64,000 nucleotides of DNA from a virus. Its lineage: Duplodnaviria; Caudoviricetes. Under the pieces are notes generated by a model that did no database searches, was not told the DNA's origin, and worked only from the letters and a program-made list of their open reading frames with translations. Below, in pieces: positions 1-64,000 of the stretch. Location: the IMG/VR virus record IMGVR_UViG_3300025098_005131; one strand, given 5' to 3'. The position numbers and the translations under genes were made by a program. Position 1 is the first letter of the stretch. Each line of letters starts with the position of its first letter.

Positions 1-92
1 GTGCGAGACCATTTCTCAACGAGGCGCTTATTTTGCTGGCCTACGTGGCGGTCTCTAATACCTTCAGTTAACTTTTGTAATGTAAAACTCAT
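1..92 (-). CDS. Major capsid protein (T4 gp23-like), N-terminal 30 codons only; continues out of the window
   Basis: ATG at 92 with AAGGA RBS just upstream, translating MSFTLQKLTEGIRDRHVGQQNKRLVEKWSR. The L-x-EKW motif is typical of gp23-like N-termini and the gene directly follows the scaffold. It is not in the ORF track because it is truncated by the window edge. Confidence 0.8.
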   Translation of the reverse strand, partial: MSFTLQKLTEGIRDRHVGQQNKRLVEKWSR

Positions 93-124
93 GTTTTATC
101 CTTTTTTTATATATTTTAAAATTC

Positions 125-1669
125 TTAGTTCTTAATACCAGCTAGTGTTGCCCATCTATCAAGTGCTACTGACTCATTTATAGTTTGTGCGCTCTTCACT
201 GGTGAAGAAGAGTACCCAGAACTACGACGTCGAATTGCACCTTCTGAAAGGGTTTTGCCGTTGCTAGTTTTTCTACCGCTTACAAGTGACTTAGAAAGGC
301 TCTCGAAAAGAATCTTAGCCTCACCTAAAGTCTTTGCTTCATCTAAAGACTCAACAATGTGGCGTTGTTGCTTAATTGATAAGTCTTTGTTTTGCATAAG
401 TTTGTTAGCATAAAGAAGCTTTGCGTTGAATAGGTTCATCTCTTGAAGTTGGCCTTTCATTCCTCGAAGTGCCTTTTTATATTGAGAAAGCTTGCTTTCT
501 AGCATGCGATTCTTGCGCACAACCTTTGCAGCTTTAATTTTCATTTCATGAAGCTTGTTAAGTTCTACACCATCAACAAATACTTCACCTTCTACAGAAC
601 CACCTCCAAAGTGTGAAGCCATATCTTTAGCTTCACCTTCGCGAAGAGTCTTCATTCTACCAATCTCTCTTCTAAGCATATTTTCATCAATCTCTAAAAC
701 GCGATCTCGACGCCCAAATGACTCAGCCATCTCGTCAGGACCACAGTTTTCACCTTCTTCAGGAGCGTCATCTTCAAAAATACCTTCAAGTTCCATTTCT
801 GAAGTGTCTTCATCCTCATCATCATCTGCAGCAGGCATTTCTGATGGAGCATCGTCTTCTAATAGACCTGCCATCTGAGCTAATTCTTCAACAGTTGTAT
901 TTGACGTAACAGACTGAGGCTCGTCTGTTTCTTCAAGGCCTGCCATCAAATCTGAAGAGTCATCATCTTTTTCAGAATCTTCAGCGTCTTCGTCACCGAA
1001 AATATCTTCAGCGTCGACATCCTCACTTGACTCATCGTCACTATCTTCTTCAAATAAGTTCATTTCTAGCAAGTCTTCAAGGCTCTCGCTCAAAAACTTC
1101 TTGTTGTAACGTCTATTAGACATATTTTCTATCTCCTTGCTTAATATATAAAAGTTTTTTAATAAATCTTTGTCTTCTTTAACTATATTGTTGCTTTTTA
1201 AATTTTTAAACTCTGAAATAATTTTTTTATAAAATTTAACTATTTTTTTATTAACAGATCTTTTGTTAGATGCATTTTCACTTAAAATTATAACTTTGTT
1301 TAAAGCGTTTAAACTTTCTTTAATACTATTTATTTTTTCATTTACCGCATTTTTTTGCATGTTTTTGCTTATTAATTTGTTCAATATTCTTCTTGACTCA
1401 CTGTTCAAATCAATATTTTCGTTTTCTTCAATTGCTTCAGGACCACATTCTTCTGTGTCTTCTTCATCAATTGATTCGACACCATATGCTTCTAATTCTT
1501 CTTCGTCAATTGATTCAGAACCGTCTTCTTCAAAAAGTTTTTTTTCTACCATCGTCTTGATTTGAGGTGTTAAAGTCTCGATAAGATTTTGTCTAACTTT
1601 ATTTTCAGCAGAAACTCTTATTTCTTCTGCAGCTTTAATTGCCTCGCTATATAATACATTATTACTCAT
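125..1669 (-). CDS. Prohead core / scaffolding protein (T4 gp22 position)
   Basis: 514 aa with long D/E-rich disordered tracts, a C-terminal coiled coil (EMNLFNAKLLYANKL...ESLDEAKTLGEAKILFESL) and terminal RWATLAGIKN; immediately upstream of the major capsid gene. Confidence 0.7.
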   Translation of the reverse strand: MSNNVLYSEAIKAAEEIRVSAENKVRQNLIETLTPQIKTMVEKKLFEEDGSESIDEEELEAYGVESIDEEDTEECGPEAIEENENIDLNSESRRILNKLISKNMQKNAVNEKINSIKESLNALNKVIILSENASNKRSVNKKIVKFYKKIISEFKNLKSNNIVKEDKDLLKNFYILSKEIENMSNRRYNKKFLSESLEDLLEMNLFEEDSDDESSEDVDAEDIFGDEDAEDSEKDDDSSDLMAGLEETDEPQSVTSNTTVEELAQMAGLLEDDAPSEMPAADDDEDEDTSEMELEGIFEDDAPEEGENCGPDEMAESFGRRDRVLEIDENMLRREIGRMKTLREGEAKDMASHFGGGSVEGEVFVDGVELNKLHEMKIKAAKVVRKNRMLESKLSQYKKALRGMKGQLQEMNLFNAKLLYANKLMQNKDLSIKQQRHIVESLDEAKTLGEAKILFESLSKSLVSGRKTSNGKTLSEGAIRRRSSGYSSSPVKSAQTINESVALDRWATLAGIKN

Positions 1670-1692
1670 TATTTTGCCTTTAATTATATTGA

Positions 1693-2565
1693 TTATATAT
1701 TTGTCAATTTTAGTTTTTTATGAATTTGTTTGTGCACAACTTGATTATCAACATAACTTCTGCTTGAAGTTCTTTCAAGATTTTGATATGTTGTTTCATC
1801 TGAGTCGATATCAACTTTAAGATCAGAATCAAAAACTGTTTCTCCACCGTCAGTTGTAGGGTGCAAATCGTATTTATCTTTTCCAAGCTTTACTGTGATT
1901 CTTCTTTGACCAATACCTTTTGAATTAATTGCTGATCTACTTATGCTGTTAAGTCCTAAATCGTTAGAAGCACCTTCTGGGCCTGGGTCTGCAGTATTTG
2001 ACGATGCTGATGCATCGTCAATAGGTAACGGATCTTTCTTGTTTTTCCCGCCAAGATTTTTCCCCGTGTTAGGAGAAGACATTACGGCAAGGCGACCGCT
2101 AGAACCTTTATATTCTAGTAACTGTTCCTTTATGTAACTAACAAGATAACTTTCTGACATTCCAATCACACTTGCTATAGAATTTCCTAGACCGCCCAAG
2201 CTTGATATGTCTGTGCCTTTATGAGCCAAGCTATCTGTAGGTGTTTGATTTGTTGAACTAAAGGCCTTTTTCTCTATGCTTGCATCTATATCGTCAAAAC
2301 TTTCTGTATTATCAATAAGACCTGCAAATATAGCTAATTCTCTAACTGTTGTATCTTTTGTTAACTTTTCTTCGACTTCTTGACTAGATACATCAAATTC
2401 ACCTTTTGGTGTGCTTAATGCATCGCCCATATTCCAGTTTCTACCAATTCCACTATTGGGATCACCACCAAGTGAACCAATGCCTAAACCTGTCCTGCCG
2501 TCATAACCAAAGGCTCCACCAAACGAGTTTGGATTAGTCTTTATAGTTCCAGAAGATTTAGGCAT
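1693..2565 (-). CDS. Hypothetical head-module protein (Gly/Ser-rich, likely internal head protein)
   Basis: 290-aa ORF in the head operon; shares a TTVxELAxxAGL motif with the scaffold. Confidence 0.55.
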   Translation of the reverse strand: MPKSSGTIKTNPNSFGGAFGYDGRTGLGIGSLGGDPNSGIGRNWNMGDALSTPKGEFDVSSQEVEEKLTKDTTVRELAIFAGLIDNTESFDDIDASIEKKAFSSTNQTPTDSLAHKGTDISSLGGLGNSIASVIGMSESYLVSYIKEQLLEYKGSSGRLAVMSSPNTGKNLGGKNKKDPLPIDDASASSNTADPGPEGASNDLGLNSISRSAINSKGIGQRRITVKLGKDKYDLHPTTDGGETVFDSDLKVDIDSDETTYQNLERTSSRSYVDNQVVHKQIHKKLKLTNI

Positions 2566-2582
2566 TACTTTACTCTTTGCTA

Positions 2583-3152
2583 CTATACAGGTTGATTATA
2601 GTCTATGTTATTATTAAAGTCGTTTGACTCACCAAGTGTTGGTTTGTTTGCGCCAGAAGTATAGTGATTTTTAAAATAAGTTCCTATTGTAGACTGTTCG
2701 CTGCCCGGATTATTTCTTTCATCTCTCCAGCCGTAACCTTTATTTAAGAATCTTGCAGAAACTTGTCCTTCTGTTGCTACTGAAAGGTTGTTTACATCTG
2801 GTACAAGTAAGTTTGGTCCTAGCTTGTTAGGTTTATCAATTGGCTCTGATAAATTGCCAAACATTTCTGTTGATTGGCTATAGTCAAATTTAATTAAACT
2901 TGTAAAGTCTGGGTTTCCTGGATTTTCACCAGAAGGACTATATTTTTCGTCTAATTCTTGTGCTACGCTAAGAGAGCTTTCAAATATTTCACCCATATTA
3001 TTAGGAAAAATGCTAGAAGCGCTATAAACGCCAAAAGCAGTCTCAGCATTTTCTGGGCGAGCTTGATAGGCTTGTCGTTGGTGCTTCATTTGTTCGTTAA
3101 ATGTTGTAGCATTTACGTGGTCTTTATCACCTGTTCTTCTATAACCTGCCAT
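2583..3152 (-). CDS. Hypothetical head-module protein
   Basis: 189-aa ORF with AAGGA RBS, Pro/Asn-rich; lies between protease and scaffold. Confidence 0.55.
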   Translation of the reverse strand: MAGYRRTGDKDHVNATTFNEQMKHQRQAYQARPENAETAFGVYSASSIFPNNMGEIFESSLSVAQELDEKYSPSGENPGNPDFTSLIKFDYSQSTEMFGNLSEPIDKPNKLGPNLLVPDVNNLSVATEGQVSARFLNKGYGWRDERNNPGSEQSTIGTYFKNHYTSGANKPTLGESNDFNNNIDYNQPV

Positions 3153-3184
3153 AATTTTTTCCTTTCAAAGTATAAAATTAAATC

Positions 3185-3472
3185 CTATATACCTTTAAGT
3201 ATTCTTGCCTTAAGCTCTCTTTTAACTTCTTGTAGACTTTTAAGATCTTTAATAAGCTTTGATTCTTTTAGTTTACACATCTGGTAATAATCCATGCATT
3301 TTGAAAGAGTGTCTGCGTATCCAGTTGCATCAACTTCTCTCACTTTCTTATGAACGTCTTCCGGTCTTTTCATCTTAAGCTCTAAAGTTTCATTTAACTT
3401 TTGTCGCTCTTCAAGCACAAGTTGCTTAATTAGATTTGGTGTAACATTTACAATTCTATCTTTACTAGACAT
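3185..3472 (-). CDS. Small helical head-module protein
   Basis: 95 aa with CAGGAG RBS; LIKQLVLEE and LNET motifs; predicted coiled coil. Confidence 0.55.
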   Translation of the reverse strand: MSSKDRIVNVTPNLIKQLVLEERQKLNETLELKMKRPEDVHKKVREVDATGYADTLSKCMDYYQMCKLKESKLIKDLKSLQEVKRELKARILKGI

Positions 3473-3513
3473 AAAATCTCCTGTGTTTTTTAATTTTAAA
3501 TATTCGCATAGAA

Positions 3514-3521
3514 ATAAATAT
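3514..3521 (-). promoter_or_regulatory. Candidate late promoter ATATTTAT
   Basis: Located in the 79-bp gap upstream of 3185-3472. Confidence 0.35.
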
Positions 3522-3551
3522 GTCTAAATGAGATAAATTTAAAAAATAATG

Positions 3552-3983
3552 TTATTTATCTGTAAATGCTAGTGTTGCCCATTTATTAGAAGCCTCACCA
3601 AACATTTCCATTGGATCAGACTCACTTGCAATCTGGCTATAAGTATCGTTAGGTTTTCCAGCAAATTGATTTGGACGATCAGCTGAGTTTTGTTCTTGCA
3701 AAGTAGTCTGTGCAGTATCTTCAAGCAAAGAAGCCATAATAGGATCATTAGTAACCTGAGAAATGATCTGTTTCGTCTTTTTCTCAAAACTAGGATTAAA
3801 TACCTGGTCTGTTGTTTTGCTTTTATTCTGCTTCATTTTCTGCTTTGTTTTTCGTGTAGAAAAACTAGAAGTTAAGCTTTCATTTAAAGAAGAAGTATCT
3901 CCTTCACTTAAACCTTCAGCTAGTAACTCTACTAAACATTCTTTAACAATGCTTTTAAGCATGCTTCTATTTACTTTTGCCAT
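3552..3983 (-). CDS. Small head-module protein (possible internal/core protein)
   Basis: 143 aa; N-terminal MLKSIVKECLVELLAEGLSE and C-terminal KWATLAF resembling the scaffold C-terminus. Confidence 0.55.
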   Translation of the reverse strand: MAKVNRSMLKSIVKECLVELLAEGLSEGDTSSLNESLTSSFSTRKTKQKMKQNKSKTTDQVFNPSFEKKTKQIISQVTNDPIMASLLEDTAQTTLQEQNSADRPNQFAGKPNDTYSQIASESDPMEMFGEASNKWATLAFTDK

Positions 3984-3984
3984 A

Positions 3985-4509
3985 TTATTCTACACCCGTA
4001 AATCCGTTTGAAGCTTTTTGATCAGGAAAATCTAATGATCTTATGTTTGTCAACCCAGCAATAATTTCTACTTTGTTGCCGATAGCTGCACCTTTTATAA
4101 ATAATTCTTTGCATTTTATTTCTAAGCGAGGAGAATCTTCCCCAGCAGCTAAAGTTATAAACGATGATTTTTTCTGATCAAACTTTACAGCAGCATTATC
4201 CCCATCAGCATCAGCTTCTACAACACCATTACCACCGTCAAACAGTGTTGCTGTAGAATTTACTCCTTTACCGTTGTCATTGTTAAATCCTATAGTTACT
4301 GTTCCTGTTTGACATCTTAAAATAATCCATCTAGTTAAAAAGTCAAACTTTACTTGAGCTATAACTGCATTACCATCATTTCTGGCATCTGCACCATTGT
4401 CACCTATAATCTCAACGGTTCTTACAAAAGGAATACCACTTTGTTGATATTCAGGTACATAATTATGTGAAGGTCTTGGTACTCGTGTATTGCGATCGTT
4501 TTCAGCCAT
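3985..4509 (-). CDS. Hypothetical virion protein (beta-rich, possible capsid decoration)
   Basis: Likely start is ATG at 4509 (TAATG overlap with the protease stop) rather than 4518; motifs VPEYQQSGIPFV, FDFLTRWI and LEIKC. Confidence 0.5.
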   Translation of the reverse strand: MAENDRNTRVPRPSHNYVPEYQQSGIPFVRTVEIIGDNGADARNDGNAVIAQVKFDFLTRWIILRCQTGTVTIGFNNDNGKGVNSTATLFDGGNGVVEADADGDNAAVKFDQKKSSFITLAAGEDSPRLEIKCKELFIKGAAIGNKVEIIAGLTNIRSLDFPDQKASNGFTGVE

Positions 4510-5111
4510 TATTTCCACTCCAATATATCATTAAAAATTCTATCTATTCTATCTGTTTTGTTAAATACATTATTTATAAACTGAGGAGAAACTTCTTTGC
4601 CTTCTTTCATCATAAAAGCGCCAGGAGTTGAAGGTTCACTAACAAAGTCCCAACAAATAAGTTGAAAGTCATCTTGTACAATTTGCATATCACCTTGAGT
4701 CTTTGTGCTCCCAACACCTCTCGAAGAAATACCTAATGTAACACCACTTTCAACTAAAGACTGTAGTATTTTTCCGCTTGGTGTATTAAGTATTTCAACT
4801 GTTCCGTATACAATATTACCTTCAATATAAGCTTCTTTTATATTGTGAGAAGCATTTTTAAGTTCAACAACTGAAGAGTCTGGGTGATCTAACTCGCCTA
4901 AAGCTCTGTTTTCTTTTATAAATTTCTGATAATTTCTAACTTCTCTTTCAAGAATTAACTTAGGATAAACTCTGCCGTTTTGGTTTAAAGTCTCAGCTTT
5001 TTGTAAGATACCTTTCATAATCAAAGGTTGCCCTGGCTGTCTTTGCTCTTTAATGATTTTTGGGTCATATTCAAAGTTTACCCATTCTGTAATCAGTCTT
5101 TGCGTTCCCAT
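4509..5111 (-). CDS. Prohead maturation protease (T4 gp21-like)
   Basis: Motifs NQNGRVYP, ALGELDHP, GISSRGVGS and DFVSEPSTPGAF. Confidence 0.92.
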   Translation of the reverse strand: MGTQRLITEWVNFEYDPKIIKEQRQPGQPLIMKGILQKAETLNQNGRVYPKLILEREVRNYQKFIKENRALGELDHPDSSVVELKNASHNIKEAYIEGNIVYGTVEILNTPSGKILQSLVESGVTLGISSRGVGSTKTQGDMQIVQDDFQLICWDFVSEPSTPGAFMMKEGKEVSPQFINNVFNKTDRIDRIFNDILEWK

Positions 5112-5112
5112 T

Positions 5113-5937
5113 CTATTCTCCTAAAATTTCTTCTTCTAATTTTAAAGCCAGTAAGTATTTTTGCAAGTTTTCTTTAGAAAAGTCATTTTCTTTAAGTAAT
5201 TTTATTTTATTAATTACACTGTCTTTTTTTTCTAAGATAATTTGATTATTTAGACTCACAATTTTATTTTCTAAGAAATTTTTAATTCTTTTCTTTATTA
5301 GAGTATAATTTTCACTTAAAGATTTATAATCTTCGTTTATATATAAAGAAATTAATTTATTTTGGTCTTCATTAAGATTGGAAGAATACTTCTTTTTAAA
5401 TATTTCTTTCATCAAGGAATATGTTAATTTATCAACTTTAATAGGCTTTTTTTCTTCTTTTAGACTTTTTTCTGTTAAGCTTTCATGAAGTAAAATTTCG
5501 TATTCAGTAGTTTTATCAAAGTTGTTTGTATTTTCTCGCCACTCATTTAATAAAGTCTGGATTGTGGCGTAAATTCTATAGTTAGATATTTTTTTACTAA
5601 ATATTGTACCTTTGCCGAATGTATAATTTAGTTCTTTAATTAAATTAGATTTTTCTTTTTCTAGCTGGTTACTATTAAACATATTATTACAGGCAGATTT
5701 AGCTTCTGTAATAATCATTGTTGCCAATTGATCAGTTACTTGGTGTGTATCTGATAGTGCTTTGAAAAGTTTATATTCTTTATATAACTGACTATTTTTA
5801 GTAAAATTATTTTTAATAATATTGATAGCAACTTCAGCATCTTTTTTATTTTCGTTAATTAAACACTCAGAGACAAAATTTATAATTTGCTCATATATAA
5901 TTCCAATATTTCTTTTTTTATTATGATGCTTAGGCAT
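5113..5937 (-). CDS. Hypothetical helical protein between portal and protease
   Basis: Probable start is ATG at 5937 (MPKHHNKKRN) with GAGGA RBS, just after the portal stop; ORF track start is 5955. Occupies the T4 gp67/68 position. Confidence 0.55.
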   Translation of the reverse strand: MPKHHNKKRNIGIIYEQIINFVSECLINENKKDAEVAINIIKNNFTKNSQLYKEYKLFKALSDTHQVTDQLATMIITEAKSACNNMFNSNQLEKEKSNLIKELNYTFGKGTIFSKKISNYRIYATIQTLLNEWRENTNNFDKTTEYEILLHESLTEKSLKEEKKPIKVDKLTYSLMKEIFKKKYSSNLNEDQNKLISLYINEDYKSLSENYTLIKKRIKNFLENKIVSLNNQIILEKKDSVINKIKLLKENDFSKENLQKYLLALKLEEEILGE

Positions 5938-5938
5938 T

Positions 5939-7945
5939 TCAATCTTCCTCGTCATTTAATATGTCATCGTCTATAAATATATCTATTTCTTTATCGTTTG
6001 ACTCTTTTAAAAGCTTATTTGTATTTAAGTTTAGTTTATTAGATAAATTATTTAAGTCAATTGAATCTCTTCTAGATATCTGCCTGTCAATAAAGCTGTC
6101 AACAATAGGACTTTGTGGCATTATACTGTCAAATATATTTTTTGAGCTAAGATCTTTAACAGATATAACCTTAGGTAAATCACCTAGTTTGTTTATGTCT
6201 TTGGCACTTACTCCGTATATAGGTGTATTACCATTCATGCTTTGCTTTCTTTTACCTCTTGTTTTATTTGAAGCTTTGATAGGATTCTTATCTTTATTGT
6301 CTTTTTCGCTATCATCTTCCTCTAAAAGCTCGTCATATTGGGAAAGTTCTTCTTCTGACATAAGGCTGCCTTTTTTAATCTCTCCTGCGAAAAGGTCTGA
6401 AAGGTCTCCACCACTGTCATCTCCTCCGGAGTCTCCTGAGTCACCGCTATCTCCTCCACCGAAAAGACTACCTGAGTCATCTCCTCCACCTGAGTCATCT
6501 CCTCCACCTTCGTTTTCGTCGCCAAAAAGATTAATTTTGTCTTCTGGGAGTTGGACTGCTTCAAGCTCCATATCTCTTATTTTATCTTTTTCTCTGCCTC
6601 TTTCAATTCTATATATTTCATCGTTATTTAGATCTAAAATATGTTTTCTAATCCACTCTCTATCAACAAAACCTTCTGGTGCCTGAGCTGATATTTCAAA
6701 TTTTGTCCTTATTAGCTCTAGTTTTTGCTGCTGTGCAATACTCGAAGGATTACTTAACTTTAAGTTAAAGTCTAACAGGTCTTCGTCTGTGTAACCATTT
6801 ACATATAAATGAATCATTGCAATCTTATTAAGTTCAGAAATAATTGTTTTTTGTATTCTTTGGATTGTTCTACTAAACCTAATGTCTTCTTGCGCTAATG
6901 TAGCTTTTGCACCGATATCTTCATCGTAACCTAAATAAGCTTTTGGGACTTTTAATGCAGCAAATAACTTTTTCTGTATATATTCAACATCTTCAATAGC
7001 AGTTGTATTAGAGCCTCCTGCAAGCGTATCAATTCTTGTACCGGTGTCTCCACCACGCACAGGTAAGAAATAATCTTCGTCGACTGATAGCGGGTTGTAT
7101 CTTAAGTCGACTTGGCCTGTTGTCTTATCAACTACAGCATTTCTTTTAAGCGAAGTCTGTGCTTGTTCTAGATAGTCTGCAATGTTTTCTGGAGGTATAT
7201 TACCAACGTCAATATAAAAAACACGCCTTTCAGGTGATCGAATAACACGATAAACAAGCATAGCATCTTCAATAAGAATTAGCTGTCGCCAAACTCTTCT
7301 TGCGCCTTCTAAAACAGAAGAACCATACGGTAAAAATGCATCGCTACCTAAAAGTCTAAAATGTGAAACCTGCCAATTTTCTAATACTCTGTTTCCTTGT
7401 GTAATCCATCTAAATCTAACAGCACCTGGATCATCATTATCAAAACCTTCTTCTCTTTCAATTTCAGATATCGGAATAGGAAATGTATTAATAACTCCTT
7501 CTTCAGGATGTATATCATTAAACAGAAAGAAGTCACCATATTTACATAGATTTCTTGTCCACATAACTAAGTTAAAGTCAATATTAAGTGTATCATAAAA
7601 AAGCTCATTAAGAAGCTTTTTGATATTCCTGTTTTCAGAATAAATATGTAAAACTTGACCTTCAACATCTGGAGAGACACATTCTTCTGCGTAAATATCT
7701 AATGCCGAGCTAATTTCTGGCGTTGCTTCCATTTCTGAAAAATCTGAGTATCTTGCCATTCTATCATAAGAGCCGTAAGCTCTGAGAGTAGAATTATATA
7801 CGTCACTATGCGCTTTCTTAAAAACCTCCAAAGAAGACTTAGAATAAGAATTCTGATTTTGTATTTTTTTAATTTTGCGTCTAACAACGGGACCAGATCT
7901 GAATAGAGTTGTTAGTTTCTTAAATAAACTGTTACTATCTGCCAT
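5939..7945 (-). CDS. Portal protein (T4 gp20-like) with long acidic C-terminal extension
   Basis: Motifs EISSALDIYAEE, QLILIEDAMLVYRVIRSPERRVFYIDVGNIP, EDYFLPVRG, IDTLAGG, KLFAALKVPKAYL and LAQEDIRFSRTIQRIQ. Confidence 0.93.
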   Translation of the reverse strand: MADSNSLFKKLTTLFRSGPVVRRKIKKIQNQNSYSKSSLEVFKKAHSDVYNSTLRAYGSYDRMARYSDFSEMEATPEISSALDIYAEECVSPDVEGQVLHIYSENRNIKKLLNELFYDTLNIDFNLVMWTRNLCKYGDFFLFNDIHPEEGVINTFPIPISEIEREEGFDNDDPGAVRFRWITQGNRVLENWQVSHFRLLGSDAFLPYGSSVLEGARRVWRQLILIEDAMLVYRVIRSPERRVFYIDVGNIPPENIADYLEQAQTSLKRNAVVDKTTGQVDLRYNPLSVDEDYFLPVRGGDTGTRIDTLAGGSNTTAIEDVEYIQKKLFAALKVPKAYLGYDEDIGAKATLAQEDIRFSRTIQRIQKTIISELNKIAMIHLYVNGYTDEDLLDFNLKLSNPSSIAQQQKLELIRTKFEISAQAPEGFVDREWIRKHILDLNNDEIYRIERGREKDKIRDMELEAVQLPEDKINLFGDENEGGGDDSGGGDDSGSLFGGGDSGDSGDSGGDDSGGDLSDLFAGEIKKGSLMSEEELSQYDELLEEDDSEKDNKDKNPIKASNKTRGKRKQSMNGNTPIYGVSAKDINKLGDLPKVISVKDLSSKNIFDSIMPQSPIVDSFIDRQISRRDSIDLNNLSNKLNLNTNKLLKESNDKEIDIFIDDDILNDEED
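6471..6508 (-). repeat. 18-bp tandem repeat (2 perfect copies) encoding GGGDDS in the portal tail
   Basis: cctgagtcatctcctcca occurs twice on the + strand, within a wider G/D/S low-complexity tract at about 6405-6525. Confidence 0.85.
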
Positions 7946-7948
7946 TGA

Positions 7949-9574
7949 TTATTTTCCTATCAGCCATGATAAATCACCCAATGGGTTTTTTTTGCTTATT
8001 TCTTTATTAAATTTATTTTGAGGCAAATTTACTGGAATAAACGGGTTAAAAGAATTCTGATTATTATAATAAAAAGGTGATAACATTGTATCATCTTGAC
8101 TCGTATTGTTAAACTTCATACCTTTTAAAATCTCATCAGACTGCTGCATTTGAGTAGCGTTATACTTTGAAGAATTACTTTCTGAAAGATAGCAGCCTAT
8201 AGCTAGCGACATTATTAAATCGTCGTTGTAACCTTTCATAGCTGTTATCTTTTTACCATTCCAAATAAAAGTTTTTAATTCTTGATAGAGTCTGCTTGAA
8301 TATGTTTTTACTCTATTGTTTCTTAAACTTTCTTCAAAGTTTGCAAGTATCTTGTCTCTACTTTCTTTACTAGTAGTAAAACCAGCTTTCCCTAAATTAT
8401 TTCCTTCACCATAAAGATATTTGTATCTTTCTCTTTCAGAAGAAAAATAAATATTTTTGTATCCTAACTCACCCAATTTAATAAGCATTGTATACCCATA
8501 TGCATTATTTTCCGGGCATATAGTTGCTTCATTAAATCTTCTCGCAATATCATATACTAAAATTCCAAATTGATCTGGAGGTATTTTTCCTTTAAATTCG
8601 GCTGAAATGGTTAAATCTTTAAGATTAATTACATGAAAAGTTGAATAGTCACCGCTATCACCTCGGGCAATATCAGCTGAGAGCATGTATTTGTCACCTT
8701 GAACTGGGTACGACCAGTACCACACGTTTCCTTGAGGACCACTTTTTTCCATAGGTTGTTTTGTTAGTATTCTAATTTTATCCAAAACATCAGCTGATAA
8801 AAAAGTGTCACCTGAAGATGAAAAATCACAAAGAAGTTCTTGAGAAACTTGTTTTTGAGACATATTTTTAGTCTCTTTTTCAAACCACTCGTCACTTCTT
8901 TCTGGGTGAACATCCCATAAAAGCTTTATAGGATTAAATTCGTTTTCTTTTCGTTCAGCCTTGACGTAAATATCATGGTATTGTCCGCCAACACCGTTAG
9001 GTGTAGATAAAAGTATTGCTCTACCGCCTGTTGAAAGTGTAGGGTACAAACCCATCCATAACTCATCAAAGTTTCTTACGAAAGCAGCCTCATCTACAAT
9101 AAGCAAAGAGAGAGCCTCTGATCGTCCTGCGTCTTCAGAAGTAGGGACTGCTTTGATTTGAGAGCCGTTTGAAAATTCAACTTGTTGCTTGTTGTTTGCA
9201 ACAATTTCTGGTACCAATAACCACTTAGGCATTGATTTAATGTAAGTCTTTACTTTTCTTATAAAGTTTTGTGCAACAGCTAGCTTTGTTGCTATAATTA
9301 AAATATTTTTTTCTTTATAGAAAACAGCCTGCCATACTGCATAAGCTGCTACAAGTGTTGACAAACCGAGCTGTCTAGACTTAAGAATTACATTAAATCG
9401 ATGATCATTGAAGTCTTCTACACAATCGTCCTGAAAAGGGAAAGTTGCGAACGGGATCAAACCTTTTAACGGATGTTGTATTTTTAAATACTTGTTCATG
9501 AAGTATATTGGGTCTTTTCCGCACTTTATAATTTCAGAAATTTGACCTCTTTTGGTCCCAGAGTTTTTACTCAT
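7949..9574 (-). CDS. terL: Terminase large subunit (T4 gp17-like)
   Basis: Walker A KSRQLGLST, Walker B LLIVDEAAF, motif III LSTPNG, nuclease motifs SADIARG and NDDLIMSLAIG; N-terminal KCGKDPIYF. Confidence 0.95.
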   Translation of the reverse strand: MSKNSGTKRGQISEIIKCGKDPIYFMNKYLKIQHPLKGLIPFATFPFQDDCVEDFNDHRFNVILKSRQLGLSTLVAAYAVWQAVFYKEKNILIIATKLAVAQNFIRKVKTYIKSMPKWLLVPEIVANNKQQVEFSNGSQIKAVPTSEDAGRSEALSLLIVDEAAFVRNFDELWMGLYPTLSTGGRAILLSTPNGVGGQYHDIYVKAERKENEFNPIKLLWDVHPERSDEWFEKETKNMSQKQVSQELLCDFSSSGDTFLSADVLDKIRILTKQPMEKSGPQGNVWYWSYPVQGDKYMLSADIARGDSGDYSTFHVINLKDLTISAEFKGKIPPDQFGILVYDIARRFNEATICPENNAYGYTMLIKLGELGYKNIYFSSERERYKYLYGEGNNLGKAGFTTSKESRDKILANFEESLRNNRVKTYSSRLYQELKTFIWNGKKITAMKGYNDDLIMSLAIGCYLSESNSSKYNATQMQQSDEILKGMKFNNTSQDDTMLSPFYYNNQNSFNPFIPVNLPQNKFNKEISKKNPLGDLSWLIGK

Positions 9575-9576
9575 TA

Positions 9577-9954
9577 CTAAGAAACCTCAAAAGTCTTTGT
9601 ATAGCAAACTTTGTAAGTTTTAAAATGACTAAATGAGCTTGTTGTTATTGCCTCAAAAGAATCTGACTCACCTATCTTTTTTGTTTTTAAAGGTCGACCA
9701 GCACAAGATTTAAACTCTTTTTTTATGCGGTTGAGTCTTGCTGTAATGTGGTGATTGGATTCTTTATTTATATGAACTACTTGAACTTGTAAATCTGATT
9801 CTCTAGCAACATTAACAATAGACATAAAAGTTATAGACATTTCTTTATTGTTAATAAGTTTTGCAACTGTTTTTCTAGAACTATCTTGACCATTTGAATA
9901 GTTAAATACATTGTCAATTGCATTGCCTAAGTTTGATACTAAATCATATTCCAT
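9577..9954 (-). CDS. Hypothetical protein upstream of terminase
   Basis: 125 aa with AAGGA RBS, ends 2 nt before the terL start. Confidence 0.55.
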   Translation of the reverse strand: MEYDLVSNLGNAIDNVFNYSNGQDSSRKTVAKLINNKEMSITFMSIVNVARESDLQVQVVHINKESNHHITARLNRIKKEFKSCAGRPLKTKKIGESDSFEAITTSSFSHFKTYKVCYTKTFEVS

Positions 9955-10003
9955 GATGTTTTCCTTTTATTTATACTATAATTATTATAATTATTAATTA
10001 AAT

Positions 10004-10270
10004 TTAATATTTGTTACTTATTTTAGGTCGCCAGCCTTGTTCCCATTTTTCTTTATTACTATAATAATAAGTATTATAACATGTATCACAGCAATTTTCT
10101 TTCTTTACTCTTTCAACATCTTCAACTGTATAGATCAAGTTTTTGCAAATTTGACAGTCAAGACTTACAGGTATGTCACCTTTAACTCTATAAAAAGTCA
10201 TGTTTTTATATGTTCTTTCTTCTTCATTGTTACCAGCATCGATCCATTCAATTTCATCTATATTCGACAT
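10004..10270 (-). CDS. Small putative Zn-binding protein
   Basis: 88 aa with CQIC...CCDTC and terminal WEQGWRP; overlaps the end of the Mre11-Rad50 gene. Confidence 0.55.
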   Translation of the reverse strand: MSNIDEIEWIDAGNNEEERTYKNMTFYRVKGDIPVSLDCQICKNLIYTVEDVERVKKENCCDTCYNTYYYSNKEKWEQGWRPKISNKY

Positions 10271-13200
10271 GTGAGTCGTTTCCTTTTCTGTTTATTTCGA
10301 TATTTTTATCTACTATATCTTTGATTGAGTCAACATGAGAAATTATCATTATTGTTTTAAAGTATTTCTTAAGACTCTTCAGAAGTCTAGAACAAGCTTC
10401 AATGTTTGAAGAGTCTAATGCACCAAAGCCTTCATCAATTATAAAAATATTAGACTTCGGCAAAGAAGAAATACTTATTAATGCAACTCTAATAGCAATT
10501 GAAGCCATCATTTTTTCCATACCACTAGCACATTCTATAATTCTTTTTGAATCCCCATAATCTATATAGACATTTAAATTAGTTCCATCATCTTCTAAAT
10601 TTATACTAAACGTAGTAACTGTTGATAAAATTTTATTGATTTCGCTATTTATTAAAGGCAAACTATTGTTTATCAACATTGTAGGTATGCCTTTTTTTGA
10701 AACTGCAAAAGAAAACAAATCATAAGACTTCCACTCGTCTATTAAACTATAATATTCTTCTTTTTTATTTTTGCATCGTACTATATTGCTTTCAATTTCA
10801 TATATACATTTATTAATTTCAATGATACTGCTTTCAAGGGACAATATCTTAGAAGTTGTATTATTTAACTCCTGTTTAACTTTTTTCATCTTTATGATTA
10901 AATCATCATTGTTGTTTGCTAACAGCTCTTGGTGTATTTTCTCTAATTCTCTGGTCTTTGATTTAAGTGCTTCTATATTGTTTAAAGATAATTCTAGCTT
11001 TTCTTGGTTTCTTTCAGTGTCAACATTAGCTTTATACTCTTTATTAAGAACACTATTGAACTTTTTAATTTTTTCTTCTAAATCTTGCTTTTCAATAGAC
11101 TTAACAGCACTTGATATCTCTAATACGTTTAAACCAATTGATCTAATTTCTTCTTCTAAAGAAGAAATGTTTTCTTTTGACTGATAAGCATCTTTTATAA
11201 ATTTACAACTTGAATATTCTTCATTACATGGTACCTCTTCTAGTATTTTAAGTCTATTTTTATTTCTATCAGTTTCTGCCTCAGCAATTACCTTGCTTCG
11301 TTTAAAATTGTCGAGTTTTTTCCTAAGGGAATCAAGCTTCTTTTTTTCTTTTTCAATATCATCTATAGAAAAGCTAGATTTAAAAATATTGATCTTTTTA
11401 AGCAAAGTAGAATCTTGATCAATTAGCAATCTATATTTGTCAACATTAGACTTGTTTTCTTCTATTTTACTACTTAGATACTTTAATTCACTCTCAGCTG
11501 ACTTTAAAGTATAACCTGATGGGTGTTTTGTTTCGTCTTTTTTAAGACTTGCAATTTCAACATTAAGCTTAACTTCTTTTTCTCTTAATTGTGACAAGAA
11601 ATTTTTTGCTTTATTTTCTTCGTTTTTATTTTCATTTATGTCAGAGTTATAGTTTTCAATTATCTGATCCCAGTTTTCTTCTTTAATGTTTTTGTATTTA
11701 TTTTTTAAAACAATATAATCTTCTCTAGACTTTTTGTAAAGCTCTTCGTATAAATCTAAATTTAAAAATTTTGCCAAGACGCTTTTTCTTGCGCTCGACT
11801 TTTCTTTTATAAAAGCATTAATTTCTCCTTGTGATGCAAAAGAAGTATAAAGAAAATCTTCTGGAGTGCCAATCATAGATTTAAGTATTTTTTCAGTTTC
11901 TCTTCTTTGTTCTTCTGTTTTATCAGAGTTGTTATTTAGGTTCTTTAAAGAAAGACTTGTTGATGAGGAAATTTCTCCATTATTTTTAGACTTTTTAACA
12001 GTTTTTCTTTTAACACTATACTTTTCGCAGTTATACGATAATTCTATTTCTGCATCACAAAAACCTTTTCTAGTATTAACAATACTCTGATTTTTAATCG
12101 ATCCTCTGTCTGTACTGTTAAATAAGCAATACATCAAAGTTCCAGGAATAGAGGATTTTCCTGCCCTATTGTTTCCAAAAACACCTACCACACCATTTAA
12201 TTTATCAAAATTAATATAGTTTTCTTTCCCATAAGAAAATGTGTTATTAAACTTAATATTGTTTATACACCAGTCTTTGTTAACAAAAGATGCCAAGTTC
12301 TGAGGTATTTGGTCTAGATATTTGTCAAATAAACTACTAACGGTTTCTTTTAATTCATCTTGAATTGTTTCGCCTAAAAGGTCAGAAATTAAATTTTTTC
12401 TGCTTGATTTTGATCTTACATCAAATATTTCTGCTTTTTCTTTGCTGATATTTTTAACTTCAAAGCTATCTTTACCTGTATTCTGGTATACGATTTCTTT
12501 TGCTTTTTTCTCTTCTTTTAGATAATGATGGAGAAGTTTTATTTCTACTTGTGAGATGTTATTATTTGATCTGATTCTAAATCTAGACTTACTCTTTACT
12601 TTTGCAAGATAGGGTATAGTTTTTTCAACAGAACCTTTCCAGTCAATTGTAATAAAAGGACTAGGATTCTCTATTGAAATAAACTTACTGTCATATTCAT
12701 TAGCGTTTTTAATGTTCCAAAGCAAAAATCCTTTTTTGATATCTTCACCGTAGTTTTGCTGAATTGTTGAACCTGGATACGCTACTCTTTTTTCATCGTC
12801 TAAATACTGCTTTTTATGAATATCTCCTAAAAAAGAAAAATCGTAATCTTCAAAAAAAGAAAGATTTACTTCGCCCTCAAGTTCCCAATCAATATCAGTT
12901 TTTGAACCCCAAACTGCTCCGTGAAAACAGGCAATGTTAATATCACCTTTTACAGGTTTAACGTTTATCCAATTTTCTTCGTCAAAGCATGAAAAAACAC
13001 ACCAGTTAATTACTTTATTGTCAGCCGTTGTAAAAGCTGGATATACACCACTTTCCTTGTAGAGCTTTATATTAGGATTGTTTAAGGCACTAATAATAGG
13101 AGATATTGCATCTTGTCTGTCTTTATTTAAAATAAGACCATCATGGTTTCCCAGTATTATATGAGTAGGAGCAATATCAGCTAAGCTTTTAAACCACCAG

Positions 13201-13391
13201 TTTAAATTATCAATTAACTCTGGCGAAATACCTTGTGTTTTTGAATGTACAATGTCACCGCCAATAAAAATTAAATCTGGGCTTTCTTCACGAAGTCTTT
13301 TAAATAATTTTTCAAATACGGCTTTATACTCTTCATGTCTTTTTAGACCACGCCAATGAACGTCTGATATATGTGCACAAGTAAAATTCAT
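10254..13391 (-). CDS. Fused Mre11/SbcD nuclease - Rad50/SbcC SMC ATPase (T4 gp47+gp46 in one chain)
   Basis: Phosphoesterase motifs SDVH, GGDIVH, GNHD, FHG and GDIHK; Walker A GNNRAGKSS; long coiled coil; signature ASGME; Walker B IFIIDEGFG; H-loop IISH. Likely start is ATG at 13391 with AAGGA RBS (ORF track start 13421). Confidence 0.92.
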   Translation of the reverse strand: MNFTCAHISDVHWRGLKRHEEYKAVFEKLFKRLREESPDLIFIGGDIVHSKTQGISPELIDNLNWWFKSLADIAPTHIILGNHDGLILNKDRQDAISPIISALNNPNIKLYKESGVYPAFTTADNKVINWCVFSCFDEENWINVKPVKGDINIACFHGAVWGSKTDIDWELEGEVNLSFFEDYDFSFLGDIHKKQYLDDEKRVAYPGSTIQQNYGEDIKKGFLLWNIKNANEYDSKFISIENPSPFITIDWKGSVEKTIPYLAKVKSKSRFRIRSNNNISQVEIKLLHHYLKEEKKAKEIVYQNTGKDSFEVKNISKEKAEIFDVRSKSSRKNLISDLLGETIQDELKETVSSLFDKYLDQIPQNLASFVNKDWCINNIKFNNTFSYGKENYINFDKLNGVVGVFGNNRAGKSSIPGTLMYCLFNSTDRGSIKNQSIVNTRKGFCDAEIELSYNCEKYSVKRKTVKKSKNNGEISSSTSLSLKNLNNNSDKTEEQRRETEKILKSMIGTPEDFLYTSFASQGEINAFIKEKSSARKSVLAKFLNLDLYEELYKKSREDYIVLKNKYKNIKEENWDQIIENYNSDINENKNEENKAKNFLSQLREKEVKLNVEIASLKKDETKHPSGYTLKSAESELKYLSSKIEENKSNVDKYRLLIDQDSTLLKKINIFKSSFSIDDIEKEKKKLDSLRKKLDNFKRSKVIAEAETDRNKNRLKILEEVPCNEEYSSCKFIKDAYQSKENISSLEEEIRSIGLNVLEISSAVKSIEKQDLEEKIKKFNSVLNKEYKANVDTERNQEKLELSLNNIEALKSKTRELEKIHQELLANNNDDLIIKMKKVKQELNNTTSKILSLESSIIEINKCIYEIESNIVRCKNKKEEYYSLIDEWKSYDLFSFAVSKKGIPTMLINNSLPLINSEINKILSTVTTFSINLEDDGTNLNVYIDYGDSKRIIECASGMEKMMASIAIRVALISISSLPKSNIFIIDEGFGALDSSNIEACSRLLKSLKKYFKTIMIISHVDSIKDIVDKNIEINRKGNDSHVEYR

Positions 13392-13398
13392 GTTTTCC

Positions 13399-14385
13399 TT
13401 AAAGTTGTGATATTTTTGCAAGTAGAGAATCGTTTTGTTTAAACTCTTTTGAGTCTGTTAAGCATTGATTAAATTGAGACTTTGACATATCACCAACATC
13501 GTCTGCAATTCTTGTGTCAAGTATATTAACTTTTACATCATAAGCTGTCAAAAGCTTTGCAATTTTTAAAGATTTATGGTATACGTCACTATCAAGCGCA
13601 AGATTTATTTCTGTTTTGTTTTTTACAATTTCTTGAAATAAAAGCATATCTTCTGTCAATGAAGATCCTAGCAAACAAGTTGCATTATCATTTGTTTTTA
13701 ACAAGTCAAGAGGCCCTTCTACAAGAGTTAAAGGTATGTTCCAATCAATGTTTATTTCGTTAAAAATAACATTCTTTTTAGAAACATTTGCATTTTTATA
13801 TTTTATAGGACTATTAGAATCAACATCGATATTTCGTGAAGTATAAAAATTTAAATCACCTTTTTTGTCTAATGAAGGTATTATTAAGCTTCGACGAAAC
13901 TCTGGATCACTAGAATAGCCCAGTCTAAGCATCCACATTTTATGTTTATCGACCCCTCTTTTGACTGCATATTTGAAAACTTTTAAGGTGTCTGGATTGT
14001 TCGAGCTGAAAGCGTTCACAAGCAAACTAAAACCATTTGGTATGTTTACTTGTTCTTCTTCGATTTCAAATATTTCTTCATTAAATAAGTTAATATTTAA
14101 ATCAAATGATTTTTTATGCTTTTTCGGGAATAAAGCAAGTGCTTCTTTTTGTTTTGATGGATTAATCTTGTTTATTAAGTAAGATATGTCACTTCCTTTT
14201 TTACCGCACAACCAACAATGAAACAAATCTTTTTCTAGATGAATTGCAAGTTTTAGCTTTGATTTGTTTTCGTGCTTACAGAAAGGACACCATATACTTA
14301 GGTTTTTGCCATCGTTTGAAAGTAAAGATCTATATACTATAGATTCAATAAAATCAATTTTTTTGTATGTTTGTATTTGTGTCAT
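13399..14385 (-). CDS. DNA primase (DnaG/gp61-like, Zn finger + TOPRIM)
   Basis: CPFC...HCWLC zinc finger; TOPRIM motifs LVEGPLD, LALDSD and DVGDM. Confidence 0.88.
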   Translation of the reverse strand: MTQIQTYKKIDFIESIVYRSLLSNDGKNLSIWCPFCKHENKSKLKLAIHLEKDLFHCWLCGKKGSDISYLINKINPSKQKEALALFPKKHKKSFDLNINLFNEEIFEIEEEQVNIPNGFSLLVNAFSSNNPDTLKVFKYAVKRGVDKHKMWMLRLGYSSDPEFRRSLIIPSLDKKGDLNFYTSRNIDVDSNSPIKYKNANVSKKNVIFNEINIDWNIPLTLVEGPLDLLKTNDNATCLLGSSLTEDMLLFQEIVKNKTEINLALDSDVYHKSLKIAKLLTAYDVKVNILDTRIADDVGDMSKSQFNQCLTDSKEFKQNDSLLAKISQL

Positions 14386-14941
14386 AATTTAATGCCTTAC
14401 ATATAACATATGCGTCAGACATATCATAACAAGATTCATCAAATTTTACAAGCCCTTTATTAGGACCACTTTTCAATATTTTTTCAGGCCAAGAAAATTC
14501 CCTGGTATCTTCCTGCAATTTTACCCACTGAAATACTTGCTCTTTAGTTGACTCTTTACTTTTTCTATCTAACTTTATTTCTAAGTTCTTTCTGGCACTG
14601 TTAACATTTAAGTAAATAGGAGTGCTTAAATAAACTTCAGCAGCAATATATGATACAATGCCATTAAACCTATTAAGTTGAGATAAAGTCTTTGCAGAAG
14701 AAAAACCTTTACTAAATGACTGAAATGATTCTTCTATGATAATTTTTAAGTCTTTGTTTATAATATAGTTATTTTTTAATTCACTAAAATAATCTTTTAC
14801 ACGTTTTGACTTTTCAAATATACATTTTGTTTTTTTTAAATTAATATTATGTAAATTTATCATTCTTCTATTAGAATCTAAAAGACATATACCTATAATT
14901 GATGTAGAGATATCTAAACCAATATAACTTACTTCACTCAT
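14354..14941 (-). CDS. RuvC-like Holliday junction resolvase
   Basis: RNase H-fold acidic motifs IGLDIST, IIIEES and DMSDAYVI. Confidence 0.75.
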   Translation of the reverse strand: MSEVSYIGLDISTSIIGICLLDSNRRMINLHNINLKKTKCIFEKSKRVKDYFSELKNNYIINKDLKIIIEESFQSFSKGFSSAKTLSQLNRFNGIVSYIAAEVYLSTPIYLNVNSARKNLEIKLDRKSKESTKEQVFQWVKLQEDTREFSWPEKILKSGPNKGLVKFDESCYDMSDAYVICKALNYDTNTNIQKN

Positions 14942-17900
14942 TCAATAATCCAACTTTAATCTAAATAATACATTATCTGAAGATTTTTTAGCAAAAGGCT
15001 TAGCTAATTTAGCTTTTGCAACGACATTAAGATTTTCATCATGTATGTTTATATCTGTAATATAAACAAAACTTTCGTCTGCGTTAAACGCAGATTCATT
15101 ATGCCTTAAATCTTCATTATATGAAGTATTTCTAGAAAAATTAGATTCTCCTTCGAAAGCAGGAAGATTAAGCTCAAAAACATTAATACTAGAAGAAGAA
15201 TTAAACGTTATTTTAAATGTATCTCTACCAAAATTTTCTAAGGATGGATGTAATACAGAACAAATGCCTTCTTTGTATAAGACATGACCAACTGTATTCC
15301 AATCAGCATGCTTTGTATTACAGTCAGCACGATAAAGACCTCCCTTTCCGTTATCTTTAAGCCTAACTTTAACAGACCCAAGAGTTCCACCTAAACTACC
15401 ATCATATATTTCAAAAGACTCTTTTTTGATTTCGTTACCAAAAACTTGTGTTGAAATACAAAAACTAGTAGAATGAATTTCACTTAAACTTCTTGTCAAG
15501 TCGTAATAAGGAGCATCTAGTTTAAAATAAGGAATAGATTCGTTTTCATTAATACTTTTTGTAAAAACTGGAGCACTAAAAGTATCAATACTATTAGTAA
15601 TATTATTATTAATTACTCTAGAAACAGGATTTGAAAGATCTCTAAAGAAAGACAGTGGAGTTGTTACAAAAAAGTCGGCATCCGCTTTGTCGTATCTAAG
15701 TAGCAAAGTCATAGAATTATTAATGTTGTAATTGATTCTGTGATAGTTTCTCAAAGAAGCATTTTTAAACTTGTTATAAGAAGATCTAAAAGTCTTTCCA
15801 GATTCTATTGTAATTAAGTCTCTTTCATCTTCAGGTAAAATAAAAGTTTGATCAGCATTAATTAATTCTTGGAAACCTGATATTAACTGTAATTTTTCTG
15901 GTTTTTCTATTACAATTTCATTATCATATACTTTTTCCAAGTCTATATAACTCAAGTCTTCTCTACCATTCAATATATGTGAAAAGCCGTCATAGTTATC
16001 ATAATATCCTTTGAAATTGCTATAATCCATATAATGCAAACCATTATCGCATGGCATAATAAAATTGTTTTTATAGTAGAAGTTTGCTATTGAACTATGA
16101 GAAGAAGTAGCAATTTCATCATCATCTGGACTGCCAGCTCCTGAGCCAAAATAAGCTGGCAAGTCTAAAATTTCATGATTTAAAATTTTTTCTTCTTCAT
16201 TAGAAGAATACAGCATGTCAAGAGTTTGTCTACCTAATTTACAGTCTTCATTCCTACTATTATTACTATGGAAAAGAAAACTCGCATATTTATAAAAGCT
16301 TTCGTCATCATTAAAGTTATGACCAAAAACAACATTAGGTCTAACTTTCTTTTTAAATTCGACTACGAAAGCATCAACATTTACTTCGTGACCAAAGCAT
16401 TTATTTAAAAAGTAAGGATTGACAGGGCTTCTGTACGCAGCATTAACTGTAGAGATTTCCGAACCAGTGTATTCATTGTTTGTAGCTATACTAGTGTAGC
16501 CGGAGTCATTAATGTTATATATTGAACTTCTTGCAACGTAATCATCATAATACAATACAGGCACAGAAAATACAAGGTTTTCTTCAGTAAAGTCTGTAAT
16601 GTTTTTAAACATTATTTTTTTATTTATATCTTCTACAAATTCACTGTAGATTCTTATATCATACAAATCAGCATTAAGTCCAAGTGACACAGTTTCATAA
16701 GCTCCGTCGTTATCATTGATTATAAAGTCAGTTGGCTCTCCTCTCCTTCTCTGAGGTTCACCAATCTTGACAATTTTAGTTCCCATAAAAAAATAAAATT
16801 TATCTGCATTTCTAGGACTGAATGTTTCTGGCACCCCTAATAGTGTATCTGAATTATTAAAGTCTGTGCCGAAAGATATGTTTTTATTTATAAAAGGACC
16901 TAAATTATCATCATCAGCATCTCTATCTCTTGAGAATAAAAGCTTGAAAGCACTTTCTAGCTTTATAAGTGGTGGGCTGTGATCTTGATGAGATAAACTG
17001 TTGATTCTATTTCCTATAGATATAATATTGTTTCCTAATCTAGAAATTTTTTTTAAGCTTAAACCCTGGAGTTTACTTTTTTCTATATTTTTAAAATCAT
17101 CATTAAAAAAGACTCCAAAATCACTATTATTTATCTGATTTGTATAATTTTGATAAACTTTGTGTCTAAATTCTTGTTTGCAAAAATTAACATTGTCAAC
17201 GTCAATTAAAATATTCCATTTATGTGTACTCGTGGTTTGTCCATGACCGCTGGTGACCGGACTTGGATCTCCTAAGTATTTGAGTCTTATACAAACATTA
17301 TGCCAACTATTATGATTTAAAACATTTTTTTTTGTAAAAAATATTTTATTTTGATAGTGTGCACCTTCATCATCATTGATAAGACGACCTGACCCTTGTG
17401 TAGTATAATTATCGTTGCTACTACTACCTCTAAGATTGCTTAAATCGTTCCCAAAAGTATCAACACCAACTACTACGCATATATTAAATTTATCTGTTTT
17501 GTTTTCTTCATCAAGAGAATCTCCTGGTAAAATATAAACACTTATTAAGCCAGGAATATGTAATATACAACCTGGATTATAATAATGAATATCTTCATCA
17601 CTTAGTTTTATATTTTGTTGTCTTGGGTTAATCCAAAAAGACACAGTCATATCGTCGTTTTTTAAAAAGTCGTAAGCTTGTTTTTCATCTTCAAGTCTGT
17701 TTGGGTAAAACAGTCCGTTAGCATGAGAATATTGACGAGTAAATTCAGCCTGATTTCTAGCTGTATCTTTTTTAGAAATTGTAAAAAAGCTTAAACAGTT
17801 AAAATTAGTAAAACCCCAAGAAGGATTAATTACTCTATGCTGCATATTGTTCTTATAATAATTAAAGAGATTTTTTATTGACTTTTTCTTAAAGTAATTA

Positions 17901-18256
17901 CTATCTTCAACAATATACTGCTGCTTTACTTTTTCTACACCAAATTTGAAATCTTTTGAATTATCTAAAAATAAGTTGTCATTTTCAGAAAAGGTTTGTC
18001 CAACTTGAACAGAATCTCCCAGCGAGCCTTTTACGTTGTAATATCTATCACCCGCGCCACTCTCGTCGCTGTTATTATATACAATTGACTTTGCGTTTAC
18101 TTGACCAAAAGTTCCAGATTCGTTAACGCCTAAATCTTCTTTTATTGCATTTGTAATATTTTCTGATTCATCAGTAACAAAAGTGTATTCTACTTGAGGC
18201 TGTAACTCTATTTTATTTTTAGTCACCATGTTGTTGCTGATTAGATTTAAAGGCAT
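14942..18256 (-). CDS. Tail/baseplate-associated protein with LamG-like domain and tail-collar-like C-terminus
   Basis: LamG-like strands MTVSFWINP, WHNVCI and LYDIRIYS; C-terminal YITDINIHDENLNVVAKAKLAKP...RLKLDY. Confidence 0.55.
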   Translation of the reverse strand: MPLNLISNNMVTKNKIELQPQVEYTFVTDESENITNAIKEDLGVNESGTFGQVNAKSIVYNNSDESGAGDRYYNVKGSLGDSVQVGQTFSENDNLFLDNSKDFKFGVEKVKQQYIVEDSNYFKKKSIKNLFNYYKNNMQHRVINPSWGFTNFNCLSFFTISKKDTARNQAEFTRQYSHANGLFYPNRLEDEKQAYDFLKNDDMTVSFWINPRQQNIKLSDEDIHYYNPGCILHIPGLISVYILPGDSLDEENKTDKFNICVVVGVDTFGNDLSNLRGSSSNDNYTTQGSGRLINDDEGAHYQNKIFFTKKNVLNHNSWHNVCIRLKYLGDPSPVTSGHGQTTSTHKWNILIDVDNVNFCKQEFRHKVYQNYTNQINNSDFGVFFNDDFKNIEKSKLQGLSLKKISRLGNNIISIGNRINSLSHQDHSPPLIKLESAFKLLFSRDRDADDDNLGPFINKNISFGTDFNNSDTLLGVPETFSPRNADKFYFFMGTKIVKIGEPQRRRGEPTDFIINDNDGAYETVSLGLNADLYDIRIYSEFVEDINKKIMFKNITDFTEENLVFSVPVLYYDDYVARSSIYNINDSGYTSIATNNEYTGSEISTVNAAYRSPVNPYFLNKCFGHEVNVDAFVVEFKKKVRPNVVFGHNFNDDESFYKYASFLFHSNNSRNEDCKLGRQTLDMLYSSNEEEKILNHEILDLPAYFGSGAGSPDDDEIATSSHSSIANFYYKNNFIMPCDNGLHYMDYSNFKGYYDNYDGFSHILNGREDLSYIDLEKVYDNEIVIEKPEKLQLISGFQELINADQTFILPEDERDLITIESGKTFRSSYNKFKNASLRNYHRINYNINNSMTLLLRYDKADADFFVTTPLSFFRDLSNPVSRVINNNITNSIDTFSAPVFTKSINENESIPYFKLDAPYYDLTRSLSEIHSTSFCISTQVFGNEIKKESFEIYDGSLGGTLGSVKVRLKDNGKGGLYRADCNTKHADWNTVGHVLYKEGICSVLHPSLENFGRDTFKITFNSSSSINVFELNLPAFEGESNFSRNTSYNEDLRHNESAFNADESFVYITDINIHDENLNVVAKAKLAKPFAKKSSDNVLFRLKLDY

Positions 18257-18270
18257 GATATCACTTTCTT

Positions 18271-19452
18271 TTAAAAGTCTAGTCTTACGCTAATAGATAA
18301 GTCAACTTCTGGATTTTTTTCAATAGGCCTAGAAGTCTTTGCAACAGCAACTAAGTCATTTCCTGAATATAGACCAATTGTAGTTACATAAGAAAAAGGA
18401 TCGTCACCTTTGTCTTGAATACATCTAATTGTCCCATCATCGTCTGTGTATGTTGGATTTGAAGAATAATTGCAATCATTAGGTCCTACTCTAGCAATAT
18501 AAATACTCGAATTAATACTTGTTGTATTTATAAATCCCATTGCAGATTGAACTGCCGTACCAAATCTAGTACCACATATATGATTTAAAATTTGATCAAT
18601 CGAAGCAACTTTCCACAAATCTAAAATCTTATTACCGCCACCCTCAACCCACGTTTCTGTGCCAGACAATGTCGCTACATCGCCTGTTAATACTTGATCC
18701 ACGTTAAATACTTTTTCTGCATCAAGTATTACTATGCCTTTATCATAAAAGATCAAACCGACGTTACTTGAACTATCAGGCGATTTAATATTTCCAATTG
18801 CACCACCGATTGATGTAATGCTTAGATTACTACTTGCGTCACTGTCAGTATATAGATTAAATTCATTCGTGTCTGACCCGACGACGTCAAGATCAACTAC
18901 ATCATTATTATTGGCAGCTGATGTATCATTGTATAACTTTATTGAAAACTGGTCTTTGTCTAAGCCGTCTCGAGTAAAAAGTCTTTTTATGTTAATAAAA
19001 ATTGGGTAATCAATTCTTGAAGCATCATCGCTACTAGAATATGGGCTATGAAAAGACGCAGATGAATCACCTAATAATACTTGTGCGTATTGTTTATAAA
19101 TATTTACTTTTTCTCTACCCATTAAAAAAGTATCTGCAAAATTTAATTTTCCATTATTGTCAACTTGAATCGTTTCATCACAAACCTCAAAAGAACCATT
19201 TGCGTTTGCTTTTGCATAAGCACCAATTGTAATATCAAGCATTTCATTAGAAGTTTGCAATGAAAAGTTCTGATCAAACACAGTATGAAAAAGAGAACTC
19301 GTTATATCAGGTGTTCCAGACTTTGTAAATACGTCGTATGTTTTTCTGCTAGAAGTTGATGCAATATCAGCTTGTATTATGTCGACTAATTGTCTTACTT
19401 TTGATTGTTTTACAACTATATCTTCGTTGCTAAAGTTTCCTCTAAATGCCAT
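18271..19452 (-). CDS. Tail/baseplate structural protein with tail-collar-like C-terminus
   Basis: C-terminal YVTTIGLYSGNDLVAVAKTSRPIEK...VRLDF, paralogous to the C-terminus of 14942-18256. Confidence 0.55.
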   Translation of the reverse strand: MAFRGNFSNEDIVVKQSKVRQLVDIIQADIASTSSRKTYDVFTKSGTPDITSSLFHTVFDQNFSLQTSNEMLDITIGAYAKANANGSFEVCDETIQVDNNGKLNFADTFLMGREKVNIYKQYAQVLLGDSSASFHSPYSSSDDASRIDYPIFINIKRLFTRDGLDKDQFSIKLYNDTSAANNNDVVDLDVVGSDTNEFNLYTDSDASSNLSITSIGGAIGNIKSPDSSSNVGLIFYDKGIVILDAEKVFNVDQVLTGDVATLSGTETWVEGGGNKILDLWKVASIDQILNHICGTRFGTAVQSAMGFINTTSINSSIYIARVGPNDCNYSSNPTYTDDDGTIRCIQDKGDDPFSYVTTIGLYSGNDLVAVAKTSRPIEKNPEVDLSISVRLDF

Positions 19453-19470
19453 TTTCTATAGTCCTTCTTT

Positions 19471-20220
19471 TTATAATGTGTTGCTAGTAATCGTAACAGG
19501 AATAATAAATGTTGCTCCTGAAGAAGCACCTTCTATTTCAATCTGGGTCTTTATTTCATTAGGGTTGCTTGAAGAAGCGTAATACTGATATGTGCTAGTA
19601 GAAACTTTATTTATTGCTGATATAGTAAATGATAAAAATCTTTGGCCTACAAATTCTTGTGTAGTATTTCTACCTTCTATAACACTGTTAACTTCATACA
19701 CAGCAACATTATTTCTATTATCAGGAGGTTCTATGTCTTCTCCTGTTATTTCTAAGAGTTCATCAAAAACTTTTATAGAAAATGTATCATCTATTAGACC
19801 TGACTCTGTTAGCTCAAAGTCTGTGTCTTGACTTAAGAAAGTTTTAACATTAACAACTAAACTTTTGTTATTTGTAGACTCAGAGTTAGATGATAAAGTA
19901 TAGGTTAGCGCACTGTCTTCTAACTGAATTTTTGGGAAAGCAAATATTTCTGTTGTATTATTTGTTAGAGAAATATTTTCATATTTAATTGCAAGATCTT
20001 GATCAGTTATTGCTTCAAAAACAGGTGTGTTTTTTTCAATCTTTTCTTTTCCAATAATTAATCCGTAATGCTTTAATACTTCATAGTCTACTTCATCGTC
20101 AGCAAAACTAAAACTTGTAATATTAAAACTACCGTCATTTCTAGCTAATAGTTCTCTACCTTTTTCTGTTAAGACTGCATCAACTATTATATTGTTTGTT
20201 GCATGATTTAAAAAGCCCAT
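19471..20220 (-). CDS. Tail/baseplate structural protein
   Basis: N-terminal DAVLTEKGRELLARNDGSFNITSFSFADD resembles tail-collar (DUF3751-like) N-termini; GGAG RBS. Confidence 0.5.
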   Translation of the reverse strand: MGFLNHATNNIIVDAVLTEKGRELLARNDGSFNITSFSFADDEVDYEVLKHYGLIIGKEKIEKNTPVFEAITDQDLAIKYENISLTNNTTEIFAFPKIQLEDSALTYTLSSNSESTNNKSLVVNVKTFLSQDTDFELTESGLIDDTFSIKVFDELLEITGEDIEPPDNRNNVAVYEVNSVIEGRNTTQEFVGQRFLSFTISAINKVSTSTYQYYASSSNPNEIKTQIEIEGASSGATFIIPVTITSNTL

Positions 20221-20240
20221 TTATAACTCCTAGTTTTATT

Positions 20241-20248
20241 ATAAATAT
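20241..20248 (-). promoter_or_regulatory. Candidate late promoter ATATTTAT (one instance of ATA[A/T/G]TTA[T/A])
   Basis: Located in the intergenic gap upstream of the GGAG RBS of 19471-20220; the same motif occurs in other gaps. Confidence 0.4.
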
Positions 20249-20278
20249 TATTATATTTCTATATATCGTTAACAAATT

Positions 20279-21925
20279 TTATCTGTCAAAATTTGCAATA
20301 TTAAATTCTTTTTCGTATTTAGATAGCGTATTTAGCTTTAAAATAGTAAACTTAAACTTTGCTTCATCCTTAAAAACATTAATTGTTTGATTGTTATCTC
20401 TAGAGATTTTAGTAAACTCTGGAGTCACGTAAAGTGATATTTTATTGACATTTTGTAAAAAAGGTAAATTATCAACAACGCCTACTTCGTTTTGAAAAAA
20501 CAAAGTTTTACTTTTTATTTTCTCATTTGGCTTGTCTCTTTTAGCTCCTTCTGGAGAAATTACATCATATATTACTTTGTCTTCAAAGGGATCAAACATT
20601 ACTGCAGTTTGTGTAGAATAGTCTGAAATTAGTCCATGTGCGTCAATAAGTCTAAGACAATATATGGTTACTCTACCTGGCTGATAGTCTTTATCAATAT
20701 ACTTAAACGGCAGTTTATTTGGCGTTGCAATAATATTTTCCTGTAAGATAATTTCATTTTTCGTGTATAAATCATTAACACTATGTGCTTCTAGTTGCGC
20801 AATAACTGTAAATGGGTCATCAATAGAATATCTTCTTAAGACTTGTACTCCTCTACCGTCTTCTTGATAGTCTTTTGGAAACTTCCAAGAAATTCTTATT
20901 TTTTTATCATTGTTCACTTTAAAGTTAACTTCTCGTGGCGGCGGCGGCGCTTCAGTTTCTATACAGTCAATATCTTTAGTAATAAAAGGAAAGTCAGTTA
21001 TTAAAAATTTGTTTGTTATATAATGATTATCTGGATCTGGCCAGTTATATAAATAAACTTTACTTACAACATATCGATACGTCTTACCATACGCAACATT
21101 TTCGTCTTCTATTTTGTTTTTTATACTTAATTTAATATCTCCAGGCTTTGAAGTATAAAATTTTCCTCCCAGGTATGTGTAAGTAAAACTACTTTCTTTT
21201 CTAAACTTTTTTACTAATAGGCCACACAATACAGCATTTTTTTTACTAAAGTCTTCAAGTGTTTGATTAGTATTTATATTAGAGCTTAGTTTAACGACAT
21301 TAGGAAACAAAATACCATTTTCTCTTGCAGATCTTAGTGTTTCAATTTTTCCTAGATTATTTGAAGAAATTAATTCATCATATAAATCAATATGCTCTGA
21401 AAAGTCTGATTCAGGAAAATCTTTTTGTAAAAGCAAATTGGATATATTTAACCCTTTATTAAAAGAAACTTTATAACTTGTCTTAAGCAATCCTGCATAG
21501 TAATCTTTAGATTCAATATTATTTGCTAGATAATGATTTAATGAATGCTTTGATTCGTCCACATCCAAATTCACAGTTAAATTATTTCTTTCTGCATTGA
21601 AGTTGTCTATTTCATTAAACTTTTTTATAGTAGCTTGATCAATATAGTCAGTTAGTGATAATAAATAAACATCGTTTTCAAAGTTATTAAAATTGTATTC
21701 TTCATTAGAAAGATTAGAAAAATTAAAACTTAATCTAACAAATCTATTTTTAACTAAGTCTATTTGCCCTCTATCTTTTATTCCTTTGTCAACTATTGAT
21801 GTTTCATTATTTCTATATCTATTGTATACAAAGTCTATTTTAGGCGACAAAGCATCGCTGTTTATTCTAATTCTACTTTTCAAAGAAGAATTTATAGATA
21901 TTAAATTATCAAATACTTTTGTCAT
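20279..21925 (-). CDS. Structural protein with fibronectin type III-like domains
   Basis: DENVAYGKTYRYVV; APPPPREVNF...IRISWKFP; YIDKDY...YCLRLIDAHGLISDYS. Confidence 0.55.
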   Translation of the reverse strand: MTKVFDNLISINSSLKSRIRINSDALSPKIDFVYNRYRNNETSIVDKGIKDRGQIDLVKNRFVRLSFNFSNLSNEEYNFNNFENDVYLLSLTDYIDQATIKKFNEIDNFNAERNNLTVNLDVDESKHSLNHYLANNIESKDYYAGLLKTSYKVSFNKGLNISNLLLQKDFPESDFSEHIDLYDELISSNNLGKIETLRSARENGILFPNVVKLSSNINTNQTLEDFSKKNAVLCGLLVKKFRKESSFTYTYLGGKFYTSKPGDIKLSIKNKIEDENVAYGKTYRYVVSKVYLYNWPDPDNHYITNKFLITDFPFITKDIDCIETEAPPPPREVNFKVNNDKKIRISWKFPKDYQEDGRGVQVLRRYSIDDPFTVIAQLEAHSVNDLYTKNEIILQENIIATPNKLPFKYIDKDYQPGRVTIYCLRLIDAHGLISDYSTQTAVMFDPFEDKVIYDVISPEGAKRDKPNEKIKSKTLFFQNEVGVVDNLPFLQNVNKISLYVTPEFTKISRDNNQTINVFKDEAKFKFTILKLNTLSKYEKEFNIANFDR

Positions 21926-24900
21926 AATATGTTTGCCTCTATAATAAATGAATATCCAACGTTTGACTCTTTTTTCGTATATAGATTTTTACGAAAATCA
22001 TCATAACTCTCTCTATAATCTGAATTTTCATACACTTCTTTGTCTATTCTTCTAATTAACTCACTTCTTTCTATTTTTATATTAAATATATCATAATAAA
22101 TATCGTCTGTGAATATTTTTGCAAACTCTGTCATAGACATATTGTAGTCAAGCATTTTTAAAAAGTCATATGCATAAATCTGACTGTCAATAACCTCTAA
22201 ATTGTTTAACAAGTCCATTGTTCCATTTTCTAAGTTTATAATACTATCAAAAACATCTTTTTCTTTTAAAAATACTTTCTTGAATTCTTGATCAGACATG
22301 TTTTCATATACGTTAGTTGTCATAGAAGATAAAATATTTTTTGACGACGTACTCTCTAAGTTTAGATCTTTTTCATTAAAAACTTTTTGTTTTACATAAT
22401 CACAATATTTAACTGCATTAGAAGTTGCAATTTGATCATATATTAATGCATAAACGTCTTCGTTCTCTCTAATTGACCCATCTTCAGGCTCGAACAAGGC
22501 ATTTTCAAAATTTGTTCCTTCAACTATGTTTTTAATATATAATTCTGCTGTATCTCTATTTAAAATAGACATTCTATTTTCTAAACTCTTAATATTATGA
22601 TCAAAATATCCGACAAAATCATATGGATCAATTTGCTCAAAATTATTTTGTTCTTTAAGCAGTCTATAATGAAAAGGTAAGATATTTGTAAAACAAGGCA
22701 TATAATAATAATTTAGTGGTTTAAAATAAACATCAGGAAATTTATGATTTACAATATTTATTTTAATATGCAATACTTTGTTTTCTAAAACTTCTTTTGC
22801 TAAATCATACTTAATACCTAATCTAATAATATCGATATTTGAATTTCTGTCTATACCTTGTTGTTCATATGTTCTATAAATTTTATGAATAGACTTTTTA
22901 CATAGTTCTTTACTTAGTTCTTCTATCTTTTTATTTGGTCCAAACGCACCATCTTGAGAAAGAGAGTTTTCAAGATTTAAAATTCCTTGACTACTATTTA
23001 GCTTACTATACACGAAGTTTTGGTAAAGATATCTATCAATTGCATACTTTGATATTTTGTTTAATTTTGCATCATTATTAATGTATCTTAAGAAAGAAGG
23101 CAAACTATTTAAACCATCACCTAAGTCTGCCAATAAGTTTTCTACTTCATTAAAACTACTGTTTATACTTCCAGAAATACTTTGTAACTGAATATTTTCC
23201 TTACTATATAACCAATAGTGTAAAATATCATGACTTACTGCTTCAAGATCATTTGTATTACAAAAAGTATTATAACAAGCGTCCAAGTCATTTCTAACTT
23301 TAGTGTTTCCAGTGGGCAGTGCGCCTCCACTGAACACTTGCCTGCGCAGATCTCCCGGGACATAGACTGCGGCTCTAGCTGCCCGCTGGTGGTTTTTTAA
23401 CTCTTCTCTAACCACATCCAAAACTTCATTGTCCCAAATAAGCTCTGGGCTTAAAGTAAACGTTGAATTTCCTTTTGAAACATCATTGTCGCTGCTATAA
23501 AGATTATCTCCATAAGTTCCTGATTGATTAAATTCAAATTTAGTTATTTTATCTATATTTTTCTTAATAGATAAGTTTGTAACTTGGTCGTAATAAAAAG
23601 AAAAATGCTCAGCAATAGGCTTTATTAGATCATATACAACTTGAATAATACTATCATTGTTATTTATAAAGTCTGTTATACTAGATGCGTCATCAAAGTC
23701 TGAATTGTTATAATAACTCATCACTTCAATAATACTATTTTTTAAATTTTTTGAAAGCGTCCCAACAGATTCTAATTTATAAAAGTCTTCAAGATTCATA
23801 GAATATGAAGTAGTATAATTTAAATTATTTTTTAAACTTTCATACCTACTATTAACTTCATCTGTGCTGTTAGTATACGGGTTTATCATTTGTCTATAAA
23901 AAAGATTATCTGTGTCCAAGTTAAGCATAGCATCTTGGCCCTCTAGGATTGTATCATTATTTGTATCTGTTAAATTGTCCTCCATCACAATATAACTAAT
24001 TTCTGATTTTTCTGATGCTATATTAAATAAAACTTTTTTATTGTCTATGTTTTCTATATTTGCTGAAAAATTATCTTCACTGTTTATAGAAGATGTTTTC
24101 TCACATAAATAAGCGTCATAGTTAAATGATTTGCTTGTAATGAAATTTTTAAAAGACTTGTCATCTGAAGATAAAACATAACCTCTATTTCTAATATTTT
24201 GTCCGTCGCCAAACGCAATAATATCAGAGTAAAATAACTTCATAGGCTCTATGTTATTGCTAAATCTAAATTTATGCAGTATAAAAGGAAAAAGAAGTTG
24301 ATATACTTCTCCACCTATTGTAGAAAGTTCTCCGTAACTATCATTTTGTTCATCTCTATTTGCGGCAGCAGTATTTAACTTATACTCGCTTCTTGCTTTG
24401 CTTGCACTTATTTTGCTTAAACACTGCTCACTTAAAGTCCTGATAGTAAAACTTTGTTGCTTTTTAAAATTTTCCGTGTCAAAGACTTTTCCTATATACT
24501 TGTTATAACTTCCGTTAGTTGCCTCATTTAATTCAGTATAACTACCAATATTAAAACCATTTTTTTGCATTAAAGCTACATAAACTAAGTACTTAGCAAT
24601 ATCCAAACTGTCATCCCCAGCAATCGCATCTGATAAAAGTTTTTCAAAGCCAAGAAACCACCAGTTTGTTTGGGAAATAGCTATTTTTGTTGATAGATTT
24701 AAATAATTTAAATAAGTTTTTTCTGATTTAAAAAATCCAACGGGAAAATAATTTGACATAAATTTTCTATAGTCTGAAGAATTTATGTCAAATTGAATAT
24801 TACCGACTTGATTATTTTCTAAAACATATTGATCTAAAGGCTTTACTTTTTCGCTGTTTAACAAAAAATTATTTTTTGAATAAAACTTTTCATTACTATT

Positions 24901-27417
24901 TAATAAAAACTGGCTGTTTTCTAAGCTTGAAAAAGAATGTTCTTCTTTACCATAAACTAAAGAAAACTTGTTTTCTTGGCTTAGCTGATTTTCAAATTTA
25001 TAGTTAGTTAGTTTTTTTGCTTTTTCTTTATAACTATTTAAAAAGTTTATAATTCTTAGTCCACCGTCATTATTTAATTTTAATTTTGCAAATTTTACAT
25101 TCTTAATAATTCTTTTAATTCTTGTTGCGTAAGAAGGCCAATCATTCTGTATGTTTAAAACATCAAAAGGAATATCCTTGCTCGACTTCTTAAAAGAAAG
25201 TTTTCCTTTTTCTATTCCTGAGTATATATTATTTCTTAACGGATGATCTTTTGTTGTTTTTGTATTTGAGTTTTGCTGTATCAATATTCTTTCGTAAAAA
25301 TATTCCTCTTGACTTTGTAAATCTTCATTTCTATTAATAAACTTTTCTTTCATATCACTTAATTTGTGTAATTTGTTTGTATTCTCAAGCAACACAAAAG
25401 GCTGTTGCATGTTTTCTCTGTATGAATAAAAGCTACTTCCGGTATTTTCTTCAAGGACTTTGGCTAAAGATATTTCTCCAGCTGGAACCTGATTTTCTCG
25501 GGAGAGTTCGGGGTGTTCAAGTCTCATCCTAGGACTTGTTATTAATTCATTCTCTTTTAAAACTATTTTTCCACCATCAACTTGATCTCCCCGATCAGGA
25601 TAAATATTTCCCAGCATAGAACGTTTATACTCAAATAAGCTTAAAAAGTTAAAATTACCCAAAATAGAAAAAGAATAAAAAAACTTTTGTTCTGTGGACA
25701 CGCGATCAGAAAACACACCTTCAGGCAACCATGCACTAATTTTAATACCTGATTCACCTGTGATTGAAAGACTATTTACATTTAAAACTGTAAAGCTTGG
25801 GCAGTCTAAATAGTCTTTTACATTACTATCAACTATCGACTTTGCTTTAGTATCTAGTAATAAAACTCTATTTTCTTGCGCTTCTCGAAGTCGTAGTGAT
25901 GCTATTTTCAATACAGCTTTATTGAAAGAAGAAATATTAAAAAGTCTTGAAGTAAATGTTAATTTTGGAACCTCCCATCTTGAGGCTTTAAAAGCTAGCT
26001 TTGCTTCATCCTTAATATTATAGTTAAAAGCTAGCTTTTCGACTGTTTCTCGTTCATAGTTTTGTGACAAATCTCTTAACGAAAAGTCTACATTAGCGTC
26101 TCTGTCATCTGATATTGTAATACGTTTTTTGTCTCTTAAAAATATATTTTTAAAACTGTTTGGTAACAATAACATGTTATAGTATGAATTGTCATTTATT
26201 TTTTTAAAACTTTCAGGCCGTATGTTTTCGTTTGTACTGCTATTTACAACCATTCTGCTTATTGGGTTTAGATAGTTAAATATATTTGAAGATGATTTAT
26301 TGCTTAAAGATAATTCATCATATCTTAAATCATCTGTTTCTATATCGTTAAAGCATGAAATATTTTTAAATTCATCAGCAGTATTATTATCAATATTATA
26401 TAATTCTGAGCTAGTCAAATAAGGGAGTAGTTTAACTATAGGAAACTGATCAAATATTTTTAAACTTAAATCATCGTAAGCATTTAAATTTGGTGAGCTA
26501 CTTTGTAAAAAATCAAAGCTCCAGCTGTCTCTGTATATATTATTAAGAGAAAGTGATGTATTTAACAAGATTTGACTGATAATCTTATCAGAATTTAATA
26601 TTCTATCGTCTTCTATATCTTTTTTATATCTTAAAACAGAAGAGTATATTGTTTCAAGCCTACTCGATTCAGATGGGTTTAGTATTGTATCACTATTTTC
26701 AAAACTTGTTGTAGGAATAGAAGTTGTTATGTTCTCAATAATAACAATTTCTTCTCTTGCGATTCTTCTATAGTATTTTCCTATTTTATTAAAAGTATTT
26801 CCTATAAAAAATTTATGAATATTATTGCCTATACTGTTTTCTTTTGATAAATCATCTAGTTTTTTAAATGACAAGTTTATACTGTCATATATAAAGTTTA
26901 TATCATTATAACTTTCTTCTAAATTAGAATAATATAGGTTTCTATTTAACTCAGCGTTACTGCTATTAATAAAAAACCTACTAGCAATTGTTTCTTGCTT
27001 GCTTTTCAAGTAGTCAACTTTAATGTCAAAATAACTATCTGTATTTATTTTGCCATCTGATGTAGATGTTAAAATTTCATGACTCAAGACAGAAGGAAAA
27101 ATATTTAAATTATCGTCAGACTTTGTGTTTATTAAAAGTCTTAAATTGTTACTAATATTTATATTAATGTTGTTAGTAATTAAATCATCATCACTATCTT
27201 CTGTTAAGCTATCTAAGTATTCATTGTTTAACTCTTGTTGAGTCGTATTATATAAAGCCCTATCACGTAATTCTGACCTAAAAGCACTTATTGCGCTCGA
27301 TATTCTATAATCAGCAGACATCATCTCTTGGACAGCACTAGCAGTATTATTCAATCCACCTATAGACTCATTTCTTCCTGTAGACTCAATTCTTGAAAGA
27401 TTCATTTGATATGTCAT
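21922..27417 (-). CDS. Very large hypothetical Asn-rich protein (probable virion component)
   Basis: Uninterrupted 1831-aa ORF, ATGA-coupled to the downstream gene; no family recognised. Confidence 0.6.
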   Translation of the reverse strand: MTYQMNLSRIESTGRNESIGGLNNTASAVQEMMSADYRISSAISAFRSELRDRALYNTTQQELNNEYLDSLTEDSDDDLITNNININISNNLRLLINTKSDDNLNIFPSVLSHEILTSTSDGKINTDSYFDIKVDYLKSKQETIASRFFINSSNAELNRNLYYSNLEESYNDINFIYDSINLSFKKLDDLSKENSIGNNIHKFFIGNTFNKIGKYYRRIAREEIVIIENITTSIPTTSFENSDTILNPSESSRLETIYSSVLRYKKDIEDDRILNSDKIISQILLNTSLSLNNIYRDSWSFDFLQSSSPNLNAYDDLSLKIFDQFPIVKLLPYLTSSELYNIDNNTADEFKNISCFNDIETDDLRYDELSLSNKSSSNIFNYLNPISRMVVNSSTNENIRPESFKKINDNSYYNMLLLPNSFKNIFLRDKKRITISDDRDANVDFSLRDLSQNYERETVEKLAFNYNIKDEAKLAFKASRWEVPKLTFTSRLFNISSFNKAVLKIASLRLREAQENRVLLLDTKAKSIVDSNVKDYLDCPSFTVLNVNSLSITGESGIKISAWLPEGVFSDRVSTEQKFFYSFSILGNFNFLSLFEYKRSMLGNIYPDRGDQVDGGKIVLKENELITSPRMRLEHPELSRENQVPAGEISLAKVLEENTGSSFYSYRENMQQPFVLLENTNKLHKLSDMKEKFINRNEDLQSQEEYFYERILIQQNSNTKTTKDHPLRNNIYSGIEKGKLSFKKSSKDIPFDVLNIQNDWPSYATRIKRIIKNVKFAKLKLNNDGGLRIINFLNSYKEKAKKLTNYKFENQLSQENKFSLVYGKEEHSFSSLENSQFLLNSNEKFYSKNNFLLNSEKVKPLDQYVLENNQVGNIQFDINSSDYRKFMSNYFPVGFFKSEKTYLNYLNLSTKIAISQTNWWFLGFEKLLSDAIAGDDSLDIAKYLVYVALMQKNGFNIGSYTELNEATNGSYNKYIGKVFDTENFKKQQSFTIRTLSEQCLSKISASKARSEYKLNTAAANRDEQNDSYGELSTIGGEVYQLLFPFILHKFRFSNNIEPMKLFYSDIIAFGDGQNIRNRGYVLSSDDKSFKNFITSKSFNYDAYLCEKTSSINSEDNFSANIENIDNKKVLFNIASEKSEISYIVMEDNLTDTNNDTILEGQDAMLNLDTDNLFYRQMINPYTNSTDEVNSRYESLKNNLNYTTSYSMNLEDFYKLESVGTLSKNLKNSIIEVMSYYNNSDFDDASSITDFINNNDSIIQVVYDLIKPIAEHFSFYYDQVTNLSIKKNIDKITKFEFNQSGTYGDNLYSSDNDVSKGNSTFTLSPELIWDNEVLDVVREELKNHQRAARAAVYVPGDLRRQVFSGGALPTGNTKVRNDLDACYNTFCNTNDLEAVSHDILHYWLYSKENIQLQSISGSINSSFNEVENLLADLGDGLNSLPSFLRYINNDAKLNKISKYAIDRYLYQNFVYSKLNSSQGILNLENSLSQDGAFGPNKKIEELSKELCKKSIHKIYRTYEQQGIDRNSNIDIIRLGIKYDLAKEVLENKVLHIKINIVNHKFPDVYFKPLNYYYMPCFTNILPFHYRLLKEQNNFEQIDPYDFVGYFDHNIKSLENRMSILNRDTAELYIKNIVEGTNFENALFEPEDGSIRENEDVYALIYDQIATSNAVKYCDYVKQKVFNEKDLNLESTSSKNILSSMTTNVYENMSDQEFKKVFLKEKDVFDSIINLENGTMDLLNNLEVIDSQIYAYDFLKMLDYNMSMTEFAKIFTDDIYYDIFNIKIERSELIRRIDKEVYENSDYRESYDDFRKNLYTKKESNVGYSFIIEANIL

Positions 27418-27424
27418 TATTTTA

Positions 27425-28777
27425 TTACTTTTCTATTAAAATATTTGGTTTTAAGTTGCTAGTTTCATTTACATTTAAAAACAATTCTCTTTTTCCAGAA
27501 TTGTTTTCTTTTTTTCTTCTAATAATATTATTAAAACATATAAACTTTTCTTGATTTTTTTCTTCTATAACAATAACGTATCTTTCAATAATATTTTTAA
27601 TAAATAAAGAATTCTTGTTTGTGTTAAATAAAATTTTATCGTTATCAACATTTTTAATTCCCCAGATTCGAAGTGCTCTGCTATAAAACTCTTTATTAAA
27701 GTTACATGTTTGTCTAGAATCACTATTTATAATAACAATTTTATCTTCTTCTAACTTTAAGTTTTTTAGCTTTTCAACAAAAATAAAATCAGAATCTATT
27801 AATATTTTATTATTGAAAGTTTTATGTATTGTTTCTTTAAAATTGTTTTCGTAAAATTCAATGTTGATATTTCTATAAGCTTTTACTGCGCTGATGTTTT
27901 CAATATTTTCAACATACTTTTTGATGTCTACTTCTGCTAAAGATTCATTTGAATTAATAGACTTTTCAATTTTTATAAAATTGTTGTTACTTTTAAAATT
28001 AATATTTAACGTACTATTACAGAAATAATTTTCACAATTAACATAATTATAATCTAATATCGCGTTTAAGTTAGTCTGGCTTATTTTTCCTGACAAACTT
28101 CTAGATGATGAAGCTAAAACATTGTTATTTTTAAATATACTTTTATTTGAATTATATAATTTTTGACTCTTGTTCTGTATATCACTAGATACTTTTAATT
28201 TATAACCTGCACTAGAATCAATCTTGTTGACTTTATTAATTTGCTTTCTTTTTAAATTTTTACCTACAATATTAAATATTTTTTCAAAAACAATATTTTT
28301 TCTATAAGTTACACTAGAATTATTGTTAGTCTGTAAACTTTTGAAAAAATAGTTCTTAGCTAGTTTATCTATTTTTACAAATTGATCTGGAGAAATTCTA
28401 TTTAGCGACGTAACTACACTTTCTTTTTCATCGTCTGTTGCTTGTGAGTTAAATATCGTCTTTAAGTCTTCATTTTTAAAAACAATATACTTAATAAAAC
28501 CTATCTTTTCTAAAACAACAGCAGAACTAATTTCATCTATTATTTCGTACGTATTCGTTTCTTGATTTACAATGTCTGCCAAAATAAAATACTTAGTAAA
28601 AGTTTTCTTCTGATTGTTTTTCATGATATAAATCATGTTGTATTTAAGAACTGTATTTGAATATATCTTGCTATAATATAAGTTGGCGTCCTCTGACTGA
28701 GTATCGTATTTAAGATTTGTTAAATTATTTTTGTTAATATTCTCTATATTAAGCTTTATTCTCGTTAAATTAATCAT
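27425..28777 (-). CDS. Hypothetical protein (extremely AT/Asn/Lys-rich)
   Basis: 450-aa ORF, TAATG-coupled to the upstream gene. Confidence 0.5.
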   Translation of the reverse strand: MINLTRIKLNIENINKNNLTNLKYDTQSEDANLYYSKIYSNTVLKYNMIYIMKNNQKKTFTKYFILADIVNQETNTYEIIDEISSAVVLEKIGFIKYIVFKNEDLKTIFNSQATDDEKESVVTSLNRISPDQFVKIDKLAKNYFFKSLQTNNNSSVTYRKNIVFEKIFNIVGKNLKRKQINKVNKIDSSAGYKLKVSSDIQNKSQKLYNSNKSIFKNNNVLASSSRSLSGKISQTNLNAILDYNYVNCENYFCNSTLNINFKSNNNFIKIEKSINSNESLAEVDIKKYVENIENISAVKAYRNINIEFYENNFKETIHKTFNNKILIDSDFIFVEKLKNLKLEEDKIVIINSDSRQTCNFNKEFYSRALRIWGIKNVDNDKILFNTNKNSLFIKNIIERYVIVIEEKNQEKFICFNNIIRRKKENNSGKRELFLNVNETSNLKPNILIEK

Positions 28778-30207
28778 TACTCATCCTCACAATTATCCGA
28801 CATATTAGTTGACGTCTCACACTCGTCGGAATCATTTGTGCTCTCCTCGCCATCATCTTCATTTGTTTGCAGTGGGTATATATCAAATGGAACAGAAATA
28901 GGTCTTCCTCCTAAATCGATTTGTGGAATTACACATTGAATGCTCAAATTGTTAATATTACTATTTTTAATGTATAATTTATCAAAACTTTTTGTTACTA
29001 TGTTTTTAAATAAAAAGTGACTAGATGTTTCTATTCTTTTTTGTGAACCTTTTGCAAAATAAAGCTTAGTTTTAAGAACATCGCTTACTTTAAAAACAAT
29101 AGAAACATTTGACAACATGTTATATAACTCTTTATTACTGTCTACTATGCTGTTATTAATTTTTATTAAAATATTACTACCAGCAGCTTCTACAGTAAAA
29201 AATCTACCTTCTTGAAAATATTTGTATTTATAATAGGAATAAAAGCTTTCTTTAATTTTTTTTATTTTTGAAGCTTCAACTTGAAATATTTTTTCGCTCT
29301 GAAAAAATAAACTATAATAAAAAGTAATTTCAAAGTCCAAAGTAGCAGAGTCACTTAGCTCTTGGGCTTTACTTAACACATCTGAAATAAAATTTTCTTC
29401 TCTTAAAAGAAGAAAATTAATCCTGTCAATGTCGTTAGCGTTTGCAAAAAATGTTGTGTCACCACATTTTATTTTAATACCGAGAAATGAACCATTAAAA
29501 AATTCACTTAAAGTCCTTAATAATGTGTTATTGTACTTTAAATTAATCCCAGAGTCTAAAAGACTCTTAGCAGAAAGCCTACCAAGAATACCAGAACTAA
29601 AGCTAGATCTTCTATGGAAAAAAGGAGTAATAGTAATTCTTGTTGAACTTAGTAACTGATCTAATAAATTCTGTGTTATACTTCTTGAAGCTAATGAATT
29701 TTGTAGATAACTAAAAGGATTAGCTGATTCTTGGTCAGAAGACGCAATTTCTACTATATTGTTTTCTTTGTTTGTAGCATAAACAGTAAAAACGTGTGAG
29801 TAGTCTTGATCTGCAAAAAGAAATTCTAAAGTAGTTTTTTTAATAGAACAAAATATTGTTGTTGAACCTTCAATTTCGTTAACGCTTTTATTAACAAGAA
29901 TTTTTTGTTTATCAATTTCTCTTTGACCTGACTTTATTGATATGTTTTTTGAAAATAATTTCCTTGTTAAAGAATCATAACTTCCTTTAATTTGGTCAAA
30001 CTCAATATTTCTTGATAGATTAAGTGAGTTACTTAAGTGTGTAGGTTTACTTCGTGTAGTATAGTATTTTCTTTTAATAAGGCATGAAACGTAGATATCT
30101 TCTGTAAGATTTGCTGTGTTTATAACTACTGGTACAAAAAACAAATTTCTATCTTGCGAAGCAAAAATGTTACTTGTGTCTATATTATTTATAATGCCGT
30201 TTTTCAT
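28777..30207 (-). CDS. Hypothetical protein with acidic C-terminal tail
   Basis: 476-aa ORF abutting neighbours on both sides. Confidence 0.5.
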   Translation of the reverse strand: MKNGIINNIDTSNIFASQDRNLFFVPVVINTANLTEDIYVSCLIKRKYYTTRSKPTHLSNSLNLSRNIEFDQIKGSYDSLTRKLFSKNISIKSGQREIDKQKILVNKSVNEIEGSTTIFCSIKKTTLEFLFADQDYSHVFTVYATNKENNIVEIASSDQESANPFSYLQNSLASRSITQNLLDQLLSSTRITITPFFHRRSSFSSGILGRLSAKSLLDSGINLKYNNTLLRTLSEFFNGSFLGIKIKCGDTTFFANANDIDRINFLLLREENFISDVLSKAQELSDSATLDFEITFYYSLFFQSEKIFQVEASKIKKIKESFYSYYKYKYFQEGRFFTVEAAGSNILIKINNSIVDSNKELYNMLSNVSIVFKVSDVLKTKLYFAKGSQKRIETSSHFLFKNIVTKSFDKLYIKNSNINNLSIQCVIPQIDLGGRPISVPFDIYPLQTNEDDGEESTNDSDECETSTNMSDNCEDE

Positions 30208-31221
30208 TTATTCTACTACCATTGTAAACATAGATATAAAACAATAGTCATTATCTACGTTGTATATAAACTGCCTATTTTCAGCATTAACGCTGTCTGT
30301 TATTTTTCGTGTAAGGATTATTTTGCCAATTAAGTAAATAGATCTTTGTCTTCCTGAGGAAGGGTCAATAATGTCATCAAGTCTAATAAAGACTAGCTTA
30401 TCTAGATTACTGTCGTTTAAAACTTCATGAAGCTCAAAAATATAAGCGTCTTCTTGCTTTTGAAAGTCTTGATTAATATTATACCTTTGAAAGAAAACTT
30501 TAGTATTGTTTTCTAAAGCATTTAAGACTTTATTAATAGACTCATTTTTACTATCACTTTCAAGTAAGTTTAGTCTAGGATCATCAAAAGTTTTAAATAA
30601 AAAATTAACATTAAAATTTTCTTTAGTTTCTTTTTGCTCAATGTCAACTTGAGAACCGTCTGTGTTAATTGGGACAAGTGTTTTAAATCTTATTTTGCCC
30701 AGGAATCTCTTGTCATATAACATTTCATCTAAATTGCTTATGTCTTCACTTAGATATTTTATTGTTGGGTAATTTCGTACATTTATTTCACTTACAAAGT
30801 CAAAGCTACTAAATTCTTCTTTACTACTAAATAGTATCTCATTACTCTCAATAATATTAAAAGATTTTTTATCTAGGTATTTTTTTTGTATTAGAAAATC
30901 GCTTAAAGAAATATTTGTTGCATTATTTTTAAAAACAATGTTTACGTCTCTATTATCATAACTAACTTTTCCATCAAGATATAATTCTGGATTTGCCTTT
31001 ACAGAAACTTCTGAGTCGTTTTCAAAAGGAAGAAAAAACTCTTCAGAATTAGAAATCTTTTCATCTTTTAAAGAATCATGATTTTCGTGATAAACGATGG
31101 ATGAATCAGAAAAAGTATAATACTTAAATCTTAAGTCATTTCCATTTGACAATTGTGACTTTCCGTCATGAGTAAGCTTGAAGTCAATTAATCTATTTTT
31201 TCTATCTAGAAATCCTGCCAT
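30208..31221 (-). CDS. Tail/baseplate structural protein, paralog of 19471-20220
   Basis: N-terminal MAGFLDRKNRLIDFKLTHDGKSQLSNGNDLRFKYYTFSDSSIVY aligns by eye with MGFLNHATNNIIVDAVLTEKGRELLARNDGSFNITSFSFADDEVDY. Confidence 0.55.
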   Translation of the reverse strand: MAGFLDRKNRLIDFKLTHDGKSQLSNGNDLRFKYYTFSDSSIVYHENHDSLKDEKISNSEEFFLPFENDSEVSVKANPELYLDGKVSYDNRDVNIVFKNNATNISLSDFLIQKKYLDKKSFNIIESNEILFSSKEEFSSFDFVSEINVRNYPTIKYLSEDISNLDEMLYDKRFLGKIRFKTLVPINTDGSQVDIEQKETKENFNVNFLFKTFDDPRLNLLESDSKNESINKVLNALENNTKVFFQRYNINQDFQKQEDAYIFELHEVLNDSNLDKLVFIRLDDIIDPSSGRQRSIYLIGKIILTRKITDSVNAENRQFIYNVDNDYCFISMFTMVVE

Positions 31222-31226
31222 TGTTT

Positions 31227-34200
31227 TTAGCTCTCTTCAAAAGATATTTCTTCAGTATTATATCTTGCATTATTGTCAATATTATAACTATTAACCAAAT
31301 CACCTTCACTTACATAAAAGTTTACAAAATTTGCTTGATCAATGGTTCCAGAATTCAAACTAAGGTTATCTATTTTACCTGCGTTTTTACTTTTCAGCCT
31401 TATTGTCCTTTTATATTGTTCTGTAGTTTCTAAGACTTCTGCTTCAACCTCGAGCTTAAATTTCTTATCTGTTGAGTTTCCGCCGTTTTCAAAACTTGCT
31501 GATATGGCAAAAGAACTATGGCCGGCGACGAACTTAGTAATAGTAGTGTCACCGTCTAATCCTATTATTTTTTGTTGAATAAATAACTGATCTATAATAT
31601 TATACGGCAAAAAAGTGTCTATTTTTAAAATTGAAAGCTCAATTGCTTTTTTTAAGCTAATTATCTGCTGCTCTTTTGACGCTAAGGATGGAACTTCGCT
31701 TATTTGTCTTATTCCGACAATTATTGTTTCGTTTGTATTATCACTTGAATCAAAGACTAATGATGAGCTTTCACTAGTATATACATCGTCATTAATACTA
31801 AATTTAAATTTTATTTCATTACCCTGTACGTCTTCTAAAGTTATAAATTGATTATCATAAAAGCCAACGTCGTCGGGGTCTAAAGAGAGACGAGCATGTG
31901 AATAACCAGAGCCTATATTGCTTAAAGGATCTAAATCGTAACTTTTAAAATTATTATTATCAATTGTATTTAAAAGATTAGCTATTTTATTAATAAGCTC
32001 GTCAATTTCAATGTTATCTTGTCTACGACCTTCAGCATCAAAAGTAAATGAATCTGTAATATAACTTTCAATATCTAAAATTAAAAAATCTTCTCCGTCT
32101 GCTATGTTAAAATTCTTTTGCCTTAACTGGAAATAATAACTATCAAATCCTGGGAGTGCTCTTAAAAACCTTTTTGAGCCTCCAACGGGCAAAGGTTCAA
32201 CATCTCTTATTAAAATATTAGCTTTGTTATTTTTATAGTCTGTAACTGTAAATCCTGCTACATTAATCTGGCCGTAATCTATCATGTCAATATCATTAAA
32301 AATACTAGGTCGATATTTTATATTAATTTGATTAAAAAAGTTATCACGCAACCAATTTCCGTCTGTTTTATTATAGCTTTCTAGACTGCTAAAGTCAAAC
32401 TCAATATCAGCATAAACTGTTGCAGGTGTTTTATTAATAAAAAATCCTCTTTTGAGATTTTTGTTTAAAGCATGTTCTATTTTATTAGTCTCACTATTGA
32501 AGTAAGGTGCATTTTTGAAGTATTTTATAAAATTAGAAAATTGGCCAAAATTTCTTAGATCAAAATAATGAAATGGATATCTCTTGTCACTGTCGTTATA
32601 AATAAAATAATTATTTGACACCTTGCTTACGTTGTTATTGATTTGACTTGTGTAATCGTTCGGGAGTTTTATGACAGAACTGTTTAAAGTATATCTTTGT
32701 GTAGCAGCATTTAAGATATTACTACCTGCAAGTGCTACATTATGTAAATCGTCGCTGTCGTCTTGGTGATAATTGTCTACATAAACACCCTGTTGCATCA
32801 TTTTATTAGGAGAGCCAAGACTATCAGTTACTTTATTATAAACGTCTCCAAATCTTTTGTTTCTTTTAAAATTTCGTCGTTGTGTATTGTAATATTTTTT
32901 CTTGTTGTTTTCAAGGTAATACCCGGAAAAACTTACTTCTACGTTATCAATTAATTCCAGTACATCCAAGCCTCGTAAGTCTGTTCCAGTTGTATCTATA
33001 TAATAACTGGGGCTAAGAGAAACGCCAACAATGATTTTATCACCAGGTTCAATTACGTATTTTGTTTCTTTGTATACATTTTCGTTTAGACCTATTGCCC
33101 GACCTGCTAATTGCGAAACTGAAGTGTCTATAATAAAGTTACCTAGATCACTTGCTACTTCTGAAGAATCTAAAAATTTATTACTTCTAGAGCCTAAAGA
33201 ATTTGAACTATTATCAGTCTTCTCAGGAAATATAGCATAATTGCTTATGTGCGGTAGATTTTTAGTGGCATTGACTATTCTAGGTGTAACTTCCATTTCA
33301 ACAATTCTATTTTCGTAAATACACTCGGCATGATTTGATGAATCTATTATGCCAACGTTAGAATTATTAATTAAAAAGTCTGAATTCTGTGATAAACTTT
33401 CTATAACGTTTCCAAGGTTATCTAAGTCTGAACTATTAGCTGAAAAGTTTGCTAGTGTTGCGTAAGTAATTAACTCTCTAACGCTATTTAATTGTGATCT
33501 TTCTTCATTGAAAGTATTAGTATTGTTAAGATTATCAATTACAAACTCTTGAGATGATAAACTTGATTCATTATCTATTACAGCGCCGAACGCAAAATCA
33601 GTTGCTCCTGCGCTAGTATACTTTGGCTGACTAGACAAATCAGGCACAGATGATAGCGTTTGAAAAGAAGAACTATCAGCAGAAAAAGCTGAAACTGCGT
33701 AGTTAACTTCTCTAGCTTGTTCATATCTAGCAGTATCTCCTAAGCTTCCTCGTTGATTTAAAACAAAAAAGTTTAAAAAATTTAAAGCAATTTGCCCGCT
33801 TGTTTTATTAACAGAGTAGTTTGATACTTTTGCTCTAATGTTTATCTTTTCAATTACAAAAGACTTTTTAATATATTTAGAAATGTCAATAAAATGTCTT
33901 TTTTCAGCTTTGAATTTTGAAGCGTAAGGAAAGAAAAATGTATCAATAGGCATTGATAAAGTGCTTGATATCATAGTAGGCGCTTGAGGAAGAGAAGGTC
34001 CGTTAAAGGCGATTGGTGCAGTCACAAACGAAGATATATTGTTACGATACAACGCTGCTATATTTTCTAGATAATCAAAGCTTGCCCACCCGTTTTCTTC
34101 TATTTTTTCTAGTTCAGAACCGTACAGGTATGCAATATTACCATTATGTTTTTTAAAAGTTTTGTTGCCACTTAAAGTTTGAAATGTAATTGTTTCATTG

Positions 34201-34736
34201 TTACTAGAAGTTTTATTAAAAGATAACTTGCAGGAAGTGTAAAGGTCAAAATTAAAAACTATTGTATTTTTATTTCCAGAAATAATTTCTGTTATTGGCG
34301 TTTCTTTATAAAATAAATTTTCTTTTGAGTTTTCTTCTAAATAATTTGGAACAAGTGTTTTATTGTAAACTTCTCTTTTGGCTGGAGAAAGAATTGTCTG
34401 ATAGTTTGTAGCAAGTCGATTTGGCGTAAACTCTAGTTTATTGCTTAAAGTCTCTACAGCTACATCAAAGTATTTTAATTCAATACCATACTCAGGTATT
34501 ACACTTTTGTTTTCAAAAATTATAGTATTGTCATCATTGAAAGAGATAAAGTCGTTGTCACCCTGAAGCGCACCTTCTTTACTATAGATGTCTTCGTCGT
34601 AAAAAAAAGAAAAAGATTTTTCCTCATCATCAAGAATTTGTCGGACTGACTTTGAAGTATTTCCAGACTTAATAACAAAGTCACCTAAACTTCTACTAAA
34701 ACCAAAAGTATTGTTTTTCTTTCTTATTACAGCCAT
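31227..34736 (-). CDS. Large hypothetical baseplate-region protein
   Basis: 1169-aa ORF in the baseplate operon; carries a small module also seen in 39441-41324. Confidence 0.5.
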   Translation of the reverse strand: MAVIRKKNNTFGFSRSLGDFVIKSGNTSKSVRQILDDEEKSFSFFYDEDIYSKEGALQGDNDFISFNDDNTIIFENKSVIPEYGIELKYFDVAVETLSNKLEFTPNRLATNYQTILSPAKREVYNKTLVPNYLEENSKENLFYKETPITEIISGNKNTIVFNFDLYTSCKLSFNKTSSNNETITFQTLSGNKTFKKHNGNIAYLYGSELEKIEENGWASFDYLENIAALYRNNISSFVTAPIAFNGPSLPQAPTMISSTLSMPIDTFFFPYASKFKAEKRHFIDISKYIKKSFVIEKINIRAKVSNYSVNKTSGQIALNFLNFFVLNQRGSLGDTARYEQAREVNYAVSAFSADSSSFQTLSSVPDLSSQPKYTSAGATDFAFGAVIDNESSLSSQEFVIDNLNNTNTFNEERSQLNSVRELITYATLANFSANSSDLDNLGNVIESLSQNSDFLINNSNVGIIDSSNHAECIYENRIVEMEVTPRIVNATKNLPHISNYAIFPEKTDNSSNSLGSRSNKFLDSSEVASDLGNFIIDTSVSQLAGRAIGLNENVYKETKYVIEPGDKIIVGVSLSPSYYIDTTGTDLRGLDVLELIDNVEVSFSGYYLENNKKKYYNTQRRNFKRNKRFGDVYNKVTDSLGSPNKMMQQGVYVDNYHQDDSDDLHNVALAGSNILNAATQRYTLNSSVIKLPNDYTSQINNNVSKVSNNYFIYNDSDKRYPFHYFDLRNFGQFSNFIKYFKNAPYFNSETNKIEHALNKNLKRGFFINKTPATVYADIEFDFSSLESYNKTDGNWLRDNFFNQINIKYRPSIFNDIDMIDYGQINVAGFTVTDYKNNKANILIRDVEPLPVGGSKRFLRALPGFDSYYFQLRQKNFNIADGEDFLILDIESYITDSFTFDAEGRRQDNIEIDELINKIANLLNTIDNNNFKSYDLDPLSNIGSGYSHARLSLDPDDVGFYDNQFITLEDVQGNEIKFKFSINDDVYTSESSSLVFDSSDNTNETIIVGIRQISEVPSLASKEQQIISLKKAIELSILKIDTFLPYNIIDQLFIQQKIIGLDGDTTITKFVAGHSSFAISASFENGGNSTDKKFKLEVEAEVLETTEQYKRTIRLKSKNAGKIDNLSLNSGTIDQANFVNFYVSEGDLVNSYNIDNNARYNTEEISFEES

Positions 34737-35752
34737 TAATTTAATCTTTCATAAAATGCAATTGATTCTATCGTCGATCTAGAAGATTTATCTATATCTC
34801 TTCCAAACGATGTATAAATAATAGATTCTTTTATAGTATTGTTTATATTTCTATTTTCTAAAATGACAGCGTTCATTTCATTATCTAAAAGTTTATATCT
34901 ATTGTCTAGATTGCTTATATGAGGTTCGTTTTGATTTTTTTCTTTTTCTCTAAAAGGTAAAATATCAATTTCTTTAAAGTTAAAATACATTACTTTGTTA
35001 GAGTGAACATTTTTATACCTATACGTTACAGAACTTTCTTGCTGCCCAGTTTGTACATTTTCTGTAAAATTAAAACTCTCAATTAATCTTTTCTTACTTT
35101 GATTAACTAAATAATCTTCGTCGACATCATCAAGAAAAGAGTATGTAGCCTCTTCGTCTTTAAAGAAATGATTTTTAATATTATTATTTTCTCTGTAAGC
35201 ATTTTTTGATGCCTTTAATGAATTGCCTTTTACTCCGATAAAGCCATTAACAGAATCATTTCTGCTGCCTAAAAAAGGAAAATTTTCTAAGACGCATATA
35301 TGTCCACCATGCGCTACAATGTTTGAAACGTTATACTCAGCAGGATAGTCATTTAGGCCTAGATCTACTTGATAAACTATATTACTAGTACTTAGCTTGC
35401 CTCTGTCCACAAAAGGCCCATGACTTTTCTTAGTATATAACTCGCTATCAGAATCTATATCGCTATAGATTAATCTTGTTTTTGACTTCTTTTTAACTAA
35501 TAACTGTTCTGAAGATTCTCTGTCGTCAAATATTACATCATCTTTGCTATTGACATCAATAACTTCAACATTTGTAAATTTTTTGTTTGTTTTGTTGTTA
35601 AAAATCAAACTAAAAAAGTGATTATTAATTTTTTTAACGTGCACAAAGTTTCTGTCTGTATTATTAGACTCTGTCAAAGGTGCAACATATTGCACATCTG
35701 ATATGTTGCCTTCAATAAAATGTGATCTTTTAAATCCGTTAATTACTAACAT
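34736..35752 (-). CDS. Hypothetical baseplate-region protein
   Basis: 338 aa, TAATG-coupled on both sides. Confidence 0.5.
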   Translation of the reverse strand: MLVINGFKRSHFIEGNISDVQYVAPLTESNNTDRNFVHVKKINNHFFSLIFNNKTNKKFTNVEVIDVNSKDDVIFDDRESSEQLLVKKKSKTRLIYSDIDSDSELYTKKSHGPFVDRGKLSTSNIVYQVDLGLNDYPAEYNVSNIVAHGGHICVLENFPFLGSRNDSVNGFIGVKGNSLKASKNAYRENNNIKNHFFKDEEATYSFLDDVDEDYLVNQSKKRLIESFNFTENVQTGQQESSVTYRYKNVHSNKVMYFNFKEIDILPFREKEKNQNEPHISNLDNRYKLLDNEMNAVILENRNINNTIKESIIYTSFGRDIDKSSRSTIESIAFYERLN

Positions 35753-38700
35753 TACCTTTTATTCCTCACTACAGACTTGTCAGCCTCATCAAAATCTAAA
35801 ATGTCATCTGATCTTATTTTTTTGTCGTATACGCTATAGCTGCTGTAATTGTTTACGTCTACTACAGGAAGTCTTGAATTTGACATTTTATGTCTATATT
35901 TATTTCTTTCAAGTAAGTGAGACTCATATACGAAATTAAAACCTAAGTAATTAACTTTAGATGGAACAGCTTCTTGTAAAAGATCTGATAAAATGTTGTC
36001 AAAATATTTGTAAACTTGATATAAAATATCAATATTTAAATCACTACTCAATCTTTTAAAATATTTTTGTCTTAATACTTCAAGAGACTTGTACTCTTCT
36101 TCGTAAAAGTTACTAGTATTATTTAACATTTTTGTGAAAAAGTCGTTCGCTATCAATATCTTACTTATATCTTGATTAATAAAATTAACCATAGAAAAGT
36201 CAATGTACATTCTCAAGTCTTCATTATAAACAAAACCCGGCGGCGTTTGACTTAAACCTGTCTTGTTTATATTTAAAAACTCATCTTTGTAAGACTCTTG
36301 CTCAAAACTATTAATGTAAACATTATTATGTGAAACAGGCATGTCAATTTCACTTGCTTGTCTAAGAACGCTTATTTTGTCTCTAAAAAACAAATCTTGG
36401 TTTGTATATTCGTTTTTTGTGCAAGTTAAATAGCACGCAATATTATCTTTACCTTGCAGTTCATCTAAAATTGTTGTTAGTGAGTAAAGTTCTAAATTTT
36501 TAAATGAGTTTAAAATAGCATCCGAATATTCTGCGTTTATGTCTTCTTTTAACTCTATATTAAGTAATGTTCTGTCAAGACCAGAAGCAGAAGGGCTTAA
36601 ATTATCAATACTTTCATTTGAAATTATTTCAATGTCTTTTCTTTTTAATCTCAATTCTTCCTTAGACAAGCTCCTATTAAAAAGTCTTATATTTGATACA
36701 AAACCTTGAAAGTTTGTGATATAATTTGTTGACGTGTCTATTGTATCACTGTCGCTAAGCAAACCATCGATCTCATTGCGATACCTTTCAGGACCAATAG
36801 TAATATTAATTCTCTTATCATGAGTGTTTTGGAGTGTATTGTAAGTTGGATTACCGTCGACGCGCTTCCAAAATTTATTATCCAACTCAACAGATACGCT
36901 CCTAACTGTTGAAGAATAAGAACTATTTCCGATACTTGAAATATTAAATTCATACTTGTTTATAAATGCACTAATTCTTTTTTTGCTGACATTTAAAAGA
37001 TATATTTGGCCGCTCATCAAATCAACATCTTCTATTTCCAGTGTAGCTTTATCTTTTATATAGACACCTGAAACATTATTAGGATTAGCGTAGCCTAGCA
37101 TCTGGTCTATTTTTATTACAATTTTTCCTTTTGTTAAGTTTTTTTTCTTTCTCTCAAAATAAACTTCAATATAAGGCCCTTGAAATTTATTAGCATCTTC
37201 ACTAAGCTCTACACTAACGTCAGTAGTCTTGTTGCTCTTAATTAAACTATAACGCTGTATATCGTCCATGCTTTCTGCAATATTAAATCTAACTAAAGAT
37301 TGATCTTTATCTAACTTTTCTATAATACTAGGGTTAAATCGATAAAGACATTCAAAATTCCAGTTTTCATTTATATCTACAAGTCGACTGTCAAAATAAT
37401 TATCGTATGAAGATAAATTTAAAATATTATTAGGAAGTCTTCTATATCTATTTGGATTGTCTTCATTTAACGAATTGCCCTCACCATCTACATTATCAAT
37501 ATACACAAATGTTTCTTTGTTTTCATTAATCTTAGAAAAATTAATAAAGTCTTTATAAACAATAGATTCGTAAAAGTTGTTTTGAATGTTAAATATATTT
37601 TGACCAGTTATCTCTCTTATCTTGACAAATCGATCAACTTCTAATCCAAAAGAGTTAAAAATTGTTCTTAGCGAATTTTTTGTTCCTTTTGACGTAACGT
37701 AATCTTGAGAGTTTATTAAAAATCTTTTCCATAAAATATTTTGAATCTGTCTTATGCTAATACTTGAAAGTTCTTTTTCATAAGTTAAGTTTTTGCCGTC
37801 AAGCTTTGTGTTTATAGGATATGAAAATATTTCTTTAAAATCAAATCCCATAGACTTAAGTGCCAGAGGTAAAACAATGCCATCGATTTTTTTATTTGAC
37901 GATATACTGTCATAATTTAAGTTAATAATTTCTGATAAGCTATCTATATAGAGTTTCAGTTCATCAAAAAATCTTGCCCATATTGAAAAGATTTTTATTA
38001 ACGTCTGATTAATAGATTTACTTTCTCCTAATACTTTTTGAGACTCTGCAGATTCATTTGATACGTAAACTTCACCTATATTATCAAAGTCTGAGCCTTC
38101 TATAAAGATATTTTTAGGCAAAAGCTTCCAAAAACTATTAGGATTTTCAAGATCATAAAACTTTGCTTCTGCTTGTAGCTCTAATTTATTTGTTGAGTTT
38201 TGACCGTAATTCATAAATAAAACAGGATTATCACTTGTTTTTTCATAAATCAAAGGAGTTTGAACATTATTAAAAATTCCTGATCTTTCATAGTCAGTAT
38301 CTACTTGATTTATAATGCCATGCAACTTTTTGCCTGAAGAATCGATTATAAGATTATTATTGACGTATTCACCTGATGGCTCGTTAAACTTTAAATAAAG
38401 AACAAGTGAATCTTCGCTGTAAACGTTTTTGTTTTTTTCTTCTGCAATTTTATTTTGACTTCTAGTCTTGCCTATATAATATCTAAACTCATCTATTAGT
38501 CCACTAAATATACTTCCAGCTTTACCTATGTAAAAAGCACCGCTTTGACTCCCAGAATCAACAAACTTAATTTGATCAAGACTTCCGTCTTCAATAAAGT
38601 TTATTTTTTTGCCGTTTTTATAAACAACGATTCTCTTCTTAATATCACCTCCGGAAAAAAACTTTTCAATGCTAAAATTTAAATGAACAAAAGCATCTGT

Positions 38701-39441
38701 TTCTATTTGAATAGTGCATGTGTACACTGTCGCTTCAGTCGTTTGTTCGTTTCTTAGCTCAAGATTTAGATTACAAGTTTTATCAGTTGTGTTTATGTTA
38801 CTAATTTTTAAAGAAATTAAGGTATTTTCAGCATTACTGTTAGCAATTGTATTTTCATTATAGCAAAAAACAAATTTATTATTATTGACATTAACACTAT
38901 TGACGTATAAGTTAAAGTCAAAGCTAAATTCTTTACCTAGCGGGTTAAAATTTTTAAAAGAAGGTAATCCTTTAAAATCGTCTAAAATAATGCCATTTTG
39001 GTCTTTTATCTCAATATAGTAGTTTCCTTCTGTATCGAAATAGTTAGTTGAGCATTCTATTTTATTGTTAAGCAGATATCTCTCAAAGCCTGAAAGTTTT
39101 TTAAAGTATTGATCTACCTCAAAAAAAGATTTATCATAAGGAAAATAGTTTAATATGTTACTGTAGGCAAAGTTAACTTTTTCTAAGGCTGAATCAAAAA
39201 AAACATGCTCAGCAAAATTACTATAATCTATGCTTTCTATTTGTTGAGTTGTAAAATATCCTTCATAATCATCTATTCTGCTATAAAATTCTGAAATGTT
39301 GTTATTATAAAGTTCAGAATAAGAATTGATGTCGTTTGTACTATCAATATCTTCTGAAGACAAAAAATGACTATGAGATTTGTTTTTTCTCTTTAATGAC
39401 TCATTGTTAAAATATTTTTCAATGTTTGGCTTTTTTGACAT
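35752..39441 (-). CDS. Baseplate wedge protein (gp7/P2 gpI-like segment) with LamG-like domains
   Basis: LamG-like FSGLIDEFRYY and LVLYLKFNEPSG...IIDSSGKKLHG; second domain FQGFVSNIRLF; wedge-like SKGTKNSLRTIFNSFGLEVDRFVKIRE. Confidence 0.6.
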   Translation of the reverse strand: MSKKPNIEKYFNNESLKRKNKSHSHFLSSEDIDSTNDINSYSELYNNNISEFYSRIDDYEGYFTTQQIESIDYSNFAEHVFFDSALEKVNFAYSNILNYFPYDKSFFEVDQYFKKLSGFERYLLNNKIECSTNYFDTEGNYYIEIKDQNGIILDDFKGLPSFKNFNPLGKEFSFDFNLYVNSVNVNNNKFVFCYNENTIANSNAENTLISLKISNINTTDKTCNLNLELRNEQTTEATVYTCTIQIETDAFVHLNFSIEKFFSGGDIKKRIVVYKNGKKINFIEDGSLDQIKFVDSGSQSGAFYIGKAGSIFSGLIDEFRYYIGKTRSQNKIAEEKNKNVYSEDSLVLYLKFNEPSGEYVNNNLIIDSSGKKLHGIINQVDTDYERSGIFNNVQTPLIYEKTSDNPVLFMNYGQNSTNKLELQAEAKFYDLENPNSFWKLLPKNIFIEGSDFDNIGEVYVSNESAESQKVLGESKSINQTLIKIFSIWARFFDELKLYIDSLSEIINLNYDSISSNKKIDGIVLPLALKSMGFDFKEIFSYPINTKLDGKNLTYEKELSSISIRQIQNILWKRFLINSQDYVTSKGTKNSLRTIFNSFGLEVDRFVKIREITGQNIFNIQNNFYESIVYKDFINFSKINENKETFVYIDNVDGEGNSLNEDNPNRYRRLPNNILNLSSYDNYFDSRLVDINENWNFECLYRFNPSIIEKLDKDQSLVRFNIAESMDDIQRYSLIKSNKTTDVSVELSEDANKFQGPYIEVYFERKKKNLTKGKIVIKIDQMLGYANPNNVSGVYIKDKATLEIEDVDLMSGQIYLLNVSKKRISAFINKYEFNISSIGNSSYSSTVRSVSVELDNKFWKRVDGNPTYNTLQNTHDKRINITIGPERYRNEIDGLLSDSDTIDTSTNYITNFQGFVSNIRLFNRSLSKEELRLKRKDIEIISNESIDNLSPSASGLDRTLLNIELKEDINAEYSDAILNSFKNLELYSLTTILDELQGKDNIACYLTCTKNEYTNQDLFFRDKISVLRQASEIDMPVSHNNVYINSFEQESYKDEFLNINKTGLSQTPPGFVYNEDLRMYIDFSMVNFINQDISKILIANDFFTKMLNNTSNFYEEEYKSLEVLRQKYFKRLSSDLNIDILYQVYKYFDNILSDLLQEAVPSKVNYLGFNFVYESHLLERNKYRHKMSNSRLPVVDVNNYSSYSVYDKKIRSDDILDFDEADKSVVRNKR

Positions 39442-41324
39442 TATATAAACCTTAGTATACTATTACAAGTAACATGCTTTTTAATACCAGAAACAATATC
39501 TACATATTCAAATTCCAACTTTATTCTTTTATTTTTAAAAGCACTCGCACAATATAGTTTCAAAACATAACTGTTGCCTAAATGTTTAAGTTTCATGTCT
39601 TCTTTAGTAAAAGGAGTTAGATTATCACCATCCCAGTCAATCGGAATAGAATCTATTAGAGTTTTATTTTCGTCAACACAAATAATATTGTAAAAAACGT
39701 CGCCAACGTCTTCTGATTCTAGATCAATTTGAACATTCCTTGCGTCATATTGTCTTTTAGTATCAATAAAGTCTACTTTGATATTTTGAATTGAATCATT
39801 GGCATATAAATCCTTTTCAGGCATATTGATAATCGCTCTTATATGCTGAACATTGTCTAGAGATTCTGTTACTGGCATTTGAAAAGTTTTTATTTCTTCG
39901 TTGACAAGAATCGCTGGATCGTTTACGTGTCTGTAGACAAATTTTAAATCAACCTTGCCATTACTAACAATTTTTTGCTTTATGAAATCATTTGTTAAAG
40001 TAATAATATTATCAGCAACTATAAATTGTTTAATTCCTGTAAGTTTATTGCCTTTATAAGAGTAAACATCTGTTCCTAAAATAGGCCCAAATTCTAAAGC
40101 TTCATCTTCTTCTGAGTTTATTATTAACTCAATGTCATCACTAAAGTCTTTAAGCCTATTATTAGTGACTTTATTGAATATGAAAAATGTTTCTTGGTTC
40201 GCAATAAATCTATTTTTATCTGAGTATGTTGCTTCGTTAATCAAGTCATCTTTTATCTTAACTTCTATGCGAGGATAATCAATTTTGTTTCTTGTATCTT
40301 TACTGGCAAACCTTTTTACAAAATAGGTGTTTTCATTAAACAAATCCGTATAGTTAAAACCTACAACAAACGATTGACTTGTAACATTTCCTGCTAAGTA
40401 TTCATCAAAGTAGTCTGTTATATCAAAATACAGCTCTTCGTTGCCATCAATAAAGTCAAAAGAAGCCTCAAATACTTGATCATTACTAAGTTTAACACAA
40501 TCTTCTTCAGATACAAAGCTGTTTGCATGCCAGTCGTTGCTTTCGTTTATGTTAACAAAATTACTAATGCCTAAGTCTGAAAAGTGTATTGTATCTTTGC
40601 CAAGGCCTTCAACAAAATCATTCTTTAATGCTCTTAGCTTTAGAGTAAAGTTTCTAGGTTTTGTATTTAGATTACCTACATCTTTAAGTTTAATATATAC
40701 TCTATAGTTGTTTTTATTGCTAAAAGCAGACTGTGCTAAATTAAATACGTGATCTGTTTTTAATCTATCAAGGTTAAACCTCAAAAGACCTGCAGAATGT
40801 TCAAACAAGTAAAAATTAGAAACAATTATGTTTGAATTTACTTGGCTACTGTTTTCTTTTTTTCCTGATACACCACTTATATTTTGTGTCAATAATATCT
40901 TGTTATCTGATATTTCTTTTGCTGTAATTGTGAAAGTTAGATTATTTGCAAAATTATTAACACTATTTATTGCATCACGTAGTCTTTCTAAAGTTTGTTG
41001 TATAGTCAAAGTATTCGATAGACCTACTATGACATCTTCTCCATCAAGCGTGCCATCAAAAGCATTAGATTCGTGCACAAACTTAAAAGAAACTCCATTC
41101 TCATTGTTTAAAATATTATTATCTCTTAATGTAATAGTTGAACCATTTATTGGAACATCATTTATTTCAATGAGTGCTCTTGCTTTTATTTTTTTATTTT
41201 CTCTTGCAATTTTAAAAAGATCTATAGTAGATGACTTTCCTACATTTGATAGCTCACCTACGTTTGTACTTGTTACTGCATTTGTTACATATGTGTCTTT
41301 TAATATTTCACCTAAAATAATCAT
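39441..41324 (-). CDS. Baseplate-associated protein (DNRLRE-like jelly-roll N-terminus)
   Basis: KDTYV...NVGKSSTIDL...GLLRFNL and FASKDT...YPRIEV pattern; follows the gp6-like gene. Confidence 0.45.
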   Translation of the reverse strand: MIILGEILKDTYVTNAVTSTNVGELSNVGKSSTIDLFKIARENKKIKARALIEINDVPINGSTITLRDNNILNNENGVSFKFVHESNAFDGTLDGEDVIVGLSNTLTIQQTLERLRDAINSVNNFANNLTFTITAKEISDNKILLTQNISGVSGKKENSSQVNSNIIVSNFYLFEHSAGLLRFNLDRLKTDHVFNLAQSAFSNKNNYRVYIKLKDVGNLNTKPRNFTLKLRALKNDFVEGLGKDTIHFSDLGISNFVNINESNDWHANSFVSEEDCVKLSNDQVFEASFDFIDGNEELYFDITDYFDEYLAGNVTSQSFVVGFNYTDLFNENTYFVKRFASKDTRNKIDYPRIEVKIKDDLINEATYSDKNRFIANQETFFIFNKVTNNRLKDFSDDIELIINSEEDEALEFGPILGTDVYSYKGNKLTGIKQFIVADNIITLTNDFIKQKIVSNGKVDLKFVYRHVNDPAILVNEEIKTFQMPVTESLDNVQHIRAIINMPEKDLYANDSIQNIKVDFIDTKRQYDARNVQIDLESEDVGDVFYNIICVDENKTLIDSIPIDWDGDNLTPFTKEDMKLKHLGNSYVLKLYCASAFKNKRIKLEFEYVDIVSGIKKHVTCNSILRFI

Positions 41325-41334
41325 TCTTTAACCT

Positions 41335-43200
41335 TTAATTGCTTATAACTACTACGTCGCTTAAATATTTTAATTCAAAAATTCCTCCTCTAGGAGGAAA
41401 AACAATTCCATTATCATAGTTTTCAAAAGGTGAAAATCTATTTTCACTATAATCTTTAAGCTGTGTTGAAGAATTTTGTTGTAACTCATCAAAAGAAGTG
41501 TAAGATCTAACTATAGTCTTGTAATTTGAAGATATTGTCATGACACCAGGCACTGCTAAAGTTATTGCAATAATATTGTTTACATTAATTCCTTCACCAA
41601 TCTGTAATGCCTTAAACTCCATCTGTTGTATTATTGAATTCTTTATTTGTCTTATAACATTATTTACATCATAATTTGACTTAATTTTAGCTTTTAGAAA
41701 AATTTTAAAATTATATATTGGAGAATCTACTATATTAAACGTGTCGCCGATTAATCTAAAATTATTAATGAAATTAGAAAGATTAACTTTAATTGCATCA
41801 TTAGCACTAACAAGATTGTCATCAATATCTTTACAAATTACAAACAAATCTTTTGATATTTTTGTAAAAGGATTGGGTAAAAGTGCAGCTTTGTAAATTT
41901 TTCCAAAATTTGTAGGCATCGTGTAAATTCTAGCAATTAAATCTTCATGGTTTACTATTCTTGACTGCATTTTTACTGCTAAAGGAATTTGCTTTTTTAA
42001 TTCATCAATATCAATAGCTTCAGCGCCACCAACTGCATTTTCAGGATTGTTAACTGACATTGTTGATTTTACAATATCAAAATTTGAACTGGTGTTATCA
42101 CTTTCCGTATTACCAAATCTTATTAATAAACTATCTATAGTGTTAATCGAACCTGACCTTACGTTATGAGAAATGCCTCCGCCATACTTATATTTAATAG
42201 TCAAAGTATTTCCTGCTGGAGAAACTCCTAAGCTGTCACTTGAAATTAGCTTTTTAGGGTCTAAAGAAAAATTTGTAAAGTATTCTCTACCCACAAGAGG
42301 TAGAGTTAATACTTCTGGGTTTATTAATAAACCATCATCTAATATTGTTTTTCCTTCGCCATTACCAAACCTTATAGTTGTTAATCCGTCGTCAAAGTCT
42401 CTTTCTAGAACGTATCTATAAGGCGCAGCTCTAACTTCAAAATAGTCTTCGTTTCTATTGTTTTCTATTCTTTTATATATAGTATCTTGTGTCAAATGTT
42501 CTACTTCAAAATATAGGTTATTAGTTTCATTATCTCTTATACTAATAACATTTGTAACATTTTCATTAGAGATAGTATAACTTAAAAAATCACTGGTTTG
42601 TGTCGGGTCAAAGCTAACAGTTTCAGTTGTAACTTCCCCTGAAGTACAAAGCCCTTGCTTTTTAACAAATAAATGAGTGATATTATCATTGTTACCATTG
42701 TTTCTTAAAACACTTGTTACAATAAATTCTTTAGTAAAATCAACATCTTCTTCGAGAGTAAAAGGTATTCCATCATTTGAAGATATTTGAGTTCCTTTTA
42801 AAATAGTCGGCAACATCTCCGGATTAGGCTCTGTAGAGTTTTCTGATAACGCCGCAACAATGCAAGAAAAGTCTACGTATACGCTAGAGGGCGAAGCAAA
42901 TCCTGATTGGATGTTAGCTTTTTTAAGATGATTGTTTATATTGAATTCAGAAGTTGCAGTCTCATAGTTGAGTTCATTTATTTGAAAATCGACGTAATTT
43001 GTCAAAGATTCACCAACAATCGATGCAAAATCTAAAAACATGCCTCCAAGGCTCGACTCTGAAAAGTCTTGAATTTGATTTTCAAAGTTTTTAGAAGCGT
43101 AATCTAAGAGTTCACTTTTAAAATCATCTCTTGTCTTAGCGATAAAGTTGTTTCTATTTGTTGCGTTTTTTTCGCTATTTTTTAAAATAATATTTGTCAA
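41335..43200 (-). CDS. Baseplate wedge subunit (T4 gp6 / baseplate J-like)
   Basis: DFKSELLDYA...DFSESSLGGMFLDFASIVG; IRFGNGEG; YKYGGG...NV; AVGGAEA...ELK; QSRIVNHEDL. Confidence 0.85.
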   Translation of the reverse strand: MTNIILKNSEKNATNRNNFIAKTRDDFKSELLDYASKNFENQIQDFSESSLGGMFLDFASIVGESLTNYVDFQINELNYETATSEFNINNHLKKANIQSGFASPSSVYVDFSCIVAALSENSTEPNPEMLPTILKGTQISSNDGIPFTLEEDVDFTKEFIVTSVLRNNGNNDNITHLFVKKQGLCTSGEVTTETVSFDPTQTSDFLSYTISNENVTNVISIRDNETNNLYFEVEHLTQDTIYKRIENNRNEDYFEVRAAPYRYVLERDFDDGLTTIRFGNGEGKTILDDGLLINPEVLTLPLVGREYFTNFSLDPKKLISSDSLGVSPAGNTLTIKYKYGGGISHNVRSGSINTIDSLLIRFGNTESDNTSSNFDIVKSTMSVNNPENAVGGAEAIDIDELKKQIPLAVKMQSRIVNHEDLIARIYTMPTNFGKIYKAALLPNPFTKISKDLFVICKDIDDNLVSANDAIKVNLSNFINNFRLIGDTFNIVDSPIYNFKIFLKAKIKSNYDVNNVIRQIKNSIIQQMEFKALQIGEGINVNNIIAITLAVPGVMTISSNYKTIVRSYTSFDELQQNSSTQLKDYSENRFSPFENYDNGIVFPPRGGIFELKYLSDVVVISN

Positions 43201-43205
43201 TTTGC

Positions 43206-43697
43206 TTACCTCGAAGATGCTATGTTTAGTATTAATTCGTGTGATTTGTCACTCAATAATGGAATATTAAACTCAATAATGACTTTATGATACTCCCCGT
43301 CCAAATCATTATTTCTAAATTTTGTAGAAGTAAAGTTTATCAAATTAATTGAGGGTAAATATTCTGTCACTGCTTCTTGAACTTCTTGTGTAACGATATC
43401 ATTAACATCGTCAATATCAGTTCTGGAGTATAAATCTATTATATTCGTTCCAAAGTTTGGTTTTGTAAGATATTCTCCTTTTCTTGTAAGAATTAAAGTT
43501 TTAAGATCAACTAGAAGCTGATCTTCTGGAGAATACGTCATTGCAAATAAACTTTCTGAACTTTTCTTTTTACTTTGAATAGGTAGAATAATACCAAAAG
43601 GCTTATTTTTTTTACCTTGTATTTTTTCTAAATACTCTTCAGAGTCAACAAAATCGTTTACTTTTTTGCCTGAATTTTTAAATTTAAACTTTGACAT
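43206..43697 (-). CDS. Baseplate wedge subunit (T4 gp25-like)
   Basis: DLKTLILTRKGEYLTKPNFGTNI and EAVTEYLPSINL. Confidence 0.85.
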   Translation of the reverse strand: MSKFKFKNSGKKVNDFVDSEEYLEKIQGKKNKPFGIILPIQSKKKSSESLFAMTYSPEDQLLVDLKTLILTRKGEYLTKPNFGTNIIDLYSRTDIDDVNDIVTQEVQEAVTEYLPSINLINFTSTKFRNNDLDGEYHKVIIEFNIPLLSDKSHELILNIASSR

Positions 43698-43723
43698 TAC
43701 TAATTCTCTTTAAATAATACATA

Positions 43724-43731
43724 ATAAATAT
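43724..43731 (-). promoter_or_regulatory. Candidate late promoter ATATTTAT
   Basis: Located at the hub/gp25 junction upstream of the gp25-like gene. Confidence 0.35.
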
Positions 43732-43735
43732 CAAA

Positions 43736-45610
43736 TTATACAGTTTTAGCTAGCTTACTAAGAATACTATCTAAATTTTGATTAATTAAATCGAGTCTAT
43801 CTGATAAAGCATTATTTGCATTAAAGTTTTTGTCAATAGACTTTTGATATTCGTCTATCTTGCTATTTATTTTATTGATACTAGAGTTTAAAGATGAATG
43901 ATAATTGATTAACAATGCAAGAACAGATGCTGCAGCAGCGCCAGGAGGTCCTGCAGCACTTAAGCTACTTTGTAAAGGTGCAGTAATTGATGAATCCAAA
44001 GGTGTTAAAGAGATTTCAAGTTCAGACTTAACAGTATCAAAAACGCTTTTTGTATCTAAAAGCATTTTCCTTGTTTGTTTTAAATTTAAAATCTTTACGT
44101 TATTAATCTCTTCAATAAACTCTTTAAGCTGTTCACCTAAAACTAAACTTTGAGAATCATTGCTGCTGCCGCCTATAAAAACAGAAGGTGTCTTTCCGTT
44201 TTGAAGAAAGCTATATCTTTTAGATTCTCCAATTGTAATAGTAGGAGCACTTAAAACAATATTACCTAAATTTGTTAATGTAATGTGACTAGAAATATCG
44301 TCTTGTGTATTAGGCTTTAAAAAGCTCATTACACCTGCAGCATCTTTATGTAAAGAAAAGACGATGTTATTAGAAACACAAGCTACTGAAGGTGTGTTTT
44401 TAAAGGTATTTTCAAAATTGCTAGAAAAAGAAGCACCTGCATAAAAAAAGTTTTTAAAAGTCTTTTCTTGATTTTTTATATTTGAAGTGTTTTTTTGTGG
44501 TACAAGGATTTCCTTACTTAAATCTTGAAAGTTAAAGTCAACTTCTTTTAAAAAATCAATTATTTCGCTGCCTGATTCTGATATTACTAGCTTAGACAGA
44601 TCGTTATCAAAGCTAGTAGAAGATTTAAATCTAATATTTTCTTTAAACTTTTCATTTTTTCTTGAATCACCTGCAAAAATTCTTTGAGACTTAACTGTTT
44701 CCTTGAAAAAACCATTATCAATTACAGGCATAGCACTGTTGTAATTAGAAATATTTATATCTTTAATTTCTTCAATTTTTTTTTCATTAGGCTTATAAAC
44801 TTTAAATACACTACTGTCCTCAGGAGAAATTCGTCTAGACTTTTTATTTAACCCAGCAATTAAGTCAACTTTACTATATTTTGCAGGAACAGTATTACTT
44901 GATCCTTCACCATCTTCAAGTGATGCATTCTCATCAGTAAGTTTTATTATACTACCATAAGTTCCTTGCAAAACAGTATCAGTTGATTTATTTAAATTTC
45001 TTTCTACACCATCAATATTATAAAGCTTTATTTTATTTATAATATTGTTGAAGGCATTTTCTGTAATGTGTGTTTTAAATCCAAACTGATTTTCAAATAC
45101 ATTAACGATAGAATCAGATATTTCTGCAGCTGACTTTAAAAAGCTTTCATAGCTATTTGCGCCAGAAGATAAACTTTTGTTTTCTAAGTCAAATATATCT
45201 GATTTGTTTTTTGAATAAACGTTGTTGTCTCTATCAATTAGCGTTAACCCAACATCCTCTGTGTTTAATAATCCGTGCGCTCTACCAAAATAAACACCAT
45301 GAACTGCCTGTTTTGACTTTGCCTTGTTTATAGGGTAAAACCAAACAGACTCTGTTGCCTTAACAGGAGTGTTAACGTGTGATGAAACAATAGGTATTAG
45401 TATCACAAATCTACTGTCTTGCTTACAATGACAAAATAAAGCCTCTGGAGGTAAGTTTTCTGCAAATCTAACAAATTGCTTGTTTTGCAATCCGTCGTTG
45501 CTGTCAAAAAAGTATCTTCGAATGTTTAGCTCTTTAAGACTTTGATCTACAAGATTAGCATTGCCAGCATCGTTTTCAACAATATACAAGATAGTTGCAA
45601 TTTTTAACAT
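43736..45610 (-). CDS. Baseplate hub/spike-like protein (gp5 position)
   Basis: Position upstream of gp25/gp6; beta-repeat-like C-terminal half (HITLTNLGNIVLSAPTITIG) and QSLVLGEQLKEFIEEI motif. Confidence 0.5.
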   Translation of the reverse strand: MLKIATILYIVENDAGNANLVDQSLKELNIRRYFFDSNDGLQNKQFVRFAENLPPEALFCHCKQDSRFVILIPIVSSHVNTPVKATESVWFYPINKAKSKQAVHGVYFGRAHGLLNTEDVGLTLIDRDNNVYSKNKSDIFDLENKSLSSGANSYESFLKSAAEISDSIVNVFENQFGFKTHITENAFNNIINKIKLYNIDGVERNLNKSTDTVLQGTYGSIIKLTDENASLEDGEGSSNTVPAKYSKVDLIAGLNKKSRRISPEDSSVFKVYKPNEKKIEEIKDINISNYNSAMPVIDNGFFKETVKSQRIFAGDSRKNEKFKENIRFKSSTSFDNDLSKLVISESGSEIIDFLKEVDFNFQDLSKEILVPQKNTSNIKNQEKTFKNFFYAGASFSSNFENTFKNTPSVACVSNNIVFSLHKDAAGVMSFLKPNTQDDISSHITLTNLGNIVLSAPTITIGESKRYSFLQNGKTPSVFIGGSSNDSQSLVLGEQLKEFIEEINNVKILNLKQTRKMLLDTKSVFDTVKSELEISLTPLDSSITAPLQSSLSAAGPPGAAAASVLALLINYHSSLNSSINKINSKIDEYQKSIDKNFNANNALSDRLDLINQNLDSILSKLAKTV

Positions 45611-45614
45611 TTTT

Positions 45615-45992
45615 TTACCCGTTTATTTTACTAAAGATATCATCATCTGATATACTTTCAGACTTTTCTTCTTCTTTTGCTATGAGTTCCGCTAATTTAA
45701 GTATTTGATCATTTGATTTGCTCATTCTCTCAATGTATTTTGACATAATAGAACCGATATTCATGTGTTCATTTACACCTCCTTGCATAGATATATAAGC
45801 ATCGTTAAATAAAAGCTTTGCTTTTTCTCTATCTTCAAGTGCATTTTCATAAATATCTTTCCACAGCATCTTTTTTTTGTCTTCTAAAGAGTCAATGTTA
45901 TCCAAAATATCAGCAAAGTTTTTGATTTGTTTTTCTTTTTTTTCGTTTTTATCTAAGTCTTTACTTGCTTTTTCAATCTCGTTAGTGTTCAT
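45615..45992 (-). CDS. Small helical protein, possible terminase small subunit
   Basis: 125 aa, all-helical oligomerisation-like pattern (IYENALEDREKA...YIERMSKSNDQILKLAELI); resemblance to gp16-type TerS is by eye only. Confidence 0.35.
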   Translation of the reverse strand: MNTNEIEKASKDLDKNEKKEKQIKNFADILDNIDSLEDKKKMLWKDIYENALEDREKAKLLFNDAYISMQGGVNEHMNIGSIMSKYIERMSKSNDQILKLAELIAKEEEKSESISDDDIFSKING

Positions 45993-46000
45993 ATTTTTTC

Positions 46001-46753
46001 CTAAAAGAATAAATCAAATTCTTCTTTTGTTCCACTTATTTTTTTAAAATGCTTTCTAATTGTAGAAAGCGAAGAGCTAAGCTCTGTGCTATTTAGACCA
46101 GAAATTTCTCTAAGGTATACAAAAACTGCTCTTTTGTTTAGATAATCTAAGTCGTCTGCCTTCATAAATATTTCCCTTACAGCTTCAATACATCTTAAGT
46201 CTCTTTCATCCTTAAGCCTTGTTTTAATTTCTACAACTATACTATCTATGTTTTTAGTTAAAATTGCTTTTCTTTCAAGTCTATATTGAGTTTCATCAAA
46301 TTCCATGTCAGCTAATTGTCGCTTTTCTGCTGATGTAAAATCTTCTGTTGCGTCAAATGATACACTTCTTTTAGCGTTTTTCAAAAGTCTTCTAGAATGT
46401 ATTGTTAGCCAATTTTTTGCAACAACATTAAAATATGAGAATGCTTTTGTTCCATTATCAGGATTCCACTTGTGAAGAGTTTCAAATAAAAAAGTTACGC
46501 AATCAGACTTTAAGTGTGTTATTTCTTCATTTGTTGATTTAAATTTGTAAACTGAAACTAAGTTGTGAACTAATTCTTCAAATGCTGTATGTATGTGTTT
46601 TGAATATATTCTATTTTTTTTAATTTTTCGATCTTCGTTTTGATAATCGACAATTTTACTTTGCGTTTCAGCAGTAAAATAATAATTCTTTTTTTTCTTC
46701 TTTTCTCTAGTATTTTTTTTATCGTTCAATTCAGTAGCTTTCTTCATCATCAT
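46001..46753 (-). CDS. Phage late-transcription sigma factor (gp55-like)
   Basis: Basic N-terminus KKKKNYYFT; sigma region 2-like LKSDCVTFLFETLHKWNPDNGTKAFSYFNVVAKNWL; exact start among three tandem ATGs is uncertain. Confidence 0.75.
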   Translation of the reverse strand: MMMKKATELNDKKNTREKKKKKNYYFTAETQSKIVDYQNEDRKIKKNRIYSKHIHTAFEELVHNLVSVYKFKSTNEEITHLKSDCVTFLFETLHKWNPDNGTKAFSYFNVVAKNWLTIHSRRLLKNAKRSVSFDATEDFTSAEKRQLADMEFDETQYRLERKAILTKNIDSIVVEIKTRLKDERDLRCIEAVREIFMKADDLDYLNKRAVFVYLREISGLNSTELSSSLSTIRKHFKKISGTKEEFDLFF

Positions 46754-47045
46754 TAATATCTTTTTTACTTATATTTGCTAAGTCATATGATATTTCGTAA
46801 ACAATACTTTTAACACTTAACACTTCTGTTAAAAGGCTTTTGATTTCAGGACTATCAAAAAAAACAGGTATTTCTGAGATTTGTGAAATTTTATTATATT
46901 TGTCGTCTATTTTATCAAGAGAATTTTCAATTGTATCTTGAATTTTAATAATTATTAAAGCAAACTTAATACAATAAAAAACTGACAATGTTAACAATAC
47001 ACCTAGTAATATTAAAAAGTAAATCAAACTACATGTGCCTTTCAA
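46731..47045 (-). CDS. Small membrane protein (N-terminal TM helix + coiled coil)
   Basis: Hydrophobic stretch LIYFLILLGVLLTLSVFYCIKFALIII; TTG start; 3' end overlaps the sigma start. Confidence 0.55.
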   Translation of the reverse strand: MKGTCSLIYFLILLGVLLTLSVFYCIKFALIIIKIQDTIENSLDKIDDKYNKISQISEIPVFFDSPEIKSLLTEVLSVKSIVYEISYDLANISKKDINDDEESY

Positions 47046-47099
47046 ATAAACTTTAGCAACTATATGTATTATTTATTAATTTTATAAAAAAGTTAATTT

Positions 47100-47933
47100 T
47101 TATTTACAATAATCGGTTCCCTTGAATTCGCAAAACATACAAGAATTTCTATTTTTTAGAAAAAATTGTTTTTCAACAGTTTTAATCATACTTCTAACCA
47201 TTTTTCTAGACTTTTCTAAGCTTTTTGGGCCGGCAGAAACTTTTATTAGTTGACAAGATTTACCAATAGTTTTAACCTTTTTGAGCAAAACGAAACCACA
47301 TTGTATATCTTTCATTTCAACATTGTGCTTTGTTCCCCAGAAGTGTTTATAAAGTATCACTTGCGCTTGCGTATTAAAGTCTCTTTGTTTATCTAAAGAC
47401 CATCCTCTTCCACTCGAAGTCTTCCAGTCAATAACCCAATACTTATATTTGTCTTTATAAGGTATTTTAATAATGCAATCAATATAACCTTTAAACTTTG
47501 TCGGAATGTTTTCCATGTTTTCATAGATTGCCTCTTCAGCAGACACTATTTCCCAGCTAGGAAAAGTATCGTTCATAAATTGTGGCATTGAATTCAAGCT
47601 AGTCTCTGCCCACTGAAGCCAGTCTTTTAATTTATTATGTTTATACTTCCAACCTTGTAATTGTGCTCTATTTGTTTGTAGTTGAATAAAATCTTCTGCA
47701 TCAAAACCGTGTTCATCCCAAGCTAATTTAATCTTATTTTGGGCTTCTTCGATTTTAAGCTCTTTTGTTTTTAAAAAATGTTCACATGCATCGTGGATTA
47801 TTGTTCCGTAATGTAGATGTGGGCTTTCTTCAAAAGTCCTCATTTTATCTATATATAATAACTTATGTCGCCAAGGACATTCTTTCCATTGGCGAACCTC
47901 AGAATAGGAGACATGCTCCTTTAAAATAGTCAT
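47100..47933 (-). CDS. PD-(D/E)XK nuclease, Cas4/RecB/AddB-like with probable Fe-S cluster
   Basis: SYS...ECP, GTIIH, KGYID, IDWKT, QVILY and terminal CMFC-x7-C; probable ATG at 47933 with SD GTGAGGT (ORF track TTG at 47951). Confidence 0.85.
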   Translation of the reverse strand: MTILKEHVSYSEVRQWKECPWRHKLLYIDKMRTFEESPHLHYGTIIHDACEHFLKTKELKIEEAQNKIKLAWDEHGFDAEDFIQLQTNRAQLQGWKYKHNKLKDWLQWAETSLNSMPQFMNDTFPSWEIVSAEEAIYENMENIPTKFKGYIDCIIKIPYKDKYKYWVIDWKTSSGRGWSLDKQRDFNTQAQVILYKHFWGTKHNVEMKDIQCGFVLLKKVKTIGKSCQLIKVSAGPKSLEKSRKMVRSMIKTVEKQFFLKNRNSCMFCEFKGTDYCK

Positions 47934-47937
47934 AACA

Positions 47938-47975
47938 GACCTCACTTTCAATATTATTATAGTAAAAGTGAGGTC
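47938..47975 (-). promoter_or_regulatory. 11-bp perfect inverted repeat covering the nuclease RBS, with a TATAAT box in the 16-nt loop
   Basis: Minus strand GACCTCACTTT-TACTATAATAATATTG-AAAGTGAGGTC-TGTT-ATG; arms at 47965-47975 and 47938-47948. Confidence 0.7.
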
Positions 47976-47999
47976 AATTGATAAATCTATTTTTAATTA

Positions 48000-50900
48000 T
48001 TAACTATTGTCAGATCTTGAAATCTCACACCAATTATTTCCATCATAAATTAATTGGATTGTATCGTCTTCATGGTCTAAATTAAAGCTGGCGTCACCAG
48101 CCAGCTTTATATTACCACCTGTAGACATTATAACTGTACGTCCACTGTCTTGAGCTTGTAGGATTAATGTCATACCTGCAACGCCGCCATTAATAACTCC
48201 CAAACCATCAGTGCTTGCATTGCCTTCTGTATCAACCTTGTGATAAGACTTAGTTACTGTGATCGCGCCAGAGGAAATAGTTAGTTCTGTAGGAGACCCA
48301 AGAATTACTTTGCCGCCAATTGTAAGGTTTGCGTCAGCACTCACTGCCTTAGAGACTGTTAGAGTTCCTGAAATTGTGTGGTCTTCGTTTGCATCACTTA
48401 AGTTTAATTGACCCTTTGAAGTAATATTACCTGTTGCAGAAGATAAAGTTAAGTTTGGCGCGCCACCATTTTTTAATTTAATGTCTGCATTAGCGCCATC
48501 ATAATTAACTACGCCCCCAAAGAAGCTTTCGCCTGCAATGCTAGTACCACCGTCAACTCTTAATATACCGTTTGTTGCAGTTGTACCAGCAGTTGTGCCT
48601 GTAAGATGAACTTGTCCGCCGGCACTTATCTGTAAAGCGTCTGCATCTGATGCAGATCCAATAGCGCCACCATCAGGAATTAATAAAGATCCTCCAACAG
48701 TTACATTATCATTAAATGAAGCTGCACCAGCTGCAGACATATCTAATGTAAGTGCTGTAATTCCGGCTCCACCATCATTGCCTTGGAAAACGATATCTTT
48801 ATCACTAACTAATGACTTAATTGTCAAATTGTCACCAGATAAATCAAAATGACCAACATTAGCAGAGCCATCTTTAAGTATAACTTGTTCACCAGTAACA
48901 TCTAAAACAATGTCGCCGCCTGAAGTTAATGTTAAGTCTGTATTGTCACCTTCAATCTTCTCACCATCTCCAAATACCAAACCTACATTCGCTGGAACGT
49001 GAATATCAGAAGTAGCTGTTAGATTAATTTTTGCACCTGATGCGATAGTAAGATCAGTTCCGTCTCCAGATATTGATTCACCACTATCCGTAACAAACTC
49101 TAATGGCACACCACTTGGCACAACAACAGCAGATGCTGCGGTTAGATTAATATCAGCACCTGAAGTTAATGTTAAGTTTGTATTGTCACCTTCAATCTTC
49201 TCACCAGTTCCAAAAAGAACACCTACGTTTGCAGGAATAACAACGTCTGCGACAGCAGTCAAATTAATATTATTACCAGAAATAGTAAGATCTGTACCAT
49301 CTCCTTCAATCTTCTCTCCATCATTACCAAATGTCAAACCAATTTCTTCAGGAATGTTTATGTCACCACCTACACCTACACTAAATGTAATATCAGTTCC
49401 ATCAGACTCAATCTTTTCTGCTCCTGTACCATCAAGAACTAGACCTACGCCGGCTGGTATAACAACGTCTGTAGTGGCTGTTAGATTAATCTTTCCTCCA
49501 GATGTAACAGTAAGATCTGTATCATCACCTTCAATCTTCTCACCATCCCCAAATACCAAGCCTACATTCGCTGGAACATGAACATCAGAAGTAGCTGTTA
49601 GATTAATCTTTCCTCCAGACGTAACAGTAAGATCTGTATCATCACCTTCAATCTTTTCGCCATCTCCAAATACCAAGCCAACATTTGCAGGAACATGCAC
49701 GTCAGAAGTAGCTGTTAGATTAATTTTTGCACCTGATGCGATAGTAAGATCAGTTCCATCTCCAGATATTTTTTCACCATCATCGCCAAATGTCAAACCA
49801 ATTCCTGATGCTATGTTAACATTTGAAGCAGCACCTAAGTCAATATCTGCTGCTGCTGTTAACTTTAAATTTGAAGATACAATATCAATGTGATTTGCTG
49901 CGCCATCAATTTCTAGCTTTCCAACTTGAACAGGACCTACAGCTACAGTAACATCAGAATCTGCACCAGTCTCTGCTGTTGTGCCTAGAAGAAATTTAGT
50001 ATTATCTTCATCCCAGATAATTGCTGCATTATTTCCAGATGTACCTCTTTCCATGATGAAACCCATATCAGTAGCATTTGCAGCTCCAGATAGCTCTGCT
50101 TGAAGCATGATGATTGCATCTTCAACGTCAAGATTAGTAGTACTTACAGTTGTTGTTGCTCCATTAACTGTAAGATTACCAGGGACAACAACTGTAGATG
50201 ATCCAGCACCTAAAGTCAAGTTATTTGCGCCAACAGAAGAACCAATTGTTAATGCACTAGCAGCGTCAACATCAATAGACGTACCTGTAATTGTTAAATT
50301 ATTCCCTACAGTTACGTTGTTGGATGCATCAAGAGTTAAATTAGCGTTTGTGCCGGCTGTTGATCCGCTACCAATAACTAAAGAATCAGAAAAGTCTTCT
50401 AAAGAAACATGGAAATTATTAATATTTCCATCAAATAACAACATAGTATCTGCTTCTTGAGCATTGCCAATAGTTAACTTAGCGCCAGAAGAAGTTAGTT
50501 TTACATCTGATGTTGATAAGTTCAAGACACCACTTGAAGAAATAGTAAGATCATCTCCATCTCCTTCAATCTTCTCGCCATCATCACCAAATGTCAAACC
50601 AACGTTAGCAGGTAAATTAACATCAGCAGTTGCTGTTAAATTAATATCTGCGCCAGATGTAATTGTCAAGTCTGTATCGTTAGACTCAATCTTTTCTGAC
50701 GCATTAGCATCAAAAACTAGGCCAACATTTGCAGGAAGGTGAACATCAGAAGTAGCGTTAAGATTTAATTTTGCACCTGATGCGATAGTAAGATCAGTAC
50801 CATCTCCTTCAATCTTCTCTCCGTCATCACCAAATGTCAAACCAATTGCTGAAGGAATATTGATATCGCCTCCGGCTCCCACGCTAATTGAAATATCTGT

Positions 50901-51992
50901 ACCGTCAGACTCAATCTTTTCTGCTCCTGTACCATCAAGAACTAGACCCACACCTGATGGTATTACGACATCAGAAGTAGCTGTTAGATTAATCTTTCCT
51001 CCAGATGTAACTGTAAGATCTGTATCGTCACCTTCAATCTTTTCGCCATCTCCAAATACCAAACCTACATTTGCAGGAACGTGCACGTCAGTTGTAGCTG
51101 TTAGGTTAAGCTTATTACTTGAAGAAATAGTAAGATCAGCTCCATCTCCTTCAATCTTCTCTCCGTCATCACCAAACGTTAATCCTACACCACTTGGAAC
51201 GTTAACGTCTGCGGTTGCTGTTAAATTAATGTCAGCCCCAGAAGTAATCGTTAAGTCTGTATCGTTAGACTCAATCTTTTCTGACGCATTAGCATCAAAA
51301 ACTAGACCAACATTTGCAGGAATGTGAACGTCAGTTGTAGCTGTTAGATTAATTTTTTCGCCTGAAGCAATAGTAAGATCAGTTCCGTCTCCAGTGATAT
51401 GCTCTCCTGAAGCTGCAGAACCAAATTCAAGTTTTGCACTCACACCGTCTATAACAACGTCGCCTGCTGAATCTAGTACAATATCACTTGTTCCGCCTGA
51501 AGCAATTTCAATTGCTGCATCATTAGTTGCTGTTAAAGTGCCACCTAACACATCAATATGAGCTGCTGAGCTGTCAATTTCTAGCTTTCCAACTTGAACA
51601 GAACCTACTGCTACAGTCACGTCTGTATCTGCACCAGTCTCTGCTGTTGTTCCCAATAAGAATGTATCTGAACTTTCATCCCAGATAATTGCTGCATTAT
51701 CTCCAGTTGAGCCTCTTTCCATGATAAAGCCCATATCTGTAGCATTTGCTACTCCATCACCTAATTCTGCTTGGAGATGTAGTATTGCATCTTCAACATT
51801 TAAATTTGATGTGCTAATTGTAGTAGTTGTCCCATTAACAGTCAAATTACCTGTTACTACGACGTTAGAGCCGAATGTTGTATCTGATTGTCCTGCAGGA
51901 ATATTAAGGTCTTGCACATGAAGTGTTCCCCATCTAAGTGATGACGTACCTAAATCGTGTCCGCCATCTGAATCTGGTTTTAAAGCTGCCAT
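48000..51992 (-). CDS. Tail fibre / appendage protein with 34-41 aa beta-repeats
   Basis: 1330 aa; 16 KIEGDxTDLTxxSG repeats in two blocks; duplicated NLxVEDA...GFIMERG...AAIIWDE module; N-terminal LKPDSDGGHDLGTSSLRW fibre motif; AAGG RBS. Confidence 0.75.
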   Translation of the reverse strand: MAALKPDSDGGHDLGTSSLRWGTLHVQDLNIPAGQSDTTFGSNVVVTGNLTVNGTTTTISTSNLNVEDAILHLQAELGDGVANATDMGFIMERGSTGDNAAIIWDESSDTFLLGTTAETGADTDVTVAVGSVQVGKLEIDSSAAHIDVLGGTLTATNDAAIEIASGGTSDIVLDSAGDVVIDGVSAKLEFGSAASGEHITGDGTDLTIASGEKINLTATTDVHIPANVGLVFDANASEKIESNDTDLTITSGADINLTATADVNVPSGVGLTFGDDGEKIEGDGADLTISSSNKLNLTATTDVHVPANVGLVFGDGEKIEGDDTDLTVTSGGKINLTATSDVVIPSGVGLVLDGTGAEKIESDGTDISISVGAGGDINIPSAIGLTFGDDGEKIEGDGTDLTIASGAKLNLNATSDVHLPANVGLVFDANASEKIESNDTDLTITSGADINLTATADVNLPANVGLTFGDDGEKIEGDGDDLTISSSGVLNLSTSDVKLTSSGAKLTIGNAQEADTMLLFDGNINNFHVSLEDFSDSLVIGSGSTAGTNANLTLDASNNVTVGNNLTITGTSIDVDAASALTIGSSVGANNLTLGAGSSTVVVPGNLTVNGATTTVSTTNLDVEDAIIMLQAELSGAANATDMGFIMERGTSGNNAAIIWDEDNTKFLLGTTAETGADSDVTVAVGPVQVGKLEIDGAANHIDIVSSNLKLTAAADIDLGAASNVNIASGIGLTFGDDGEKISGDGTDLTIASGAKINLTATSDVHVPANVGLVFGDGEKIEGDDTDLTVTSGGKINLTATSDVHVPANVGLVFGDGEKIEGDDTDLTVTSGGKINLTATTDVVIPAGVGLVLDGTGAEKIESDGTDITFSVGVGGDINIPEEIGLTFGNDGEKIEGDGTDLTISGNNINLTAVADVVIPANVGVLFGTGEKIEGDNTNLTLTSGADINLTAASAVVVPSGVPLEFVTDSGESISGDGTDLTIASGAKINLTATSDIHVPANVGLVFGDGEKIEGDNTDLTLTSGGDIVLDVTGEQVILKDGSANVGHFDLSGDNLTIKSLVSDKDIVFQGNDGGAGITALTLDMSAAGAASFNDNVTVGGSLLIPDGGAIGSASDADALQISAGGQVHLTGTTAGTTATNGILRVDGGTSIAGESFFGGVVNYDGANADIKLKNGGAPNLTLSSATGNITSKGQLNLSDANEDHTISGTLTVSKAVSADANLTIGGKVILGSPTELTISSGAITVTKSYHKVDTEGNASTDGLGVINGGVAGMTLILQAQDSGRTVIMSTGGNIKLAGDASFNLDHEDDTIQLIYDGNNWCEISRSDNS
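48915..49835 (-). repeat. Second block of 8 imperfect 34-41 aa tandem repeats
   Basis: For example KIEGDDTDLTVTSGGKINLTATSDVHVPANVGLVFGDGE, with long identical DNA stretches between units; boundaries approximate. Confidence 0.85.
50515..51405 (-). repeat. First block of 8 imperfect 34-41 aa tandem repeats
   Basis: Units 1-2 are nearly duplicated as units 6-7 (identical DNA aagtctgtatcgttagactcaatcttttctgacgcattagcatcaaaaactag at about 50668 and 51253); boundaries approximate. Confidence 0.85.
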
Positions 51993-52084
51993 AAAATTTT
52001 ACCTTTCTAAATTTAATATGAACTAACCACAGAAATTATAAAAATTATCTCTGTTTCTTTTATTAATTATTACTGTTAATATAT

Positions 52085-52360
52085 TTATTTTTTGTTTGCG
52101 TAAAAAAAACTAGGAATTTCTTTAAAAAAAATATCTACTTTTTCTTTATTTTTCGTAGTATTGACTATTAAATAACCTTCAGCTAACTTGCTTAATAGAA
52201 GTTCAATATTACAAGGAAAAGGTTTTTCACCTTCTTTTTTAACCCAAATGCATTTATTTTTTAATGATTCAGATCTTTTGGAATTAATTCTTACAAGCTC
52301 TTCTTGCGATTTTTTATTCCAAAATTCTTTCATTGATCTGGATATGCTTTCTTTTTTCAC
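52085..52360 (-). CDS. Small basic NUMOD3-like DNA-binding protein (no nuclease domain)
   Basis: GTG start with AAGGA RBS; SISRSMKEFW...RINSKRSESLK resembles NUMOD3 helices, and CIWVKKEG...LSKLAEGY resembles the W-x-x-x-G...G(Y/W) module of homing-endonuclease DNA-binding tails. Confidence 0.5.
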   Translation of the reverse strand: MKKESISRSMKEFWNKKSQEELVRINSKRSESLKNKCIWVKKEGEKPFPCNIELLLSKLAEGYLIVNTTKNKEKVDIFFKEIPSFFYANKK

Positions 52361-52396
52361 TAAATTGATCCTTGTTTTTAGTTTTTAATTTTCATT

Positions 52397-52462
52397 TAAG
52401 ATTATAAGTGTAAATCTTATTTGTTTAAACAAAGATTAATTAATGTTATTAGAAATAAGATT
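52397..52462. promoter_or_regulatory. Palindrome/inverted-repeat cluster with sigma70-like promoter upstream of the 91-aa ORF
   Basis: 14-bp perfect palindrome TTTGTTTAAACAAA (52420-52433); four AAGATT/AATCTT half-sites; minus-strand TTTAAA-N17-TATAAT (52429-52401). Confidence 0.5.
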
Positions 52463-55400
52463 CTAAGGTGTTGTAAATCCTGCGCCTTCAAACTCTAAGT
52501 CACCATTGATATTAACTTTAAAATGTCTATCAGAAGCTGAAGTTACTGTTTCTCCATAGAAAATTATATCTGACTCAAATGGGAAAGAATTATTAAAACC
52601 GCCTAAGTCATAAGCAAACGGGCCAATTTTACCTCTTATAATCGGATTTGAGTCCATTTCAACATCATATATATCGTTTGAATCTTTGTTTGCATCAACC
52701 TTAATTGATGATGCAAATATTCCACCAAATCTTGTTGCTTGTGAAGAAACAAAAGCTTTTACAGATTGTTGTGTAACTAATGCTGTTGCTGAGTCTGAAG
52801 CCATATCGTCTTCGTCTAAGACAGTTATTTCAACAGGCGTAGTAGATAAAGCTTGTGCACCAACAACAACCATAGCTGCCTCAGTAAAATGAGATAACTT
52901 TGCCAATGTAATACCGTCATCTTTAACTCTAACAGTATCAGCATTTATTTCTAATGTAGAATTATCAACTGTAACTGATAGAACACCAGAATTTGCAGCT
53001 AAACCGTCACCAGCTATTGAAGATATTAAGTCACCAATTGATTCTTTTCTAGTTCCGTTACTGTCATTAGCATCAATAATTGCAATGCTGTCATTTGATA
53101 CATCAACTACAGCTGCTGTTAACTCATTTAAGTTTACAGCTAAAGCTGAACCTGACCCACCTGATAAACCATCACCAGCTGCAGCAGATGAAATTCTAAT
53201 TGTATCATTGTCTATTTCTAGTCCAGAACCTTGAGAAACTGCTAAAACTCCATCTGTTGATGTTAATCCTGCTCCTGCTATTGAAGCAATTAAGTCTCCA
53301 ATAGTTTCTCTTTTTGTTGAATTACTGTCGTCTGAATCTGTAAATATAATACTGTCTGTTGCAACATTGACAACAGCTTCAGTTAACTCATTTAAGTCTA
53401 CAGAAATTACACCAGAAGATGCTGATAAACCATTTCCAGCCATAAAGCCAGCTATGTCATCAACAGATTCAAGTTGTTCTGTAGAACCGTCAGAGTCAAG
53501 CATTAAGAATTTGTCACCTGAAGCTACTTGTACATCTGCTATACCAGATAGGTCGACTGAAAGTACTCCATTAGTCGCTGATAATCCTGTTGATACTTTA
53601 TTACCTGCTACAGCAGTAATAACATCTTTTATCAATTCTTGTTTTGATGTGTTGCTGTCATTAGCATCAATAATTGCAATGCTGTCTGCAGAAACATCAA
53701 CTGATGCAGCAGCAAGATTGCTTAGATTCAAAGAAAGAGAAACGTCTCCACCAATAACTGTATCTTCACCACCTGTTACTGTAATTCCCCCATTTGAAGC
53801 ATTAACTATGTCATTAAGTGAAGTCTGTCCTGTACCACCATCGCCTACTGACAATGTTCCTGTAATAGAGCTGGCGTCTAACTTAACAGCAACTTCTCCT
53901 GATTCTATAACCAAGCCACCGTTATCTTTAAGATCTACAGACAATGCTAAAGATCCAGCACCTACTGTTGATTCTAAACCATCACCTGCTGCTAAAGAAG
54001 CAAACACAGGGTCTGCACCAGTACTTCCCATCAATAATTGACCATTAGTACCTACTGCAAGAGGAGTTATAGAATCTGTACCAGAACCTACTAGGACTCC
54101 ATGATCTGTAAGAGTAGAAGCTCCTGTACCACCTTGAGAAACTGAAAGGTCTGTGTCTAAAGATAAACTTGAAGCTTCTAATGCACCTACAACTAAAGCT
54201 GCTGATTCATAGCCTGTACCTGATGTGTCAACTGTTGTTGATGGTTCATCTTGAAGATCTTTGAATAGCTTAAATTTTCCGTCTGAAGCGTCTCTAAATA
54301 AACCTGCATATAAATCTTGATTTCCTGTTGTATCATACAAACCAAAAAATCCGATATCGAGAGTGTCTGAAGCATTGTTTGATTTTGCCAAAGAAATTAA
54401 AGGATCTTCTACATTTAAATTAGTAGTGTTTATTGTAGCAGAAGTGCCATTAATAGTTAGATTTCCTGTTACTATTAAATTTTGATCAACCTGCAAGCTT
54501 CCTTCTGCAGTCAAAGTGCTATTAGCAACTCCTACCGAAGATAAGCTAGATAATGTTGTAATAGAACTATGATTATTGATATATGATGCTACACGTGATA
54601 AAGCTGATTTTTTATTTGTTCCGCCAGCACCGTCATCTATGATTATAAGATCTGCATCTGCAAGAGCAGCTCCTATATCATCGCCGCCATCTATATCTAA
54701 TGCAGTTAAAGAAACCTTGTTTACTGTAGAAATTGTTGCTAATTGTGTATCAACAATACCAGCATTAGCTGCCAATTGTCCTGTTGCAATACCGCTTGCT
54801 GTAATTGTTAATGTATCTGTTCCTGCAGTTGTAGCAAGCGAAATACCACTGCCTGAAGCAATTGTTAATGTATCTGAGGCTGTATCTGCTTCTAAGTCAT
54901 CTTGACCAGCTACACTAACTGTTGAAAAAGAATTTGTTGCGCCTGAAGCACCTGTTACTGCTGACCAACTTAATCCGCCTGAGCCGTCTGTAATTAGAAC
55001 AAAATTTTCTGTACCGTCATTGGTAGGAAGTGTTAAAGTATAACTGGCATCTAAAGCAGCAGGTGACTTTATTGCAACATATTCTGTTCCACTTCCATCT
55101 GCTTCGCCTAACCTTAATTCTTTTTGATTATCAATTAATATATTATCTGTAGAAGTCAAACCAGCAAAAGAAGGACTATCACCAGAACCAAGGCCTAAGC
55201 TATTTCTTACAGTAGCACCACTTTCATATGCAAAAGCGCCTGCACCGGTGGCTACTATAAATTCTCCATCACCTGAAGCTACACCTAATGTGTCTAAATC
55301 CTCTAGCACACCATCAACTGCAACTGTTTCTGCAACACCTTCACCACCAGAAAAAGCAGCAAGACCAGCTCCGGCAGTCAATGATGCTACATAGTCGCCA

Positions 55401-56437
55401 GTTGTATCTGTGCCTAATGCAACGCTATTGTTAATAACCGTAGCTGTTAATGTAACGTCTGTAGATCCATCTATATCAACAGATCCAGATAAATCACCTC
55501 CGAGTGTAAGTGTTCTTGCAGTTGCCCATGAAGCTGCAGTAGTTGCTGAAGTAGCATTTCCTGATAGTGAAGCCGTAATTGTACCTGCTGAAAAATCGCC
55601 ATTTCCATCTCTTATAACTAATTTACTAGCTGTATTGTTGTTTGTTGCATCCGCTAGTTTAGCTCTTTCAGTTACTGTTATAATTGCTCCAGACCCAGCA
55701 TCAGTAACATCACTAAAAGATGTAACGTTTATCCCGCTTAAATTATTATTTGATGCAGAAGTTATTCTACCTTGATCGTCGACTGATATTGTTGGTATTG
55801 CAGTTGCTGATCCGTAATCTCCCGCTGTTAATGTATTGATATTTGATAGTTTTATAGTTACGTCACCAGAAAGACCGTCTCCTCCGCTTAGATCCAAGCC
55901 AGTACCTGTAATTATTCTTGTTATATCACCAGTATTTGTTGTATAACCAAATGACTCAATTCTGTCATTTATTGCAGCTGCCGTCATTAAATTATCGTCA
56001 TTATCAGCAAAAGCTTCGCCACCTATTAAAATTGCTGCATTTGAAAAGTTGGCAACTGTTAGTGTTGTCGGTACTGCTACTTGTCTTACATCATCATTTA
56101 ATTTTTGAATTGCTACCTTAAATGAATCACCTGCTGCAATTGAATCGTCATTTGTTAATACGTTCCCATCGTTTCTTGTAAAACCTGGATTAATACCTCC
56201 GTCTGTAGTGAAGCCTAAGTCCTCTAAAAATGCGCTAGTCATTGCAATAACGAACTGGCCATCATTGTTTGCAGTTATACTTGCTATACCAACGTCATTT
56301 GTAAATAAAGGCAAATTATCATTTACCTTTAACGCATCTGTTGATATACTGGCCACATGAAGTGCTGACCAACGTTGTGTTGAAATTCCTAAGCTGCCTT
56401 CATTATTGCCTCTTGGTACTAAATTTCGAGTTGACAT
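52463..56437 (-). CDS. Long tail fibre / appendage protein
   Basis: 1324 aa, G/A/S/T/D-rich; N-terminal LVPRGNNEGSLGISTQRW; fibre motifs GNATSAT...WATARTLTLGGDLSGSV, LSVSQGGTGA and NLNVEDPLI. Confidence 0.75.
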   Translation of the reverse strand: MSTRNLVPRGNNEGSLGISTQRWSALHVASISTDALKVNDNLPLFTNDVGIASITANNDGQFVIAMTSAFLEDLGFTTDGGINPGFTRNDGNVLTNDDSIAAGDSFKVAIQKLNDDVRQVAVPTTLTVANFSNAAILIGGEAFADNDDNLMTAAAINDRIESFGYTTNTGDITRIITGTGLDLSGGDGLSGDVTIKLSNINTLTAGDYGSATAIPTISVDDQGRITSASNNNLSGINVTSFSDVTDAGSGAIITVTERAKLADATNNNTASKLVIRDGNGDFSAGTITASLSGNATSATTAASWATARTLTLGGDLSGSVDIDGSTDVTLTATVINNSVALGTDTTGDYVASLTAGAGLAAFSGGEGVAETVAVDGVLEDLDTLGVASGDGEFIVATGAGAFAYESGATVRNSLGLGSGDSPSFAGLTSTDNILIDNQKELRLGEADGSGTEYVAIKSPAALDASYTLTLPTNDGTENFVLITDGSGGLSWSAVTGASGATNSFSTVSVAGQDDLEADTASDTLTIASGSGISLATTAGTDTLTITASGIATGQLAANAGIVDTQLATISTVNKVSLTALDIDGGDDIGAALADADLIIIDDGAGGTNKKSALSRVASYINNHSSITTLSSLSSVGVANSTLTAEGSLQVDQNLIVTGNLTINGTSATINTTNLNVEDPLISLAKSNNASDTLDIGFFGLYDTTGNQDLYAGLFRDASDGKFKLFKDLQDEPSTTVDTSGTGYESAALVVGALEASSLSLDTDLSVSQGGTGASTLTDHGVLVGSGTDSITPLAVGTNGQLLMGSTGADPVFASLAAGDGLESTVGAGSLALSVDLKDNGGLVIESGEVAVKLDASSITGTLSVGDGGTGQTSLNDIVNASNGGITVTGGEDTVIGGDVSLSLNLSNLAAASVDVSADSIAIIDANDSNTSKQELIKDVITAVAGNKVSTGLSATNGVLSVDLSGIADVQVASGDKFLMLDSDGSTEQLESVDDIAGFMAGNGLSASSGVISVDLNELTEAVVNVATDSIIFTDSDDSNSTKRETIGDLIASIAGAGLTSTDGVLAVSQGSGLEIDNDTIRISSAAAGDGLSGGSGSALAVNLNELTAAVVDVSNDSIAIIDANDSNGTRKESIGDLISSIAGDGLAANSGVLSVTVDNSTLEINADTVRVKDDGITLAKLSHFTEAAMVVVGAQALSTTPVEITVLDEDDMASDSATALVTQQSVKAFVSSQATRFGGIFASSIKVDANKDSNDIYDVEMDSNPIIRGKIGPFAYDLGGFNNSFPFESDIIFYGETVTSASDRHFKVNINGDLEFEGAGFTTP
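53000..53740 (-). repeat. Four imperfect ~50-aa repeats in the 1324-aa fibre
   Basis: LxVxLxELxxAxVDVxxDSIxIxDxxDSNxTKxExIxDLIxxIAG pattern; boundaries approximate. Confidence 0.7.
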
Positions 56438-56523
56438 ATTATCTTATTCCTAACTTAATTTTATTTCATTAATAACTATTTGTTAGATGACAAAAAAACT
56501 TGTTGTTTTAAATATATTATACA

Positions 56524-57540
56524 TTAACCAGCATCTTTAGGTGTTACATTGCCATTTACATCAATCTCCCAATACGTATCACTTATACTAGCTTGATCTC
56601 TGTCAGACAACGTATAAGCATTCATATTTTGTATTGCGTTAACTATATCATCCAAAGTTGTATTGTTACTAGTAAAATCCATATTTCCTGCACTTAATTC
56701 AATTGCAAACATTCCTGTGTCTAGCGTGCCGTCAATTATTCCGTGAGGAAAAAGATTACCATTGGCATCTACTTCCCAAAGTGTTGATGTAGATGCAGTA
56801 AAAGAATCTCCACCTGCATTATCATCAGCTGGAACAAATTTTGTGCCATCCCATTTTAAAACTTGATTATTATTTGGAGCATTTGTTGTTATATCTACAT
56901 CAGATAAGTCCCCAATAGAAGATGATGATATGTCAGATGAGCTAATAGCTGTGTTTGCCATGTTACCAATATAGATATACACTTCAACATGACTTGGGTT
57001 TTCATTAGCATTGTCTGGAGGTATTTCTTGAAAAAGTATGCCATTAAAATAATCTAAGTACCAAGATCTTTCGTCTAGCAAAGGAATTCTTGTGCCATTT
57101 GACTTTGTTCCATTGCCATCATAATAAACTTTTGCTTCATACGAGTCAGAAAATTGGGGTGGTACTATTTGTAATTTTCCTATTGATGAGTGTAAATCTT
57201 CGCTATCCTTAAATGACAATGTATCTTTTTTAGGATTTGAAGAACTAGCAACATAGTCGTCAGGAAGACTTAATTTAAATGCATGAAATTTACCATTCAC
57301 TAGAGACTCAGGCAATGATGTTGCAACTAGCCTAACATATTCTACAACGTTATTTGTAGTGTCATAAAGATTAGTGCTGTTAGGTGTTGTAGGAATAGTT
57401 TCGGCAAATATTGAAGATGTACTTAATGATAAACTTGTAGTTTTATTTTCATTAAATGCTTCAAGCGAATTGGAAGTATGTGATTTACCAACTAGCTTTT
57501 TAAGAGAAATATTTTCTTTTGAAGAAGATGATAATGCCAT
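56524..57540 (-). CDS. Fibre-associated/attachment protein
   Basis: 338 aa; SIGDLSDVD...NQVLKWDG fibre knob motif and two W-E-x-D-x-N-G-N-x-x-P motifs. Confidence 0.5.
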   Translation of the reverse strand: MALSSSSKENISLKKLVGKSHTSNSLEAFNENKTTSLSLSTSSIFAETIPTTPNSTNLYDTTNNVVEYVRLVATSLPESLVNGKFHAFKLSLPDDYVASSSNPKKDTLSFKDSEDLHSSIGKLQIVPPQFSDSYEAKVYYDGNGTKSNGTRIPLLDERSWYLDYFNGILFQEIPPDNANENPSHVEVYIYIGNMANTAISSSDISSSSIGDLSDVDITTNAPNNNQVLKWDGTKFVPADDNAGGDSFTASTSTLWEVDANGNLFPHGIIDGTLDTGMFAIELSAGNMDFTSNNTTLDDIVNAIQNMNAYTLSDRDQASISDTYWEIDVNGNVTPKDAG

Positions 57541-57543
57541 TTA

Positions 57544-60500
57544 TTAACTCCAATCTACTATTATATTACTTAAATATCCTGTCCAATTTTCATTTGCTTC
57601 TATTTTCAAAACAAAGTATTCATTAGGTTGCAGGAATTTTTGTCCAAAAGTTATTGTATTTGTTGTTGTTTGTCCATTTGTAATAGAATTTGATAGGTTA
57701 CCACTTAGAGAACCATCGCTGTCATTATACTGTCCTGTTTCAAATGCTTTTGCAATATTTAGATACCCAGTTAATTGTGCATCGCCAGTTTCGGGTATTT
57801 TGACTGCTATTTTAATATTTGTTGCAGAGAAAGCTGTGTCTGGGTCCACTATAACGCTACCGTTGCCTTGGAGTTGCAAACTAAATCCAGTTTTAGCATT
57901 CTGTGTAGTATTTTGAAATATTCTATAAAAACTCTTTGTTCCAGTAAATCCTGTATAATTTGGATTACCCGCTGGAGCATGTATGTTTACATTTGCATCT
58001 CTAAAGTCACCATCAGGATATCTAAGTTTATCGTCATACATCATTAAACTATCAGTAAGTTCTGCTGTAGAGTCCCAACTTGATCCACTTGCTGCTGCTT
58101 GATTATCATTTGCGTTTGCCCAGCTAGAAAGAAGTCTTCTTGTTTCGTTACTAAAGTCTTCTTCAATGAAAGACTGATTATCGGTACTGACTGTGTATTG
58201 TAAAAATTTATTTGATGTTGCAGTTTCATTAACACCGCTTGTTATTTCGCCATTAGCTGCATTTAATGGATGCTTAACAGTCGTATTAACAGTAATGTCG
58301 TTCATGTTTGTATAATTATTAACTGCATCTAAATCTAATATAGACTTAACATAGTTAACTTCAAAAATTGATACCACTTTTAAAACTTCAGACTCATCAC
58401 CTAAAGCTGTTATAACAGGCAAAGCTTTACTTCCAGCCCTTGAATTGCCAGGTAAAGTATGTGATCCTACATTTGTAATCGCATTATTATTCATACCTGT
58501 CAATAAAATAGATTTAATTTTTGAATTATTGTCTGCATCTGATACTACAACAGCATCAGATGATGAACTATAAATATTTCTGTACATGTTTTTTACGCTT
58601 ATTTCGTAAGGTACATTTGTTACTTTTTTATAATATGTAATTCCAGATAAGCTGTTTGTTTCTGTTGAGGATATTTGTGCAGAATCAATGGAATAAGTAG
58701 ATGCACCATTATCCGTAAAATCTGGTGCATCTGTGTTATTATCATTAATCCACTCAATTGTATTTGATTCTTCGTCACCATCATCAGTAACATGAACAAC
58801 TTTTGCAAAATTATATCCTAATCTTTGATCTGCTGGCGTTATAACAAACTTTGATGTTCTATATACACTGTCAAAGTCTGGTCGATTATTGACATCTCTT
58901 GCAGGTGTAGGACTAGTTAAGTTTGTAAATCCACTTCCATCGTTGTTTAGTTGATTTCCTGTCAAATAAGGTCTAGTTGCTAAATTAATTGTGTGAATAT
59001 CTTGACCATTAACATGCAGCTTCAATGTACCTTTGTGTGATTCGCCTCCACCAAATGCATACTGTACGTAATTGTTTCCGTTAACATTTGTTAAGTCATT
59101 AATAAAACCTGTAACTGTTTGGGTACTATCAAATATACCAGATTTATCCCCTGATAGGTCGAAAAGTGTATTTATATCTGCAGTATAATTAGTAAAATTA
59201 TTGATAGTATTAGTTGCACCAAAAGAAAGCTTTCCGGTTACGCCTGCTTGTTCTAGATCAATATGCTCTACTTCTGGAGCATCTAATACATTACCTATTA
59301 TATCAACAAAATTTACGTTAATTGAGTCAACATAACCAGACCAATCTGCACTTGCAGTAATTTTTACCAAAACATATTCATCATTTAGTATGCTATCTTT
59401 TAAAATAGCTATTTTATTATTAATTATATTTCCGTCAATATTACCGTTGTAAATTTGATCCCCACAAGATGTAAGTGTTCCTTCTTCATAATTCGACAAA
59501 TTAAAATCGCTAGCTACAGTAAGCCATTCAGACTCAGATGGATTGCCAGCTTTTGAAGGAATTTTAAATTGTACATTAATTTCATCGCTATTGGGTGTAT
59601 TTGAATTAACAATATCACTATTGTTTTTACTCATGTTAAACAGTAAAGCTTTTATTGTATTTCCACTATTGTTTTTAAATTTCCTTATCCAGACCTTAAC
59701 GTCGTTATCATTGACAGCACTATAGTCTGGATTTGCATATGAAGAACTTAGTGTGCTAAAATTACCTGAGTTTGGCAGATCGTCACTTTTAGGAGAATAT
59801 AATCTTGAGTTATAAACAATTAAACCTGTATTATGGCCTACATCATTACCTGTTAAACTTTCTGTAGAATCCCATGAACATGTATTTGACGGATCATCCA
59901 CACCATTATCAGTCAAATCTGTTTGTGCATATGCATTTTTTAAATACTGTCTATATCTTTCATCATCAAAATTTTCTAATATTGAAGTACTACTAGCTGT
60001 CACGTTGTCTAAAAGAATGCCTGTAACTGTTTCATTAGTAGAAGCTGTTGTAACATTTGCTTTTATAGGGTGAGATAGCGAAAATCCTGTTGTAAGTGAT
60101 TGATTTAAAAGTCTATTACTTATTGGCAAAAGATCTGCTTCTTGTGACAAGTTAATTTGTTTTGTATGATCTTCACCACTTTCTGTATCAATAGCAGAGA
60201 CTGCAATGCTGCCAAAATTTGCTATAGCATCAGGACTTTCAGTAAAAGTCATATTATCTGTTGCATATACATATTTATAAAAATTATCAATATCTGCAGC
60301 ATAAGTTGCTGTTCCACTTGTATGATACTGAATTCCTGAAAGATATTTACTACCGGCCATGTTTAACGATAAACTCTTGTTTGTGACAGAAATAGCTTCA
60401 TTATTACTGTCATTAATCCACTCTGCATATCCTGTTTCTTTTGTGCTTTCACCTATTACATGTTTTACTTGAGCATAGTTCCAACCATCTCTTTGACTTA

Positions 60501-63500
60501 CAGAATCAACTTTCCATTCACCCTGTCTATGTTTAAATGTTGGAAATTCTGTATCTGAAGCAAACTTTCCGTTAATTGCAGCTGTAAGATTAACAAATCC
60601 ACTTCCATCTGCATCTAAGTAATCACCTGCACCGTCACTTGAAAGATCTACATCACAGTTTAACTTATTACCGTTTAACCAAAGCTGTAAGGCGCCTTGA
60701 TCACCATTACCAAAGCTATTGTCTGCAAAGTTAACAATGTTATTTGTATAAGTGTCATTAGATACATCTTCATTAAGTGTACCTACCATTGACGTATTAC
60801 CCGTATAAACACCTTTTCTATAGTTTCCGTTTGATGACTCTATTGCAAATATTTCGTTTACGTTTGTTGCAGCAAAACCTGAAATGTCTCCTGCAGACGA
60901 ATAAGGCGTTCCTGCTGCAGACTGATCATTTGATGTTCCAAATGATAGTTTAATATTTTGTAATGCACTGTTTGCAGTATCGACATCAAATTGGTCAAGA
61001 TCTGGAGCAGGTGAAGGTGCTAAAGCCTTTAAAACTTCATTAAATCTATCAATTGCAGTGCCTATTGTTGTTTTAGGAGTAAAGTCTGTAAATAGTCCAT
61101 CGTCGTAATTGTCTTCAGCATTACCTATAATACCCACTAGAGTTGCCTCATTATTACCTGAGTCTGTAACAGTTGCAAGTTGCTGCACATCAAGAGTTGT
61201 TGATTGTGCTACTGAAGTTGTATTATCTGTGACTGTTAGGTTAACTCCTCCACCACCTCCTCCATTAATATCATCAGCAGCAATAAAATTATTTGTATTA
61301 TCGTCCCATTTAAGAATTTTTCCATTTGCGATTGTATCTAAGTTAATATTGACATTATCTAATTCTGCTATAGAAACACTAAAAGCATCATTAACTACAG
61401 CATCATTTGCGCCGTTAAACGAAGTAGTAATTGTTGATCCGCTTATGCTAACACCTGATATTGATGGTGCAGCTGCTCCAGCTGCACCTTGTAGACCTTG
61501 CTCACCTTGTATACCTTGCTCACCTTGTATACCTTGTATACCTTGCTCACCTTGCTCACCTTGCGATCCTTGCTCACCTTGAGCACCTGCTTCTCCTTGT
61601 GGACCTTGTGGACCTTGTGGACCTTGTGGACCAGCATCGCCTTTCGCTCCTTGTAAAGAAGAAAGAAATGCTGCTTCATCTCCTACATTCCCTTCATCTA
61701 GCCAAGATTGATATGCAGAGTCTCCTTGTGGGCCTTGTTGACCAGCATCACCTTGTAGACCTTGCTCACCTTGAATACCTTGAGCACCTGCTTCTCCTTG
61801 TGGACCTTGTGGACCAATATCACCTTGTATACCTTGAGGGCCGGTTAAGTCAATAGTTGTAAAAGGATTTAGTCCATCTATAAAGTTTAAAGTAAAAGTT
61901 CCATCATTATTTTCAGTTACTGAAGATATTCCTCTTCCATCTGCACCTGATTGTCCTTGTGGTCCTTGTGGTCCTGTAGTTGCTTCTACATAAACAAACT
62001 TTTCAGGATTTACGCCATCATTAACGTACTGAAGTATCTTGCCACTTTCTTTATCTGTATCATCTATCCCAGTTAGCTCAAAAATATCTGAAACTTTGCT
62101 AGCAATTGCAGTGTCTAAAGCTATCAAAGCAGTCTTGACAACAGAAATGTTTTCTAAAAAGTTTGTAGTATTATCGAATGCAATAAGATTTCCGTCATTA
62201 TCTGTACCAATACTGTCTTTAATGTTTTGAAGATTTTGTAGCTGACCAGCATTTCCACCCTCAATCGTTGTTATTGCAGCATCTAGTCTTCCAATAGCAG
62301 AGTGGTGTGTATCTGTATTTTCAATAAAGTTTGTATTAGCATAATTTGGTCTAAGCCCTGTAAGTGTTAGACCCAAGCTGTTTTCAATAGAATTAATTTC
62401 AGAATTGATTCCACTAATCTGACTAGATCTTAATGTTTCTTCATTGTCAACTTCATCTTGAGTTAACTTGAGCTGTGTGTCTAGCTTGCTTAAAGCATCT
62501 TTTGCTGAAGATGCTGTGTCTATATAATTTGACCCTGCATGAGCTGAGTATGTACCATCAGCGTTTAAACCTACTGCAGTTTCAATTGCATCAACTTCTA
62601 TCTGTGAAGCATTGGATGCAGAAAGAGTTTCAACTGCAGTCATTTCTCCTTGCAACGTCAACATATCAGCTTCGACTGCGTCTAAGTCTGACTGCGTTGA
62701 TTTGAGCTGTGTGTCTAGCTTGCTTAATGCATCTTTTGTTGAAGATGCTGTGTCTATATAGTTTGAATTATTATGAGCTGAATAAGAACCGTCTGGGTTT
62801 AAACCTACTGCAGTTTCAACAGCATCAACTTCTGTTTGTAATGTACTTAAACTAGCTGAAGATGCTTTAAGTAAAATATTTGATTGTAGATTTTCAATAT
62901 CACTTTCAGCTGTGTCTAAGTCTGTTTGAGTTGATTTAAGCTGTGTGTCTAATTTACTTAAAGCATCTTTAGAAGATATTGCTGTGTCTATATAGTTTGA
63001 ATCATTATGAGCTAAGTATGTACCATCAGCGTTTAGACCTATTGCAGTTTCAACAGCATCAACTTCTGTTTGTAATGTACTTAGACTAGCTGAGGATGCC
63101 AAACCCAACATTTCAGTTTGTATAGATAATATATCATCATTTGTAGTCTTTAATTCTTTATCTAGTTCTCCAATCGCTTCATGGTGGTTTTGTGTATTCT
63201 CAACAAAGTTTGTGCTAGAGTAATTTGGTCGCAAACCTGTCGCTGTAAGACCTAAGCTGCTTTCTATTGAATTTAACTCAGATTGTAAGTCTGCATCTGC
63301 ATTTGCTCTTGCTGCTTCTTCTGTATCTAATTCTGCCTGCGTTGATTTGAGCTGTGTGTCTAATTTACTTAAAGCATCTTTTGTTGAAGATGCTGTGTCT
63401 ATATAATTTGACCCTGCGTGCGCAGAATATGTACCATCAGCGTTTAGTCCTACTGCTGTTTCTATTGCATTGACTTCTATCTGTGAAGCATTGGATGCAG

Positions 63501-64000
63501 AAAGAGTTTCAACTGCAGTCATTTCACCTTGCAATGTTGATATGCTAATCTCAGCTGTGTCTAAGTCTGACTGCGTTGATTTGAGCTGTGTGTCTAGCTT
63601 GCTTAAAGCATCTTTAGAAGATATTGCTGTGTCTATATAGTTTGAATCATCATGAGCTGAGTAAGAACCATCTGCATTTAGACCTACTGCAGTTTCTATT
63701 GCATTAACTTCTGTTTGTAAGTCACTAAATTCAGATGATGAAGCTTTTAGCGCTATATTGTCTAAGTTTTCTTTTATTTTTACATCAAGTTTACTTAATG
63801 CATCTTTTGTAGAAGTTGAAGCATCTAAATAGTTTGAGCTGTCATGTGCAGAATATGAACCGTCATCGTTTAGACCTATTGCAGTTTCAATTGCATTAAC
63901 TTCTGTTTGTAAATTTGATACGTTTCCTGATCCTAGAGCTGCAATTGCATCAGTATTTGTTTTTAATTGAGTATCTAATTTAACATCAGCATCAAACAAT
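57544..64000 (-). CDS. Giant fibre protein: coiled-coil repeats + collagen-like segment + two tandem ~570-aa globular regions; 5' end lies outside the window
   Basis: Open frame of more than 2150 codons running to the window edge (the ORF-track start at 63999 is an internal TTG); Gly-X-Y runs; repeated EVxAxETAxGLNxDG...[12 protein letters not shown]. Confidence 0.8.
61480..61980 (-). repeat. Collagen-like (Gly-X-Y)n segments with 9-bp tandem DNA repeats
   Basis: [21 protein letters not shown]...; ccttgtgga x4 at 61595-61630; interrupted by the [24 protein letters not shown] knob. Confidence 0.92.
62090..64000 (-). repeat. Nine ~55-80 aa coiled-coil/knob repeats arranged as a duplicated 4-unit super-repeat
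   Basis: Units 1-4 match units 5-8 in type (A, A-long, A-short, B with GLTxTGLRPNY); near-identical DNA between units. Confidence 0.85.

Follow-up and report, generated by a model that had tools for sequence, protein, structure and literature searches.

In phage T4, genes e, soc, 49 and I-TevI have hairpins that occlude the ribosome-binding site (RBS), and a promoter within the hairpin region allows each of them to be bypassed (PMC3014915); the preliminary description of the locus considered here had cited these four precedents, and they appear in that review as it gave them. The internal promoter of these T4 locks is of the gp55-type late class (TATAAATA, with no -35), and the RNAs that they silence are early or middle ones. 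The mobE gene of phage Aeh1, in work attributed to Gibb and Edgell in 2009, is said to be a further case of a promoter-bypassed hairpin. In IS10, a "fold-back inhibition" reportedly described by Davis, Simons and Kleckner in 1985 is said to protect the transposase gene from outside transcription. The T4-type phages also possess PeSL (promoter-early stem-loop) cassettes (Arbiol et al. 2010, PMC2839356; Comeau et al. 2014, PMC4122927).

The locus described here lies in an uncultured marine T4-like giant phage (IMG/VR record IMGVR_UViG_3300025098_005131), of which a stretch of 64 kb, referred to below as the window, was analysed. A gene for a Cas4-like nuclease follows a gene for a putative tail fibre, with a promoter and a hairpin superimposed on each other in the space between them. 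These phages seem to keep nuclease synthesis independent of fibre-gene transcription, and the element probably acts as a translational insulator laid across a promoter, the nuclease being shielded from fibre read-through by a promoter-in-hairpin bypass.

Layout and predicted folding of the element

The features of the locus, in the direction of transcription, are as follows.

48000..51992, minus strand: putative tail-fibre-like gene (1330 aa), co-directional with the nuclease gene, its stop codon 66 nt before the nuclease ATG; presumed source of read-through
47979..47984, minus strand: -35-like hexamer TTATCA, 17 nt upstream of the -10; TTATAA, GTGTAA, GTGTAC or TTATAC in relatives
47963..47975, minus strand: left (anti-SD) arm GACCTCACTTTTA, within the promoter spacer, pairing with 47950-47938
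47956..47961, minus strand: -10 hexamer TATAAT, in the hairpin loop
47948..47949, minus strand: predicted transcription start G47949, placed from the position of the -10, 7 nt past it and coinciding with the right arm's first base
47938..47950, minus strand: right arm TGAAAGTGAGGTC with the Shine-Dalgarno (SD) sequence GAGG (47943-47940), supported by folding and covariation
47931..47936, minus strand: GTT and the ATG start codon (ATG 47933-47931), predicted to form an outer helix with the -35 region (47977-47983) on long RNA
47100..47933, minus strand: gene for a Cas4-like PD-(D/E)XK nuclease (277 aa), PF12705 at 80.3 bits (cut-off 22), PHROG exonuclease families
46001..46753, minus strand: sigma-region-2-like ORF (250 aa), two genes downstream of the nuclease gene, Atlas lead only

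Direct reading recovered every sequence element named in the preliminary description, each in its place on the minus strand. The 11-bp cores of the two arms (GACCTCACTTT, 47975-47965, and AAAGTGAGGTC, 47948-47938) enclose a loop of 16 nt that contains the -10, and the left arm is present only on RNA initiated further upstream. The SD does precede the ATG as had been described, but TGTT, a distance of 4 nt rather than the 5 nt previously given, separates the right arm from the start codon.

The product of the nuclease gene fits a Cas4-like, RecB-family PD-(D/E)XK protein, as judged from a PDDEXK_1 match above threshold and from one N-terminal and three C-terminal cysteines; its translation contains Cys19, C265-x2-C268-x7-C276, an IDWK motif and QxxxY, and a PDB sequence search with it returned no match. 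An alternative start at the upstream TTG (47951), which had been named as a possible objection to the lock, does not refute it: the codon is not conserved (the equivalent is an in-frame TAG in locus L017, ACG in L007, and ATG or GTG elsewhere) and no SD stands before it. The gene had also been placed inside the structural operon; it instead heads a non-structural block, conserved in relatives, which runs in the order nuclease, orf104, sigma-like ORF, orf125 and is wedged between fibre and baseplate genes. Synteny of the sigma-like ORF with the nuclease block holds in all relatives. This ORF (46001-46753) has no match in Pfam, NCBIfam or PHROGs, and its identification as gp55 was set aside, as these three are silent and the Atlas lead is to sigma region 2 only. 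A blastn search ("distant") of the window against 50,697 phage records returned no match.

For the upstream gene, a PHROG annotation as "virion structural protein" and an Atlas lead to the tail-fibre C-terminal domain PF26209 weakly suggest a tail-fibre-like product, and a PDB sequence search with the protein gave no match. The corresponding upstream genes of the relatives form one BLAST family; their C-termini are very different, and the 60-nt junction is conserved. Three oligo-dT marine metatranscriptomes contained contigs of 230-270 nt within the nuclease ORF (~47290-47680) as well as scattered pieces of the fibre gene, the matching contigs leaving 47728-48197 uncovered.

On folding, the stem grows to 13 bp by the addition of U47964.G47949 and A47963-U47950, and an outer helix (47983-47977 with 47936-47931) also pairs the AUG, so that stem, outer helix and inner pairs make up an interrupted duplex of ~20 bp. 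The 61-nt element has an MFE of -20.6 kcal/mol (z = -5.8; none of 200 shuffles was equally stable), and RNA from 47949 has no significant structure (z = -0.66). Opening the region from the SD to the AUG is predicted to cost 21.6-22.1 kcal/mol on RNA from 48000 or 48100, and 4.1-4.9 kcal/mol on RNA from 47951-47946 (~4.7 from 47949), a value insensitive to the exact start. The preliminary description had proposed an SD-sequestering hairpin on any RNA carrying the left arm, and folding agrees, with the AUG predicted to be buried as well. Its two 5' isoforms are also predicted to behave as it expected, the long RNA being locked and the RNA from 47949 open; sequence and folding together are consistent with its proposal that a transcript driven by the -10 in the loop would have the right arm's first base as its 5' end and would leave the RBS free.

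Perfect inverted repeats of at least 11 bp with loops of 3-20 nt occur at 5 sites in the window, the hairpin among them (8 overlapping counts vs 1.1 expected). The hairpin also ranks in the top eight for stability among 60-nt windows of minus-strand RNA over the 64 kb and is intergenic by its coordinates, while the 11 other stable windows listed all fall inside ORFs. The pattern TTATMA-N17-TATAAT occurs once in the window (0.21 expected), and promoter-like matches overall are no commoner there than chance. Because of this chance-level frequency, the window by itself makes the feature notable but not decisive, and the weight of the argument comes from relatives.

Promoter and anti-SD arm in related phages

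About 70 related marine phage contigs carry the pattern nTnTAA-N17-TATAAT-N6/7-GAAAGnGAGGTC before the nuclease gene, and both promoter pattern and GAAAGnGAGGTC are kept in relatives down to 66% nuclease protein identity. TATAAT is near-invariant (TATACT in 7, TACAAT in 1), and G47949 is invariant in a MAFFT alignment (A1). The hexamer nTnTAn is found at a constant 17-nt spacing in ~50 relatives, loci with a divergent upstream gene included, and reads GTGTAA, GTGTAC or GTGTAT at several loci. At 8 loci the upstream gene is divergent and no other promoter is possible; the promoter is kept there too, and the nuclease-gene promoter is therefore very likely real. Promoters of the same class number 36 in the related genome G001 and 44 in G002, where they cluster in arrays and where a reversed control pattern has 9 and 7 copies, respectively; the sequence preceding the -35 is rich in A and T. 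The promoter had previously been read as a host sigma-70 promoter. Its -35-like hexamers (TTATCA, TTATAA, GTGTAA or GTGTAC) instead mark it as a member of a phage-specific GTGTAA-N17/18-TATAAT class and not as canonical sigma-70; by its sequence it is of the phage's own GTGTAA/TTATAA cassette-promoter class, neither canonical sigma-70 nor T4 late type.

Two further motifs lie near the promoter. AAATAGWT is conserved just upstream of the -35 at fibre-adjacent loci and shows no enrichment in the window (22 vs 22 expected). ATAATTAA (47993-48000), which the preliminary description had taken for a late motif that could give rise to locked RNA as well, shows no conservation in most relatives: among the loci read, L018 and L105 alone have it exactly at the junction, and close variants such as AATTAAG stand at a few other loci. 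It is under-represented in the window (8 vs 18 expected), yet three of its four minus-strand copies are intergenic.

Pairing between the arms is retained across the relatives. Of the 312 cells in 26 unique sense sequences, 267 hold Watson-Crick pairs, 35 hold G.U pairs and 10 are unpaired; variation is confined to CG/UG, AU/GU and AU/UA pairs, and A.C is never seen. The arms change only by C-to-U or A-to-G, both on the left arm alone, or by compensated A-U to U-A, which points to selection acting on pairing in the sense-strand RNA. At every locus the 3' arm coincides exactly with the SD, and the 5' arm follows SD variants, a change from GUG to GAG being compensated. As alignment A1 misplaces the left arm where it is shifted by 1 nt, a covariance-model alignment fitted to the structure (A4) was used instead, together with per-sequence folds. 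In this model-fitted alignment 96.4% of cells pair (97.7% in helix 1) vs 38-57% with the partner slid, and there are 7 double-sided changes, with a covariation score of 0.155 vs 0.115, reached by none of 500 shuffles. Both the conservation and the covariation of the stem, whose absence had been put forward as grounds for rejecting the hairpin, are present.

The arm follows the upstream gene context. A strong arm, defined as a spacer-versus-leader duplex of -14.7 kcal/mol or stronger with z <= -4 vs shuffled spacers, is present in 24 of the 28 loci with a co-directional fibre-family gene upstream, in none of the 8 loci in which the same gene family is divergent, and in none of the 12 with another upstream gene (Fisher p = 1.3e-9, loci treated without phylogeny correction). 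The fibre-family gene ends 57-72 nt before the ATG in 23 of these 24 loci; at the other strong-arm locus, L092, the nearest called ORF is 311 nt away. The stem is degraded at four fibre-adjacent loci, namely L001 (99% identical nuclease), L096 and the pair L021/L117. Where the arm is not needed the spacer consists of unrelated sequence, with the -35 and -10 remaining in place, and 60 other promoters of the same class have a mean duplex of -4.7 (minimum -11.1), none with comparable pairing. At least three supported sister contrasts in the nuclease tree run in the same direction, and a further one, L096/L014, has a presumed divergent context. A covariance model of the element (R1) matches the nuclease locus only, the composite of promoter and hairpin being single-copy in the 383 kb of window and loci. 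The loci are not independent, and recombination could carry the arm along with fibre modules.

Other explanations of the hairpin

The hairpin might be mainly a terminator or attenuator of the fibre gene, similar to the PeSL stem-loops, with the overlap with the SD incidental or secondary. It is found only immediately downstream of a long co-directional gene, and its stem is stable (~-20 kcal/mol). PeSL stem-loops lie between the -35 and -10 of early promoters, or over the -10, and one that was tested reduced reporter expression to the same degree as a terminator known to be strong (PMC2839356). Translation need not be the sole target, as a stable post-gene hairpin could attenuate transcription or protect a 3' end, and Rho-dependent polarity would be favoured as well if the nuclease ORF went untranslated. 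This explanation is nonetheless unlikely. The terminator scan makes no call at the hairpin, which lacks the features of an intrinsic (Rho-independent) terminator: its loop is 12-16 nt, and in place of a conserved U tract the stem is followed by a tail that is variable or A-rich in relatives (UGUUAUG here, UAAAAUG in L087, AAAAUG in L093, AGUUAUG in L009), these post-stem bases being themselves paired in the outer helix. A terminator would require neither a 3' arm that is exactly the SD everywhere nor a 5' arm that tracks SD variants.

The interrupted duplex of ~20 bp, the selection on sense-strand RNA pairing and the occurrence only with a long gene upstream would also suit an element for RNA processing or stability, such as an RNase III-type site or a protector of the 3' end, that separates the fibre mRNA from the downstream block. 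Such a role appears improbable: nothing points specifically to cleavage, and such a role gives no reason for the SD and AUG of the following gene to form one side of the duplex. Cleavage in the stem would, moreover, alter access to the RBS and so would in part be a variant of the insulator model.

The inverted repeat could instead act at the level of the DNA, serving either as the operator of a dimeric repressor around the -10, which it brackets, or as a recombination anchor for the swapping of fibre modules; diverse fibre C-termini next to a constant 60-nt junction suggest recombination there, as has been proposed for PeSLs (PMC2839356). The pattern of substitution makes this very unlikely. 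The C-to-U and A-to-G changes, on the left arm only, keep G.U pairs in the sense RNA and break the symmetry of the DNA, and the right arm is fixed by the SD and not by symmetry. At divergent loci the promoter appears to work without the left arm, and a recombination anchor would not yield compensatory changes. Functionless chance complementarity in AT-rich intergenic DNA, which the chance-level promoter-like matches and the several other perfect inverted repeats in the window might suggest, is already contradicted by the comparative data and can hardly be credited, since the stem is conserved with covariation in ~25 distinct sequences, is not seen at 60 other promoters of the class and is strictly tied to gene context.

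Proposed mechanism and relation to known systems

In the insulator model, the nuclease gene would have its own promoter of the phage cassette class (nTnTAA, 17 nt, TATAAT), and the organisation of such promoters in arrays, together with the sigma-like ORF in the block, suggests that it is very probably used before late transcription. RNA from this promoter would start at ~47949, the first base of the SD arm; it would be missing the complementary arm and would therefore be translated. Read-through RNA from the fibre gene would carry the anti-SD arm, and the 13-bp stem and outer helix would bury both SD and AUG, so that nuclease would not be made from that RNA. The net result would be nuclease synthesis that follows its own promoter only, uncoupled from presumably late fibre transcription. 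What the sequences show is the predicted fold, conserved, covarying and specific to the sense strand, its strict tie to a co-directional fibre gene, and the conservation and class of the promoter; from the DNA we infer the transcription start, the occurrence of read-through, the timing of both promoters and the size of the translational effect. The "early on, late off" timing suggested in the preliminary description is likewise one that we infer, and its proposal that the nuclease is kept off during packaging of virion DNA is speculation.

A broader reading, which we put forward tentatively, is that the T4 lock is found here as its mirror image. Translatable mRNA would come from a pre-late promoter, which a phage sigma factor may read, and late read-through from the fibre gene would be silent, the arm being an evolvable insulator that is kept below a co-directional late fibre gene and otherwise decays. 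If this is true, the locus would show, in nature, translational insulation between temporal gene classes evolving according to gene context. The relatives constitute a natural experiment, with the arm seen only where the fibre gene can read into the nuclease gene, which suggests that such arms may serve phages as portable insulators wherever shuffling brings modules of different temporal classes side by side. For genome annotation, the neighbourhood of such a gene would not predict its expression class, and the arrangement would have a bearing on the design of insulated synthetic operons.

Several elements of this model recur in other systems. As in the fold-back inhibition of IS10, outside read-through RNA would include a segment complementary to the RBS, the resident promoter would start downstream of that segment, and the arrangement would serve insulation. 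The locus differs from IS10 in having no transposase and no terminal repeats, and instead a PD-(D/E)XK nuclease gene that heads a syntenic phage block; the outside transcription here would belong to a defined temporal class within a phage genome.

The likeness to PeSL cassettes lies in a non-late promoter class with an AT-rich upstream region that is repeated in arrays (the 36 and 44 copies in relatives), in a stem-loop interleaved with the -35 and -10 that has the SD and start codon at its 3' end, and in a location at junctions where neighbouring genes shuffle. The stem-loops of PeSLs lie wholly upstream of the start site, often have G/C tracts and are terminators. Here, in contrast, the SD itself forms the 3' arm, which comes after the predicted start, and the composite element is not repeated through hyperplastic regions, model R1 finding one locus in 383 kb.

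With the T4 locks the element would share an SD and/or AUG held in a stable helix on a longer, upstream-derived transcript, as predicted by folding, and a promoter placed such that its own transcript misses the 5' strand of the helix and would be translated, a likeness seen here at the sequence level. Like I-TevI, mobE and gene 49, the regulated gene encodes a nuclease in a T4-like phage. Unlike the T4 locks, this locus has a promoter of the cassette class, its -35-like hexamer conserved at a 17-nt spacing, and the RNA predicted to be silenced comes from the fibre gene; the temporal sense is probably inverted relative to T4. One full-text literature search turned up no published description of the inverted arrangement, which does not prove that none exists. 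The element is thus a known device, the T4 promoter-in-hairpin lock, with the opposite class of promoter, the T4-type cases found being ones that restrain late functions on early RNA.

Hairpin and promoter upstream of the nuclease gene

Re-reading of the minus strand recovered every element named in the preliminary description, at the same positions.

Features of the nuclease start region
47984-47979, minus strand: -35-like hexamer TTATCA (sequence read)
47975-47965, minus strand: left, anti-SD arm GACCTCACTTT, complement of the right arm
47961-47956, minus strand: -10 box TATAAT (sequence read)
47948-47938, minus strand: right arm AAAGTGAGGTC, complement of the left arm
47943-47940, minus strand: SD GAGG (sequence read)
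47933, minus strand: nuclease start ATG (sequence read)
47933-47100, minus strand: Cas4-like PD-(D/E)XK nuclease ORF (PF12705, 80 bits; 1+3 cysteines, IDWK, QxxxY)
Upstream, co-directional with the nuclease: tail-fibre-like ORF of 1330 aa (weak PHROG structural match, Atlas lead to a fibre C-terminal domain)

The spacer between TTATCA and TATAAT is 17 nt. When folded as RNA, the stem extends to 13 bp and an outer helix pairs the -35 region with GUU-AUG; the 61-nt element has a folding energy of -20.6 kcal/mol (z = -5.8), and RNA starting at 47949 has no significant structure. In ensemble folding, exposing positions -13 to +3 costs 21.6-22.1 kcal/mol on RNA from 48000 or 48100 and 4.1-4.9 kcal/mol on RNA from 47951-47946, so that, as first proposed, the long RNA is predicted to be locked and the RNA from 47949 open.

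Judged from the window alone, the hairpin is unusual without being overwhelming. The window has five perfect inverted repeats of at least 11 bp (~1 expected), of which this is one, and it falls within the top eight 60-nt windows for minus-strand RNA stability in the 64 kb, the others listed lying inside ORFs by coordinates; sigma-70-like matches occur in the window at chance frequency. The longest perfect inverted repeat of the window, of 15 bp (AATTTGACATAAATT / AATTTATGTCAAATT, 15-nt spacer), lies at 24750-24794 within an ORF of 1831 aa.

Conservation of the promoter and of RNA pairing

Two collection scans yielded 154 related loci carrying the nuclease gene (L numbers), with distinct upstream sequence in 72. 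Promoter and leader are nearly universal to 66% nuclease protein identity, with a constant layout of hexamer, exactly 17 nt, TATAAT, 6-7 nt and GAAAGnGAGGTC-N4-6-ATG. Most loci have TTATAA as the hexamer (consensus nTnTAn), with variants GTGTAA (L005), GTGTAC (L022, L108, L111, L114), GTGTAT (L121) and TTATAC (L028, L123, L152). This layout is also kept in 8 loci whose upstream gene is on the opposite strand, where it would be the only possible promoter for the nuclease. KTRTAA-N17/18-TATAAT is present in 36 copies in a related genome of 239.5 kb that has terminal repeats and in 44 copies in another of 211 kb, against 9 and 7 for the reversed control; most copies lie 0.4-3 kb apart in arrays on the same strand. 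The hexamer variants and these arrayed copies indicate that the nuclease promoter, previously ascribed to host sigma, belongs to the phage's own cassette-promoter class.

Many GTGTAA-class promoters (L173-L213, from related genomes G001 and G002) share an initial transcribed region, TATAAT-A(A/T)A(C/T)CA-TAAGG(T)CC, followed by a long A/C-rich leader ending in AAAGGA-N6-9-ATG, apparently a conserved family of 5' leaders. The motif ATAATTAA is rarer than expected in the window (8 vs 18), and three of its four minus-strand copies (1680-1687, 47993-48000 and 52063-52070) are intergenic and precede structural genes; it may contribute to a late-type signal. The second of these copies, earlier proposed as a late-type motif serving this locus, is not conserved at the nuclease junction in relatives.

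Over 12 right-arm positions in 26 unique sense sequences, 267 cells are Watson-Crick, 35 G.U and 10 unpaired; variable pairs are of the CG/UG, AU/GU and AU/UA kinds only, and no A.C cell occurs in this set. The SD variant GAAAGAGAGGTC is countered by GACCTCTCTTTC in L017, and compensation at that SD position is also seen in L087, L019 and L106, whose left arms differ slightly. The left-arm changes GACCTTATTTT, GATTTCTCTTT, GGCTTCACTTT and GACCTCGCTTT keep pairing in sense-strand RNA only. In a covariance-model alignment of 30 distinct rows, which was fitted to the structure and whose pairing figures therefore lean towards it, 96.4% of cells were paired versus 38-57% with partners slid, both sides had changed in 7 cells, and the covariation score exceeded all 500 shuffles. 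The stem is thus conserved and covarying in relatives, which supports the core of the original proposal, a probable RBS lock bypassed by a promoter.

Dependence of the anti-SD arm on the upstream gene

The most informative new point is that the presence of the anti-SD arm follows gene context across relatives. Arm strength was taken as the energy of the best duplex that the leader can form with the segment comprising -35 and spacer, with z calculated against shuffled spacers. With a co-directional fibre-family gene upstream, 24 of 28 loci have a duplex of -14.7 to -24.1 kcal/mol (z -4 to -8.6), and that gene ends 57-72 nt before the ATG in 23 of these 24; in L092, also a strong-duplex locus, the distance to the end of the nearest called ORF is 311 nt. 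All 8 loci with a divergent fibre-family gene have a duplex of -1 to -9 kcal/mol, and 12 loci whose upstream gene is unrelated have one of -1 to -10 kcal/mol; 60 other promoters of the same class average -4.7 (minimum -11.1), none reaching -14. Where the fibre gene is missing upstream, the spacer is unrelated sequence and the -35 and -10 are unmoved. The association of arm with context gives a raw Fisher p of 1.3e-9, which ignores relatedness and recombination. In the nuclease tree, hairpin-less divergent loci are several times supported sisters of hairpin-bearing ones (L087/L031; L009/L015; L005 and L007 among L003 and L006), and L096/L014 points the same way, the divergent context of L014 being taken from its likeness to L015. 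These four or five sister contrasts all run in the same direction (sign test 0.06-0.03). Pairing kept in the sense strand, together with a spacer relaxed in loci without the fibre gene, shows that an RNA with both arms in all likelihood exists and matters; it would have to start upstream of the nuclease promoter.

The C-termini of the upstream fibre-family proteins are very different (L001-L019, L076-L106; ..NWCEISRSDNS, ..GTNWLII, ..AIAGGW, ..FVVM), and the promoter-hairpin junction of ~60 nt is conserved despite this, which suggests that modules have been exchanged, the breakpoint being the fibre stop codon. The upstream 100 nt are common to L128 (58% identical nuclease) and L096 (81%). A distant clade (53-58% identity; L029, L030, L035) folds into a different lock upstream of the nuclease, in which the AUG is paired in an 8-bp stem, GACAUAUU/AAUAUGUC, whose loop holds the SD and whose 5' arm starts 4 nt after the -10, so a resident start would fall inside the arm. 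The leader sequence recurs in L129, L131-L134, L137 and L151, and this lock may represent the same principle arrived at independently.

The 1330-aa fibre-like ORF neighbours gp25-like, gp6-like and baseplate-fibre-connector-like genes. Downstream, the order nuclease, orf104, 250-aa ORF, orf125 (45615-47933, minus strand) is identical in every relative, and the nuclease, rather than belonging to a structural operon as previously described, therefore heads a conserved, syntenic non-structural block wedged between fibre and baseplate genes. Most relatives carry an extra gene directly after the nuclease, starting MKKKKILIISDHA..SGVG and glycosyltransferase-like by eye, which is missing from the window and L001; these two share the sequence downstream of the nuclease, which is different in other relatives. 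Where that gene is missing, in the 54 nt that separate the nuclease stop from orf104, lies another promoter-like site of the nuclease promoter's class (47059-47087, minus strand; TTATAA-N17-TATAGT). The Atlas search alone likens the 250-aa ORF to sigma region 2, which we treat as a lead rather than a finding. An order of nuclease, glycosyltransferase and sigma is reminiscent of T4 genes 47, a-gt and 55. The interior of the nuclease ORF (47293-47677) is matched by contigs from oligo-dT marine metatranscriptomes, two with 2 differences over 234-266 nt and one with 8 over 250 nt; close relatives therefore occur in RNA libraries, although DNA carry-over is possible.

Mode of action and known systems

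The simplest reading is that the resident promoter would yield open nuclease mRNA, and RNA entering from the fibre gene locked mRNA. The fibre stop codon lies 25 nt from the left arm in the window and roughly 16-30 nt in relatives (junctions read by eye); this exceeds a ribosome's downstream reach, by our estimate ~12-15 nt, so terminating fibre ribosomes should stay clear of the stem and translational coupling should not open it. A classic terminator is unlikely, since the loop is long and the tail, A-rich in L087 and L093, has no conserved U tract and is paired in the fold. A degree of attenuation is possible, as is Rho-dependent polarity if the nuclease ORF goes untranslated, but that the hairpin is mainly a terminator or attenuator is improbable. 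Returning to a lock with a promoter bypass, we infer that the promoter acts before late times and read-through occurs late. The internal promoter is not of the T4 gp55 type, because a -35-like element is present; its class heads arrays of small cassettes, and the block's sigma-like ORF would need to be expressed ahead of the late genes. In T4, fibre genes belong to the late class, which we assume for this phage also.

The nearest analogue in purpose is IS10 fold-back inhibition. A full-text literature search found no description of this arrangement, the inverse of that in T4, which does not prove its absence. PeSLs, the promoter-early stem-loops of T4-type phages, likewise interleave a stem-loop with a non-late promoter, but they lie wholly upstream of the start site, act as terminators and form a repeated composite (PMC2839356, PMC4122927), whereas the present composite occurs once and has the SD as its 3' arm. 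In T4 e, soc, 49 and I-TevI, a hairpin that silences early or middle RNA is combined with a late internal promoter (PMC3014915). The present element shares the architecture and principle of these locks, but their pairing of a late internal promoter with silenced early or middle RNA was not found here, and we therefore file it as working like a T4 lock, outside its regulatory class.
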